A stretch of 36,452 bases of DNA, taken from Oscillospiraceae bacterium. Lineage in GTDB: Bacteria > Bacillota > Clostridia > Oscillospirales > Oscillospiraceae. Shown here one piece after another: positions 1 to 36,452 of the stretch. How positions within the stretch are numbered: position 1 is the stretch's first letter; every line of letters starts with the position of its first letter. Location of the stretch: positions 1 to 36,452 of the forward strand of contig JAZSQG010000215.1 of assembly GCA_045537855.1 (NCBI GenBank), given 5' to 3'. Made by a program: the position numbers and the translations under genes. Below the pieces are notes generated by a model, which searched no databases, was not told the origin of the DNA, and saw nothing but the letters and a program-made list of their open reading frames with translations.

Positions 1-27
1 ACTTATCAAGCAGGAGGGTTCACTGTC

Positions 28-969
28 ATGCAGAAAACTTTAAAGACGGTTACGAAAGGAAAGCGCAAGAGCATCGGCTGGTATCTGGCGCGTGACTGGC
101 AGCTGTGGATCATGCTCCTGCCTGCCATTGTCTATATCTTCATTTTCTGCTACATCCCCATGTACGGCGCCCAGCTGGCTTTCCGCGAGTATAGCTTCGA
201 AACCGGCATTACCGGCGGTAAGTGGGTGGGCATGAAGTACTTTAACCAGTATTTCAACTCTGCTATCTTTGGCACCACGCTGAAGAATACCTTCACCATT
301 TCTGCAACCAGCATTCTGCTGGGCTTCCCCGCTCCCATCATCCTGGCTCTGCTCCTGAACGAACTGCAGAACGAACTCTTCAAGAAGGTTATCCAGACCA
401 TCAGCTACATGCCGTTCTTCATCTCCACGGTGGTTATCTGCGGCATCATCGTTGACTTCTTCGCTTACAACGGCGCTCTGACCATGCTCCTTGTTAAGCT
501 TGGAATCACCGAAAACAAGGACCTTATGTCCGTCAAGCAATTTTTCCGGCCGATTTACGTCATATCCGGTACATGGCAGGGCGTCGGCTACGGCTCCATC
601 ATCTATCTGGCTGCTCTGTCCGGTGTTGACCAGGAGCTCTACGAAGCTGCGAAGATCGACGGTGCCAACCGCTGGCAGCAGACCTGGCATGTTACCCTGC
701 CCGGCATTGCCCCCACGGTTACCATCATGCTGATCATGCAGATCGGCAGCCTGCTTTCCTCCTCCATGGATAAGATCATCCTTCTCTACCGCCCCCTCAC
801 CTACGAAGTGGCCGACACCATCTCCACCTTCGTTTACCGGCGCGGTCTGATTGAAGGCGACTTCGGCTACTCCACTTCTGTCGGCCTGTTCAACTCTTTC
901 GTCAACCTGATGCTGCTCTTCATGGCGAACAGCCTGAGCCGTAAGTATTCTGAGACGAGCCTGTTCTAA
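28..969 (+). CDS. Carbohydrate ABC transporter permease, LplB/MalF-like
   Basis: 313-aa ORF with GGAGGG about 8 nt upstream of the ATG. Multi-pass hydrophobic profile. N-terminal basic stretch followed by WQLWIMLLPAIVYIFIFCYIPMYG. EAA-type loop YEAAKIDGANRWQQTWHVTLPGI, typical of LplB/MalF-type sugar permeases. Confidence 0.9.
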   Translation: MQKTLKTVTKGKRKSIGWYLARDWQLWIMLLPAIVYIFIFCYIPMYGAQLAFREYSFETGITGGKWVGMKYFNQYFNSAIFGTTLKNTFTISATSILLGFPAPIILALLLNELQNELFKKVIQTISYMPFFISTVVICGIIVDFFAYNGALTMLLVKLGITENKDLMSVKQFFRPIYVISGTWQGVGYGSIIYLAALSGVDQELYEAAKIDGANRWQQTWHVTLPGIAPTVTIMLIMQIGSLLSSSMDKIILLYRPLTYEVADTISTFVYRRGLIEGDFGYSTSVGLFNSFVNLMLLFMANSLSRKYSETSLF

Positions 970-986
970 GTAAGGAGGAAATCATA

Positions 987-1889
987 ATGAAAATTAAAGA
1001 ATCTCCGGGACGGATCGTATTCCACGTCGTCAACATTATCATCATGCTGCTTCTGGCGTTCGCGTGTCTTGCTCCTCTGCTGCACGTTTTCTTCGCCTCC
1101 ATCAGTGACCCCACTCTCCTGACTCAGTATCAGGGCGGCATCATCCTGTGGCCTCTGTATGACGAGACTCATCCCATAACCGCGAAGGGCTATACCTTTG
1201 TTCTGAACAATGCCTCTCTGATTCGCGGCTACGCCAACACCTTCTTCTACGTTGCCAGCGGCTCCATCCTGAGCGTTCTGTTCTGCTCCCTGGGCGGCTA
1301 CTGCGTCTCCCGTCGCGGCACCATGTGGATGAAGTACCTCATCCTCATGATGACCTTCACCATGTTCTTCGGCGGCGGCATGATCCCCACCTACATGGTC
1401 AACAAGTATCTGGGCATCGTCAACACCCGTTGGGTCCTCGTGCTCATGGGTCTGGTCAGCGTCTTCAACATCATCATCGTGCGTACCGCCTTCCAGGCGA
1501 TCCCCGCCAGCCTTGAAGAGTCTGCCCAGCTGGACGGCGCCGGACATATGACCATCCTCTTCCGGATCACCTTCCCCCTTGCCAAGGCTACCATCGCGGT
1601 TATCGCCCTGTTCTATGCCGTTGGTAAGTGGAATGAGTACATGACTGCTGCTATCTACCTGACCAACCGTAAGCTGTACCCCCTGCAGATTATCCTCCGC
1701 GAGATCCTGATCGAGTCCTCCGGCACCAGCGAGTTCGACCTTGCTCAGGAAGCCGGCAGCTACAGCCTCTACAAGAAGCTGCTGCAGTACTCCACCATCA
1801 TCTTCGCGACTGTGCCGATCCTCATGGTTTACCCCTTCGTCCAGAAGTACTTTGTCAAGGGCGTCATGATCGGCTCCATCAAGGGCTAA
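987..1889 (+). CDS. Carbohydrate ABC transporter permease, LplC/MalG-like
   Basis: 300-aa ORF starting 18 nt after the upstream permease, with a TAAGGAGGA RBS. EAA loop LEESAQLDGAGHMTILFRITFPLAK. Six hydrophobic segments. No solute-binding protein or ATPase gene lies in the window (presumably upstream). Confidence 0.9.
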   Translation: MKIKESPGRIVFHVVNIIIMLLLAFACLAPLLHVFFASISDPTLLTQYQGGIILWPLYDETHPITAKGYTFVLNNASLIRGYANTFFYVASGSILSVLFCSLGGYCVSRRGTMWMKYLILMMTFTMFFGGGMIPTYMVNKYLGIVNTRWVLVLMGLVSVFNIIIVRTAFQAIPASLEESAQLDGAGHMTILFRITFPLAKATIAVIALFYAVGKWNEYMTAAIYLTNRKLYPLQIILREILIESSGTSEFDLAQEAGSYSLYKKLLQYSTIIFATVPILMVYPFVQKYFVKGVMIGSIKG

Positions 1890-1903
1890 TCCAGTTATCA
1901 TTG

Positions 1904-1938
1904 AAACCCGGAAACTTCGGTTTCCGGGTTTCTTTTTG
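1904..1938 (+). terminator. Rho-independent terminator after the ABC permease pair
   Basis: Perfect hairpin GAAACCCGGAAAC-TTCG-GTTTCCGGGTTTC followed by TTTTTG. Confidence 0.85.
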
Positions 1939-2038
1939 CGTGGAATGGGACTGTTGAGTTTACTTGTGCTGTAAGATGGGAACATGCGCCTGTTGCGTTC
2001 GTCTGATATATTGAAGACTTTTTGAAGGATGTGTTGTG

Positions 2039-2443
2039 ATGAAAAAGATGCTGCTTTTCATATTCGCACTAATTTGCCTGATACTGCTCACTGCCTGTGG
2101 TGGAGATATTGGCAAGGTAAGGATTCAGACTTGCTCTTCCGATCTCTATTCGCAGGAAGAAATCTCAGATGCTATAGAGACGGCACTGCGCCATTTTCGT
2201 AAAGAGTTTAAGGACTGTACTCTTGCTGAAATTGGCTATCTTGGTGATGAGAAAATCAGGAATTATCAGGAATTTGCTGTGCGTAACCAGGCTGATGATG
2301 TGATCGTACTTGTTTCCAGCTTCACAGTCGGTGCAAGTGGTGGGGATGGTTCTCTCAATCCGAACAGCGTATATTGGGACTGGAAATGGATTCTGGTTCG
2401 TAATAACGGCGGCAAGTGGCGGCATGTTGACCACGGCTATTGA
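2039..2443 (+). CDS. Small lipoprotein of unknown function
   Basis: MKKMLLFIFALICLILLTAC-GG is a classical lipobox signal peptide. The ATG at 2039 is preferred over the GTG at 2036. A weak AGGA lies 9 nt upstream. I recognise no catalytic motifs. Confidence 0.7.
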   Translation: MKKMLLFIFALICLILLTACGGDIGKVRIQTCSSDLYSQEEISDAIETALRHFRKEFKDCTLAEIGYLGDEKIRNYQEFAVRNQADDVIVLVSSFTVGASGGDGSLNPNSVYWDWKWILVRNNGGKWRHVDHGY

Positions 2444-2557
2444 TGGGTTTTGTTTCTACTGTCTTTTAACTTCGTTCTGTGCGAAAAACGACTTCTTTCC
2501 GGAGCGTATGTTCTGGTATTTTGTTCCTCTCACATTGTAAATAAAAACGAAAGAAAA

Positions 2558-2584
2558 AGGCAGGGCGTATGCCCTGCCTTTTTC
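2558..2584. terminator. Bidirectional terminator between the lipoprotein gene and htrA
   Basis: AGGCAGGGC-GTAT-GCCCTGCCT, flanked by an A-tract upstream and TTTTTC downstream. On the minus strand it sits about 20 nt after the htrA stop and is followed by TTTTTCTTTCGTTTTT. Confidence 0.8.
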
Positions 2585-2602
2585 TTACATATAAGCGTTT
2601 CT

Positions 2603-3910
2603 TCAGTTGCCGGGAACCGTATCCATATCCGGTTCCCGCTCGGGAGCAGGAGTCTCGGTTTCTGCTTCGGGTTCTTCACTGTTGTCATCCCCGGGCATTT
2701 CTTCGGGCGCGTCCTCTGGCATTTCTCCTGCCTCACCGCCGGGAGTCTCTTCCGGGGCGGGTGTCTCTTCGGGCGTGATCTCAACTTTTCCGGTAGGATG
2801 CTCGGGGTTTACTTCGTCAAAGGTGATGTAGAGCGTCAGGATCTCACCGTAGCGCCATACTGTGATGGGAGCGGTATCACCTGCATCGTAGGGGAGCTTG
2901 GCCTTTGTCAGGTCTGTAATGCTTCTGACCGGGGTATCGCCAAGCTGAATGATGATATCGCCTTTCTGCAGGCCGGCCTTTTCACCGCAGAGCCCGGGGC
3001 TGATGTCATAGACCATAGCGCCTGCGGGACTTCCGCCCTCAAACTGGTCCTGCGTTACATTGGTCACCGTGATGCCCATGAGAGGGCGGAAGCGTACATA
3101 GCCGTACTCTTTCAAATCTTCCGCGATTTTCAGGGCATCGTTGATGGGGAGGGCAAAGCCGAGACCTTCGGCGGTAACACCGCTGTATTTGGCTGTGGTA
3201 ATTCCGATGACTTCGCCTGCTGCATTATAGACTGGGCCGCCGGAACAGCCGCGGTTCACCGCTGCATCGATCTGAAACATGTTCAGTACTACGCCGTCTT
3301 CAAATTCGATTTCACGATCCGTGCCGCTGATGATGCCGCTGGTCATGGTGTAGGCCAGTTCTTCGGCAGGGTGTCCCATGATATACACGGACTGGCAGGC
3401 TTTCAGCTTATCGCTGTTTCCCAGCCGTGCAACAGAATGGCAGCGTGCATTGATCTTCAGAAGCGCCACATCACTCTGACTGTCGCAGCCGATGATCTCC
3501 GCATCATAGCTGCTGCCGTCCCGGAAGCTGACGGTGGGGGAGAGCTCCAGTTCATTTGCCTCGCTGACTACATGGGCGTTGGTGAGAATGTAACCGTCAT
3601 AGGAAACGACAAAGCCGGTGCCCATAACCCGCTGCAGAACGTTGCCATCCGTGTCGGTGCTGGTATAGGTGGTGATCATAACCGTCTGTTTTTCGGCTGT
3701 TTCATAAAGCTTCACCGGATCTGTTTCGGTGCTGCCGTAAAAATAGGCTACGTTTTCGGGTGCGGAAGTCCGGAATTCCATGGTGCCGTCCCGTACGATC
3801 TCTACATTGCCCAGAATGCCCTGCAGTGCCATATAGCCAGCACTGCTGAACAGCAGCAGAGACAGGCTCAGGACAGCGGCGATGAGGCTCCTGCAATTGC
3901 GTTCTTTCAT
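2603..3910 (-). CDS. htrA: HtrA/DegP-family trypsin-like serine protease with PDZ domain and acidic Pro/Glu-rich C-terminal tail
   Basis: Catalytic triad context: ILTNAHVV (His), DVALLKI (Asp), GCSGGPV (Ser). PDZ-like GLQKGDIIIQLGD. N-terminal membrane anchor LIAAVLSLSLLLF. Start set at MKERN (3910) because AAGGAGGAGGAAA lies directly upstream. The ORF-track start at 3979 has no RBS. Confidence 0.9.
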   Translation of the reverse strand: MKERNCRSLIAAVLSLSLLLFSSAGYMALQGILGNVEIVRDGTMEFRTSAPENVAYFYGSTETDPVKLYETAEKQTVMITTYTSTDTDGNVLQRVMGTGFVVSYDGYILTNAHVVSEANELELSPTVSFRDGSSYDAEIIGCDSQSDVALLKINARCHSVARLGNSDKLKACQSVYIMGHPAEELAYTMTSGIISGTDREIEFEDGVVLNMFQIDAAVNRGCSGGPVYNAAGEVIGITTAKYSGVTAEGLGFALPINDALKIAEDLKEYGYVRFRPLMGITVTNVTQDQFEGGSPAGAMVYDISPGLCGEKAGLQKGDIIIQLGDTPVRSITDLTKAKLPYDAGDTAPITVWRYGEILTLYITFDEVNPEHPTGKVEITPEETPAPEETPGGEAGEMPEDAPEEMPGDDNSEEPEAETETPAPEREPDMDTVPGN

Positions 3911-3962
3911 TTTCCTCCTCCTTATCTGAGGTGAAGCTGTGCCCTTTCGGGGCGGGGTCTTA

Positions 3963-3991
3963 CCGAAAACGGGGCGCACAGTGTGCGCCCC
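3963..3991 (-). terminator. Rho-independent terminator after the Mo-enzyme gene
   Basis: On the minus strand, GGGGCGCAC-ACT-GTGCGCCCC followed by GTTTTCGG, 14 nt after the stop at 4005. Confidence 0.75.
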
Positions 3992-4004
3992 GTATGTTCG
4001 TTAC

Positions 4005-6731
4005 TCAGTTCTGAATGAGCCAGCCGTCCAGGCAGACGCCGCAGCCTTCATCCAGGGGGCGTGCAAAGGCTTCGGGGTAGTCGCGCTTCCAGCTTTCCCA
4101 TTCCGCATCGCTGACTTTTTCCACCTGAGACAGGAAGCCGCTGACGGCCATGCCGGTAGCATTCCGGGAGGTGGGGGCAGCTGGTGTAATGGTGTTGATC
4201 GCACCGCCCCGGTCCAGCCATCCGGGAATGATGGGGTCCAGGCGGGAGCCGTGGTCCACATAGCAGACGCCGGGCATGAGCCGCTCGGTGACATAGGCGC
4301 CGCAGAGGATGATGCCCCGCTCATTAAACACCTTGACGATATCGCCGTGTTTGATGCCCCGGGCTTCGGCTTCGCTGGGATGGAGCCACACGGGCTCGTA
4401 AAGATAGCCGTCCTCGCCTCTGACCTTCATGGTCTCGATTTCACGGGTCCAGAGGATGTCATCGCACTGGGCGTGCATACGCCAGCGGCCGTGGTTGGAC
4501 ATACACAGCAGGGGATACTGCGCTGCCCGGGGAGAGGAACGCCGCTCGTCATGACTGGGTCCGCTTTCGATCCAGTGGGGAACGGGAGGGCGCTCCGGAT
4601 CGTCGGGGGTCCGCTCTGCGATCTGGGTGGAATAGTATTCCAGCTTGCCCGTGGGCGTGGAGAGGGGATTGTTCTCCGGGTCGCGGTAGAATTCCAGCAG
4701 ACCGGCGGGGATCTGGTCCAGCTCCTCCTGGGTCTTGCAGGGGATCACGAAGATTTTGCGCCGCCGGAATTCTTCCCAGGTCATATAGTCTTCGCAGCCG
4801 GTAGCCTTGTAGAGGAACCGTACACGCTCGTCATGGGTGAGCTTGCCGGTATAGGCGTCATAGTATTCCTGACCCAGCTTTTCGGCGACCTTAGCGCAGA
4901 CGTCAAAGTCGCTGAGGCTTTCGCCGATGGGTTCGCAGCAGGGCTCGGCCAGGTAGATGCTTGTGAAAGCACCGCTGGAAAAATCGTTGGCCAGGTCCGG
5001 CAGCTCATGCTTGGTGGCTACGGGGAAAATCAGATCGGCAAAATAACAGTCATTTTCCAGCCAGGGATGCTGCGCAATGATGGTCTCGATGCTCTCGTGG
5101 CGGTAGGCCCGGATGCTGAGATTGCCGTCATTCCAGCAGGTGACCTGACAGGGCGCGTCCGTCCAGATCATGTGGACGCGGCTCATGCCGTCCCGGGGAT
5201 ATTTCATTTCCTCAAACTGATACTGCTGGGTGGGGTGCCGGTAGTTGTTGGGCCCGGGCTGCTGACTGGAGGAGAAGCACTGCAGGCCCCGCCATTCTGC
5301 GTGACCGTTGATGATGGCTTCGTGGACATGGCAGCGTGGAATGAACTGTTTGGGGGCGGGAAGCTGCCGGTACAGGTCGATCAGCTCCGGCGCCCGTTCC
5401 TTCTGCTCTTTGGAGAGTACAAAGCGGTCCATATTCACGATGGGATCCACATCGCCCTCCACGGGCCGCAGGGGGTCGGCGCAGGCGGTGACCCGGGGTA
5501 CGAACTGCCCCTGATAGGGAACGGGGTAATCCCGGTTCCAGAGGTTCCATTCCAGCATCTTCGCCTGATGGACGCCGGGACGGCCCAGACCCTGCATGCC
5601 CAGGAGCATGACTTCCAGGCGGGCAGGCTCGGAGGAGTAGGGGCCGCGGATATAGGGGCCGCCGTTGCCGTGGAGGATGCTGGCGGTCTTTTTGGCCCAA
5701 TCCCGGGCGAGGGCCTTGATGGTCCACTCGGGCGTGCCGCACTTTTCGCTGGCCCAGGCGGGGGTCTTGGGGATGCCGTCCTCCCGGCCCAGAACATAAT
5801 CTTCGAATTTATCAAAGCCGTAAGCGTGGCTGTCGATATACTCCCGGTCGTAGCTGCCCTCGGTGAGCCAGACGTAGGCAATGGCCAGCTGCATGGCGGC
5901 GTCTGTGTTGGGCAGGATGGGGATCCACTTATCGGCATGGACTGCCGCGCCGTAGTTCAGGTCGGGGCAGACATACACGCTCTTGATGCCGATCTGGGAG
6001 AACCAGTAGCACATGCGGCTGGGCAGGTTCATGCCGAAGCCCCGGGGGGTCGTCTCAGGGTCACAGCCCCAGAAAAGCAGCAGGTCGGAGTGCTTTGCAA
6101 TGTCGGGATAGAGGTTTGCCTGAGGTGCCATTTCACCCACGGGCTCACAGCCCCAGACATACTTTGCACCCCAGAACCAGCCTTCCCAGGAGTCCATGTT
6201 CCGCATCTGCAGGGTATAGCCACCCAGCAGGCTGAGAAGCCGGTTGGGACAGCCGTGGCTGGGGGCGGTATTCTTGCCTTCGCCGTGCATGTCCGCCTGG
6301 CAGAGGACAGCCTCGCAACCGTAGGCATCCCGTATGCGCAGCAGTTCGTCCGCAGCGATCTGCGCAGCCTCATCCCAAGAAATGCGCACATAGCGGCTGA
6401 CGCCCCGGTTCTGGGGATTACGCTCGCCTTTGGGGTCCCAGTCCACCCGCTTCAGGGGATAGCGTACCCGGTTCCTGGAATAGACCCGGGTCCGGTAGCC
6501 GATGCCGAAGGGGGTGATGGTGACCCGGTCGGGAGCGGAAAAGCTGCTGCCTCGGGCTTCCATCTTCCAGGGGTTGCAGTTGGCATTGGTGTATTCCGTA
6601 TCATAAAAATACGGCCTGATCCGTGTGATTCGGCCGTCTGTCGTATCCACAAGACAGGGCCCGCCGCTTTCAGGACCCATCAGGCTGAAACTGACGATGC
6701 TCTGGCTGTCGGGTGTAAATTTTGTTTGCAT
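4005..6731 (-). CDS. Molybdopterin (bis-MGD, DMSO-reductase superfamily) oxidoreductase, pyrogallol-phloroglucinol transhydroxylase large-subunit (AthL)-like
   Basis: 908 aa. By-eye collinearity with Pelobacter AthL as I remember it: GGPCLV..DGRITRIRP; WKMEARGSSFSAP; RISWDEAAQIAADEL; DSWEGWFWGAKYVWG; YDREYIDSHAYGFDKFEDYVLG..DGIPKTPAWASEKCG; C-terminal RGIKHGDIVKVFNERG. No N-terminal Cys cluster and no twin-arginine signal. ATG at 6731 is preferred (GGAAGTAGGTGA RBS) over the TTG at 6749. Confidence 0.85.
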   Translation of the reverse strand: MQTKFTPDSQSIVSFSLMGPESGGPCLVDTTDGRITRIRPYFYDTEYTNANCNPWKMEARGSSFSAPDRVTITPFGIGYRTRVYSRNRVRYPLKRVDWDPKGERNPQNRGVSRYVRISWDEAAQIAADELLRIRDAYGCEAVLCQADMHGEGKNTAPSHGCPNRLLSLLGGYTLQMRNMDSWEGWFWGAKYVWGCEPVGEMAPQANLYPDIAKHSDLLLFWGCDPETTPRGFGMNLPSRMCYWFSQIGIKSVYVCPDLNYGAAVHADKWIPILPNTDAAMQLAIAYVWLTEGSYDREYIDSHAYGFDKFEDYVLGREDGIPKTPAWASEKCGTPEWTIKALARDWAKKTASILHGNGGPYIRGPYSSEPARLEVMLLGMQGLGRPGVHQAKMLEWNLWNRDYPVPYQGQFVPRVTACADPLRPVEGDVDPIVNMDRFVLSKEQKERAPELIDLYRQLPAPKQFIPRCHVHEAIINGHAEWRGLQCFSSSQQPGPNNYRHPTQQYQFEEMKYPRDGMSRVHMIWTDAPCQVTCWNDGNLSIRAYRHESIETIIAQHPWLENDCYFADLIFPVATKHELPDLANDFSSGAFTSIYLAEPCCEPIGESLSDFDVCAKVAEKLGQEYYDAYTGKLTHDERVRFLYKATGCEDYMTWEEFRRRKIFVIPCKTQEELDQIPAGLLEFYRDPENNPLSTPTGKLEYYSTQIAERTPDDPERPPVPHWIESGPSHDERRSSPRAAQYPLLCMSNHGRWRMHAQCDDILWTREIETMKVRGEDGYLYEPVWLHPSEAEARGIKHGDIVKVFNERGIILCGAYVTERLMPGVCYVDHGSRLDPIIPGWLDRGGAINTITPAAPTSRNATGMAVSGFLSQVEKVSDAEWESWKRDYPEAFARPLDEGCGVCLDGWLIQN

Positions 6732-6751
6732 TTCATCACCTACTTCCAATC

Positions 6752-6780
6752 ATTATACATGATAATGTGCAACAGGTCAA
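6752..6780 (-). promoter_or_regulatory. Sigma-A-type promoter for the Mo-enzyme gene
   Basis: On the minus strand, TTGACC - 17 nt - TATAAT, about 20 nt upstream of the ATG (very short leader). Confidence 0.6.
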
Positions 6781-6834
6781 TCACCGCAGAAAAGGAAAAA
6801 CAGGAAATCGTCGAAGGGGGAGGCTTTGACTCTC

Positions 6835-6862
6835 TTGCAATTTTTCACTCCTTTGATATAAT
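6835..6862 (+). promoter_or_regulatory. Sigma-A-type promoter for the SDR-aldolase operon
   Basis: TTGCAA - 16 nt - TATAAT with an extended -10 (TGaTATAAT). GGAGA RBS 7 nt before the ATG at 6898. Confidence 0.55.
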
Positions 6863-6868
6863 ATCAAA
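6852..6868. promoter_or_regulatory. Perfect 17-bp palindrome (candidate operator) overlapping the -10 of the SDR promoter
   Basis: TTTGATAT-A-ATATCAAA: 8-bp arms, fully complementary, centred on the TATAAT box. Confidence 0.5.
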
Positions 6869-6897
6869 AAACTCATATTGAAACTGGAGATAAGATC

Positions 6898-7737
6898 ATG
6901 GAAGCTATGCTGAAAGGAAAAGTCGCCTGGGTGACCGGTGCATCCAGCGGTATGGGTGAGGCTACGGCCCTGACCTTCGGAAAGGAAGGTGCCATCGTCA
7001 TCGTGGGCGGTGGCCGCAAGGTGGAACGGGCGATGGAGACCTGCCGGCAGATCGAAGAAGCCGGCGGCGTTGCCCGGTACTACGGTCCTCTGGATGTCTC
7101 CGATCCTCAGAACATTCAGGACCACTATAATAAAATCATTGCCGAATTCGGTCGGGTGGATATTCTGGCCGCCTTTGCCGGCAAGAGCTTTGATAACGAC
7201 AATCTGCCCAAGGAAGAGCATTGGCAGCGCACCATGGATGTGAATATGCGCGGCATGTACGACTGCTGCATGGCGGTCTTCCCGGGCATGAAGGAGCAGC
7301 GCAGCGGCAGCATTATCGTGTGCTCCTCCAACGGTGCTTTCAACCCCACAACGCCTGCCTATGAATACCACATGGCCAAGGGTGCCTGTGAATCTCTGGC
7401 GGCCAATCTTGCCCTGGAGGGCGCGCCCTACGGCGTTCGCGTCAACTGTATCAAACCCGGCTGCATCCTCACCGGTTTCTGGGACGAGCTTATTGCCGAC
7501 AAGGAAGAGCAGCTGGCCTTCACCGCCCAGATCGCCAAGAAAGAGGTGCCCCTGCAGCGGGTGGGCACCGCCCAGGACATTGCCAATGTGTCCCTCTTCT
7601 TTGCTTCCGAACTTTCCTCTTATGTGACCGGTCTGCGCCTCTATGTGGGCGGTGGTCAGGGCTATATCTATTCTGCGGGTCAGTCCTTCCTGCTCAGTGA
7701 CGATGCGCAGGATACGCTGCCTGTGGGTGTCCGCTGA
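6898..7737 (+). CDS. Short-chain dehydrogenase/reductase (SDR) family oxidoreductase
   Basis: Rossmann motif VTGASSGMG. Catalytic YxxxK as YHMAKGA. NG-type SSNGAF. Classical SDR length of 279 aa. Confidence 0.9.
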   Translation: MEAMLKGKVAWVTGASSGMGEATALTFGKEGAIVIVGGGRKVERAMETCRQIEEAGGVARYYGPLDVSDPQNIQDHYNKIIAEFGRVDILAAFAGKSFDNDNLPKEEHWQRTMDVNMRGMYDCCMAVFPGMKEQRSGSIIVCSSNGAFNPTTPAYEYHMAKGACESLAANLALEGAPYGVRVNCIKPGCILTGFWDELIADKEEQLAFTAQIAKKEVPLQRVGTAQDIANVSLFFASELSSYVTGLRLYVGGGQGYIYSAGQSFLLSDDAQDTLPVGVR

Positions 7738-8555
7738 TGACGCCGGACTGCAGGGCCATCCGGTCCTTTGCACGCATGTGCAACGACGGCTGGCTGCAAG
7801 GCTGGCATGAGCGCAACGGCGGAAACCTGACCTATCGACTGACGGAGGAGGATGTGGCAGAGTGCCGCCCCTTCTTTAAGGAGCCCGGTCCCTGGACCGA
7901 TATGGGCGTTGCGGATGCGTATCTCGCCGGTGCTTATTTTCTCTCCACCGGCAGCGGGAAATACATGCGCAACATCCAGGAAGCCCCGGATGAGAATCTC
8001 TGTATTCTGGAGATCAACGAAGCGGGCAGCGCCTGGCGCATCGTCTGGGGCCTTGTGGGAGGCGGGAAGCCCACCAGTGAGTTTTCCAGCCACTACCTGT
8101 GCCACTGTGTCCGCGCCAGGGCTACAAATGGCGAGACCAGGGTCATGTATCATGCCCACCCGGCTCATATCGTAGCCCTGACCTTTGTGCTGCCCCTCAC
8201 CAGCCGTGCCTTCACCCGCGCCCTGTGGCAGAGTGAAACGGAGTGCCCCATCGTATTCCCCAACGGCGTCGGTGTGGTGGAATTCATGGTGCCCGGCGGA
8301 AGCGAGATCGCAAGAGCCACGGAGAAAATGATGGCCCGGCATGACGCTGTGGTGTGGGCGCATCATGGGCTCTTCACCTCCGGGCCGGACTTTGATACGG
8401 CTTTCGGACTGATGCATACCATTGAGAAGGCAGCGCAGATCCGCATTCTCGCCCTGTCTGCAGGGCAGGGACAGCTGCGGCAGGCGATTTCCGATCAGGA
8501 GATCCTCGCGGTAGCAAAAACATATGACAAGGAACTGGATGTCAGTCTGCTGTGA
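7737..8555 (+). CDS. rhaD: Class II aldolase, rhamnulose-1-phosphate aldolase (RhaD)-like
   Basis: Collinear with E. coli RhaD from memory: WLQGWHERNGGNLTYRL, STGSGKYMRN, PTSEFSSHYLCH (catalytic Glu), VMYHAHPAHIVALT and WAHHGLFTSG (three Zn-binding His). The start overlaps the SDR stop (TGATG), indicating translational coupling. Confidence 0.85.
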   Translation: MTPDCRAIRSFARMCNDGWLQGWHERNGGNLTYRLTEEDVAECRPFFKEPGPWTDMGVADAYLAGAYFLSTGSGKYMRNIQEAPDENLCILEINEAGSAWRIVWGLVGGGKPTSEFSSHYLCHCVRARATNGETRVMYHAHPAHIVALTFVLPLTSRAFTRALWQSETECPIVFPNGVGVVEFMVPGGSEIARATEKMMARHDAVVWAHHGLFTSGPDFDTAFGLMHTIEKAAQIRILALSAGQGQLRQAISDQEILAVAKTYDKELDVSLL

Positions 8556-8593
8556 CAGGTACGGTCCCGGACATATGGAACAGGAGGAAGAAC

Positions 8594-9343
8594 ATGTCAG
8601 CGGAACGGAAATTTCGCAGTGCGATCAACGGCTTCAACCGTCAGGATGTAGCCACCTATATTGAAGCGGCCTCTGCCCGAGCCGCCGCCACCAAGGCGGA
8701 GAAGGAAAAACTACAGACCCGCTGTACCCGGCTGGAAGCTGCTCTGGATGCATCGGAGCGCAGCGCGTCGGAAGCCGCTGCCCGCTGTGAGGAACTGGAA
8801 GCGCAGCTGGCGGCCCTGCAGGATGATTTTGACAGTACCCGTCGGGAACTGGAGGATGTGCGCAGCGAGAAGGAACTGCTGGCTTCTGTTTCCGTCAGCG
8901 GGGAAGAGCTTCTGTCCATGCGAAAAGCTCTGGAGGAAGCCCGGGAGAAGCTCGCCCGGAAGGAAGAGGAGCTTGCAGACTGCCTTGCCAAGGCGGTGGA
9001 GTATGATGCGGTGAAGGATCGGGTCGCGTCTCTGGAGCTGTCTGCCAGCCGCCGGGCCGTGGAAATTGAGCGCTCCGCGGAAGAACATGCGGCGCAGGTG
9101 CTGCAGAATGCCCGCCAGGCGGACGCTGCGGCCCAGCAGGCCCGGGAGGCGGCGGCGCTGCATTTCCGCAGCCAGCTGGGGAAGCTGAGCCGGGACAGCC
9201 GCTTCAGTGCATCTCTTCTGACCAAGGAGCTGAGCCAGCTGACGGAGAGCCTGGGCCGACTTGCTGCGGAACTGGATACCGCGGCAGGGGAACTGGATAC
9301 TCCGCAGCCCGGCATTTCCGCGCCGGAAACGGAAGAAAACTGA
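8594..9343 (+). CDS. DivIVA-domain-like coiled-coil protein
   Basis: N-terminal FRSAINGFNRQDVATYIE resembles the DivIVA N-domain (F..GY..EV..FL). The rest is Ala/Glu/Arg/Leu-rich heptad-like coiled coil. Start set at MSAERK, with AGGAGGAAG 5 nt upstream. Confidence 0.55.
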   Translation: MSAERKFRSAINGFNRQDVATYIEAASARAAATKAEKEKLQTRCTRLEAALDASERSASEAAARCEELEAQLAALQDDFDSTRRELEDVRSEKELLASVSVSGEELLSMRKALEEAREKLARKEEELADCLAKAVEYDAVKDRVASLELSASRRAVEIERSAEEHAAQVLQNARQADAAAQQAREAAALHFRSQLGKLSRDSRFSASLLTKELSQLTESLGRLAAELDTAAGELDTPQPGISAPETEEN

Positions 9344-9361
9344 GCCGAGAGAAGAAGCATC

Positions 9362-10126
9362 ATGAGTATTTTTGAAACCATTCGGAAACGCCGGAGCTTT
9401 CAGAGCTTCCGGCAGGAGCCGCTGGACGAGGGCGTGATGGAGGAACTCATCGACTTCCTCTCCGGGCTGACTGCACCGGTACCGGAAATTGACTGGAACT
9501 TCGACACGCTGCCTTACCTGGATCTGGTGAAGATCGCCAGCAGCGAGCCGGGGATTAAGGCACCCTGCTATCTGGTGCTGCGGGCGGAGCGCAAGCAGTT
9601 CAGCCTGCAGAATTGCGGATATCTGGGAGAGCGGGCAGTCCTGTTCCTCACGGAGCGGGGGATTGCCAGCAGCTGGCAGGGGAGTATCCGCATCAATGCC
9701 GCCAATGATTTTGAGGGGAGCCTTCCCTATGTGACGGCCATTGCCATCGGCATGTCCGACGAGGAGTTCCGCTCGCCTCAGCAGCAGGCGGAGCGCAAGC
9801 CTCTGGAGAAGGTGGCGTATAACCGGGAGGAAGCCTACAAGCCCATTATGGAAGCAGCCAGGCTTTCCCCCTCGTCCTTTAACCGTCAGCCCTGCGTGTT
9901 CGTCAGCGATGATCGGGAGCGGGTGCACATCTTCCGTAAGCAGCCCTTCTTCAATAACCCCGTCACCAATTTTGCCCAGTGCGTGGATGTGGGTGCGGCC
10001 ATGGCCCACGTGGAGCTTGCGGCCCGGGAGTGCGGCTTTAAGCCGGAATTCATGCGCATGAAGCCGGAACCCCGCTTCAAGCATGGCCTCGTTTATCAGG
10101 CCAGCTACGCGCTCCATAAGGAGTAA
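9362..10126 (+). CDS. Nitroreductase-family (FMN-dependent) protein
   Basis: N-terminal ETIRKRRSFQSFRQEPL is the typical nitroreductase opening. The C-terminal part has AARLSPSSFNRQP (the S..N.QPW-like signature). Confidence 0.75.
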   Translation: MSIFETIRKRRSFQSFRQEPLDEGVMEELIDFLSGLTAPVPEIDWNFDTLPYLDLVKIASSEPGIKAPCYLVLRAERKQFSLQNCGYLGERAVLFLTERGIASSWQGSIRINAANDFEGSLPYVTAIAIGMSDEEFRSPQQQAERKPLEKVAYNREEAYKPIMEAARLSPSSFNRQPCVFVSDDRERVHIFRKQPFFNNPVTNFAQCVDVGAAMAHVELAARECGFKPEFMRMKPEPRFKHGLVYQASYALHKE

Positions 10127-10143
10127 ACAGTACAGATTCGTGC

Positions 10144-10185
10144 AAAACCCCTGCGTGTCCCGCTTTTGGGATACGCAGGGGTTTT
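10144..10185. terminator. Terminator hairpin after the nitroreductase gene
   Basis: AAAACCCCTGCGT ... ACGCAGGGGTTTT, a 13-bp outer stem with an inner TCCC/GGGA pair. U-tracts are possible on both strands. Confidence 0.75.
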
Positions 10186-10210
10186 AGGTTCCGCCGGTGG
10201 GGAGGAGTAC

Positions 10211-10244
10211 AAAAAAGGAAGCCCCGCCAAATGTCGGTACTTCC
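10211..10244 (-). terminator. Probable terminator after hppA
   Basis: On the minus strand, GGAAGTACCGAC-ATTT-GGCGGGGCTTCC (10 of 12 pairs including one G-U) followed by TTTTTTG, 18 nt after the stop. Confidence 0.55.
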
Positions 10245-10261
10245 TGCAGATCACATTCGGT

Positions 10262-12379
10262 TTAGAACCAGTTGCACTTGGCAATCAGGCCGGAGAACAC
10301 GATGGAAACCATGCTCATGAGCTTGATGAGAATGTTGATGCTGGGGCCGGAAGTATCCTTGAAGGGGTCGCTGATGGTGTCGCCAACGACGGCAGCCTTG
10401 TGGTTGTCGGAGCCCTTGCCGCCATTGTGGCCGGCTTCGATGTACTTCTTGGCATTGTCCCAGGCACCGCCGGAGTTGGACATGAAAACGGCCATGATGA
10501 AACCGGAAGCGGTGGAGCCGCAGAGCAGACCCAGCACGCCGGAGCCGCCGAGAATGACGCCAACGAGGATGGGGGAGATGATGCCGACCACGGCGGGAAG
10601 CACCATTTCCTTCAGAGAGGAACGGGAGCAGAGGTCAACGCAGCGGGCATAGTCGGCTTCCACGCCGGGCTTGCCTTCCAGCAGACCGGCGATCTCCCGG
10701 AACTGACGGCGGACTTCCACCACGACGCTCTGGGCAGCGCGGCCCACAGCACTCATGGTCAGTGCGGAGAAGAGGAAGGGCAGCATGGCGCCCACAAAGA
10801 TACCGACCAGCACGCAGGGATCCAGCAGATTCATGGAAACTTCGGAGCCGGCGCCGATCATCTTCTCTTCGAAGTTGGCGATCAGGGCCAGGGCGGTGAG
10901 GGCGGCGGAGCCGATGGCAAAGCCCTTGCCGGTGGCGGCAGTGGTGTTGCCCAGGGAGTCCAGCGCGTCGGTGCGCTCACGGACTTCGGCGGGGAGGCTG
11001 GCCATTTCGGCGATACCGCCGGCATTGTCGGCCACAGGGCCGTAAGCGTCGATGGAGAGGGTGATGCCCAGGGTGGACAGCATGCCCACGGCAGCCACGG
11101 AAACACCGTAGAGGCCCAGGGTAGCGTCACGGCCTTCGATGCCGATCTGGGCGCAGAAGTAAGCGATAATGACGGCAGCGCCGACGATGAGGATAGGCAG
11201 CAGGGTGCTCATCATACCCAGGGACAGACCGCTGATGATGAGGGTGGCGGTGCCGGTCTCGGAGGAGTCGGCCAGACGCTGGGTAGGTTTGTAGGTATCG
11301 GAGGTGTAGTACTCGGTGACCTTACCGATGGCAACACCGGCAACCAGACCGGCGAGAATGGCGATGTACACGCCGTAGTTCTCGATGCCCAGCAGCCACC
11401 ACACGGCGAAGAAGCTGATGATGGCGGTGGCGATAGCGGCAAAGTTGGTGCCCTTGGACAGAGCGCTCAGCAGTTCCTTCTGGCTGGCCTTTTCCTTGGT
11501 CTTGACCAGGAAAGTACCGATGATGGAGCAGATGACGCCCACGGCGGCCATGATGAGAGGCAGCGCAACGGCGTTCACCGCATCGATTGCGGGGATCTTG
11601 TTGAAAGCAGCCACGCCCAGGGCGCAGGTGGAGAGGATGGAGCCAACATAGGACTCGTACAGGTCGGCGCCCATGCCGGCCACGTCGCCCACGTTGTCGC
11701 CCACATTGTCGGCGATGGCGGCGGGGTTACGGGGATCGTCTTCGGGGATACCGGCTTCCACCTTGCCCACAAGGTCAGCGCCCACGTCGGCAGCCTTGGT
11801 GAAGATGCCGCCGCCAACACGGGCAAAGAGAGCCATGCAGCTGGCGCCCATGCCGAAGGTGATCATGGTGGCGGTGATCTCAGCCAGAGAAAGGCCGAAG
11901 GCAGGGATGCTCAGGATGCCGTACCAGATGGAGATATCCAGCAGGCCAAGACCGACCACGGTAAAGCCCATGACGGTGCCGGCGGAGAAGGCCACGCGCA
12001 GACCCTTGTTCAGACCGTTCTGGGCGGCGGCTGCGGTACGGGCATTGGCAGCCGTGGCGATCTTCATGCCGATGAAGCCGCTGAGGCCGGAGAAGAAGCC
12101 GCCGGTCACAAATGCGATGGGCACAAACCAGCTCAGCAGGTCCATGGCCGCCAGAACGGCGATCACGATGACCATGCAGACGAAGAAAATGCCCACGGTC
12201 TTGTACTGCCGCTTCAGGAACGCGTTGGCGCCCTTACGAACGTTTGCGGAAATCCGCTTCATCAGGTCGGTGCCCTGGTCGAAACTCATGACCTTCTTCG
12301 CCTGAAGAACGACGAAGAGGAGCGCAACGACAGCGGCAAAGAGGCTGACGAGGTAGAGGTTGTTCAGGATAAAATCCAT
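10262..12379 (-). CDS. hppA: Membrane-integral H+/Na+-translocating pyrophosphatase
   Basis: 705 aa with about 16 hydrophobic helices. Family signatures: GGGIFTKAADVGADLVGKVE, DNVGDNVGDVAGMGADL(Y)ES, GGAWDNAKKYIE, GDTISDPFKDTSGPSINILIKLM. Start at MDFILN (12379) with an AGGAGTGA RBS. The ORF-track start at 12460 is a TTG inside the promoter. Confidence 0.95.
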   Translation of the reverse strand: MDFILNNLYLVSLFAAVVALLFVVLQAKKVMSFDQGTDLMKRISANVRKGANAFLKRQYKTVGIFFVCMVIVIAVLAAMDLLSWFVPIAFVTGGFFSGLSGFIGMKIATAANARTAAAAQNGLNKGLRVAFSAGTVMGFTVVGLGLLDISIWYGILSIPAFGLSLAEITATMITFGMGASCMALFARVGGGIFTKAADVGADLVGKVEAGIPEDDPRNPAAIADNVGDNVGDVAGMGADLYESYVGSILSTCALGVAAFNKIPAIDAVNAVALPLIMAAVGVICSIIGTFLVKTKEKASQKELLSALSKGTNFAAIATAIISFFAVWWLLGIENYGVYIAILAGLVAGVAIGKVTEYYTSDTYKPTQRLADSSETGTATLIISGLSLGMMSTLLPILIVGAAVIIAYFCAQIGIEGRDATLGLYGVSVAAVGMLSTLGITLSIDAYGPVADNAGGIAEMASLPAEVRERTDALDSLGNTTAATGKGFAIGSAALTALALIANFEEKMIGAGSEVSMNLLDPCVLVGIFVGAMLPFLFSALTMSAVGRAAQSVVVEVRRQFREIAGLLEGKPGVEADYARCVDLCSRSSLKEMVLPAVVGIISPILVGVILGGSGVLGLLCGSTASGFIMAVFMSNSGGAWDNAKKYIEAGHNGGKGSDNHKAAVVGDTISDPFKDTSGPSINILIKLMSMVSIVFSGLIAKCNWF

Positions 12380-12431
12380 TGCTCTGTTCTCACTCCTGTT
12401 ATGTATTTTTGTGGGTAAAGCAGCATTGAAA

Positions 12432-12460
12432 ATTATAACATAGTTTCCCGGCGCGGACAA
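12432..12460 (-). promoter_or_regulatory. Sigma-A-type promoter for hppA
   Basis: On the minus strand, TTGTCC - 17 nt - TATAAT with an extended -10 (TGtTATAAT). Confidence 0.6.
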
Positions 12461-12504
12461 GATAAAAGATTCATAAAAACAAAAAAAACATGGAGAATTT
12501 ATGG

Positions 12505-12533
12505 TTGATTTTTATGAGATTTCACAGTAGAAT
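12505..12533 (+). promoter_or_regulatory. Sigma-A-type promoter for the 111-aa orphan gene
   Basis: TTGATT - 17 nt - TAGAAT in the AT-rich spacer, about 40 nt upstream of the ATG at 12575. Confidence 0.5.
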
Positions 12534-12574
12534 AGAAAGGCTATATGGAGCATTAGAATGGGAGGAATACTATA

Positions 12575-12910
12575 ATGGCTTTGAAAGAGCGCGTATTTGT
12601 GGACAAGACCGAGATCGTCGCGGGTATCGTGATGGGTAATTCCGCCACTCGCATCAGCATCAAGGCGGAGGACATTGCCGAAGTGTCTGTTTCCGCAATG
12701 CCGGTCAAGAAGCTTTTCAAGACGACCATGCGGGAGATGATTGCATTCAAGATGAAGAAGTCCCCCATGCCCACCGTCATCATGCAGGAAAAGAGCGATG
12801 CAAAGTATTGGGATGGCTACAAGACCCAGATCGAGTCCTTCTGCAAGAAGAACCGCATCGGCTACACGGACATGACCAAGATGCCCGCGCCCCCCACGCC
12901 TGCCGAATAA
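12575..12910 (+). CDS. Hypothetical 111-aa cytoplasmic protein
   Basis: GGGAGGAA RBS 8 nt upstream. Normal amino-acid composition (Lys/Met/Ile-rich, unlike the antisense shadow ORFs). Has its own promoter and terminator. I recognise no family. Confidence 0.65.
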   Translation: MALKERVFVDKTEIVAGIVMGNSATRISIKAEDIAEVSVSAMPVKKLFKTTMREMIAFKMKKSPMPTVIMQEKSDAKYWDGYKTQIESFCKKNRIGYTDMTKMPAPPTPAE

Positions 12911-12938
12911 GCAGAAGACCGGGTACATCCGAAAAACG

Positions 12939-12978
12939 GAGACGCCGCAAGAGTTTGACTTTTGCGGCGTCTCTTTTT
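12939..12978. terminator. Bidirectional terminator between the orphan gene and pepT
   Basis: GAGACGCCGCAA - 11-nt loop - TTGCGGCGTCTC, followed by TTTTTG on plus and CGTTTTTCGG on minus. Confidence 0.85.
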
Positions 12979-12987
12979 GTGTGCTTT

Positions 12988-14214
12988 TTATTTCACGTGC
13001 AGGCGGCAGATGGCAACCAGCAACTCCACGATCCTGCGCATTTCGGGTACGGACGCGTACTCAAAGCGTCCGTGGCAGTTGCGCCCTCCGGTGCAGAGGT
13101 TGGGGCAGGGCAGCCCCATGTAGGAGAGGCTGGCCCCGTCGGTGCCGCCCCGGATGGGGCTGATGACGGGCCGGATGCCCAGACTGAGCATGGCTTCTTT
13201 GGCCACATCCACCACTTCCATATGGGGGATGACATATTCCTTCATATTGAAGTAGCTGTCCTCCACCTCGGCTTCGAAGGAACCGGCACCGTATTTCCCG
13301 TTCAGATAATCGGCGATGAGGCGGAAGCGCTCCTTCTTGGCTTCGAACTTCTCCCTGTCATGGTCCCGGATGATGTAGAAGGCGGTGCAGGTCTCCACAT
13401 CGCCCTGGATATGTCCCAGGTGGTAGAAGCCTTCATAGCCTTCGGTGTACATGGGGTCTTCGTTGGGCGGCAGCATGGCCTGGAACTCCATGGCCATGAG
13501 CACGGCGTTTTTCATGACATTTTTGGCGCCGCCGGGATGGCTGCTGCGTCCGTGGACGGTGAGTTTGCCGGAAGCGGCGTTGAAGTTTTCGTATTCCATG
13601 CCGCCCAGGGGGCCGCCGTCCACCGTGTAGCCGAAGTCTGCGCCGAAGCCGGGTACGTCGAAATGGGCCACGCCCGCGCCCACCTCTTCGTCCGGGGTGA
13701 AGGCGATGCAGATTTTGCCGTGGGGGACTTCGGGATGGTTCAGCAGGTATTCCGCCATGGCCATGATCTCCGCCACGCCGGCTTTGTCGTCGGAGCCCAG
13801 CAGCGTGCTGCCATCGGTGACCACCAGCTCTTCGCCGATGCGGTTGTTCAGGTCGGGGAAGTCCCTGGGGCTGAGGACCCAGACACCGTCACCGCTGAGG
13901 TCAATGTCGCCGCCCTTATAATCCACGATACGGGGATTGACATTGTGGCCGCTCACTGCGTTGGAGGTGTCCATATGGGCGATAAAGCCCACTTTGGGGG
14001 CGCTTTTTCCCTCGGGCAGGTTTTCGGGAATGACCGCGTAGACATAGCAGTGTTCTTCATCCAGGCGGACCTGGGAAGCGCCCATATCCTCCAGTTCCCT
14101 TGCCAGAAGCCGGGCCAGGTCAAACTGCTGCTGCGTGCTGGGGGAAAGTCCGTTTGCTTCGGACGTGGTATCAATTTTCACATAGCGGAGAAAGCGGGAA
14201 ATGACGTCTTCCAT
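12988..14214 (-). CDS. pepT: Peptidase T (tripeptide aminopeptidase, M20B)
   Basis: Opening [18 protein letters not shown] and [30 protein letters not shown] match PepT. Start at 14214 is chosen for the GGAGG RBS 6 nt upstream and homolog-like N-terminus. The upstream ATG (MVKK, 14253) overlaps the predicted -10 box. Confidence 0.9.
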
Positions 14215-14254
14215 AATGACCTCCGGTTTTATGCGCCTGCGGCGTTTTTTAACC

Positions 14255-14283
14255 ATTATTTCTCTCCGCCTTTCCCTTGTCAA
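14255..14283 (-). promoter_or_regulatory. Sigma-A-type promoter for pepT
   Basis: On the minus strand, TTGACA - 17 nt - AATAAT. Confidence 0.6.
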
Positions 14284-14292
14284 GGCGAAAAG

Positions 14293-14321
14293 TTGACAAA
14301 GCCGCCCCGGAACCATAAAAT
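14293..14321 (+). promoter_or_regulatory. Sigma-A-type promoter for the M32 carboxypeptidase gene
   Basis: TTGACA - 17 nt - TAAAAT. GGGAGGA RBS 6 nt before the ATG at 14354. Confidence 0.6.
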
Positions 14322-14353
14322 GGAGAAAAATACGAACTCCGGGAGGACATGAC

Positions 14354-15862
14354 ATGTCGATCGGCACTGGGGAACTGAAGGCGAAGCTTCAGGAACTGGA
14401 AGCGAAAAAACAGGCATACGGCCACGCCATGGGTGTGATGCAGTATGACGCTGCCACGGTGGCACCTGCCGGCAGCGCGGAAAATCGGGGCAGGACCATG
14501 GGCCTGCTTTCCGAAGTGGTCTACGGACTGGAAACCGGGGAGGAGACCGGGAATCTCCTGCGGGAACTGGACGCCCGCCGGGACGAACTGGACCCGGTGA
14601 CCGCCCGTTCCGTGGCCGAACAGCTGCGCAGCTATGAGAAGACCCGGCGCATCCCCATGGAGGAATATGTGGGCTACACCATGCTCCTTACTGAGGCGGA
14701 TTATCTCTGGCACAAAGCCAAGGAGACCAGCGACTGGGCCCTCTTTGAGCCCTGCCTCAGCAAGATCGTGGCCTTCAATCGGAAATATGCCGGCTATCTG
14801 GACCCGGAGAAGCAGCCCTATGACGCCCTGCTGGACGAATACGAGCGGGGCCTCACCATGGCGGACTGCGACCGCTTTTTCGGCGTGCTGAAAGAGCGGC
14901 TTGTGCCCCTGATCCACAGAATCAGCGAAAAGGGGAGCCAGCCCCGGGCGGATTTCCTCCACGGCTGCTTCCCCATTGCGCAGCAGAAGAAGCTTTCCGA
15001 CTGGCTCATGTCCGTCATGGGCATCGACCGGGATTACTGCGCCATCGGCGAAACGGAGCATCCCTTCACCACCAACTTCAGCAAGAAGGATGTGCGCATC
15101 ACCACACATTACTACGAATCGGATCCTGCAAGCTCCATGTTCAGTGTGATCCACGAGGGCGGACACGCCCTGTATGAGCTGCATACCGCCGATGAGGTGC
15201 AGGGTACCTGCCTGGCCAACGGCGTTTCCATGGGGATCCATGAAAGCCAGAGCCGTTTTTACGAAAATCTGCTGGGCCGCAGCCGGGCATTTTCCGGCCT
15301 GCTGCTGCCGAAGCTGCAGGAGCTGTTCCCCGGGCAGCTGACCGGGGTCTCGGAGGAGGAACTTTACCGGGCCATCAACGTTGCCCGGCCCTCCCTCATC
15401 CGCATTGAGGCGGACGAACTCACCTATTGCCTCCATATCATCATCCGCTATGAGATCGAAAAGCTGCTTATCCAGGAGAATCTGGATACCCGGGAACTGC
15501 CCGCCATCTGGAATCGGAAGGTGAAGGAGTATCTGGGGCTGGAGGTGCCCGATGACAAGCGGGGTGTGCTGCAGGACAGCCATTGGTCCGGCGGTGCCAT
15601 CGGCTACTTCCCATCATACGCCCTGGGCTCCGCCTACGGCGCGCAGATGATGAAGTGCATGAAGGAAAGCGTGGATGTGGACGCCGCCGTCAGCGCCGGG
15701 GATTTCGGCCCCATCAACCGCTGGCTGGAGGAACGCATCTGGAAGTACGGCAGCATGATCGACCCCAAGCCCCTGCTGGAAGCCTGCGTGGGCGGCCCCT
15801 TCGACCCCACCTGCTACACGGATTATCTTACCGACAAGTTCACGAAGCTTTACGAACTGTAA
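14354..15862 (+). CDS. M32-family metallocarboxypeptidase (Taq/thermostable carboxypeptidase 1-like)
   Basis: HEGGHALYE zinc motif (HExxH), [25 protein letters not shown] and GYFPSYALG are M32 signatures. 502 aa. Confidence 0.9.
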
Positions 15863-15871
15863 AACAAAATG

Positions 15872-15911
15872 AGACCTGCCTCCGGATGTGTCCAAAGGCA
15901 GGTCTTTTTTG
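15872..15911. terminator. Terminator between the M32 gene and proC (convergent)
   Basis: AGACCTGCCT - loop - AGGCAGGTCT followed by TTTTTTG. An A-rich tract on the other side allows use from the minus strand. Confidence 0.8.
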
Positions 15912-15920
15912 CGTTTCCGT

Positions 15921-16706
15921 TCAGCCGCCGAGCTTTTTATCCTTTTCGATGACGGCAGCGATGGCCTGATACACCGCGTGTTCAAAGCCCAGTTCCCGGA
16001 GCTTGTGCAGCCCTTCGATGGTGGTGCCACCGGGGGAGCAGACCCGGTCTGCCAGAGCCAGCGGATGCACGCCGCTTTCCTTCAGGTACTTCGCGCTGCC
16101 AAGCACCATGTCTTCTGCGATGTCCAGCGCCAGCGCCCGGGGGAGGCCGGCCCGCACAGCGGCGGAAGCCAGGGCATCCATATAAAGGTAGGTATAGGCG
16201 GGGGCGGCGCCTGCTACCGCGCTGAACACGGAAAGCTGATATTCCGGCAGCTCATACACGCTGCCCACAGCCTCGAACATCTCCCGGACAATGCGCACAT
16301 GCTCGGGGGTGGCCTTGCTGCCGCCGCAGACCGCCGTTACTCCGGCGCCTGCCGCCGCGTTGATGTTGGGCATGGTGCGCACAAAGGGGATACCGGGACA
16401 GGCTTCCTCGTAGAAGGCGCAGGGCTTGCCGGCGGCGACGCTCACCAGCAGCTTATCCGGACGCAGGAGGCCTTTCAGCTCTGCCAGCAGGGCGTCCAGC
16501 GCCTGCGGCTTTACCGCCAGAACGATCACATCCGAGAAGTTGACGAATTTTGCCAGACTGTCAAAGGCCAGCACGTTCAGTGCCCGGGCTTTCTCCGGGT
16601 GCTTTTCATAGCCGCAGATCTCCATATCCCGAAAGGTCTCGCTGGCGCGCATACCCCGGACGATGGCGCCCGCCATGTTGCCGAGACCGATGAATCCGTA
16701 AATCAT
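15921..16706 (-). CDS. proC: Pyrroline-5-carboxylate reductase
   Basis: MIYGFIGLGNMAGAIV Rossmann opening. C-terminal VCSPGGTTIEGL signature of ProC. GGGGAGG RBS. Confidence 0.9.
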   Translation of the reverse strand: MIYGFIGLGNMAGAIVRGMRASETFRDMEICGYEKHPEKARALNVLAFDSLAKFVNFSDVIVLAVKPQALDALLAELKGLLRPDKLLVSVAAGKPCAFYEEACPGIPFVRTMPNINAAAGAGVTAVCGGSKATPEHVRIVREMFEAVGSVYELPEYQLSVFSAVAGAAPAYTYLYMDALASAAVRAGLPRALALDIAEDMVLGSAKYLKESGVHPLALADRVCSPGGTTIEGLHKLRELGFEHAVYQAIAAVIEKDKKLGG

Positions 16707-16752
16707 AAGTGCCTCCCCGCCGGGTCAGTCCCGGCTCTTTTCTTTCACGGCC

Positions 16753-17844
16753 TCAGTATAGCATCCCGCTCCCGGCAAAAGCAAGCGGCGGAGGGCTCTT
16801 TTCCTCACCGCCGGGCTCCGGGCGGTATTCGGCCAGCAGGGTCTCCGCCAGTTCCGCCGCAACCCGGCTCACCCCGGTGAAATCCACCTGACTGTTCACC
16901 AGCTGCTCCAGGCTGTCGTGGCATTCCCGGGCCAGCAGCAGCTCCTTCCGGGCGGCTGTCAGCAGGCTGCGCTGCAGTGCGGCGGCTTCCCGACAGCTTT
17001 CCTGCTCGGGGGTGTCCATGGCGGCGTAGACGGTCTTATCCAGATGCAGTCTGCGCCCGCCGGGGCCGCTTACCACGCCGAGGCCCAGACCGGGGATGAG
17101 TACATGGCTCAGCCTCCGGGGCAGCAGCGGGTCGGGGCAGAGGATCACATCCCAGCCCCGGCGCAGGGCGAAATCTGCCAGAGGCCGCAGGAAGCAGTCG
17201 GCAGCATCGCCGACCGTAAGGAGGCTCACCAGCCTGGGGCAGAGGGCAGCGCGGGTCTCATCCAGAGAAACCCGGCCCTGACAGGTGAAGGCATCGGTAA
17301 ATACGCGCAGCGCCCGGCCAGGGACCTTACCGCTTTTTTTGATCTCCCGTCCCGCGAAGGACAGGGCCCGGGCCCTGATGCGTTCCGCCGCCTCGGGAGG
17401 CACACGCAGGGTCTCCTCTGCCTGTCCGGCGGCCTGCAGCCAGAGATAGGCCCGGCGGTAATGCTCGCTGCAGGCGGCAGTGTCCGGAGACAGATCCGGG
17501 ACCTCACCGCGGTAAAAGCGGCTGAGGTCCACATAAAAACCCTTCTGGCCCACCAGGGGCGGTTCCAGCACGTGGGGGCTGGTGCCGTCAAAGAGGGCGG
17601 CGTTCAGGGCGGGGATGCGGATGCCGTCCAGAGAATCCGGGTCGCCGGAACAGAGAATTCGGTATACTTCCAGGCCCTCCTGCTCCATGCGCTGGGCCAC
17701 GCGGCGCAGAAAGCCCGATTTTCCGCAGCCAGCCCCGCCCTTGAGGATCCAGACTTTTTCCGGGTTGGTGGCTGCCAGATATTCTTCATAAAGGGAGTAA
17801 AAACCGCCGTAGCTGTTGCTCCCCAGAAACATGCTGATATCCAT
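16753..17844 (-). CDS. Conserved hypothetical P-loop NTPase
   Basis: Walker A as ILKGGAGCGKSGFL. CSGDPDSLDGIRIP...LFDGTSPH block. The remaining about 250 aa have no motif I recognise. Start is uncertain: MDISMF at 17844 has only a distant GGGAG. The gene sits 46 nt upstream of proC with no terminator between them. Confidence 0.65.
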   Translation of the reverse strand: MDISMFLGSNSYGGFYSLYEEYLAATNPEKVWILKGGAGCGKSGFLRRVAQRMEQEGLEVYRILCSGDPDSLDGIRIPALNAALFDGTSPHVLEPPLVGQKGFYVDLSRFYRGEVPDLSPDTAACSEHYRRAYLWLQAAGQAEETLRVPPEAAERIRARALSFAGREIKKSGKVPGRALRVFTDAFTCQGRVSLDETRAALCPRLVSLLTVGDAADCFLRPLADFALRRGWDVILCPDPLLPRRLSHVLIPGLGLGVVSGPGGRRLHLDKTVYAAMDTPEQESCREAAALQRSLLTAARKELLLARECHDSLEQLVNSQVDFTGVSRVAAELAETLLAEYRPEPGGEEKSPPPLAFAGSGMLY

Positions 17845-17981
17845 AATGATATAAAACTCCCGTTCTGCTTTCTCAATCCAGTAATATGCCGTGGGCTCCT
17901 GTGCTGTGACGGTTGAAAAGCGGGGAAAAGAATGATAAAATATTTTGTCACGCGAAAGGGCGGGCGGAAGGAGGAACAAGT

Positions 17982-19100
17982 ATGAAACGCATGACGGCCC
18001 TGCTGCTGTGTCTGGTGCTGCTGGCAGGCGTCTATTCCGTGGCGGCTGCCCCCGGCGGGGTGGATGACCCTCTCATCAGCCTTTCTTACCTCTATGATAC
18101 GCTGGTGCCCTATTTCCGGCAGCTCTTTTCCCGGGAAACACAGAAGAGTCTGGATGCCGTGGAGGAGCGGGTGGAACAAAGGCTGGAGCAGCTGGAATTT
18201 CCCGCTTTCCGTGACTGGGACTATGCGCCGGGCTTCACGCCTCTGGAGCTGGAGGATGGGGGAAGCGTCACGCTGGATGAATTCGGCTGCTTCCTGCTGC
18301 TGGAAGGCACCGTGAAGCTGCGCATTACAGCGGGAGAGGTCATTGATATCAGCACCGGCGAAGTCTGCACGGATGGGCAGCTTCTTCCGGCCATGCATCG
18401 CTATTTTGCCGCGGAAGAGAGCGGCGCGGTGCTGACGGTTTATTCTCCTTATGCGGAAGGCATGGTGGACGGTTTTTACCGCCACAGCGCCTCCGGCACC
18501 ATCCCCGTGCGGGAGCGCTTCCTGGATGTGGACAGCTCCCACTGGGCAGCGGAATATATCTGGAAGCTGGCGGAAGCCTCTGTGGTGAACGGCGTGGAGC
18601 CCCATCATTTTGCTCCCGGCGCCACCGTTACCCGGGGCACCTTTGTGACCATTCTGGGCCGACTCTGCGGCGTCTCTGCGGAGGATTGGAGCGAGCAGGT
18701 CTTTCCCGATGTGAAGCCGGAGGACTGGTTCGGGCCCTATGTATGCTGGGCAGCCGCAGGCGGCATCGTCACCGGCTATGATGACGGAAGCTTCCGTCCC
18801 AACGCGCCCATCAACCGGGAGCAGATGGCCCTGATGATGCAGCGCTATGCCGCCTATCTGGATGTGGAACCGGAAACCGTGAACGCGGAAGGGGAAGCCT
18901 ACCGCGATCTGGAGGAAGTCAGCGACTGGGCGCTGGAAGCGGTACTTCTCGCCCGGGATACCGGTCTGATGACGGGCCGGGAAGGAAATCTGTTTGAGCC
19001 TGCCGGTACCGCCAACCGCGCCGAGATCTGCACGGTGGCCTGGCGCTTTGCCGAAAAGACGGGCATTCTGGGAGAGGGAGATACAAATGGAGAGAAATGA
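17982..19100 (+). CDS. Secreted protein with three C-terminal S-layer homology (SLH) domains
   Basis: Signal peptide MKRMTALLLCLVLLAGVYSVAAA. Three SLH repeats: FLDVDSSHWAAEYIWKL..., FPDVKPEDWFGPYVCWA..., YRDLEEVSDWALEAVLLA.... GGAAGGAGGAA RBS. The N-terminal domain of about 170 aa is unassigned. Confidence 0.85.
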   Translation: MKRMTALLLCLVLLAGVYSVAAAPGGVDDPLISLSYLYDTLVPYFRQLFSRETQKSLDAVEERVEQRLEQLEFPAFRDWDYAPGFTPLELEDGGSVTLDEFGCFLLLEGTVKLRITAGEVIDISTGEVCTDGQLLPAMHRYFAAEESGAVLTVYSPYAEGMVDGFYRHSASGTIPVRERFLDVDSSHWAAEYIWKLAEASVVNGVEPHHFAPGATVTRGTFVTILGRLCGVSAEDWSEQVFPDVKPEDWFGPYVCWAAAGGIVTGYDDGSFRPNAPINREQMALMMQRYAAYLDVEPETVNAEGEAYRDLEEVSDWALEAVLLARDTGLMTGREGNLFEPAGTANRAEICTVAWRFAEKTGILGEGDTNGEK

Positions 19101-20484
19101 AGCCATCAGCCGCTGGGTGGAAGCCCACCGGGACGAATTCCTGCGGGATGTCTGCCGCCTGGTGCGCATTAAGAGCGTGACAGGGGAAGCCGAAGAAGGT
19201 AAGCCCTTCGGCCCGGGCCCTGCCGCGGCGCTGGAAGAGAGCCTGCGCATCTGCAGCGAGCACGGCTTTGCCGTGAAAAACTATGACGGCTATGTGATGA
19301 CTGCCGATGCCTGCGGCGAGGAGACGGTGCTGGACATTCTGGCCCATCTGGATGTGGTGGGCGAGGGGGACGGCTGGGATACCGACCCCTACGAGCCTGT
19401 GGAAAAGGACGGTTGCCTCTACGGTCGGGGCACCGACGATGACAAGGGGCCCGCTGTGGCGGCCCTCTATGCCATGGAGTGCGTGCGGGAGCTGTTTGGT
19501 CTGAAGAAGAATGTTCGCCTGATTTTGGGAACGGACGAGGAGAGCGGTTCCCGGGATATCCGCCACTATTACAGCCTGGAAAAGCCTGCGGAGAATACCT
19601 TCTCCCCGGATGCCAGCTTCCCCGTGTACAACACGGAAAAGGGCGGCTTTGCGGCCCGCTTCGGGAAACGCTGGGAAGAAAGCGGAGCGCTGCCCCGGGT
19701 GAGCGCCCTGGAGGGCGGCTACCGCATCAACGTGCTGCCTGCGGACGCTTCCGCCCTGATCCTGGGCATGGAGCTGCAGCAGGCGGAGGAAATCTGCCGT
19801 CCCCTTGCAGAAGCGATGCAGGTGCAGCTGAAGCTTACGGCGGAGGGCGAGGGCCTGAAGCTGGCCGTCACAGGTCTTGCGGCCCACGCATCCACCCCGG
19901 AAGCGGGAATCAACGGCATCACCGCCCTGATCGCTATCCTCTGTGCCCTGCCTCTGGCAGACTGCGGCAGTACCCGGGCGCTGCAGGAGCTGAAGCAGCT
20001 TCTGCCCCATGGGGACGGCAGCGGCACGGCCCTGGGCATCGCCCAGGAGGATGACATTTCCGGCCCCCTGACCCTGGCTTTCAGCCTGCTGAAGATGGAT
20101 GAAAGCAGTGTGGAAGGCTTCTTTGACAGCCGCGTGCCCGTCTGCGCCACCCGGGAAAACTGCCGGGAGGTGGCCCGGGCGGCTTTTGAGGCAAAGGGCT
20201 TTACCATGGACGGGGAGATGCGCGCGCCCCATCACACCCCGGCGGACCGCCCCTTCGTGCAGGCCATGCTCCGCAGCTATGAGGCGTTCACCGGCCTCAA
20301 GGGCGAGTGTCTTGCCATGGGCGGCGGCACCTATGTCCACGGGATCCCCGGCGGCGTAGCCTTCGGCGCGGGGATGCCCGGCTTCAACTCCAATCTTCAC
20401 AGTGCCAACGAGCGCATGTGCATTGCGGACATGCTCACTGCCATCAAGGTCTATGCGGGGGTCATCTGCGAGCTCTGCAGCTGA
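19087..20484 (+). CDS. pepV: M20-family dipeptidase (PepV/Sapep-like)
   Basis: AHLDVVGEGDGWDTDPYEPV, GRGTDDDKGPAVAAL, GTDEESG and C-terminal GGGTYV match PepV-type dipeptidases. Start at MERNEAIS overlaps the SLH gene by 14 nt. Confidence 0.85.
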   Translation: MERNEAISRWVEAHRDEFLRDVCRLVRIKSVTGEAEEGKPFGPGPAAALEESLRICSEHGFAVKNYDGYVMTADACGEETVLDILAHLDVVGEGDGWDTDPYEPVEKDGCLYGRGTDDDKGPAVAALYAMECVRELFGLKKNVRLILGTDEESGSRDIRHYYSLEKPAENTFSPDASFPVYNTEKGGFAARFGKRWEESGALPRVSALEGGYRINVLPADASALILGMELQQAEEICRPLAEAMQVQLKLTAEGEGLKLAVTGLAAHASTPEAGINGITALIAILCALPLADCGSTRALQELKQLLPHGDGSGTALGIAQEDDISGPLTLAFSLLKMDESSVEGFFDSRVPVCATRENCREVARAAFEAKGFTMDGEMRAPHHTPADRPFVQAMLRSYEAFTGLKGECLAMGGGTYVHGIPGGVAFGAGMPGFNSNLHSANERMCIADMLTAIKVYAGVICELCS

Positions 20485-20491
20485 ACAGAAT

Positions 20492-20528
20492 AAAAAATGC
20501 CGGAACCAGGCGGTTCCGGCATTTTTTA
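20492..20528. terminator. Bidirectional terminator between pepV and the rhomboid-like gene
   Basis: AAAAAA-ATGCCGGAACC-AGGC-GGTTCCGGCAT-TTTTT. Confidence 0.85.
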
Positions 20529-20538
20529 TGATTGCGGC

Positions 20539-21387
20539 TTATTCGGTGAAGTGTACGTGGCTTCCGATGTGGTCGATGCAGAAGCAGTGGTAGCCCGCGC
20601 AGCGGGAGCAGTAGCGGAATTCCAGCTGGGGATAATCCGTGTCCGTGCGGCCGCAGACGGCGCACTTGCGGCTGTAGCCCCGGGCCTGCTGCTGTTGCTG
20701 CTGCTGTCTGGCAGCCCGCTTGAAATTCACCGTACGGCGGGTGCTGCGGCCGAAGCGGCGGCTGAGGGCATCGATGAGCACATCCCCGCAGAAGAGAAAG
20801 TAGTTGAGGACTGCCACCAGAGGCAGCAGGGTCATCCCGCTGAACATGGAAAGCAGGAAGACGGCGGCTTCGAAATAGGCCAGCCATTTGATCTTGATGG
20901 GGATGAAGAAAAACAGAAGCACCCGGTTTTCCGGCCAGAGAGTGGCAAAGACGAAGAACATGGAGAGGTTGACATAATTTGATGTCAGATGCACGTTCCC
21001 GCTGCCGATGAAGTAGGCGATGAGGCCGTAGAGGATGGTAAGGAGCATGCCCAGCAGATAATAGACCGTGAATTTGCCCGTGCCCCATTCCCGCTCCAGT
21101 GCGTTTCCGATGAAGTAGTAAAAATACAGAAACAGCGCAAGGGAGATGAGATTATAGGAGCTGGGTACAAACACAAAGGTGATCAGACGCCATACTTGCC
21201 CCCGGAGCACCAGGGCGGGCTGAAAGGTCAGGTAGGAGAGGAAGGTGCCGCTCCGGTCCATCATCGTCAGGAGAAACACGGCGATGTTTCCCAGGATGAT
21301 GATCATCATCAGGCGGGAAATACCGAAATTGGGGTGCCGGTACAAAAAACGGTCCACCCGGTTCTGAAACTTTTGGATCAACTTCAT
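20539..21387 (-). CDS. Rhomboid-fold membrane protein (apparently non-catalytic) with poly-Gln linker and C-terminal Cys/His zinc-ribbon
   Basis: GQVWRLITFVFV and FIGNALEREWGTGKF match rhomboid TM2/L1 signatures. Six hydrophobic segments. C-terminus is CAVCG-x15-CSRC-x3-HCFC-x2-H-x3-H-x-H. GGAGG RBS. Confidence 0.7.
   Translation of the reverse strand: MKLIQKFQNRVDRFLYRHPNFGISRLMMIIILGNIAVFLLTMMDRSGTFLSYLTFQPALVLRGQVWRLITFVFVPSSYNLISLALFLYFYYFIGNALEREWGTGKFTVYYLLGMLLTILYGLIAYFIGSGNVHLTSNYVNLSMFFVFATLWPENRVLLFFFIPIKIKWLAYFEAAVFLLSMFSGMTLLPLVAVLNYFLFCGDVLIDALSRRFGRSTRRTVNFKRAARQQQQQQQARGYSRKCAVCGRTDTDYPQLEFRYCSRCAGYHCFCIDHIGSHVHFTE
20686..20706 (-). repeat. Trinucleotide (CAG/CAA)7 run encoding Q7
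   Basis: CTGCTGCTGTTGCTGCTGCTG on the plus strand. This encodes QQQQQQQ in the linker of the rhomboid-like protein. Confidence 0.9.
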
Positions 21388-21476
21388 AGTAACGCCTCCG
21401 GCATCATTCTAGCGGAAAAATCGGGAAATGTCCATGTCGGAAATGTAAACTTCCGGGAAGAAACGAAAAGAAATGC

Positions 21477-21505
21477 TTTCCACGCAGAAAAGCATGTGAT
21501 ATAAT
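21477..21505 (+). promoter_or_regulatory. Sigma-A-type promoter upstream of rlmB
   Basis: TTTCCA - 17 nt - TATAAT with an extended -10 (TGaTATAAT). About 85-nt leader containing a small ATTCCC/GGGAAT hairpin. Confidence 0.5.
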
Positions 21506-21595
21506 ATGTCGTATGGACTGTGCCTGCTGCATTCCCGACGGATGGGAATACATTTCGGGCGCAGAACGGAAAATCTGGCAGGAGTGTTTTGAGGC

Positions 21596-22351
21596 ATGAA
21601 CGGAGAACGCACACCGGACGAGGGCCGGATCGAAGGGAAAAACGCAGTCATGGAAGCCCTGAAGGCGGGGCGTACTATTGACAAAGTCTATGTGGCCCGC
21701 GGTGAGCAGGACAAGCTGATGCGCTTCATCATCCAGAAGGCGAAGGCGGCGGGCGCGGTGGTTTCGGAAGTGGACCGGCGCAAGCTGGATTTCATGAGCC
21801 AGACCCATGCCCACCAGGGCGTCATCGCCGTGGCGGCCGTGCGGGAATACGCCACGGTGGAGTCCATTCTGGAGATCGCCCGGGAGCGGGGAGAAAAGCC
21901 CCTGGTGGTGATCTGTGACGAGATTTCCGACCCCCACAATCTGGGCGCCATCATCCGCACGGCGGAGACCGCCGGAGCTCACGGCGTGATCATTCCCAAG
22001 CATCGCAGTGCCGGTATCACCGCCATCGTGGAGAAGACCTCTGCCGGTGCGGTGGAGCATATGGCTGTGGCCCGGGTGGTGAATCTGGCTGCCGCCATCG
22101 AAAAGCTGAAAGCTGCCGGCGTCTGGGTCTTCGGGACCGCCGCGGAAGGGGACCGGGTCCTCTGGGATGCGGATTTCAAGGATGCTGCCGCCATCGTCAT
22201 CGGCTCCGAAGGCGAAGGGATGAGCCGGCTGACCCGGGAAAGCTGCGATTTCCTGGTGTCTATTCCCATGCACGGGAAAATTTCTTCCCTGAACGCGTCC
22301 AACGCTGCGGCTGTGGTGCTTTACGAAGCGGTGCGTCAGCGGAGCCTGTAA
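21596..22351 (+). CDS. rlmB: TrmH/SpoU-family 23S rRNA (guanosine-2'-O-)-methyltransferase RlmB (YacO-like)
   Basis: N-terminal substrate-binding opening GRIEGKNAVMEALKAGRTIDKVYV. SpoU motifs DEISDPHNLGAIIRTAE, IVIGSEGEGMSRL, IPMHGKISSLNASNAAAVVLYE. Confidence 0.85.
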   Translation: MNGERTPDEGRIEGKNAVMEALKAGRTIDKVYVARGEQDKLMRFIIQKAKAAGAVVSEVDRRKLDFMSQTHAHQGVIAVAAVREYATVESILEIARERGEKPLVVICDEISDPHNLGAIIRTAETAGAHGVIIPKHRSAGITAIVEKTSAGAVEHMAVARVVNLAAAIEKLKAAGVWVFGTAAEGDRVLWDADFKDAAAIVIGSEGEGMSRLTRESCDFLVSIPMHGKISSLNASNAAAVVLYEAVRQRSL

Positions 22352-22397
22352 GTTTATCGGAACAAGCGTTATTTTGCGGGAAGGGGCAGGTGAGACC

Positions 22398-24698
22398 ATG
22401 TCGGAGCGTGACCGCGAACAACTGAATCAGGCGGATGCTGCGGCAGAGGTGATCACCCTGGAATCCATCCTCTCCGAGTACAAGGCGGAGGCGTTTGTGA
22501 AAAACGAGCGCCGCCTTTCCAAGGAGGAGCTGGAAGCCAGGACCGAGGCCATCATCCGGGAAATGAAGGAGAGCCTGGAAGCGGAGGAGCGGGCTGCGAA
22601 TGCGCAGCAGTCTGCGCCGGAGTCGGAGGAAACCGCATCGGAGCAGGAGGAGAGTCCTGTCCTGCTGCCGCCCGAGGAGGGACGGGAGGAAGCGCCTGCC
22701 GCCGAAGCTGCTGCGGAAACCGCCGCGCCGCAGGCCGAAACGGTCCCTGCGGAAGCGGAAGACACCGAAGCTGCCGGGGAAGCGGAAGCGCCCGCCACGG
22801 TGGAAGAAGCGCAGGCTGAGGAAGCGTCCGAAGAAGCCGAAAGCGAAGCTGTGGCGGAAGAAGCCGGAGTGGAAGCGGAAGAACCCTTCCTGAATCCCAT
22901 TCTGGAGACTGCGCCTCAGGGAGTGGATGCACACACTGTATCGGGCAAAAGCTCCCGCCGCATGCGCAGGCGGGAGGCAAGGCGCCTCCGGGCCCGGCAG
23001 AAAGCGGCAGAAAAGGCCGCAGGAGCCGAGGCTGAAGCACAGGCTGCACCGGAACCGGCCCCGGAGCTCACAGCCCCGGAGGCGGCAAGGCTCTATTCTT
23101 CCGGCATTGCATCCCTTCGCCGGAGAACGCTGCTGGCCTTTGCCTTCAGCATTCTCATGGCACTCATTGTACTCATCGGAGAAAAGGGCGGCGCGCTGCC
23201 CGGTTTTCTCCGCAATCCCAACGGCCGCTGCGCCGCGCTGGTCATCGGGCAGCTGGCGGTGATGCTGCTGGGGGCTGATATTCTCATGAAGGGCGTGCTG
23301 GGTCTGTTTTCGGGACAGGCCGGTGCGGATACCCTGGCGGCTGTGGCCAATCTCTGCTGCCTGGTGGACGGGCTCCTCATTTTCCTGGGGAAGCGCCCGG
23401 CCCGGGGCGGTCCCTATGCCTGCGTCGCGGCAATGGTGCTGGCCTTCAACATGCTGGGCGAGCGTATGGGACGCAGTGCCTTCCGGGATATCCTGCGTAC
23501 CATGAAGGGCGCCAGGATCCCCACGGTGGTCACCGCCGAGGAGGACCTTGCCGACGAAGGGCTGGTGCTTTGTAAGCGGCTGGGCAGCGCCCGGGGTTTC
23601 CTTTCCAAGTGTATCGAGCCTGACCTTGCCAGCCGCCGCTATCATATACTTGCCCCGGCGCTTCTGGTGCTGGCTGCCGTACTTGCCCTGTTTGCTGTGA
23701 TGCTCAGCGGAGAAAAGGTGTTTTTCCACACCCTGGCGGCCCTCACCGTGGCGGCGGCGTCCATGACCTCCGCGCTGGTTTACAGGCGACCCTTCATGTT
23801 CATCGCCCGGCGCCTTGCCGCATCCGGCGCGGTTCTTGCCGGATGGTCCGGTGCCGAGGATGTGTACCGCTCCGTGGGTATGGTGGTGCGGGATCTGGAC
23901 CTGTTTCCGGAGCATACCATCCAGCTCAACGGGATGAAGGTGCTTTCCGGCGCGCCTGTGGAAAAAGTCATTTCCTATGCGGGCAGCATGATCCAGGCCT
24001 CCAATTCCGGCCTGAAGCGCAGCTTCGGGGAATTGATGCGCCAGTACGCCGTGCCCACCTACCATACCGAGGAATTCAACTGCTCCACCGAGGGCGGCAT
24101 CAGTGCCTTCATCGGGCAGGATCTTGTGATGCTGGGTTCCGCTGCCTATATGAATCTCATGGGCATCCGCGTCCCCGGTACGGGGGATGTGGCCGGTGCG
24201 GTGTATATTGCCGTCAACCGGGAGCTCAGCGGCATTTTCATTGTCAATTATACCCCGGTGGATATGGTGCAAAACGCCCTGATCAATCTGCTGCGCTCCA
24301 AAGTCCGGCCGATTTTCGCAGTGCGTGACTTTAACGTGAATCCGGCTATGCTGAAAACGAAGTTCAAGCTGGGCAGCCGGGAGATCCGCTTCCTGCCCAT
24401 GGAGGACCGCTATCAGCTCAGCGTGGACAGCGAAAGCGAGGCGGTGCCCACTGCCCTGATGACCCGGGAGGGTCTGGGCCATTATGTGGAGATCGCCCGG
24501 AGCGGCAGACGGCTGGTGCGTGCGGTGCGCAGAGGGCTGCGCTTCACGGTTCTGGGCAGCCTTGTGGGCATGCTTCTGATTTTCCTTGCCTGCGCCAGGG
24601 GCGCGTTCATGGCCGCAAGCGCCGGGAATTTGCTGCTCTTCATGCTCCTCTGGGCACTGGCTGTGATCCTCATCGCCGATGGGGCGGAGGGTGACTGA
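22398..24698 (+). CDS. Degenerate P-type (P1B-like) ATPase homolog with long acidic N-terminal region; predicted non-catalytic membrane protein
   Basis: 766 aa. The first ~230 aa are Glu/Ala-rich low complexity followed by a basic patch (RRMRRREARRLRARQK). About 8 hydrophobic helices in the P1B arrangement. GADTLAAVANL resembles the MDTLIALG helix. Expected catalytic motifs are replaced (RDLDLFPEHT for DKTGTLT, AAASMTS for CPC, VRDFNVNPAML for the TGDN/GDGxNDxP type). ATG at 22398 (AGGTGA RBS) is preferred over the TTG at 22374. Confidence 0.6.
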   Translation: MSERDREQLNQADAAAEVITLESILSEYKAEAFVKNERRLSKEELEARTEAIIREMKESLEAEERAANAQQSAPESEETASEQEESPVLLPPEEGREEAPAAEAAAETAAPQAETVPAEAEDTEAAGEAEAPATVEEAQAEEASEEAESEAVAEEAGVEAEEPFLNPILETAPQGVDAHTVSGKSSRRMRRREARRLRARQKAAEKAAGAEAEAQAAPEPAPELTAPEAARLYSSGIASLRRRTLLAFAFSILMALIVLIGEKGGALPGFLRNPNGRCAALVIGQLAVMLLGADILMKGVLGLFSGQAGADTLAAVANLCCLVDGLLIFLGKRPARGGPYACVAAMVLAFNMLGERMGRSAFRDILRTMKGARIPTVVTAEEDLADEGLVLCKRLGSARGFLSKCIEPDLASRRYHILAPALLVLAAVLALFAVMLSGEKVFFHTLAALTVAAASMTSALVYRRPFMFIARRLAASGAVLAGWSGAEDVYRSVGMVVRDLDLFPEHTIQLNGMKVLSGAPVEKVISYAGSMIQASNSGLKRSFGELMRQYAVPTYHTEEFNCSTEGGISAFIGQDLVMLGSAAYMNLMGIRVPGTGDVAGAVYIAVNRELSGIFIVNYTPVDMVQNALINLLRSKVRPIFAVRDFNVNPAMLKTKFKLGSREIRFLPMEDRYQLSVDSESEAVPTALMTREGLGHYVEIARSGRRLVRAVRRGLRFTVLGSLVGMLLIFLACARGAFMAASAGNLLLFMLLWALAVILIADGAEGD

Positions 24699-24734
24699 AA
24701 CGGGGCGATTTTCCCGGTAAGCGGCAGAAAAGTC

Positions 24735-24763
24735 TTGTATTTTCAGCACGATTCGTTTATAAT
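24735..24763 (+). promoter_or_regulatory. Sigma-A-type promoter for the EF-G paralog
   Basis: TTGTAT - 17 nt - TATAAT, 40 nt upstream of the ATG at 24804. Confidence 0.6.
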
Positions 24764-24803
24764 CAAAAAACGCGTGCAGTATTTCAATAAGGAGAGGAAT
24801 TTC

Positions 24804-26825
24804 ATGTCAGAGAAGATCCGCAATATTTGTCTGCTGGGACACGGCAGCACGGGCAAGACCAGTCTTGCAGAGAGCATCCTCTATGTCACCGGCATGACCG
24901 ACCGTCTGGGCAAGGTCGTGGAAGGCAACTCCATCTGCGACTATGACGCCGAAGAGGTCAAGCGGCAGATCAGTATTTCCACTGCCACCGTTTATGCAAA
25001 ATACCAGGGCGCCAAGATCAACATCCTGGACACCCCCGGTTTCTTCGATTTCGCCGGCGAAGTGCAGGAAGCCCTCCGCGTGGCCGATGCCGGCATCATC
25101 TGCGTTTCTGCCAAGGACGGCCTGAACGTGGGTGCCGAGAAGTCCTGGAAGAAGCTTGTCAGCGCCGGAAAGCCCCGCGCCATCTACGTTTCCAAGACCG
25201 ATGAAGAGCATGCCGACTTCAACCGCACCTACAACCAGCTGCGTGAGCGTTTCGGCAGCAGCGTTTCCGCTTTCACCATGCCTGTGGTGGAAGGCGAGAA
25301 GGTGACCGGCATTATCGATGTCATCACCAAGAAGGCTTATCACATCGACGGCGGCAAGCGCACCGAGATCCCCGTGCCCGCCGAATCCGCCGGCGTGCTG
25401 GATGAGATGTACGAGGTCCTGGCCGAGAACGCCGCTTCCACCAGCGAAGAGCTGATGGAGAAGTATCTCGAGACCATGGAACTGAGCCTGGAAGAGATCT
25501 ACGGCGCGCTGGGCGAAGGCATCGCCAACGGCGATATCTGCCCCGTGTTCTGCGGCTGCGCCATGACCGGTCTGGGCACCACCGTTCTGCTGGATGCCAT
25601 TGTCAACTACTTCCCCGGCCCCATGGAGCAGGGTGAGCCTGTTGATCCCAACGGCCCCGCCAGAGCCATCATCTATAAGACCATTTCCGACCAGTTCGGC
25701 AAGTTCTCCCTGTTCAAAGTCATTTCCGGCAAGGTCACCCCCGATATGACCCTGGTCAACGCCCGCAGCGGTGCCAACGAGAAGCTTGGCCACATCTATA
25801 TGATGCAGGGCAAGAAGAACGTGGAAGTGCAGGAGATCGGCTGCGGCGATTTCGGCGCTGTTGCCAAGCTCAGCGACTCCAAGACCGCCGATACCCTCTG
25901 TGCCGCCGGCAGCGTGGAAGCCGCCCCCGGCATCGAGTTCGCGGAACCTTGCTACTCCATGGCCATCGCCCCCAAGACCAAGGGTCAGGACGATAAGGTC
26001 GCGCAGGGTCTGGCCCGTCTGGGCGAAGAAGATCCCACCTTCACCGTGGTGAACAACGGCGAGACCAAGCAGATGGTCATCTCCGGCGCCGGCGACATCC
26101 ACCTGGATGTGCTCTGCTCCAAGCTGAAGAACAAGTTCGGCGTGGAAGTGGTCCTGGCTCCCGCCCGCGTGGCTTACCGCGAGAAGATCCGCAAGAAGTA
26201 CGAAGCCCACGGCCGTCACAAGAAGCAGACCGGCGGTCACGGCCAGTTTGCCGACGTCAAGATCCGCTTCGAGCCTCAGGAAGAGCAGGAAGAAATGATC
26301 TTCGCCGAAGAAGTGTTCGGCGGCAGCGTGCCCAAGAACTTCTTCCCCGCCGTGGAAAAGGGTCTGCGTGAGAACTGCGTCAAGGGTGTTCTTGCCGGCT
26401 ACCCCATGGTGTACCTGAAGGCCGTCCTGTACGATGGCGACTTCCATCCCGTTGACTCCTCCGAAATGGCGTTCAAGACCGCTGCCGGTCTGGCCTATAA
26501 AGAACTGGTCAACGCCAGCCCCGTGCTGCTGGAGCCCATCGGCACCCTCACCGTCACCATTCCCGACAACAATCTGGGCGACATCATGAGCGACATCAGC
26601 TCTAAGCGTCGCGGCACCGTGCTGGGCATGAACGCCAGCGAAGGTATGCAGATCGTTGAGGCGGAAGTGCCCATGGCCGAAATGTCCAGCTACACCATCG
26701 ACCTGCGCAGCATGACCCAGGGCCGCGGCTCCTTCACTCTGAAGTTTGCCCGCTACGAAGAGGCCCCCGGCATGGTCCAGCAGAAGATTATCGAGGAAGC
26801 CAAGGCCAACGCCGACAACGAGTAA
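24804..26825 (+). CDS. Elongation factor G paralog, EF-G2 type
   Basis: G1 GHGSTGKTS; G3 DTPGFFDF; G4 SKTD. KKQTGGHGQFADV and GYPMV..KAVLYDGDFHPVDSSEMAFKTAA are domain IV/V EF-G signatures. Collinear with Thermus EF-G-2 as I remember it. AAGGAGAGG RBS. Start at MSEKIRN. Confidence 0.9.
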   Translation: MSEKIRNICLLGHGSTGKTSLAESILYVTGMTDRLGKVVEGNSICDYDAEEVKRQISISTATVYAKYQGAKINILDTPGFFDFAGEVQEALRVADAGIICVSAKDGLNVGAEKSWKKLVSAGKPRAIYVSKTDEEHADFNRTYNQLRERFGSSVSAFTMPVVEGEKVTGIIDVITKKAYHIDGGKRTEIPVPAESAGVLDEMYEVLAENAASTSEELMEKYLETMELSLEEIYGALGEGIANGDICPVFCGCAMTGLGTTVLLDAIVNYFPGPMEQGEPVDPNGPARAIIYKTISDQFGKFSLFKVISGKVTPDMTLVNARSGANEKLGHIYMMQGKKNVEVQEIGCGDFGAVAKLSDSKTADTLCAAGSVEAAPGIEFAEPCYSMAIAPKTKGQDDKVAQGLARLGEEDPTFTVVNNGETKQMVISGAGDIHLDVLCSKLKNKFGVEVVLAPARVAYREKIRKKYEAHGRHKKQTGGHGQFADVKIRFEPQEEQEEMIFAEEVFGGSVPKNFFPAVEKGLRENCVKGVLAGYPMVYLKAVLYDGDFHPVDSSEMAFKTAAGLAYKELVNASPVLLEPIGTLTVTIPDNNLGDIMSDISSKRRGTVLGMNASEGMQIVEAEVPMAEMSSYTIDLRSMTQGRGSFTLKFARYEEAPGMVQQKIIEEAKANADNE

Positions 26826-26841
26826 GGTTCCCTGAAGCATC

Positions 26842-26876
26842 CAGAGCCGGAAGCATCGCGCTTCCGGCTCTGTTTT
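26842..26876 (+). terminator. Rho-independent terminator after the EF-G paralog
   Basis: AGAGCCGGAAGC-ATCGC-GCTTCCGGCTCT followed by GTTTTTG. Confidence 0.85.
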
Positions 26877-26894
26877 TGCATCCGGGGGAGGGAA

Positions 26895-26929
26895 GAAAAA
26901 ACGGCCGAAAGCACGCTGCTTTCGGCCGT
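26895..26929 (-). terminator. Rho-independent terminator after the dac-like gene
   Basis: On the minus strand, ACGGCCGAAAGC-AGCGT-GCTTTCGGCCGT followed by TTTTTTCTTCC, 18 nt after the stop. Confidence 0.8.
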
Positions 26930-26946
26930 TCGGCTATGTATGCGGT

Positions 26947-28347
26947 TTATTTCCGCTTTCCGCCGGGAATGCTGCGCCCCTCCTGCAGGGCCTTGCGGCG
27001 TTTGGCGCGGATAACATTGTAGCGGATGACAAAGGCGATGTACAGCGCCAGGATGAGTACCACGCCCAGCAGCGTCAGCTTCAGCCAGCGGCTGGAGAGG
27101 GTCTCCTTCACCCGGGCCTGCATCATGGCGTAGCGGGAGACTTCCACATCCGTATTGGCGCTGAGGCTGTAGGGGCCGTAAACCGTGCCGTCCATGGCGG
27201 TGACGGTGACTTCGCCCAGCACCTGTCCCCGGTGAACCGGGGCGACCAGAGGCTCCGCACCTTCCTCCTGACTGTAGATGCGGATGTCCCGGCGGAAGCT
27301 GCCGGCAATATCCATTTCATTGGGCAGGAAGAGGGCAAGCCCCTCGCCGGCACAGACCACCACGGAATCCGTACCCTCACCCATGCTCACGGGCACTTCC
27401 GCCACAGGCTCGATGGGATTTACCACATAACGGAGGCTGTAGTTATCAAAGAACCAGCGGAAAAGCTTCTTGGTCTGCACAAAGCTCTGGATATCAAAGT
27501 AGCCATCGTCGGCTTCCACCATGTCGCAGCCCAGCACCACGGAGACCACGTAGGTATCCTCGGTTTTTACCGAGGAAGCCAGGCAGTAGCCCGCTTCTTC
27601 GGTGAAGCTGCTCTTAATGCCGGATGCGTAGGAATAGTAGTAACGGGTATAATCTGTGCGGAGGATGTAGTTGCCGCTGCTGAGGTAGCGGGGGGCGGAA
27701 TAGTCCGTGGCGGGGATTTCCTTGCTGACGGTGTTGCTGATGTCCATGAGCTTGTCATGCTTGACGAATTCCGAAGCGATGAGGGCCATGTCGTGGGCGG
27801 TGGAGTAGTGGTTCTCCACGGGCAGGCCGTGCATGTTCACAAAGCGGGTGTTGGTGCAGCCCAGCTCCTGTGCCCGGCGGTTCATCAGGGCCACGAAATC
27901 GGAAGCGCTGCCGCCCGCCACATATTCGCCGATGATGTTGCAGGCTTCGCTGGCGCTGCCCACCAGGGCGCAGTAGAGGAGATTGTCCAGCCGCAGTGTT
28001 TCACCGGGAACGATGTTCTGGATGCTGGCGTCCGCCGTGATATCGTTGTGGGAGGTGTTGGAAGCCGTCACCATATCCGTATAGGCGATTTCGCCCCTGG
28101 CTTCCGCCTCCGCTGCCAGCAGACAGGTCATCATGGAAGTAAGACCCGCCACATACAGGGGCGTATCCGCATTCTGAGAAAAGAGCATTTCGCCGCTGGA
28201 GGCATCCATCAGCACGGCAGCCTTGGCGTTGAGATAGGGCTGTTCCATCGCCCTGGCCGGGGTCGGGAGGATGCAGTAAAGCAGCAGGAGCGCTGCCAGC
28301 AGAAGGGGGAAAAAGCCGTGCCTGAATTGGTATTTCATCGTGTTCAT
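26947..28347 (-). CDS. PBP5/DacA-type D-alanyl-D-alanine carboxypeptidase homolog (S11 fold) lacking catalytic motifs; membrane-anchored
   Basis: Signal peptide FFPLLLAALLLLYCILPTPARA. Collinear with B. subtilis DacA (AAVLMDASSGEMLFSQNAD..., MNRRAQELGCTNTRFVNMHGL, AGYCLASS...VVSVVLG, PBP5_C-like domain). C-terminal TM anchor LKLTLLGVVLILALYIAFVI plus a basic tail. Start at MNTMKY (28347) with a GGTGGA RBS. Confidence 0.85.
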   Translation of the reverse strand: MNTMKYQFRHGFFPLLLAALLLLYCILPTPARAMEQPYLNAKAAVLMDASSGEMLFSQNADTPLYVAGLTSMMTCLLAAEAEARGEIAYTDMVTASNTSHNDITADASIQNIVPGETLRLDNLLYCALVGSASEACNIIGEYVAGGSASDFVALMNRRAQELGCTNTRFVNMHGLPVENHYSTAHDMALIASEFVKHDKLMDISNTVSKEIPATDYSAPRYLSSGNYILRTDYTRYYYSYASGIKSSFTEEAGYCLASSVKTEDTYVVSVVLGCDMVEADDGYFDIQSFVQTKKLFRWFFDNYSLRYVVNPIEPVAEVPVSMGEGTDSVVVCAGEGLALFLPNEMDIAGSFRRDIRIYSQEEGAEPLVAPVHRGQVLGEVTVTAMDGTVYGPYSLSANTDVEVSRYAMMQARVKETLSSRWLKLTLLGVVLILALYIAFVIRYNVIRAKRRKALQEGRSIPGGKRK

Positions 28348-28383
28348 AGTGTCCACCGGTTCCATGTCATTATGTTTACATAA

Positions 28384-28413
28384 AATATAACAAAGCTGGG
28401 GCTTGAATTGCAA
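28384..28413 (-). promoter_or_regulatory. Candidate promoter for the dac-like gene
   Basis: On the minus strand, TTGCAA - 18 nt - TATATT with TG one base upstream of the -10. Confidence 0.4.
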
Positions 28414-28471
28414 GGGAAAATATGAGATATTTGTGCAGGAACATGAGAAAATTCTGGAAGGAGCCCGGAAT

Positions 28472-28858
28472 ATGTCAAAAGCAGGACAGACTGCTCTCCG
28501 AAGACGCTGCGGCCTGATTGCTGCGGCCCTGTGTGTCTGTTTCGCTTTGGGGCTCCTGCTGGGGCAGCTGACTGCAAACCGCAGTCGGCAGGGCGTCACG
28601 GTTCAGGTTTCGCGTGAAGGTGCGGCAGCCGTCTCCCAACCGGCGGATACGCCGGCAGTGCTGCTGGACCTCAACACTGCCACAGCAGAGGAATTGATGA
28701 CACTGAGCGGGATTGGCGAGCAGCTTGCCGGGCGCATCGTAGCCTACCGGGAAGAAAACGGGCCCTTCCGCTATGTGTATGAGCTCATGAACGTGTCCGG
28801 GATCGGCGAAAAGAAGTATGAAGCCATCCGGGACAGCATCACCGTTCAGAAAGGATGA
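28472..28858 (+). CDS. comEA: ComEA-like helix-hairpin-helix DNA-binding membrane protein
   Basis: N-terminal anchor LIAAALCVCFALGLLLG. LLDLNTATAEELMTLSGIGEQLAGRIVAYREENGPF..ELMNVSGIGEKKYEAI is the tandem HhH ComEA signature. GGAAGGAG RBS. The TTG at 28403 is rejected. Confidence 0.8.
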   Translation: MSKAGQTALRRRCGLIAAALCVCFALGLLLGQLTANRSRQGVTVQVSREGAAAVSQPADTPAVLLDLNTATAEELMTLSGIGEQLAGRIVAYREENGPFRYVYELMNVSGIGEKKYEAIRDSITVQKG

Positions 28859-28867
28859 AATGGAATC

Positions 28868-29548
28868 ATGAGAGTACTGGCCGTAGATGACGAGAAACTG
28901 CTTGTCAAGGGAATCAAATTCAATCTCGAAAACGAAGGCTATGAAGTAGACGTGGCCTATGACGGAGAAGAAGCGGTCAACAAGGTCCGGGAAGGCGGCA
29001 TTGATCTGGTTATCATGGATCTGATGATGCCCAAAATGAACGGGCTGGATGCCTGTATGGAGATCCGCACCTTTTCCAAGGTGCCCATCATTATGCTGAC
29101 CGCCCGTAGTGAGGATACGGACAAGATCATCGGCTTTGAATACGGCGCCGATGACTATATCACCAAGCCCTTTAACATTCTGGAACTGAAAGCCCGGGTC
29201 CGCGCCCTGCTGCGCCGCAGCGGAAGCCAGGAGGCCGCACCGAAGGAAAGTGTCCTCACCAGCGGCACCGTGCGCATCGACACGGAGCGGCGCATGGCCT
29301 TCCGCCAGGATCAGGAGGTGGAGCTCACCGCCAAGGAATTTGACCTGGTGGAAATGCTGATGCGCAATCCCGGCAAGGTTTACAGCCGGGAAAAGCTGCT
29401 GCAGCTGGTTTGGGGCGGCGAATACCAGGGTGATATCCGCACGGTGGACGTGCATATCCGCAGACTTCGGGAGAAGCTGGAGCTGGAACCCGCTTCCCCG
29501 GTGAAGATCATGACCAAGTGGGGGGTCGGCTACTATTTCAAGGATTAA
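28868..29548 (+). CDS. OmpR/PhoB-family response regulator
   Basis: Receiver domain MRVLAVDDE...DLVIMDLMMPKMNG...MLTA. Winged-helix output LTAKEFDLVEMLMRNPGKVYSREKLL...VDVHIRRLREKL...TKWGVGYYF. Confidence 0.95.
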   Translation: MRVLAVDDEKLLVKGIKFNLENEGYEVDVAYDGEEAVNKVREGGIDLVIMDLMMPKMNGLDACMEIRTFSKVPIIMLTARSEDTDKIIGFEYGADDYITKPFNILELKARVRALLRRSGSQEAAPKESVLTSGTVRIDTERRMAFRQDQEVELTAKEFDLVEMLMRNPGKVYSREKLLQLVWGGEYQGDIRTVDVHIRRLREKLELEPASPVKIMTKWGVGYYFKD

Positions 29549-29564
29549 GCTGCGGAAGCTGCGG
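29547..29564 (+). repeat. Perfect 9-bp tandem duplication (AAGCTGCGG x2) at the RR/HK junction
   Basis: AAGCTGCGGAAGCTGCGG begins inside the RR stop codon. It encodes KLRKLR in the kinase frame. Confidence 0.9.
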
Positions 29565-30980
29565 ATCAAATACAGCTTACAGCTGAAATATGCTGTAAGC
29601 TATTTTGCCGTTATTCTGATTTGCCTTGTCTTCATCAACATTCTGCCGGTGGTCAGCTGCCGGGATCTGCTGATGGAGAGCAAGCACAGCGCTCTGCAGA
29701 ATCAGGCATCTCTGGTGGCTTCCTCCCTCTCGCCTCTGGGTGAGCTTCGGGCCGATGAGGTGAGAAAGGTCATGGAGCTGCTGGGAGATGTGAGTCTGGC
29801 GCGGGTACTGGTCACGGATGAGGAGGCGCGCATCGTCTACGATTCCGTGGATCACACCGGTACCTTGGATAAGTATGTCCTTTTTTCCGAAGTGATGCTG
29901 GCGCTGGAAGGGAAGAACGTGTTTCATGCCCGCCTGCAGGGTGGCGCCCTTGCCAGCAAGGCCTGCGTCCCGGTGGTCAGCCGCTCCGTTGTCATCGGAG
30001 CGGTCTATCTTTATGAATTTGACCGGGATCAGGCGGCCCTGGTGGATGATCTGCGTCTGAACCTCTGGCGCATTTCTCTGGGCGTCTGCGTCCTTGCCAT
30101 CCTCATGACCCTGGTGCTGGGCCTTCTGATGGGCGGCCGTCTGCGCAGCATTCTGGACGGCATCCGCAGCATCGGAGCGGGCAGGCTGGATACCCGCATC
30201 CGTCTCCGGGGCAGCGATGAACTGAAGCAGATCGGCGATGAGATCAATGCTTTGGCCGACCGCCTGGAGCGCACGGAGGCCATGCGTCAGCGCTTTGTTT
30301 CCGATGCGTCCCACGAACTGAAAACGCCACTTGCCGCCATCACCCTCCTTTCCGACAGTATCGTGCAGAATGATGGGATGGACCGGGCCACCATCCGGGA
30401 GTTTGTCTATGACATCGGCCGGGAGGCGGAGCGGCTGAGCCGCGTGACCCAGCGGCTGTTGGAGCTGACCCGCATCGAAAAGGGCGGCCGGGAGACCCGG
30501 GAAAAGGTGGATATGAAGCGGGTTTCCGCAGAGGCACTGAAAATGCTGCGCAGTTTGGCTCAGGAAAAAAACGTCGCGCTGGACAGCCGACTGGACGAGC
30601 GCTGCAGTATCTATGCCAACACGGACGATGTGCATCAGGTGGTATTCAACCTGGTGGAAAACGCCATTAAATACAATGTGCCTGGGGGGAAGGTCCAGGT
30701 CCTGCTCTATCGCCGGGAGGAAGAGGCGGTTTTCGTGGTGGACGATACGGGGGAAGGCGTGCCGGAAGAAAAGCTTCCTTATCTCTTCGACCGTTTCTTC
30801 CGGGTGGACGAATCCCGCACCGGGGAGCAGAGCGGCAGCGGACTGGGGCTTTCCATTGTCCGGGACACGGTGCTGAAGCATGGCGGCAGCGTGCATGCGG
30901 AAAACCGGGAAGCGGGCGGCATGCGTTTTACTGTGTGCTTCCCGCTGTACATTCCCCCGGAAGAGGAGGCGCGGCAATGA
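29550..30980 (+). CDS. Sensor histidine kinase (TM1 - extracytoplasmic domain - TM2 - HAMP - HisKA - HATPase)
   Basis: H-box FVSDASHELKTPL; N-box FNLVENAIKYN; G-boxes VDDTGEGV and GSGLGLSIV. TM2 ISLGVCVLAILMTLVLGLLMG plus HAMP. The first canonical start (GTG 29649) lies after TM1 (YFAVILICLVFINILPVV), which is encoded in-frame upstream. The start is therefore provisionally placed at CTG 29550 (AAGGA 5 nt upstream), so the start coordinate is uncertain. Confidence 0.85.
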   Translation: MRKLRIKYSLQLKYAVSYFAVILICLVFINILPVVSCRDLLMESKHSALQNQASLVASSLSPLGELRADEVRKVMELLGDVSLARVLVTDEEARIVYDSVDHTGTLDKYVLFSEVMLALEGKNVFHARLQGGALASKACVPVVSRSVVIGAVYLYEFDRDQAALVDDLRLNLWRISLGVCVLAILMTLVLGLLMGGRLRSILDGIRSIGAGRLDTRIRLRGSDELKQIGDEINALADRLERTEAMRQRFVSDASHELKTPLAAITLLSDSIVQNDGMDRATIREFVYDIGREAERLSRVTQRLLELTRIEKGGRETREKVDMKRVSAEALKMLRSLAQEKNVALDSRLDERCSIYANTDDVHQVVFNLVENAIKYNVPGGKVQVLLYRREEEAVFVVDDTGEGVPEEKLPYLFDRFFRVDESRTGEQSGSGLGLSIVRDTVLKHGGSVHAENREAGGMRFTVCFPLYIPPEEEARQ

Positions 30981-32272
30981 AAAAGCTCTGTGTGTTGCTT
31001 CTGACTCTCCTGCTTCTGACGGGATGCGCCGCCGGCACACAGCCGCCGGAGGGGGACTATCTGGAAGTGTATTACTGCCGCGCCGGGGAAGATGCCGCCG
31101 CAGGCAGCGCCATCGGCAAAGCCTATTACCAGCCGGAAGCGGACAGCGACCGCCTGCACCAGGCACTGACGCTGCTGATGCGCAGCCCGGAAGACAGCGC
31201 ACTTGTCAGCGCATTTCCCGCAGCTGTGCGCATAGAATCCTACAACATTCATGACGGGACCATCAGCGTGATCTTCAGCGATGGCTACAGTGAGATGAAA
31301 CCCTTCCGCAAAACGCTGGCCCGCTGCTGTCTGGTCCTGACACTTTGCCAGCTGGAAGAAGTGAGCAGCGTCAGCATTTATGAAGGCGAGAAGCTGTTGG
31401 AAGAGGGCCTTACCCAGGAGATCATGCTGCTGGAAAGCACGGGTGACAGCGAGTATCAGACGGAAATCACCCTCTGGTTCCCGGATGAAGAGGGGAAGTG
31501 CCTGGTGTCCCGGCGGCGGCAGCTGACCATTGCCCAGTTCAAGACTCTGGCGGAATATGCCGTGGAAGAACTGCTGCTGGGAGACCAGGGGAAGGGGGGA
31601 ATGAGTGCCCTGCCAGCGGGGACGCAGCTGCGCAGCATAAGGCTCAGCGACGGGCTCTGTACCGTGGACTTCTCCGAAGAGTTTCTGGCAGCCGGACCGA
31701 AAAGCGCCGCGGAAGAGCGGCTCAGCGTCTATGCGCTGGTCAATACCCTGACGGAGCTGAAAGGCGTGGAACGGGTCCTGATCACCGTGGAAGGGGAGCG
31801 CATCGGCAGCTATCTCCACATGGATCTTTCCCAGCCCCTCACCCGTACGGATGCCTTTTCCGCCGCGGAGCTCAGCAGCAGCGGCTGGTATACGGTGAAT
31901 CTCTATCTGAAGACCGCAGATGGGTTTCTCACGGCGGTTCCCCTGGCTCTGGAGCAGCCGGACATGGAACATGTGACGGAGCAGGCCCTGCGTATGCTCC
32001 TGGAGCAGGAGGAGACCTGGGGCTATCGCCGCAGTATCCCGAAGGGTACGGTGATGCTCAGCTGCCAGGTGGATGAACAGCGTGTCTGTACCGTGCAGCT
32101 CAGCCAGGAGTTTCTGGTGAGCAGCCGCAAGGAGCTGGAGCTTGCTGCGCAGGCCCTGGCAGCCACGGCCATTGACGCAGGTGATGTGAGTGCCGTCCGC
32201 ATTTTTGCCGGAGGCAACTATTACCTGAACGGAGAACTGATAGAAAAGGACAGTGAATTGATCGTTGACTGA
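30977..32272 (+). CDS. Lipoprotein with three GerMN (Germane)-like repeats
   Basis: Lipobox LLLLTGC-AAG. Three repeats of about 120 aa, each with the pattern LxxALxxLL...P.gt.l.s..i.dg...VdFS.ef, typical of GerM/GerMN domains. The ATG overlaps the kinase stop (ATGA). GAGGAGG RBS. Confidence 0.75.
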   Translation: MKKLCVLLLTLLLLTGCAAGTQPPEGDYLEVYYCRAGEDAAAGSAIGKAYYQPEADSDRLHQALTLLMRSPEDSALVSAFPAAVRIESYNIHDGTISVIFSDGYSEMKPFRKTLARCCLVLTLCQLEEVSSVSIYEGEKLLEEGLTQEIMLLESTGDSEYQTEITLWFPDEEGKCLVSRRRQLTIAQFKTLAEYAVEELLLGDQGKGGMSALPAGTQLRSIRLSDGLCTVDFSEEFLAAGPKSAAEERLSVYALVNTLTELKGVERVLITVEGERIGSYLHMDLSQPLTRTDAFSAAELSSSGWYTVNLYLKTADGFLTAVPLALEQPDMEHVTEQALRMLLEQEETWGYRRSIPKGTVMLSCQVDEQRVCTVQLSQEFLVSSRKELELAAQALAATAIDAGDVSAVRIFAGGNYYLNGELIEKDSELIVD

Positions 32273-32687
32273 GATTCGGAATTATTTCCGGCCGGAACCG
32301 GATGAAGGACAGATCCATGCCATGAGCAGTCTGGCTCTGGCCCATGTGGGTGACGCGGTCTACGGACTGCTGGTGCGCCTCTGGTTTACCATGCAGGGCG
32401 GTGAGCGGGCCGACCGGCTCCACAGCAGCGCCGTGAATATGGTGAATGCCGCCGCACAGGCCCGGGCGCTGCGGCGTATCCAGCCCCTGCTGACTCAGGA
32501 GGAGGCGGACGTCTGCCGTCGGGGCCGCAATGCAAAGGTGAATTCCGTGCCCCGCAATGCCCTGCGCAGCGACTATCATGAGGCGACCGCGCTGGAGGCG
32601 CTGATGGGATACCTGTATCTCAAGGGCTGCCAGGAGCGGATCAATGAACTCTTTGCCTGTATCGTGGAGGAGCAGCATGCCGATTGA
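32265..32687 (+). CDS. mrnC: Mini-ribonuclease III
   Basis: LALAHVGDAVYGLLVR, RRGRNAKVNSVPRNA and YHEATALEALMGYLYL match Mini-III (YazC). Start is uncertain: TTG 32265 overlaps the upstream stop, and ATG 32322 is the alternative. Confidence 0.85.
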   Translation: MTEIRNYFRPEPDEGQIHAMSSLALAHVGDAVYGLLVRLWFTMQGGERADRLHSSAVNMVNAAAQARALRRIQPLLTQEEADVCRRGRNAKVNSVPRNALRSDYHEATALEALMGYLYLKGCQERINELFACIVEEQHAD

Positions 32688-34410
32688 CGCACTGTTTTTG
32701 CACGCCGCAGCCGGGGAACTCCGGCGGAAGCTGCTTGGCAGCCGGGTGGATAAAATCCAGCAGCCGGAGCGGGATGTGCTGCTGCTGTCCCTGCGCGGGC
32801 CGGAAGGACCGGGGAAACTGCTCATCAGCGCCGGCAGCGGTACGGCGCGCCTGCACTACACCACCGGAGGACGGGAGAATCCGGCAGAGCCGCCCATGTT
32901 CTGCATGCTCCTGCGCAAGCACCTCAGCGGCGCCAGGATCCTTTCTCTGGAGCAGCCGGACTTTGAGCGGATGTATCTGTTGCGCTTTGCCTGCCTGGAT
33001 GAATTGGGCATGGCGTCGGAAAAGTGTCTGGCAGTGGAAATGCTGGGCAGGAATGCCAATCTCGTCCTCATTGACGGAGAGGGGCGCATTCTGGACTGCC
33101 TGCGGAAGGTGGATGCGGAGCAGTCACCCAAGCGGCAGCTGCTGCCCGGCCTCTTTTACCAACTGCCGCCGAAACCGGAAAAACCCGGTGCCTTTCAGGT
33201 GAGCCGGGAGGAGTTTCTGCGCCTCTATGCCCAGGCGGAGCCCACAAAGGCGGGGGACCGCTGGCTGGTGGAAACCTTCGGCGGGATTTCCCCGCTGCTG
33301 GCAAGAGAGCTTCTCTGCCGCGTATCCGGCAGCAGCGATGAAGCCCTGGGTAGGGTAGAGGCGGAAGCACTCTGGCAGGCCCTTGCCGCCCTGCGGGAGC
33401 AGGAAATGTTTCAGCCCGTGTTCCTGAAAAACGGGGAGAAGCCCTTTGACCTCTACTGCTTCCCCCTGCAGCAGTACGGCAGCGCCCTGAGCCAGGAACG
33501 CTGGGAGGATTTTTCCCGGCTGCTGGATGCCTACTACACGGAGCGGGAGAAGCTGGAGCGGCAGAATCAGCGGAGCCAGAACCTGGTGAAGCTGGTGAAA
33601 AACCGCCGGGACCGGGCCTCCCGGAAGCTGAACCTCCGGCTGGAGGAGCGAAGCGCCACGGCAAAGCGGGAAACCTGGCGGCAGTATGGCGACCTGATCA
33701 AAGCCAATATCTACCGCATGAAACGGGGCGAGGGCAGCCTGACGGCGGATAATTTCTACGATCCCAATGGGGGGCAGGTGACCATTCCTCTGGATGTGAA
33801 GCTGTCGCCCCAGCAGAATGCCGCCCGCTATTATAAGCTTTATACCAAGGCGAAAAATGCGGAAAAGGTCCTCTCGGGTCAGATTGAAGAGGCCCAGGCG
33901 GAGCTGGATTATCTGGAAAGCGTGCTGGAAGAGCTGCAGCGCGCTGCCGGGGAGCGGGATCTGGCGGAGATCCGCCAGGAACTTGTGAGCGAAGGCTATC
34001 TCCGGGAGCAGGGAGGAAAGAAGAAAAAGCAGGCTTCCGTGCAGCCCCTGCGCTACCGGGCTTCCACCGGGGAGACCATTCTGGTGGGTCGCAGCAACCT
34101 GCAGAATGACTGGCTCACCACCCGTTATGCAGACAAGCGCTGTTTCTGGCTCCATGTCCAGAAGACCCACGGTGCCCACGTGATCCTCCAGAGTGAAGAG
34201 GAAAACCCCGGGGCGCTGGAAGAAGCGGCCATGCTGGCTGCCTGGTATTCCCGGGGCAGGGAAAGCTCCAATGTGCCCGTGGACTATACCCGGGTGAAGA
34301 ATGTGAAGAAGCCGGCCGGGGCAAAGCCGGGCATGGTGATCTACACCGATTACCGCACCTTGTATGTGACCCCCGCCAAAGAGGCGGTGGAGGCCCTGGA
34401 AAAATTCTGA
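32677..34410 (+). CDS. rqcH: Ribosome quality-control factor RqcH (NFACT / FbpA-like, YloA)
   Basis: MPIDALFLHAAAGEL...SRVDKIQQPERDVLLL...LHYT NFACT-N opening. Central coiled coil. C-terminal NFACT-R block WLHVQKTHGAHVIL...AAWYS. GGAGGAG RBS. 11-nt overlap with mrnC. Confidence 0.9.
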   Translation: MPIDALFLHAAAGELRRKLLGSRVDKIQQPERDVLLLSLRGPEGPGKLLISAGSGTARLHYTTGGRENPAEPPMFCMLLRKHLSGARILSLEQPDFERMYLLRFACLDELGMASEKCLAVEMLGRNANLVLIDGEGRILDCLRKVDAEQSPKRQLLPGLFYQLPPKPEKPGAFQVSREEFLRLYAQAEPTKAGDRWLVETFGGISPLLARELLCRVSGSSDEALGRVEAEALWQALAALREQEMFQPVFLKNGEKPFDLYCFPLQQYGSALSQERWEDFSRLLDAYYTEREKLERQNQRSQNLVKLVKNRRDRASRKLNLRLEERSATAKRETWRQYGDLIKANIYRMKRGEGSLTADNFYDPNGGQVTIPLDVKLSPQQNAARYYKLYTKAKNAEKVLSGQIEEAQAELDYLESVLEELQRAAGERDLAEIRQELVSEGYLREQGGKKKKQASVQPLRYRASTGETILVGRSNLQNDWLTTRYADKRCFWLHVQKTHGAHVILQSEEENPGALEEAAMLAAWYSRGRESSNVPVDYTRVKNVKKPAGAKPGMVIYTDYRTLYVTPAKEAVEALEKF

Positions 34411-34417
34411 ATATGCC

Positions 34418-34448
34418 ATCGGGGACGCCGCCGTGCAGCGTCCCCGAT
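34418..34448. terminator. Hairpin between convergent rqcH and the SLH-Ig gene
   Basis: ATCGGGGACGC - 9-nt loop - GCGTCCCCGAT. Only weak T-tracts on either side (ATTCTTT). Confidence 0.6.
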
Positions 34449-34453
34449 ATTCT

Positions 34454-35428
34454 TTACTGCTCCGCCCAGGTGAGGCGGATGTTCTTGCCCCGCTGGGCCA
34501 TGACGTCCATGGCGTTGCAGAGCATTTCGGCTGCCTGAGCGCGGCTGAGGCTGTGCTTTGCCTGGAAGCCCGCGTAGCTGAAGATGTCGCAGGCATCCAG
34601 ATTGGCTACCGCCTGTGCCGCCCAGAAGGGCACAGAATCGTTTTCGGCCGCCATGGTCATATCCGAGAGTTCCAGGAAGTTGTTGAGCATCACGGCCGCC
34701 TCAGCGAGGCTGATGGCCTCACCGGGGGAGAAGAGGATGCGTCCGTCCTCTCCGGCGCTGCCCTGCACCACACCGCACATCAGCGCAGCGGAGACATAGG
34801 GCTTGAGCCAGGGACCGATGTCCTCATCGTCAAAGAAGCCGGTCTTGGTCACGCCGTCCAGGGGCTGCATGCCCGTCAGCGCGGCGCACATGGTGAGGAA
34901 TTCTCCCCGGGTGACCCGGGCATCCGGCTGGAAGCAGTAGGCGTTGCCAAGCTGGCTGCCTGCAAAGACGCCGGTTTCAGCCAGCCGGTGGGCGGCATAG
35001 CCGCAGGCATCTCCGGCCATGTCTGCATAGCTGATCCTGCTGCTCTGCTTTTCGATGCGGATGCTCACCGTAGCGGGGACGGAAACATTTCCCCGGGCGT
35101 CGTAGGCGGCATAGGTGAAGCTGTCCCGGCCTCGCTTGCCCTCATAGGGGGTGTAGACGAAGCTGCTGCCGTCCACCTCCAGCTTACCCTTGGCGGGCTC
35201 CGTACACAGGCGGAAGGTGAGCAGGTCGCCCTCTGGGTCCACTGCCTGGAAGCTGCCGCCTACGGATACTTCCCTGTAGGTGGTCAGCTGCAGGTTTTCC
35301 GCGATGGGTGCCAGATTGCTGCCATCGTCACCGGGTGCGGAAATGCTGATGGTCTCCACCTCCACGGCGTAAGCGCCGGTGAGGAGCAGAAAGCACAGTG
35401 CCAGCGCAATTATGGATCTGCGTTTCAT
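34454..35428 (-). CDS. Secreted cadherin/Ig-like domain protein with three SLH domains
   Basis: Signal peptide MKRRSIIALALCFLLLTGAYA. N-terminal domain PIAENLQLTTYREVSVGG.FQAVDPEGDLLTF...FVYTP...GRDSFTYAAYDARGNVS.PATVSIRI (cadherin-like/Ig). Followed by three SLH-like repeats. Confidence 0.8.
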   Translation of the reverse strand: MKRRSIIALALCFLLLTGAYAVEVETISISAPGDDGSNLAPIAENLQLTTYREVSVGGSFQAVDPEGDLLTFRLCTEPAKGKLEVDGSSFVYTPYEGKRGRDSFTYAAYDARGNVSVPATVSIRIEKQSSRISYADMAGDACGYAAHRLAETGVFAGSQLGNAYCFQPDARVTRGEFLTMCAALTGMQPLDGVTKTGFFDDEDIGPWLKPYVSAALMCGVVQGSAGEDGRILFSPGEAISLAEAAVMLNNFLELSDMTMAAENDSVPFWAAQAVANLDACDIFSYAGFQAKHSLSRAQAAEMLCNAMDVMAQRGKNIRLTWAEQ

Positions 35429-35478
35429 AAAAAAACCTCCTGTAAAAGAATATCATCACTGGTATTCTTTACAGGAGG
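35429..35478 (-). terminator. Strong terminator-type hairpin whose 3' arm contains the SD of the SLH-Ig gene
   Basis: Minus-strand RNA: CCUCCUGUAAAGAAUA - 10-nt loop - UAUUCUUUUACAGGAGG - UUUUUUU - AUG. 16-bp stem with one bulged base. Confidence 0.7.
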
Positions 35479-35505
35479 CAGCAGTTTATTCCGCCGGGCA
35501 GCCTT

Positions 35506-35994
35506 TTATTTCTTCACGGTCAGGGCGGATTCAAAGTAGTTCAAAGCAGACTGCCGGGTATCGTCATCCATAATGACATACATCACATAGCGGCCGCAGA
35601 CCTTGATCTCGGCGTTTTCCAGCTTGGGCTTTTCTTCGGGCATGTATTCGTCCATCCAGGCGTCCTTGCGCAGCTGCAGATAGCCTTCCACGGCTTCCTT
35701 CACATCAGCGACTTCTTCCGGGGTGCGGGCCTTGAAAATGCCGTATTCGTCAATGTTGACGCCGTAGGCATTGATCTTCACCACATAGTCGGCAAAGATG
35801 CTGGGGTCCAGATGCATGGCACCGGAGAGGTAGCCGCTGTTCATTTCCGCCAGGCTGGACTTGTCCATGCTGCCTTCCACAATACCGGAGAGGTTGCTGA
35901 CTTTCAGATCATCCCGGTATTCGGTTTTGCTGCCGCAGGCAGTGAACAGGCCAAGGAGCGCGAGGACGCTCAGAAGGAGTGCAATCTTTTTCAT
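35506..35994 (-). CDS. DUF4358-family lipoprotein
   Basis: Lipobox LLGLFTAC-GS. The body (YVVKINAYGVNIDEYGIFKA...EAVEGYLQLRKDAW..EYMPEE...KVCGRYVMYVI) matches what I remember of DUF4358. Confidence 0.7.
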   Translation of the reverse strand: MKKIALLLSVLALLGLFTACGSKTEYRDDLKVSNLSGIVEGSMDKSSLAEMNSGYLSGAMHLDPSIFADYVVKINAYGVNIDEYGIFKARTPEEVADVKEAVEGYLQLRKDAWMDEYMPEEKPKLENAEIKVCGRYVMYVIMDDDTRQSALNYFESALTVKK

Positions 35995-36015
35995 TCGTAT
36001 ACCGTAAAACCTTTC

Positions 36016-36452
36016 TTATTCGTATCCGTGGGTACGGATGTAATCCAAAACCGCGCCAAAGCCCTCGGCGTTCAGGTGCATGCCATCCCCGTTCTGATAG
36101 CCGCTGATGAGCCAGCCGTCATCGCCCATGAGAACGGTGCTGGTGTTCAGGTACTTCGCACCGGTGGCTTCCGCCACGGAGAGGACCCAGGTGTTTGCTT
36201 CGCTGATGATCTCGTTGTTGATGGAGGAGAGAGATTCGTAGTTGGAAGCCACGGGGAAGATGGACTGGAGGATGACCCTGGTATCCGGGCTCAGCTCCAT
36301 GATGTCAGTGACAAGGTCAGTATATTCGCTGATGAAGTAGTCCTTGACCATGAAGGATACGCCGTTGACGCCCAGGGTGATGATCATCCGCTCGGGCTGC
36401 TTCTTTTCCACCGCCTCCGGGATGGTGATCTCGGTTTCCTCATCGGGATACC
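36016..36452 (-). CDS. SGNH/GDSL-like hydrolase, partial (N-terminus beyond the window edge)
   Basis: The reading frame is open to the window end (YPDEETEITIPEAVEKK...). Block II-like ITLGVNG and block V-like GDGMHLN (DxxH) are present. The GTG at 36411 in the ORF track is probably internal. Confidence 0.6.
   Translation of the reverse strand, partial: YPDEETEITIPEAVEKKQPERMIITLGVNGVSFMVKDYFISEYTDLVTDIMELSPDTRVILQSIFPVASNYESLSSINNEIISEANTWVLSVAEATGAKYLNTSTVLMGDDGWLISGYQNGDGMHLNAEGFGAVLDYIRTHGYE

What the first reader, a model, noticed from the sequence alone, without database searches (positions are those of the whole stretch)
4005..6731. Stand-alone AthL-like molybdopterin enzyme with no Fe-S subunit, Tat signal or Fe-S motif
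- The 908-aa protein is collinear by eye with the large subunit of Pelobacter pyrogallol-phloroglucinol transhydroxylase (DSWEGWFWGAKYVWG; YDREYIDSHAYGFDKFEDYVLG..DGIPKTPAWASEKCG).
- The characterised enzyme is a heterodimer with a 3x[4Fe-4S] beta subunit (BthL).
- Here the gene is monocistronic: its own TTGACC-17-TATAAT promoter and a hairpin terminator 14 nt after the stop.
- No ferredoxin-like partner, chaperone or Moco gene lies within 36 kb.
- The N-terminus has no Cys cluster and no RR motif, so the protein is probably cytoplasmic and redox-neutral or uses a soluble partner.
- Around the position where I recall AthL using a Ser as Mo ligand (PSSHHMWG), this protein reads CQADMHGEGKN. The ligand may differ, but that alignment is uncertain.
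- The substrate is unknown. Candidates are polyphenol or sugar-derived hydroxyl-transfer or dehydroxylation chemistry of the kind known from gut bacteria.
Basis: partly seen in the sequence, partly recalled or inferred. Interest (0 to 1): 0.65.

Follow-up and report, generated by a model that had tools for sequence, protein, structure and literature searches.

The report
Orphan transhydroxylase-like molybdenum enzyme gene
This gene from a ruminant-gut Oscillospiraceae bacterium encodes the molybdenum subunit of an uncharacterised sister group of the pyrogallol-phloroglucinol transhydroxylase; the neighbouring iron-sulfur partner gene found in most related species is missing here, yet the gene is still under strong selection.

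Summary
Window 4005-6731 (-) encodes a 908-aa protein. Its best solved relative over the full length is the Pelobacter acidigallici transhydroxylase large subunit AthL (E 1.8e-131; fold TM 0.79-0.82). It has its own promoter-like and terminator-like sites. No Fe-S, Moco or phloroglucinol-pathway gene lies in the 36 kb.

Three points of the interpretation need correcting:
- **Mo ligand.** The Mo-ligand Ser is conserved (NMDSWEGW, Ser181).
- **N-terminus.** An N-terminus without Tat signal or Fe-S motif is normal for AthL.
- **Stand-alone state.** This is a derived, lineage-specific state. In 57 of 81 loci a BthL-like 3x[4Fe-4S] gene follows about 18 bp downstream. The window and ten ruminant-gut relatives form a nested clade that lacks it, leaving no remnant. 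Selection is unchanged (dN/dS 0.078 against 0.068).

The protein is not the canonical transhydroxylase. A second paralogue in relatives ('alpha2', 43-51% identical to AthL) keeps AthL's pocket residues, including Tyr404. It sits in the phloroglucinol-pathway operon. The window's type ('alpha*', 35-39% identical) reads G/G/P/S/G/(I or C)/F at those positions.

It is most likely a cytoplasmic Mo-bisPGD enzyme acting on polyhydroxy-aromatics. Whether it works alone or borrows a beta subunit is unresolved. I rate it a new variant of a known kind, of moderate interest.

The parts
4005..6731 (-). CDS of the 908-aa AthL-family molybdopterin protein, subfamily 'alpha*' as named here
   Evidence: AlphaFold model has pLDDT 81 and pTM 0.85; the best fold match is 4v4c_A with TM 0.79/0.82.
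6752..6780 (-). Sigma-70-type promoter-like site, TTGACC-17-TATAAT
   Evidence: (11 of 12 matches) and the sequence. It lies upstream of the ATG at 6731 and leaves out the TTG at 6749.
6736..6747 (-). Purine-rich Shine-Dalgarno-like stretch, GGAAGTAGGTGA
   Evidence: Read directly.
3966..3993 (-). Intrinsic-terminator-like hairpin ACGGGGCGCACA-C-TGTGCGCCCCGT followed by TTT(T)
   Evidence: It starts 11 nt after the stop codon at 4007-4005.
6177..6200 (-). NMDSWEGW motif: Asp180, Ser181 (predicted Mo ligand, equal to AthL Ser175) and Trp182
   Evidence: Invariant in all 110 aligned family members.
6258..6287 (-). His149 (equal to AthL His144) followed by GEGKNTAPS, where AthL has HMWGNVGYR. This is one wall of the altered pocket.
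5481..5483 (-). Cys417 at the position of AthL Tyr404. The position is Ile in most alpha* proteins and Tyr in alpha2.
   Evidence: The alignment has gaps nearby, so the exact column is less certain than the others.
4008..4100 (-). C-terminal extension of about 30 aa that AthL lacks (W..DYPEAFAR..D..GVCLDGWL). It carries a CGVC motif at 4032-4043 in this clade.

Best explanation
**Identity (shown).** The gene encodes the catalytic subunit of a cytoplasmic Mo-bis(pyranopterin guanine dinucleotide) enzyme. It belongs to the AthL (pyrogallol-phloroglucinol transhydroxylase) branch of the DMSO-reductase superfamily. Within that branch it falls in an uncharacterised sister subfamily that I call alpha*. 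This subfamily is abundant in gut and rumen Oscillospiraceae.

**Active site (shown).** The Mo-binding and acid-base core is kept: Ser181 as ligand, Asp180, His149 and Trp182. Seven AthL pocket positions are changed:

| AthL residue | alpha* residue |
|---|---|
| His145 | Gly |
| Trp147 | Gly |
| Tyr152 | Pro |
| Arg153 | Ser |
| Trp354 | Gly |
| Tyr404 | Ile or Cys |
| Tyr560 | Phe |

**Context in relatives (shown).** In related species alpha* is followed by its own BthL-like 3x[4Fe-4S] gene. It often lies beside molybdate-uptake (ModABC) and MobA genes, a second AthL-like pair (alpha2-beta2) and the phloroglucinol-degradation genes. In the window's lineage only alpha* remains. It has its own promoter and terminator and sits among unrelated genes. 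It is still under the same purifying selection.

**Function (inferred).** The enzyme binds a hydroxylated aromatic at Mo and transfers or removes a hydroxyl group. The substrate is larger than pyrogallol or differs from it. In this lineage the enzyme works without a dedicated, co-encoded Fe-S subunit. That means either a redox-neutral hydroxyl transfer or the use of a generic electron donor.

**Unresolved.** I cannot tell whether it is fully autonomous (my estimate about 45%) or docks to a beta subunit encoded elsewhere (about 40%).
For: **Family and fold**
- Pfam AhtL-like_1st, Molybdopterin and Molydop_binding domains.
- 4v4c_A matched at E 1.8e-131 over the full length.
- Foldseek ranks 4v4c_A first (TM 0.79/0.82), followed by the monomeric MtsZ, DorA and TorA.

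**Core and pocket residues**
- Shown column by column.
- All seven AthL residue numbers that I recalled land on the expected residue type in the 4v4c sequence.

**Partner gene in relatives**
- The BthL-like gene is present in 57 of 81 loci, with a median gap of 18 bp on the same strand.
- Its domains are and its match to 4v4c_B.

**Gene context in relatives** (31 loci with at least 5 kb on both sides)

| Neighbour | Loci out of 31 |
|---|---|
| beta subunit | 24 |
| at least one of thiolase, BKACE, cyclase, HADH | 14 |
| alpha2 | 11 |
| Mod or MobA | 12 |

The pathway enzyme families are those of Zhou et al. 2023 (PMC10470551).

**Loss of the partner**
- The beta-less clade is monophyletic and nested.
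- No beta remnant is found in the window or in any beta-less locus.
- The junction is confirmed in four metagenomes.

**Still functional**
- dN/dS has a median of 0.078 (range 0.027-0.147) in the beta-less clade, against 0.068 in 389 beta-containing pairs.
- A 169-nt metatranscriptome contig is 100% identical to part of the gene (weak evidence).

**For autonomy**
- At least four independent lineages carry an isolated alpha* among housekeeping genes.
- None of the ten beta-less genomes contributes a second alpha* locus among the 80 best hits, which reach down to 73% identity.
- The beta2 of the paralogous pair is only 38-41% identical to the alpha*-type beta.
- Hydrophobic-to-charged changes recur in beta-less lineages: L731R, P86R/K and L230R.
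Against: - No activity data exist for any alpha* protein, and I found no paper on this subfamily.
- Only 36 kb of the genome is visible. A beta gene, Moco synthesis genes and the phloroglucinol pathway elsewhere in the genome cannot be checked.
- Loss of the partner has left no detectable mark on the protein:
  - dN/dS is unchanged.
  - Clade-specific changes at 582 conserved columns number 6 (rumen clade) and 14 (termite clade), against 1, 22 and 3 in control clades.
  - There is no rate acceleration beyond that of the beta-containing sister groups.
  - All of this fits continued binding of a beta subunit at least as well as autonomy.
- The family shows beta sharing. Operons of the form alpha*-alpha3-beta occur in L060 and L067. 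The betas of alpha* and alpha3 pairs are 96% identical. One MAG holds both an alpha*-beta pair (L055) and an alpha* with no beta in the 805 bp that follow it (L071).
- The roles I give to His144, Asp174 and Tyr404 come from my memory of Messerschmidt et al. 2004 (PNAS). That paper was not available.
- The 'larger pocket' is inferred from sequence only.
Confidence: 0.45

Rival explanations
1. The protein is still the alpha subunit of an alpha-beta heterodimer. The BthL-type Fe-S subunit is encoded elsewhere in the genome, for example with a paralogous alpha3-beta pair, and is shared. Only the gene adjacency was lost.
For: - Selective constraint is unchanged, with no excess of clade-specific replacements and no rate acceleration.
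- Relatives have operons of the form alpha*-alpha3-beta, in which one beta follows two alphas (L060, L067).
- The betas of alpha* and alpha3 pairs are 96% identical.
- MAG CAZJCH01 has both an alpha*-beta locus (L055) and an alpha* locus with no beta in the 805 bp that follow it (L071).
- Many of these genomes hold several alpha-beta pairs.
Against: - No beta gene occurs in the 36-kb window or in 10 kb on either side of the gene in the beta-less relatives with enough flank (L002-L010).
- The gene has its own strong promoter-like site and terminator, so it would not be co-regulated with a distant beta.
- No second alpha* locus from these genomes appears among the 80 best hits.
- The other known beta class, beta2, is only 38-41% identical.
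- The partner was lost independently in at least four lineages.
Confidence: 0.35
2. It is a genuine pyrogallol-phloroglucinol transhydroxylase (EC 1.97.1.2) that simply lacks its small subunit.
For: - Best sequence and fold match is AthL.
- The Ser, Asp and His core is conserved.
- Orthologues lie next to phloroglucinol-pathway genes. In L013 and L065 there is no alpha2 within reach.
Against: - The AthL pocket signature HHWYRDSWWYY reads HGGPSDSWGCF here. Tyr404 and six others are replaced.
- A different paralogue (alpha2) is 43-51% identical to AthL, against 35% for the window protein. It keeps HHWY(K)DSW(F/E)YY and sits inside the thiolase-SDR-cyclase-HADH-BKACE operon. That role therefore appears to be taken.
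- No phloroglucinol-pathway gene lies in the window.
Confidence: 0.07
3. It is a stand-alone cytoplasmic S- or N-oxide reductase of the BisC, DorA or TorA kind, repairing or reducing sulfoxides or N-oxides, with no role in phenol metabolism.
For: - The best NCBIfam hit is bisC_fam (322.6 bits).
- After AthL, the next fold matches are the monomeric MtsZ, DorA and TorA.
- It is stand-alone, cytoplasmic and Ser-ligated.
- From memory (Krumholz & Bryant 1988): the transhydroxylase of Eubacterium oxidoreducens uses DMSO as an oxidant in vitro.
Against: - Every NCBIfam score is far below its cut-off (322 against 1017).
- It has the AthL-specific N-terminal domain.
- The match to AthL is about 65 orders of magnitude better in E-value than the match to any S- or N-oxide reductase.
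- Orthologues carry a BthL-type partner and lie in phloroglucinol-pathway clusters.
Confidence: 0.08
4. It is a decaying remnant: an alpha gene left behind after the operon was lost, no longer functional.
For: The partner gene and the pathway context are gone.
Against: - The reading frame is intact over its full length in all 11 members of the clade.
- dN/dS is 0.03-0.15 over dS up to 1.8.
- All core residues are kept.
- Promoter, Shine-Dalgarno-like and terminator sites are intact.
Confidence: 0.02

Closest known systems
Pyrogallol-phloroglucinol transhydroxylase AthL/BthL of Pelobacter acidigallici (PDB 4V4C-4V4E; EC 1.97.1.2)
   Same: - Four-domain MopB fold with the AthL-specific N-terminal domain.
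- Collinear over 860 residues.
- Cytoplasmic, with no Tat signal and no Fe-S cluster in alpha.
- Ser ligand in DSWEGW, with Asp174, His144 and Trp176 kept.
- Orthologues in other species have a BthL-like beta subunit (three 4Fe-4S motifs plus a C-terminal beta-sandwich domain) and are linked to the phloroglucinol pathway.
   Different: - Only 35% identity.
- The pocket residues His145, Trp147, Tyr152, Arg153, Trp354, Tyr404 and Tyr560 are replaced by Gly, Gly, Pro, Ser, Gly, Cys and Phe.
- An extra C-terminal tail of about 30 aa carries a conserved Cys.
- No beta gene at this locus.
- A closer AthL orthologue ('alpha2') coexists in related genomes.
'alpha2-beta2' pairs of Oscillospiraceae (uncharacterised; found in L011, L014, L022, L053, L060 and others)
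   Same: Same family and the same organisms. They are often in the same gene cluster as orthologues of the window gene.
   Different: - 31-37% identical to the window protein.
- They keep the AthL pocket, including Tyr404.
- They are co-transcribed with thiolase, SDR, cyclase, HADH and BKACE genes.
- Their beta2 is only 38-41% identical to the alpha*-type beta.
Monomeric type III DMSO-reductase-family enzymes (DorA, TorA, BisC, MtsZ)
   Same: Ser-ligated Mo-bisPGD, no Fe-S cluster, a single catalytic polypeptide. They are the next-best fold matches (TM 0.68-0.72).
   Different: About 21-23% identity. They lack the AthL-type N-terminal domain. NCBIfam scores are far below the cut-offs. DorA, TorA and MtsZ are periplasmic Tat substrates (from general knowledge).
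Resorcinol hydroxylase RhLS of Azoarcus anaerobius
   Same: According to PMC10100899, it is the other characterised member of the RhL/PgtL clade. It is Ser-ligated, cytoplasmic and acts on a phenol. It is a redox enzyme, which would give the beta subunit a role.
   Different: Not compared here, because no sequence was at hand.
Catechol dehydroxylases of Eggerthellaceae (Dadh, Cldh, Hcdh)
   Same: Gut bacterial Mo enzymes that remove hydroxyl groups from polyphenols (PMC7028382).
   Different: They belong to a different branch of the superfamily. From general knowledge, they are nearer to acetylene hydratase and are Tat-exported with Fe-S partners. The window protein matches acetylene hydratase only at E 2.7e-10.

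Membership tests
DMSO-reductase (MopB) superfamily, Ser-ligated type III | Molybdopterin and Molydop_binding domains in the four-domain fold | tested here: met
   PF00384 at E 5.4e-16 and PF01568 at E 1.2e-16. Fold matches to 176 PDB chains at E <= 0.001.
DMSO-reductase (MopB) superfamily, Ser-ligated type III | Ser as the protein ligand to Mo; no N-terminal Cys cluster (FS0) | tested here: met
   Ser181 aligns with AthL Ser175 and is invariant in 110 sequences. Only C26 and C52 occur in the first 80 residues. Actual ligation to Mo cannot be tested here.
AthL (pyrogallol-phloroglucinol transhydroxylase large subunit, EC 1.97.1.2) | AthL-type N-terminal domain and full-length collinearity with AthL | tested here: met
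   PF21423 scores 35.6 bits against a cut-off of 27. 4v4c_A matches at E 1.8e-131 over residues 18-878, with TM 0.79/0.82.
AthL (pyrogallol-phloroglucinol transhydroxylase large subunit, EC 1.97.1.2) | Catalytic core His144, Asp174 and Ser175 (roles from my memory of Messerschmidt 2004) | tested here: met
   His149, Asp180 and Ser181 are conserved.
AthL (pyrogallol-phloroglucinol transhydroxylase large subunit, EC 1.97.1.2) | Tyr404 and the substrate and co-substrate pocket (His145, Trp147, Tyr152, Arg153, Trp354, Tyr560) | tested here: not met
   The window reads G, G, P, S, G, C, F at these positions. The alpha2 paralogues keep H, W, Y, K, F/E, Y, Y.
AthL (pyrogallol-phloroglucinol transhydroxylase large subunit, EC 1.97.1.2) | Heterodimer with the 3x[4Fe-4S] subunit BthL, encoded next to it | tested here: not met
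   No BthL-like gene or remnant in the 36 kb. It is present downstream in 57 of 81 related loci. Presence elsewhere in the genome cannot be tested.
AthL (pyrogallol-phloroglucinol transhydroxylase large subunit, EC 1.97.1.2) | Genomic or physiological link to the phloroglucinol pathway (PGR, DPGC cyclase, TfD, TAL/BKACE) | tested here: not met
   None of these genes is in the window. The adjacent SDR is FabG-like and is paired with rhamnulose-1-phosphate aldolase. The link does exist for orthologues in 14 of 31 full-flank loci.
AthL (pyrogallol-phloroglucinol transhydroxylase large subunit, EC 1.97.1.2) | Conversion of pyrogallol to phloroglucinol with tetrahydroxybenzene as co-substrate | not testable with these tools
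   Needs an enzyme assay.
S-/N-oxide reductases (BisC, TorA, DorA, DmsA) | Score above the NCBIfam family cut-off | tested here: not met
   bisC_fam scores 322.6 against 1017.55, torA 248.8 against 1465, and dmsA_ynfE 296.7 against 777.7.
Catechol dehydroxylases (Dadh-like) | Tat signal, an N-terminal Fe-S motif, and placement in the clade near acetylene hydratase | tested here: not met
   No RR motif and no Cys cluster. Acetylene hydratase matches only at E 2.7e-10. No direct phylogeny with Dadh sequences was made.

The most novel reading that the evidence does not exclude
A transhydroxylase-type molybdenum enzyme shed its three-cluster Fe-S subunit and works alone. This happened at least four times independently (a ruminant-gut clade, a termite-gut clade, L072 and L045). 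If so, the Fe-S subunit, whose role in this redox-neutral enzyme class has never been explained, is dispensable for catalysis. The alpha* subfamily would then carry out a hydroxyl-transfer or dehydroxylation reaction on plant polyphenols that has not yet been described. The CGVC motif newly formed at the C-terminus in this clade might even act as a small redox relay.
Probability: 0.35. Interest if true: 0.7.

Novelty: new variant of a known kind. Interest (0 to 1): 0.5.

Why it matters
**Pathway.** Anaerobic breakdown of tannins and other trihydroxybenzene-type polyphenols in rumen and gut runs through phloroglucinol. The step before phloroglucinol is known from a single enzyme, that of Pelobacter.

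**Finding in relatives.** Gut and rumen Oscillospiraceae carry two distinct classes of that enzyme side by side:
- One class (alpha2) looks like the canonical transhydroxylase.
- The other class (alpha*, the window's type) has a remodelled pocket and no known substrate. It is abundant in metagenomes: 120 of 120 listed protein clusters are at least 60% identical to it, and 211 genome contigs stretches encode a relative.

**Open question made testable.** The purpose of the Fe-S subunit of transhydroxylase is a long-standing puzzle. The orphan copies under strong selection give a natural test of it.

**Limits.** None of this is shown biochemically. The window gene is one ordinary-looking member of a large uncharacterised clade.

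Tried and rejected
- **Neighbouring SDR (6898-7737) as phloroglucinol reductase.** This would have tied the gene to the pathway. Rejected: the best PDB and NCBIfam matches are generic FabG or glucose-dehydrogenase types. It overlaps the start of a rhamnulose-1-phosphate aldolase gene, and the next genes are a DivIVA-like coiled-coil protein and a TM1586-type nitroreductase-like protein. This neighbourhood is shared only by relatives at 87% identity or more, so it reflects synteny by descent.
- **Beta pseudogene remnant.** Searched downstream of the gene in the window and in every beta-less locus; none found. The one apparent hit in the window (4066-4335) came from an over-extended ORF in L052 that overlaps the alpha gene.
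- **Extending the view beyond the window.** Exact-protein look-ups with three window proteins found nothing on record.
- **Expression evidence.** One metatranscriptome run gave one 169-nt contig. This is too little to map a transcript.
- **RNA elements.** No Rfam family (including the Moco riboswitch) and no tRNA in the window.
- **Literature.** No paper on this subfamily was found. The transhydroxylase structure paper (PMC511022) is not held.
- **Signature of a vacated interface.** Results were inconclusive. Overall rates are unchanged. A few hydrophobic-to-charged changes recur in beta-less lineages. They could not be mapped, because no coordinates were available.
- **Locating a beta gene in the source organism through metagenome runs.** Abandoned: the organism is at 3-10x depth and its contigs are shorter than 1.5 kb.

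Full report
**What is there**

Window 4005-6731 (minus strand) is a 908-aa ORF with the third-position GC bias of real genes in this 59% GC window (0.77). Pfam finds the AthL-specific N-terminal domain together with Molybdopterin and Molydop_binding.

Among solved structures the best match is the large subunit of Pelobacter acidigallici pyrogallol-phloroglucinol transhydroxylase. The match (4v4c_A, E 1.8e-131) covers residues 18-878 against 8-872. The next best are DMSO and TMAO reductases, at about E 1e-66.

An AlphaFold model (pLDDT 81, pTM 0.85) matches 4v4c_A best (TM 0.79/0.82). The monomeric MtsZ, DorA and TorA follow.

Every NCBIfam hit is far below its cut-off; bisC_fam, for example, scores 322.6 against 1017.55. 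The protein therefore belongs to no named family beyond 'AthL-like'.

- TTGACC-17-TATAAT lies at 6780-6752, followed by a purine-rich ribosome-binding stretch and the ATG at 6731.
- An 11-bp G+C-rich hairpin with a short T run starts 11 nt after the stop codon.
- The next gene, HtrA, has its own AGGAGG and an ATG at 3910.
- The rest of the window holds ABC permeases, HtrA, an SDR, rhamnulose-1-phosphate aldolase, a DivIVA-like protein, a nitroreductase-like protein and H+-pyrophosphatase. It also holds peptidases, S-layer proteins, EF-G, a two-component system and others.
- No Fe-S protein, MobA, Mod, or phloroglucinol-pathway gene is present. No riboswitch or tRNA is present either.
- Contigs from four independent ruminant-gut metagenomes span the junction of gene, terminator and HtrA.

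**The Mo ligand is not changed**

Counting along the 4v4c sequence, Ser175 lies in NPDSWEGW. The window has NMDSWEGW (Asp180, Ser181, Trp182).

All seven residue numbers I recalled from the structure paper fall on the matching residue type in the 4v4c sequence. They are H144, R153, D174, S175, W176, W354, Y404 and Y560... more exactly, those eight positions include the seven pocket-related ones plus the ligand. This supports the numbering. The roles of these residues remain from memory, because the paper is not held.

**Relatives: the partner gene exists in the family**

A scan of one genome per species found 211 stretches encoding a relative. The 80 best (73-90% identity) are almost all rumen, gut or termite-gut Oscillospiraceae MAGs. 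I clustered all ORFs within 8 kb of the gene across the 80 loci and the window.

- In 57 of 81 loci a gene of about 270 aa follows on the same strand, with a median gap of 18 bp.
- That gene has Fer4_11 and CarboxypepD_reg domains. Its best solved match is BthL, the transhydroxylase small subunit (4v4c_B, E 2e-52).
- Other recurrent neighbours are thiolase (25 loci), BKACE (11), cyclase (9), 3-hydroxyacyl-CoA dehydrogenase (8), SDR (14), LysR (17), ModABC, MobA (9) and MFS or MATE transporters.
- Cyclase, HADH, BKACE and SDR are the enzyme families of the phloroglucinol pathway described in Clostridium scatologenes (PMC10470551).

**Two paralogue classes**

Many loci hold a second AthL-like pair. 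The two classes compare with AthL as follows.

| Class | Identity to AthL | Residues at AthL positions 144, 145, 147, 152, 153, 174, 175, 176, 354, 404, 560 | Context |
|---|---|---|---|
| AthL | - | HHWYRDSWWYY | Pelobacter enzyme |
| alpha2 (21 sequences) | 43-51% | HHWY(K)DSW(F/E)YY | directly upstream of beta2-thiolase-SDR-cyclase-HADH(-BKACE) |
| alpha* (80 sequences, the window's type) | 35-39% | HGGPSDSWG(I/C)F | usually followed by its own beta |

- The window reads HGGPSDSWGCF.
- The canonical transhydroxylase role is therefore most plausibly filled by alpha2.
- alpha* keeps the Mo and acid-base core, but bulky pocket residues are replaced by small ones.
- alpha* also has a conserved C-terminal tail of about 30 aa that AthL lacks.
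- A third group, alpha3 (57-65% identical to the window), shares the alpha* signature. Its beta is 96% identical to the alpha* beta, whereas beta2 is only 38-41% identical.

**The stand-alone state is derived**

In a neighbour-joining tree the window and L001-L010 form one clade nested inside the beta-containing alpha* orthologues. Of these ten relatives, L002-L010 have enough downstream sequence to show that beta is absent; L001 has only 367 bp.

- In most members of this clade with enough sequence, HtrA follows the gene directly.
- The basal member, L010, still has a LysR gene upstream.
- Other beta-less alpha* genes occur in a termite-gut clade (L054, L056, L062, L074, L075), in L072 and in L045. 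There too they lie among unrelated housekeeping genes.
- No beta pseudogene remnant is found in any of them.

**The gene is not decaying**

- dN/dS within the beta-less clade has a median of 0.078 (range 0.027-0.147), with dS up to about 1.8.
- In 389 beta-containing pairs of similar divergence the median is 0.068.
- At 582 columns conserved among beta-containing alpha*, clade-specific changes number 6 (rumen clade) and 14 (termite clade). Three control clades give 1, 22 and 3.
- Distance to an outgroup is no greater than for the beta-containing sister groups.
- A few hydrophobic-to-charged replacements recur in independent beta-less lineages: L731R, P86R/K and L230R. A897C creates a CGVC motif. 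I could not map these changes on a structure.

**How it most likely works**

Shown:
- It is a cytoplasmic AthL-family Mo enzyme.
- The Ser, Asp and His core is intact and the pocket is altered.
- It is expressed from its own signals.
- It is under purifying selection.
- Its ancestral Fe-S partner gene is gone from the locus.

Inferred:
- It binds a hydroxy-aromatic at Mo and transfers or removes a hydroxyl group.
- The substrate is not plain pyrogallol. Candidates are another hydroxybenzene isomer, gallate, or a larger polyphenol carrying a pyrogallol-type ring.
- A further possibility for the beta-containing orthologues is formation of the tetrahydroxybenzene co-substrate that the canonical enzyme needs.

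Whether the window protein is autonomous (about 45%) or borrows a beta encoded elsewhere (about 35-40%) cannot be settled from 36 kb.
- For autonomy: repeated independent losses, isolated loci with their own signals, and no second alpha* locus from these genomes among the 80 best hits.
- For a borrowed beta: unchanged constraint, and the family's habit of sharing one beta between two alphas (alpha*-alpha3-beta in L060 and L067; L055 and L071 in one MAG).

**Comparison and novelty**

The protein works like AthL in fold and metal site. It fails three defining features of the characterised enzyme: the pocket with Tyr404, the adjacent BthL, and pathway linkage at this locus. It is not an S- or N-oxide reductase by family score. 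It is not of the catechol-dehydroxylase branch.

I found no paper on this subfamily. I rate it a new variant of a known kind.

The gene itself is one member of a large uncharacterised clade. Its interest lies in two points: the alpha*/alpha2 split next to the phloroglucinol pathway, and the natural beta-less copies.

Noticed in passing
L011, L012, L014, L022, L023, L028, L033, L035, L043, L044, L046, L048, L050, L051, L053, L060, L061, L067, L078 (within 8 kb of the match): Related Oscillospiraceae carry two or more AthL/BthL-like pairs in one cluster, together with thiolase, SDR, cyclase, HADH and BKACE (the phloroglucinol pathway) and ModABC/MobA. Sporobacter MAGs have up to four alpha genes in a row.
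   Followed up: partly
L014:13600-16330, L015, L019-L023, L028, L031, L033, L035, L043, L050 (between alpha*-beta and alpha2-beta2): A conserved four-gene cassette occurs in 13-19 loci: a 156-aa protein, a NUDIX protein, a 100-aa protein and a 173-aa protein. Three of the four have no Pfam match. Its role in this metabolism is unknown.
   Followed up: partly
window 4032-4043 (-), residues 897-900: In ten of the eleven members of the beta-less ruminant clade (the window and L001-L009, but not L010) Ala897 is replaced by Cys. With the invariant Cys900 this makes a CGVC (CxxC) motif in the C-terminal tail. The beta-containing L073 has it too. Its meaning is unknown.
   Followed up: partly
window 6898-8555 (+): A FabG-like SDR and a rhamnulose-1-phosphate aldolase (NF002963, 292.6 bits against a cut-off of 170) overlap by one base and are transcribed divergently from the Mo-enzyme gene. 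This points to deoxy-sugar catabolism rather than phenol metabolism.
   Followed up: yes
window 8552-9343 (+): A 263-aa coiled-coil protein with a DivIVA-like N-terminal motif (FRSAINGFNRQDV) and no Pfam hit. It is conserved next to the nitroreductase-like gene in the closest relatives.
   Followed up: no
window 22374-24698 (+): A 774-aa predicted membrane protein with a long acidic, Ala/Glu-rich N-terminal region and no Pfam match.
   Followed up: no
window 3939-6881 (+) and many others: Long 'shadow' ORFs lie on the strand opposite real genes (for example 980 aa opposite the Mo-enzyme gene). They are a side effect of the high G+C content. Third-position GC separates real frames from shadow frames cleanly.
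   Followed up: yes
L016, L022, L049, L051, L052: Records labelled Flexilinea, Bacteroidaceae, Barnesiella intestinihominis and Spirochaetia carry this Oscillospiraceae-type gene at 77-81% identity, together with its beta gene. This probably reflects binning or labelling errors rather than horizontal transfer.
   Followed up: no
window 6110-6278: A single 169-nt contig from a gut metatranscriptome (run X25) is 100% identical to part of the gene. This is the only, and weak, sign of transcription.
   Followed up: partly

Follow-up and report, generated by a model that had tools for sequence, protein, structure and literature searches.

The locus and its genes

The window, the whole stretch of 36,452 nucleotides analysed here, comes from an Oscillospiraceae bacterium (contig JAZSQG010000215.1). 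At the locus considered, the 23S rRNA methyltransferase gene rlmB is followed on the same strand by the gene of a 766-residue membrane protein, referred to as pseudo-P1B-ATPase, and by the gene of an EF-G2-type paralog lacking the switch-II catalytic His (Table 1). The preliminary description had placed the protein between rlmB and an EF-G2 paralog, and TIGR00186, NCBIfam and Pfam matches confirm both neighbours. The open reading frame starts with ATG at 22398, behind a good ribosome-binding site (AGGTGA), and ends with the stop codon at 24696-24698. It begins 46 nt past rlmB with no strong terminator-like site between, and the two genes are probably co-transcribed, although no expression data exist. 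A promoter-like and a terminator-like site flank rlmB, pseudo-P1B-ATPase and the EF-G gene as a set, and no terminator comparable to the hairpin after the EF-G gene lies between the three. A good -35/-10 pair (TTGTAT-17-TATAAT, 24735-24763) ahead of the EF-G gene suggests that it can also be transcribed alone. Rfam gave no match across the window, and thus no known leader or riboswitch.

The gene order recurs across the family. Directly upstream on the same strand, rlmB was found in 77/77 loci, with a median of 101 nt from its stop to the N-terminal motif of pseudo-P1B-ATPase, while the EF-G paralog follows downstream in 61 of 67 loci after short spacers. In all 52 of 52 loci, its motif reads DTPG[Y/F/A/G], never with H. 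The synteny that the preliminary description proposed to check is present, yet within one bacterial family shared ancestry of the gene order may account for it without any functional link.

Table 1 Features of the pseudo-P1B-ATPase locus, with positions in the window and supporting evidence
Feature	Position	Strand	Basis
Promoter-like site upstream of rlmB, TTTCCA-17-TATAAT with TG	21477..21505	+	Consensus scan only
rlmB, 23S rRNA Gm2251 2'-O-methyltransferase	21596..22351	+	TIGR00186, 241 bits vs cutoff 160; Pfam SpoU domains
Complete CDS of pseudo-P1B-ATPase, 766 aa plus stop	22398..24698	+	ORF list, RBS
Conserved N-terminal helical motif, aa 17-60	22446..22577	+	Alignments A1, A4; consensus SLESILAEYKGxAFIxGEKRTPKExLxEQAExI
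Polyacidic disordered linker, aa 61-175	22578..22922	+	Composition; pLDDT <50
Arg-rich helix and pre-MA segment, aa 176-236, cytoplasmic side	22923..23105	+	Composition, AF2 model
MA, MB (Gly299 kink), M1 (GADTL = MDTL), M2	23106..23504	+	hhalign to P1B pumps, AF2 model
Actuator-domain remnant, aa 370-409, beta-hairpin, TGE segment deleted	23505..23624	+	hhalign, AF2 models
M3 and M4, aa 410-476	23625..23825	+	hhalign, column counts, AF2 model
P-domain N-terminal half, aa 477-515, AGWxGA motif and loop R498-D499-L500-D501-L502-F503-P504	23826..23942	+	hhalign, column counts
N (nucleotide-binding-like) domain, aa 516-620	23943..24257	+	PDB profile match, hhalign, column counts
P-domain C-terminal half, aa 621-692	24258..24473	+	hhalign, column counts
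M5 and M6, aa 693-766	24474..24695	+	hhalign as far as Q724, AF2 model, column counts
EF-G2-type paralog without switch-II catalytic His (DTPGFFDF)	24804..26825	+	NCBIfam, Pfam matches
Strong intrinsic-terminator-like hairpin after EF-G paralog	26842..26872	+	13-bp stem, 9 GC pairs, T-run

Relationship to P1B-type ATPases

Searches with the single sequence of pseudo-P1B-ATPase gave no meaningful match in Pfam (E ≤ 10), NCBIfam or the PDB (phmmer), and Pfam searches of 25 relatives returned scattered noise only. When PDB sequences were searched with the family profile A1, Legionella CopA came out on top with two collinear stretches (E 1.3e-3), and the region of the CopA N domain was matched as well. 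Aligned by hhalign with a single CopA sequence, the family profile gave a weak result (22 %, E 9e-4), and the comparison became decisive only once an alignment of eight real P1B pumps replaced that sequence (probability 97.9 %, E 4.5e-13, with 498 aligned columns between MA and M5). An AlphaFold2 (AF2) model built without templates has pLDDT >90 across residues ~190-760, and P1B pumps occupy ranks 1-14 of its Foldseek matches, with E-values down to 1.8e-17. A second template-free model, of a 30 %-identical relative (P0110), reproduced this result, and the first matches for both models were CopA, ATP7B, ZntA and CadA (E about 2e-17), the comparison with CopA and ZntA having been proposed in the preliminary description. 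Identity to real pumps is 12-14 %. Foldseek, hhalign, hydropathy and the model thus agree on an overall P1B fold consisting of MA, MB and the M1-M6 core, with the P and N domains lying in the M4-M5 loop. The P-type ATPase relationship read from the letters alone is therefore significant and P1B-specific; it is invisible to HMM searches with the single sequence but is revealed by the family profile or the structure. A heavy-metal P-type ATPase pump is clearly the ancestor of pseudo-P1B-ATPase.

Hydropathy and the AF2 model also agree on eight transmembrane helices (237-262, 274-304, 310-329, 341-369, 410-437, 442-476, 693-733 and 742-764), in keeping with the topology first described. Helices 6 and 7 are separated by a cytoplasmic domain of ~215 residues, whereas helices 4 and 5 are separated by only ~40. 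P1B pumps carry an A domain of ~120 residues at the site matching the helix 4-5 loop. In hhalign, about 44 residues cover a stretch of about 118 in CopA, with TGE lying in the gap. All that is left in the model is a beta-hairpin (strands 376-385 and 388-395), which is also seen in the P0110 model, so that the earlier estimate of a loop of about 45 residues in place of the actuator was close.

The P and N headpiece

Conservation was assessed by column counts in 80 genome orthologs and 140 diverse representatives, none of which has DKTGT, TGE, CPC, HP or GDGxND at the homologous positions. The phosphorylation loop is aligned by hhalign without gaps opposite VVFDKTGTLT, and the aligned position 498 is T, S, K or R and never D in either set, which bears out the claimed loss of DKTGTLT. 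In its place, the family has the signature (T/S/K/R)-D-x-D-Phi-F-P (Phi = L/I/V), in which both Asp residues are essentially invariant (D499 in 80/80 orthologs and 137/140 representatives; D501 in 80/80 and 140/140). A register shift of one residue would put D499 at the phospho-Asp, and the K, T, G and T are missing either way. In the N domain, SEHP has become ASGSGL; hhalign pairs SSHPL with S-N-S-G-L, the replacement originally read as SNSG. The ATP-binding Glu lies opposite I532 and the His opposite S537, a position that is never His. The framework glycines G566, G567 and G580 persist, and the domain carries the GSAAFMNLMGIR motif, with LGSAAYMNLMG opposite LLGNQALLNEQ in the alignment with the eight P1B pumps. 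Together with the profile match to the CopA N domain, this supports the local match proposed for the nucleotide-domain region.

In the C-terminal half of the P domain, TGDN reads V-R-D-F-N, with R643 and D644 invariant, and this half also holds an R690-E691-G692 motif in which position 691 is E or D in 90 of 140 representatives. The GDGxNDxP segment corresponds to a 33-residue alignment gap opposite VAMVGDGINDAPAL...AIET, and GDGxND is absent from all orthologs at the homologous position. TALMTREGL instead stands opposite the 'ADivLM' strand that follows GDGxNDxP and leads into M5; the reading of TREGL as a substituted GDGxNDxP is thus wrong, as a segment of ~33 residues has been deleted. The preliminary description was right that TGDN has been replaced; its Thr is lost, but its Asp remains as the invariant D644. 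The wider claim that every catalytic motif has gone holds for most of them and is slightly overstated, given D644 and the invariant D499 and D501.

The retained Asp residues raise the question of catalysis of another kind. Two features of HAD phosphatases (motif I DxDxT) recur in pseudo-P1B-ATPase, namely the Rossmann-like core of the P domain and an invariant D-x-D right after the first strand. With the shifted register, D499 would be the nucleophile and D501 the D+2 general acid, making the protein a membrane-bound phosphatase or a donor-charged phospho-switch without an A domain. In favour of such an enzyme, both Asp residues are invariant or nearly so in 220 sequences and come straight after a hydrophobic beta-strand, position 498 is mostly Thr or Ser (compare 'CSDKTGT' of P2 pumps), D644 and the frequent acidic residue at 691 are available, and the headpiece is the most constrained part of the protein. 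However, the gap-free hhalign register sets the phospho-Asp opposite the non-Asp position 498, and DSSP in both models fits this register, with a strand, one residue and a helical turn D-x-D-Phi; D499-x-D501 accordingly falls one residue past the nucleophile position, as judged from alignment and DSSP register only. Neither HAD motif II (Ser/Thr), III (Lys/Arg) nor IV (acidic pair) is met. The motif II position is V, I or L, with T in 14/140, the motif III position is unconserved (R96/C13/S11/A8/T7 of 140), and the motif IV segment with its Mg2+ ligands is deleted. A HAD-type enzyme is therefore considered unlikely, although residual phosphoryl chemistry is not excluded, as D-x-D after beta-strand 1 is the HAD phosphatase pattern.

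The membrane core

R243 and G299 are invariant or nearly so, and in M1, GADTLAAVANL stands opposite TMDTLVALGTG in the profile-profile alignment with the eight P1B pumps, as expected from the MDTL match noted earlier. The CPC of CopA (C479/P480/C481) maps to M456-T457-S458, where the family reads F-S/T-x, also given as F-S/T-A, and the reported loss of the CPC motif is thereby upheld. The break in M4 and Pro465 are retained, with model helices 442-454 and 460-476. The Tyr-Asn ligands of CopA M5 have become G720-S721; M6, where the MxxSS ligands would be sought, lies outside the hhalign range, and N744 alone is moderately conserved there. Neither the CPx/xPC of M4 nor the Tyr-Asn ligands of M5 are thus met, as judged by hhalign and column counts.

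It could be speculated that the membrane core is nevertheless functional, the P1B helices without an A-domain gate forming a passive channel or a ligand-gated or secondary transporter that the headpiece regulates. Conservation in the transmembrane segments clearly exceeds that in the linker (entropy 2.0-2.3 versus 2.75-2.9 bits), with dN/dS of 0.03-0.17, M4 is still broken at the old CPC position, and conservation is fair at D294, E311 and T/S312, which lie near the entry site of P1B pumps. Yet the M4 CPC and M5 Tyr-Asn positions have no conserved polar or charged residue, and of the 35 positions conserved at ≥95 %, 23 lie in the P/N headpiece, only seven in the eight membrane helices and none at the canonical ion site (M4 CPC, M5 Tyr-Asn). 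Transport through the membrane core thus appears very unlikely.

The N-terminal motif and polyacidic linker

The conserved N-terminal motif, the core of which was found in 114/140 representatives, lies in a region modelled as helices 21-34 and 42-70. No relatives of it were found in Pfam or the PDB; the best match of its profile in the PDB was a short helix of eIF4G (E 0.016), which is not significant. The linker that follows contains 32 % Glu and 29 % Ala over residues 61-165, with a net charge of -33. Across the family, its length ranges from 91 to 874 residues with a median net charge of -26.5, its sequence is not conserved and dN/dS peaks here relative to the rest of the protein. The Arg-rich and pre-MA region is modelled as helices 178-216 and 226-234, with pLDDT climbing from 75 (residues 181-190) to about 90 or more beyond. 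The preliminary description had named a Glu/Ala-rich region followed by an Arg-rich patch and no HMA or CxxC domain, and this matches the composition, the absence of Cys from the translated N-terminal 235 residues and the lack of a Pfam HMA match in pseudo-P1B-ATPase (E ≤ 10), 25 relatives or eight relatives with long N-termini. The extensions of the latter (up to 1,528 aa) contain no Pfam domain, only low-complexity repeats. An anti-sigma or cell-division adaptor role of the N-terminus was considered but set aside, since neither sigma factors nor division genes recur as consistent neighbours.

The polyanionic N-terminus might instead replace the HMA domain as a buffer or sensor that binds divalent cations or polyamines at low affinity, with the pseudo-pump body reporting. 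Its net negative charge is family-wide and it is located where P1B pumps carry N-terminal metal-binding domains, but it has no Cys, His or Met metal motifs, neither its length nor its sequence is constrained, and acidic disordered linkers are common spacers. Cation buffering or sensing is accordingly hard to credit.

Distribution and selection

The family is large, with 195 word-index matches and 3,751 clusters at 50 % identity, of which 1,601 have E ≤ 1e-30. The gene occurs in at least 171 species genomes, almost all of which bear the label Oscillospiraceae or Clostridiales; the cultured Sporobacter termitidis DSM 10068 and Papillibacter cinnamivorans DSM 12816 are among the carriers. Within Oscillospiraceae, the gene belongs to the core set and is inherited vertically. 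One member fused to the C-terminus of a Na+/H+ exchanger (P0091) was set aside as a functional clue, being probably an assembly chimera (a single contig with an abrupt junction inside the N domain).

The dN/dS ratio is 0.03-0.14 overall and 0.008-0.07 in the headpiece. The preliminary description had left room for pseudogene-like decay, yet no homolog keeps DKTGT, and the degenerate motifs are themselves widely conserved under strong purifying selection, which points to a repurposed family and not a decaying copy. Chance resemblance or a recently decayed pump gene, in favour of which the silent single-sequence searches and low identity to real pumps might be cited, is refuted by the P1B-specific profile and fold matches, the thousands of full-length homologs with the same altered motifs and dN/dS far below 1.

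Comparison with known systems

Pseudo-P1B-ATPase resembles P1B pumps (CopA, ATP7A/B, ZntA, CadA, HMA4) in its eight-helix topology with the P1B-specific MA and kinked MB. It also shares with them the M1 'MDTL', a broken M4 followed by Pro and the placement of both headpiece domains, P and N, in the M4-M5 interval. Within the headpiece, the glycines framing the N domain, the 'G..lM' motif and the TGDN Asp are likewise common to both. In contrast to these pumps, it lacks the A domain with TGE, DKTGT, the CPC and Tyr-Asn ligands, the N-domain Glu and His, the Thr of TGDN, a conserved motif III Lys and the GDGxNDxP segment, and a helical motif on a polyacidic disordered tether replaces the HMA domain. 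HAD phosphatases differ in that their motifs II-IV are here not met or deleted and, in the alignment register, a non-Asp residue falls at the nucleophile position.

FUPA24 (mycobacterial CtpH/CtpI; TC 3.A.3.24) is likewise a bacterial sequence homologous to P-type ATPases that persists without functional motifs. There, however, the degenerate portion is joined to a full pump that is presumably active, while pseudo-P1B-ATPase stands alone, has no A domain and forms a large family with invariant motifs of its own. In the P4GC proteins of alveolates (Plasmodium GC-beta, Cryptosporidium), the P-type module is an essential non-transport part of a signalling protein, and in some lineages the DKTGT Asp and A-domain Glu are altered, with possible loss of ATPase activity (PMC13466520). 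These are eukaryotic, P4 (flippase) type and cyclase-fused with a well-folded A domain, whereas the present protein is bacterial, P1B type and unfused with the A domain deleted. A free-standing bacterial P-type ATPase without the cycle and actuator yet under strong selection was not found described in the literature searched, including a 2023 JBC review (PMC10654040).

A probable binding-type pseudoenzyme

Without the A domain and TGE, the GDGxNDxP Mg site and the ATP-binding His and Glu, the Post-Albers cycle is impossible. The definition of a pseudoenzyme is met by homology, loss of catalytic residues and purifying selection, although the lack of activity is itself inferred; with this reservation, the earlier view of a repurposed pseudo-ATPase is supported. 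Strict conservation in many gut Clostridia implies that the protein must have gained a new job. As purifying selection is strongest at the remodelled N-P cleft and not in the membrane helices, this job is inferred to be most likely binding rather than catalysis-driven transport. Pseudo-P1B-ATPase is thus probably a functional, non-pumping protein of binding type, its function being inferred without experiment or expression data.

In such a protein, the P1B membrane core (MA, the kinked MB platform and M1-M6) would serve as an anchor, and the former active-site cleft may be a pocket for a ligand or partner. The (T/S/K/R)-D-x-D-Phi-F-P loop lies near the R643-D644 and R690-E691 pairs in the P-type fold, and the cleft is probably closed by Arg-Asp salt bridges standing in for Mg-phosphate. 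This pairing, and even the exact register of D499 relative to the phospho-Asp, rest on inference from alignment and DSSP alone. The ~45-residue N-terminal helical motif on its polyanionic disordered tether of 90-870 residues could form another interaction module, one of long reach. Since the transmembrane helices are likewise under purifying selection, the role of the membrane part may go beyond anchoring.

Probable co-transcription with rlmB and the downstream His-less EF-G2-type factor lead to the guess that the partner or process is linked to ribosomes or translation at the membrane, a weak inference that is possible but doubtful. In its most specific form, this guess would make the family the first in bacteria to consist of stand-alone pseudo-P-type ATPases. 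The protein would then be a receptor in the membrane, its remodelled N-P cleft and stalk-like polyacidic tether docking there either ribosomes or the co-encoded His-less EF-G2-type factor, which is probably GTPase-deficient; this is quite unlikely to be correct as a whole.

Implications

The defining feature of P-type ATPases is the phospho-aspartate cycle, and the present family offers a natural experiment on the P-type scaffold without catalysis. Being invisible to Pfam and NCBIfam, its members are annotated as 'hypothetical', and the family is a candidate for a new Pfam/InterPro entry with the signature AGWxGA...(T/S)DxDΦFP...ASGSGL...GSxAFMNLMGIR...FAVRDFN...REG. It offers a testable link to the neighbouring EF-G2-type factor without the catalytic His, and experiments are feasible in the two cultured carriers. 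With thousands of clusters, it is a core gene family of Oscillospiraceae, a major gut and rumen lineage. If the docking idea were true, the two adjacent 'dead NTPase' genes would be one functional module, and docking would couple the envelope to the state of translation in these anaerobes, which are a dominant group in the gut.

Topology and predicted structure

The 766-codon reading frame is intact and starts at an ATG with AGGTGA 5' of it. Eight membrane helices (MA, MB and M1-M6) emerge both from Kyte-Doolittle hydropathy and from an AlphaFold2 model built without templates on an 82-sequence alignment (mean pLDDT 84.8, above 90 across residues ~190-760); the fourth and fifth are separated by merely ~40 residues forming a beta-hairpin, and the sixth and seventh enclose an alpha/beta domain of ~215 residues. 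N-terminal to the first helix lie an Arg-rich helix and a stretch that is 32 % Glu and 29 % Ala, with a net charge of -33 and predicted disorder. The helices, short loop and acidic head had been described accurately in the preliminary description.

The N-terminus opens with a ~45-residue helical motif (consensus SLESILAEYKGxAFIxGEKRTPKExLxEQAExI), which has no detectable PDB relative and whose core is found in 114 of 140 diverse representatives. The linker joining this motif to the membrane core is unconserved in sequence, yet in every member it is long (91-874 aa, with a median of 192) and it carries a net negative charge (median -26.5); its very long versions consist of low-complexity repeats without a Pfam domain. 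In two relatives from the search of representatives, P0260 (1,528 aa) and P0202 (1,245 aa), N-terminal extensions of 600-800 aa are built from repeats, comprising 'EPVGASSARPLSTDAP' units, amphipathic 'GFFAKLAGMVTGLFAG' segments and acidic-hydrophobic 'DDILFEF/EDILLFM' peptides resembling the conserved N-terminal motif in P0260, and Tyr/Asp/Glu-rich units in P0202.

Relationship to P1B-ATPases

Single-sequence searches (Pfam at E<=10, NCBIfam, phmmer against the PDB) returned nothing relevant, Pfam searches of 25 relatives gave no consistent match, and neither Pfam nor NCBIfam holds a model for the family. A family profile, unlike standard annotation, does reveal a relationship to P1B pumps, and this relationship is specific. 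Searching PDB sequences with the family profile placed Legionella CopA on top (E 1.3e-3), matched in two collinear stretches covering MA-M2 and the N domain, with the Cu-ATPase HMA4 at ranks 3 and 4 (E about 0.2). Aligned by hhalign to eight genuine pumps (E. coli CopA and ZntA, SilP, CadA, and pumps from Sulfitobacter, Tsukamurella, Leuconostoc and Moraxella), the family alignment matched over 498 columns, from MA to M5, with a probability of 97.9 % and an E value of 4.5e-13. Foldseek comparison of the model with the PDB returned solely P1B pumps at ranks 1-14, led by CopA 4BBJ (E 1.8e-17) and followed by ATP7B, ZntA, CadA and HMA4, with KdpB and P2/P3 pumps later, at identities of only 12-14 %. 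A model of P0110, a relative ~30 % identical, has the same secondary-structure order and the same Foldseek match list. The suspected P1B relationship is therefore significant by both hhalign and Foldseek, and the protein belongs by descent to the P1B lineage.

Fate of the pump motifs

Pump motifs were mapped through the hhalign alignment, and conservation was counted in 80 genome orthologs and in the 140 representatives, which are at most 50 % mutually identical.

Pump motifs and their counterparts in the protein and its family
Pump element	Counterpart
M1 'MDTL'	kept as GADTL
A domain (~118 CopA residues)	about 44 residues; TGE segment opposite a gap
M4 CPC	M-T-S (family F-S/T-A); downstream Pro (P465) and helix break retained
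VVFDKTGTLT	MVVRDLDLFP, ungapped
N domain Glu	I532
N domain SSHPL	S-N-S-G-L (family ASGSGL); His never
N domain glycines	G566, G567, G580 invariant or nearly so
TGDN	V-R-D-F(N); R643 and D644 invariant or nearly so
Motif III Lys	R/S/T/C in the family, unconserved
GDGxNDxP	~33 residues bearing the motif opposite a gap
M5 Tyr-Asn	G-S

The phosphorylated Asp of DKTGT aligns with position 498, which is T, S, K or R and never D, while its Lys and Gly positions correspond to D499 (80/80 orthologs and 137/140 representatives, the other three having Glu) and D501 (80/80 and 140/140). The N-domain segment GSxAFMNLMGIR is also strongly conserved across the family. For GDGxND, the loss proposed earlier stands, whereas its replacement by TREGL does not, since TALMTREGL aligns with the 'ADivLM' strand, ungapped on into M5, and the motif-bearing segment itself is gapped.

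Tested as an active pump, the protein failed every catalytic criterion of membership. The HMA domain is absent, as had been claimed, and the further claim that no Post-Albers cycle can be run also holds, because the A domain with TGE, the Mg2+-binding motif IV, the ATP-binding His and Glu and the metal ligands are all missing; this conclusion rests on the established P-type ATPase mechanism.

Distribution and selection

A word-index search retrieved 195 relatives, all of about 700-900 aa and annotated 'hypothetical', with a single one named 'cation transport ATPase' by JGI. An exhaustive search of 1.84 billion representatives gave 3,751 clusters at E<=1e-3, of which 1,601 reach E<=1e-30. A scan of one genome per species detected the family in no fewer than 171 species. 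Almost all of them bear an Oscillospiraceae or Clostridiales label and most are metagenome-assembled genomes, but Sporobacter termitidis DSM 10068 and Papillibacter cinnamivorans DSM 12816 are cultured carriers. Three bins labelled Bacteroidaceae, Escherichia coli and Phascolarctobacterium (loci L042, L082 and L089) carry an Oscillospiraceae-type copy with its usual neighbours, most likely through contamination or mislabelling of these 'cleanbin' assemblies. In one 842-aa relative, P0091, the first two thirds of a family member run into the C-terminal portion of a Na+/H+ exchanger (PF00999); the junction is abrupt and within the N domain, and the protein is probably a chimera created during assembly, not a genuine fusion.

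The degenerate motifs are themselves the most conserved part of the protein: the cytoplasmic headpiece (P and N domains) holds 23 of the 35 positions that are at least 95 % conserved, and none of the 35 lies at the canonical ion site (the M4 CPC and M5 Tyr-Asn positions). Across 12 ortholog pairs (Nei-Gojobori), dN/dS was 0.03-0.14 overall, 0.008-0.07 in the headpiece, 0.03-0.17 in residues 236-476 (MA to M4) and 0.035-0.20 in the N-terminal region. Selection is strong and focused on the remodelled N-P cleft.

Gene neighbourhood

Upstream lies rlmB, identified by TIGR00186 at 241 bits (cutoff 160). The placement between rlmB and an EF-G2 paralog, first noted in this window, recurs widely, with rlmB immediately upstream on the same strand in all 77 testable loci and an EF-G-family translational GTPase downstream in 61 of 67. 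Median distances are 101 nt from the rlmB stop to the N-terminal motif and 129 nt from the pseudo-ATPase stop codon to the EF-G start. Members only ~30-37 % identical have these flanks in common, and citrate synthase and metK farther upstream as well, which argues for vertical inheritance as a core gene.

A promoter-like site lies before rlmB in this window and a strong terminator-like hairpin after the EF-G gene, with no comparable site found between them. By eye, however, TTGTAT-17 nt-TATAAT is seen within the 105-nt spacer before the EF-G paralog, missed by the consensus scan because its -35 hexamer matches only 3/6 positions; the EF-G gene may therefore have its own promoter besides the site upstream of rlmB.

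The paralog scores above the cutoff of NCBIfam NF009381 and below that of the EF-G equivalog. Its switch II reads DTPGFFDF in place of DTPGHVDF, and in 52/52 syntenic EF-G genes (within loci L011-L090) the catalytic His has given way to Y, F, A or G. At G4 it has SKTD where NKxD is usual, and its G1 motif, GHGSTGKTS, shares the initial Gly reported for EF-G2-type factors (PMC12172202, within which Han et al. is cited). It is an EF-G2-type factor, probably GTPase-deficient.

Coordinates of features in the window and in the protein
Feature	Position	Strand	Remark
Pseudo-P1B-ATPase gene	22398-24698	+	766 codons
EF-G paralog	24804-26825	+	NF009381 match
TTGTAT-17 nt-TATAAT	24735-24763	+	
Polytopic membrane protein, 282 aa	20539-21387	-	divergent from rlmB
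ORF, 980 aa	3939-6878	+	no Pfam match (E 0.05)
ORF, 750 aa	10166-12415	+	no Pfam match (E 0.05)
ORF, 514 aa	12808-14349	+	no Pfam match (E 0.05)
ORF, 494 aa	2450-3931	+	no Pfam match (E 0.05)
Ordinary chromosomal genes	28868-30977, 30935-32269, 32644-34407, 17913-19097	+	OmpR-type response regulator and histidine kinase, GerM (Germane), RqcH (NFACT), SLH-domain protein
Acidic region	residues 61-165		
Arg-rich helix	residues 178-216		
Helices 1 and 2	residues 237-262, 274-304		second kinked
Helices 3 and 4	residues 310-329, 341-369		
Helices 5 and 6	residues 410-437, 442-476		second broken at 455-459
Helices 7 and 8	residues 693-733, 742-764		

The polytopic membrane protein, present in 48/80 related loci, matches Rhomboid below threshold (PF01694, E 2e-4, 22.0 bits where 22.6 are required). 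It also contains a run of Gln residues, and its C-terminal tail is rich in Cys and His. The four ORFs without Pfam matches either encode novel proteins or lie opposite the coding strand, as long antisense ORFs occur in this DNA of 60 % GC. The ordinary chromosomal genes fit a spore-forming cell of Gram-positive type.

Possible function

Although biochemical data are lacking and activity is inferred, we consider it probable that the protein is a functional, non-pumping pseudo-P1B-ATPase that would act through binding instead of catalysis-driven transport. R643 is inferred to take the place of the TGD glycine that touches phosphate in real pumps, beside D499 and D501, a location that makes either a new ligand site or a 'self-liganded' pocket held by salt bridges plausible. 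The membrane core may serve as anchor and perhaps signal transmitter, while the tethered N-terminal motif could recruit a soluble, as yet unidentified partner. The neighbouring genes for RlmB and the His-less EF-G2-type factor point only weakly to a translation-linked role, which remains doubtful, and any functional link to them is circumstantial.

Residual HAD-type phospho-chemistry is improbable yet conceivable, as the invariant D-x-D directly after strand 1 is also HAD-phosphatase motif I and a register shift of one residue would bring D499 to the nucleophile position; DSSP of both models (no coordinates) nevertheless fits the hhalign register, with strand, one residue and a helical turn D-x-D-Phi. 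A channel or secondary transporter formed by the P1B helices, which have no strongly conserved position at the canonical ion site, seems a poorer candidate still, and a cation buffer or sensor, for all the negative charge of the linker, is very improbable. Decay or chance resemblance deserves virtually no weight: conserved altered motifs, the species range and low dN/dS rule out the former, and the hhalign and Foldseek E values with the concordant second model exclude the latter.

No description of a bacterial pseudo-P-type ATPase that stands alone turned up in the literature searches. The nearest precedents are mycobacterial FUPA24 proteins, with a motif-less N-terminal half (PMC3573892), and alveolate guanylate cyclases, with partly degenerate P4-ATPase modules (PMC13466520), yet in both the degenerate part is fused to an active partner domain and keeps its A domain, whereas the present protein stands alone and has lost it. 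It works like no described P-type ATPase and would surprise specialists in these enzymes; it can be tested directly, and it is abundant in an important gut lineage.
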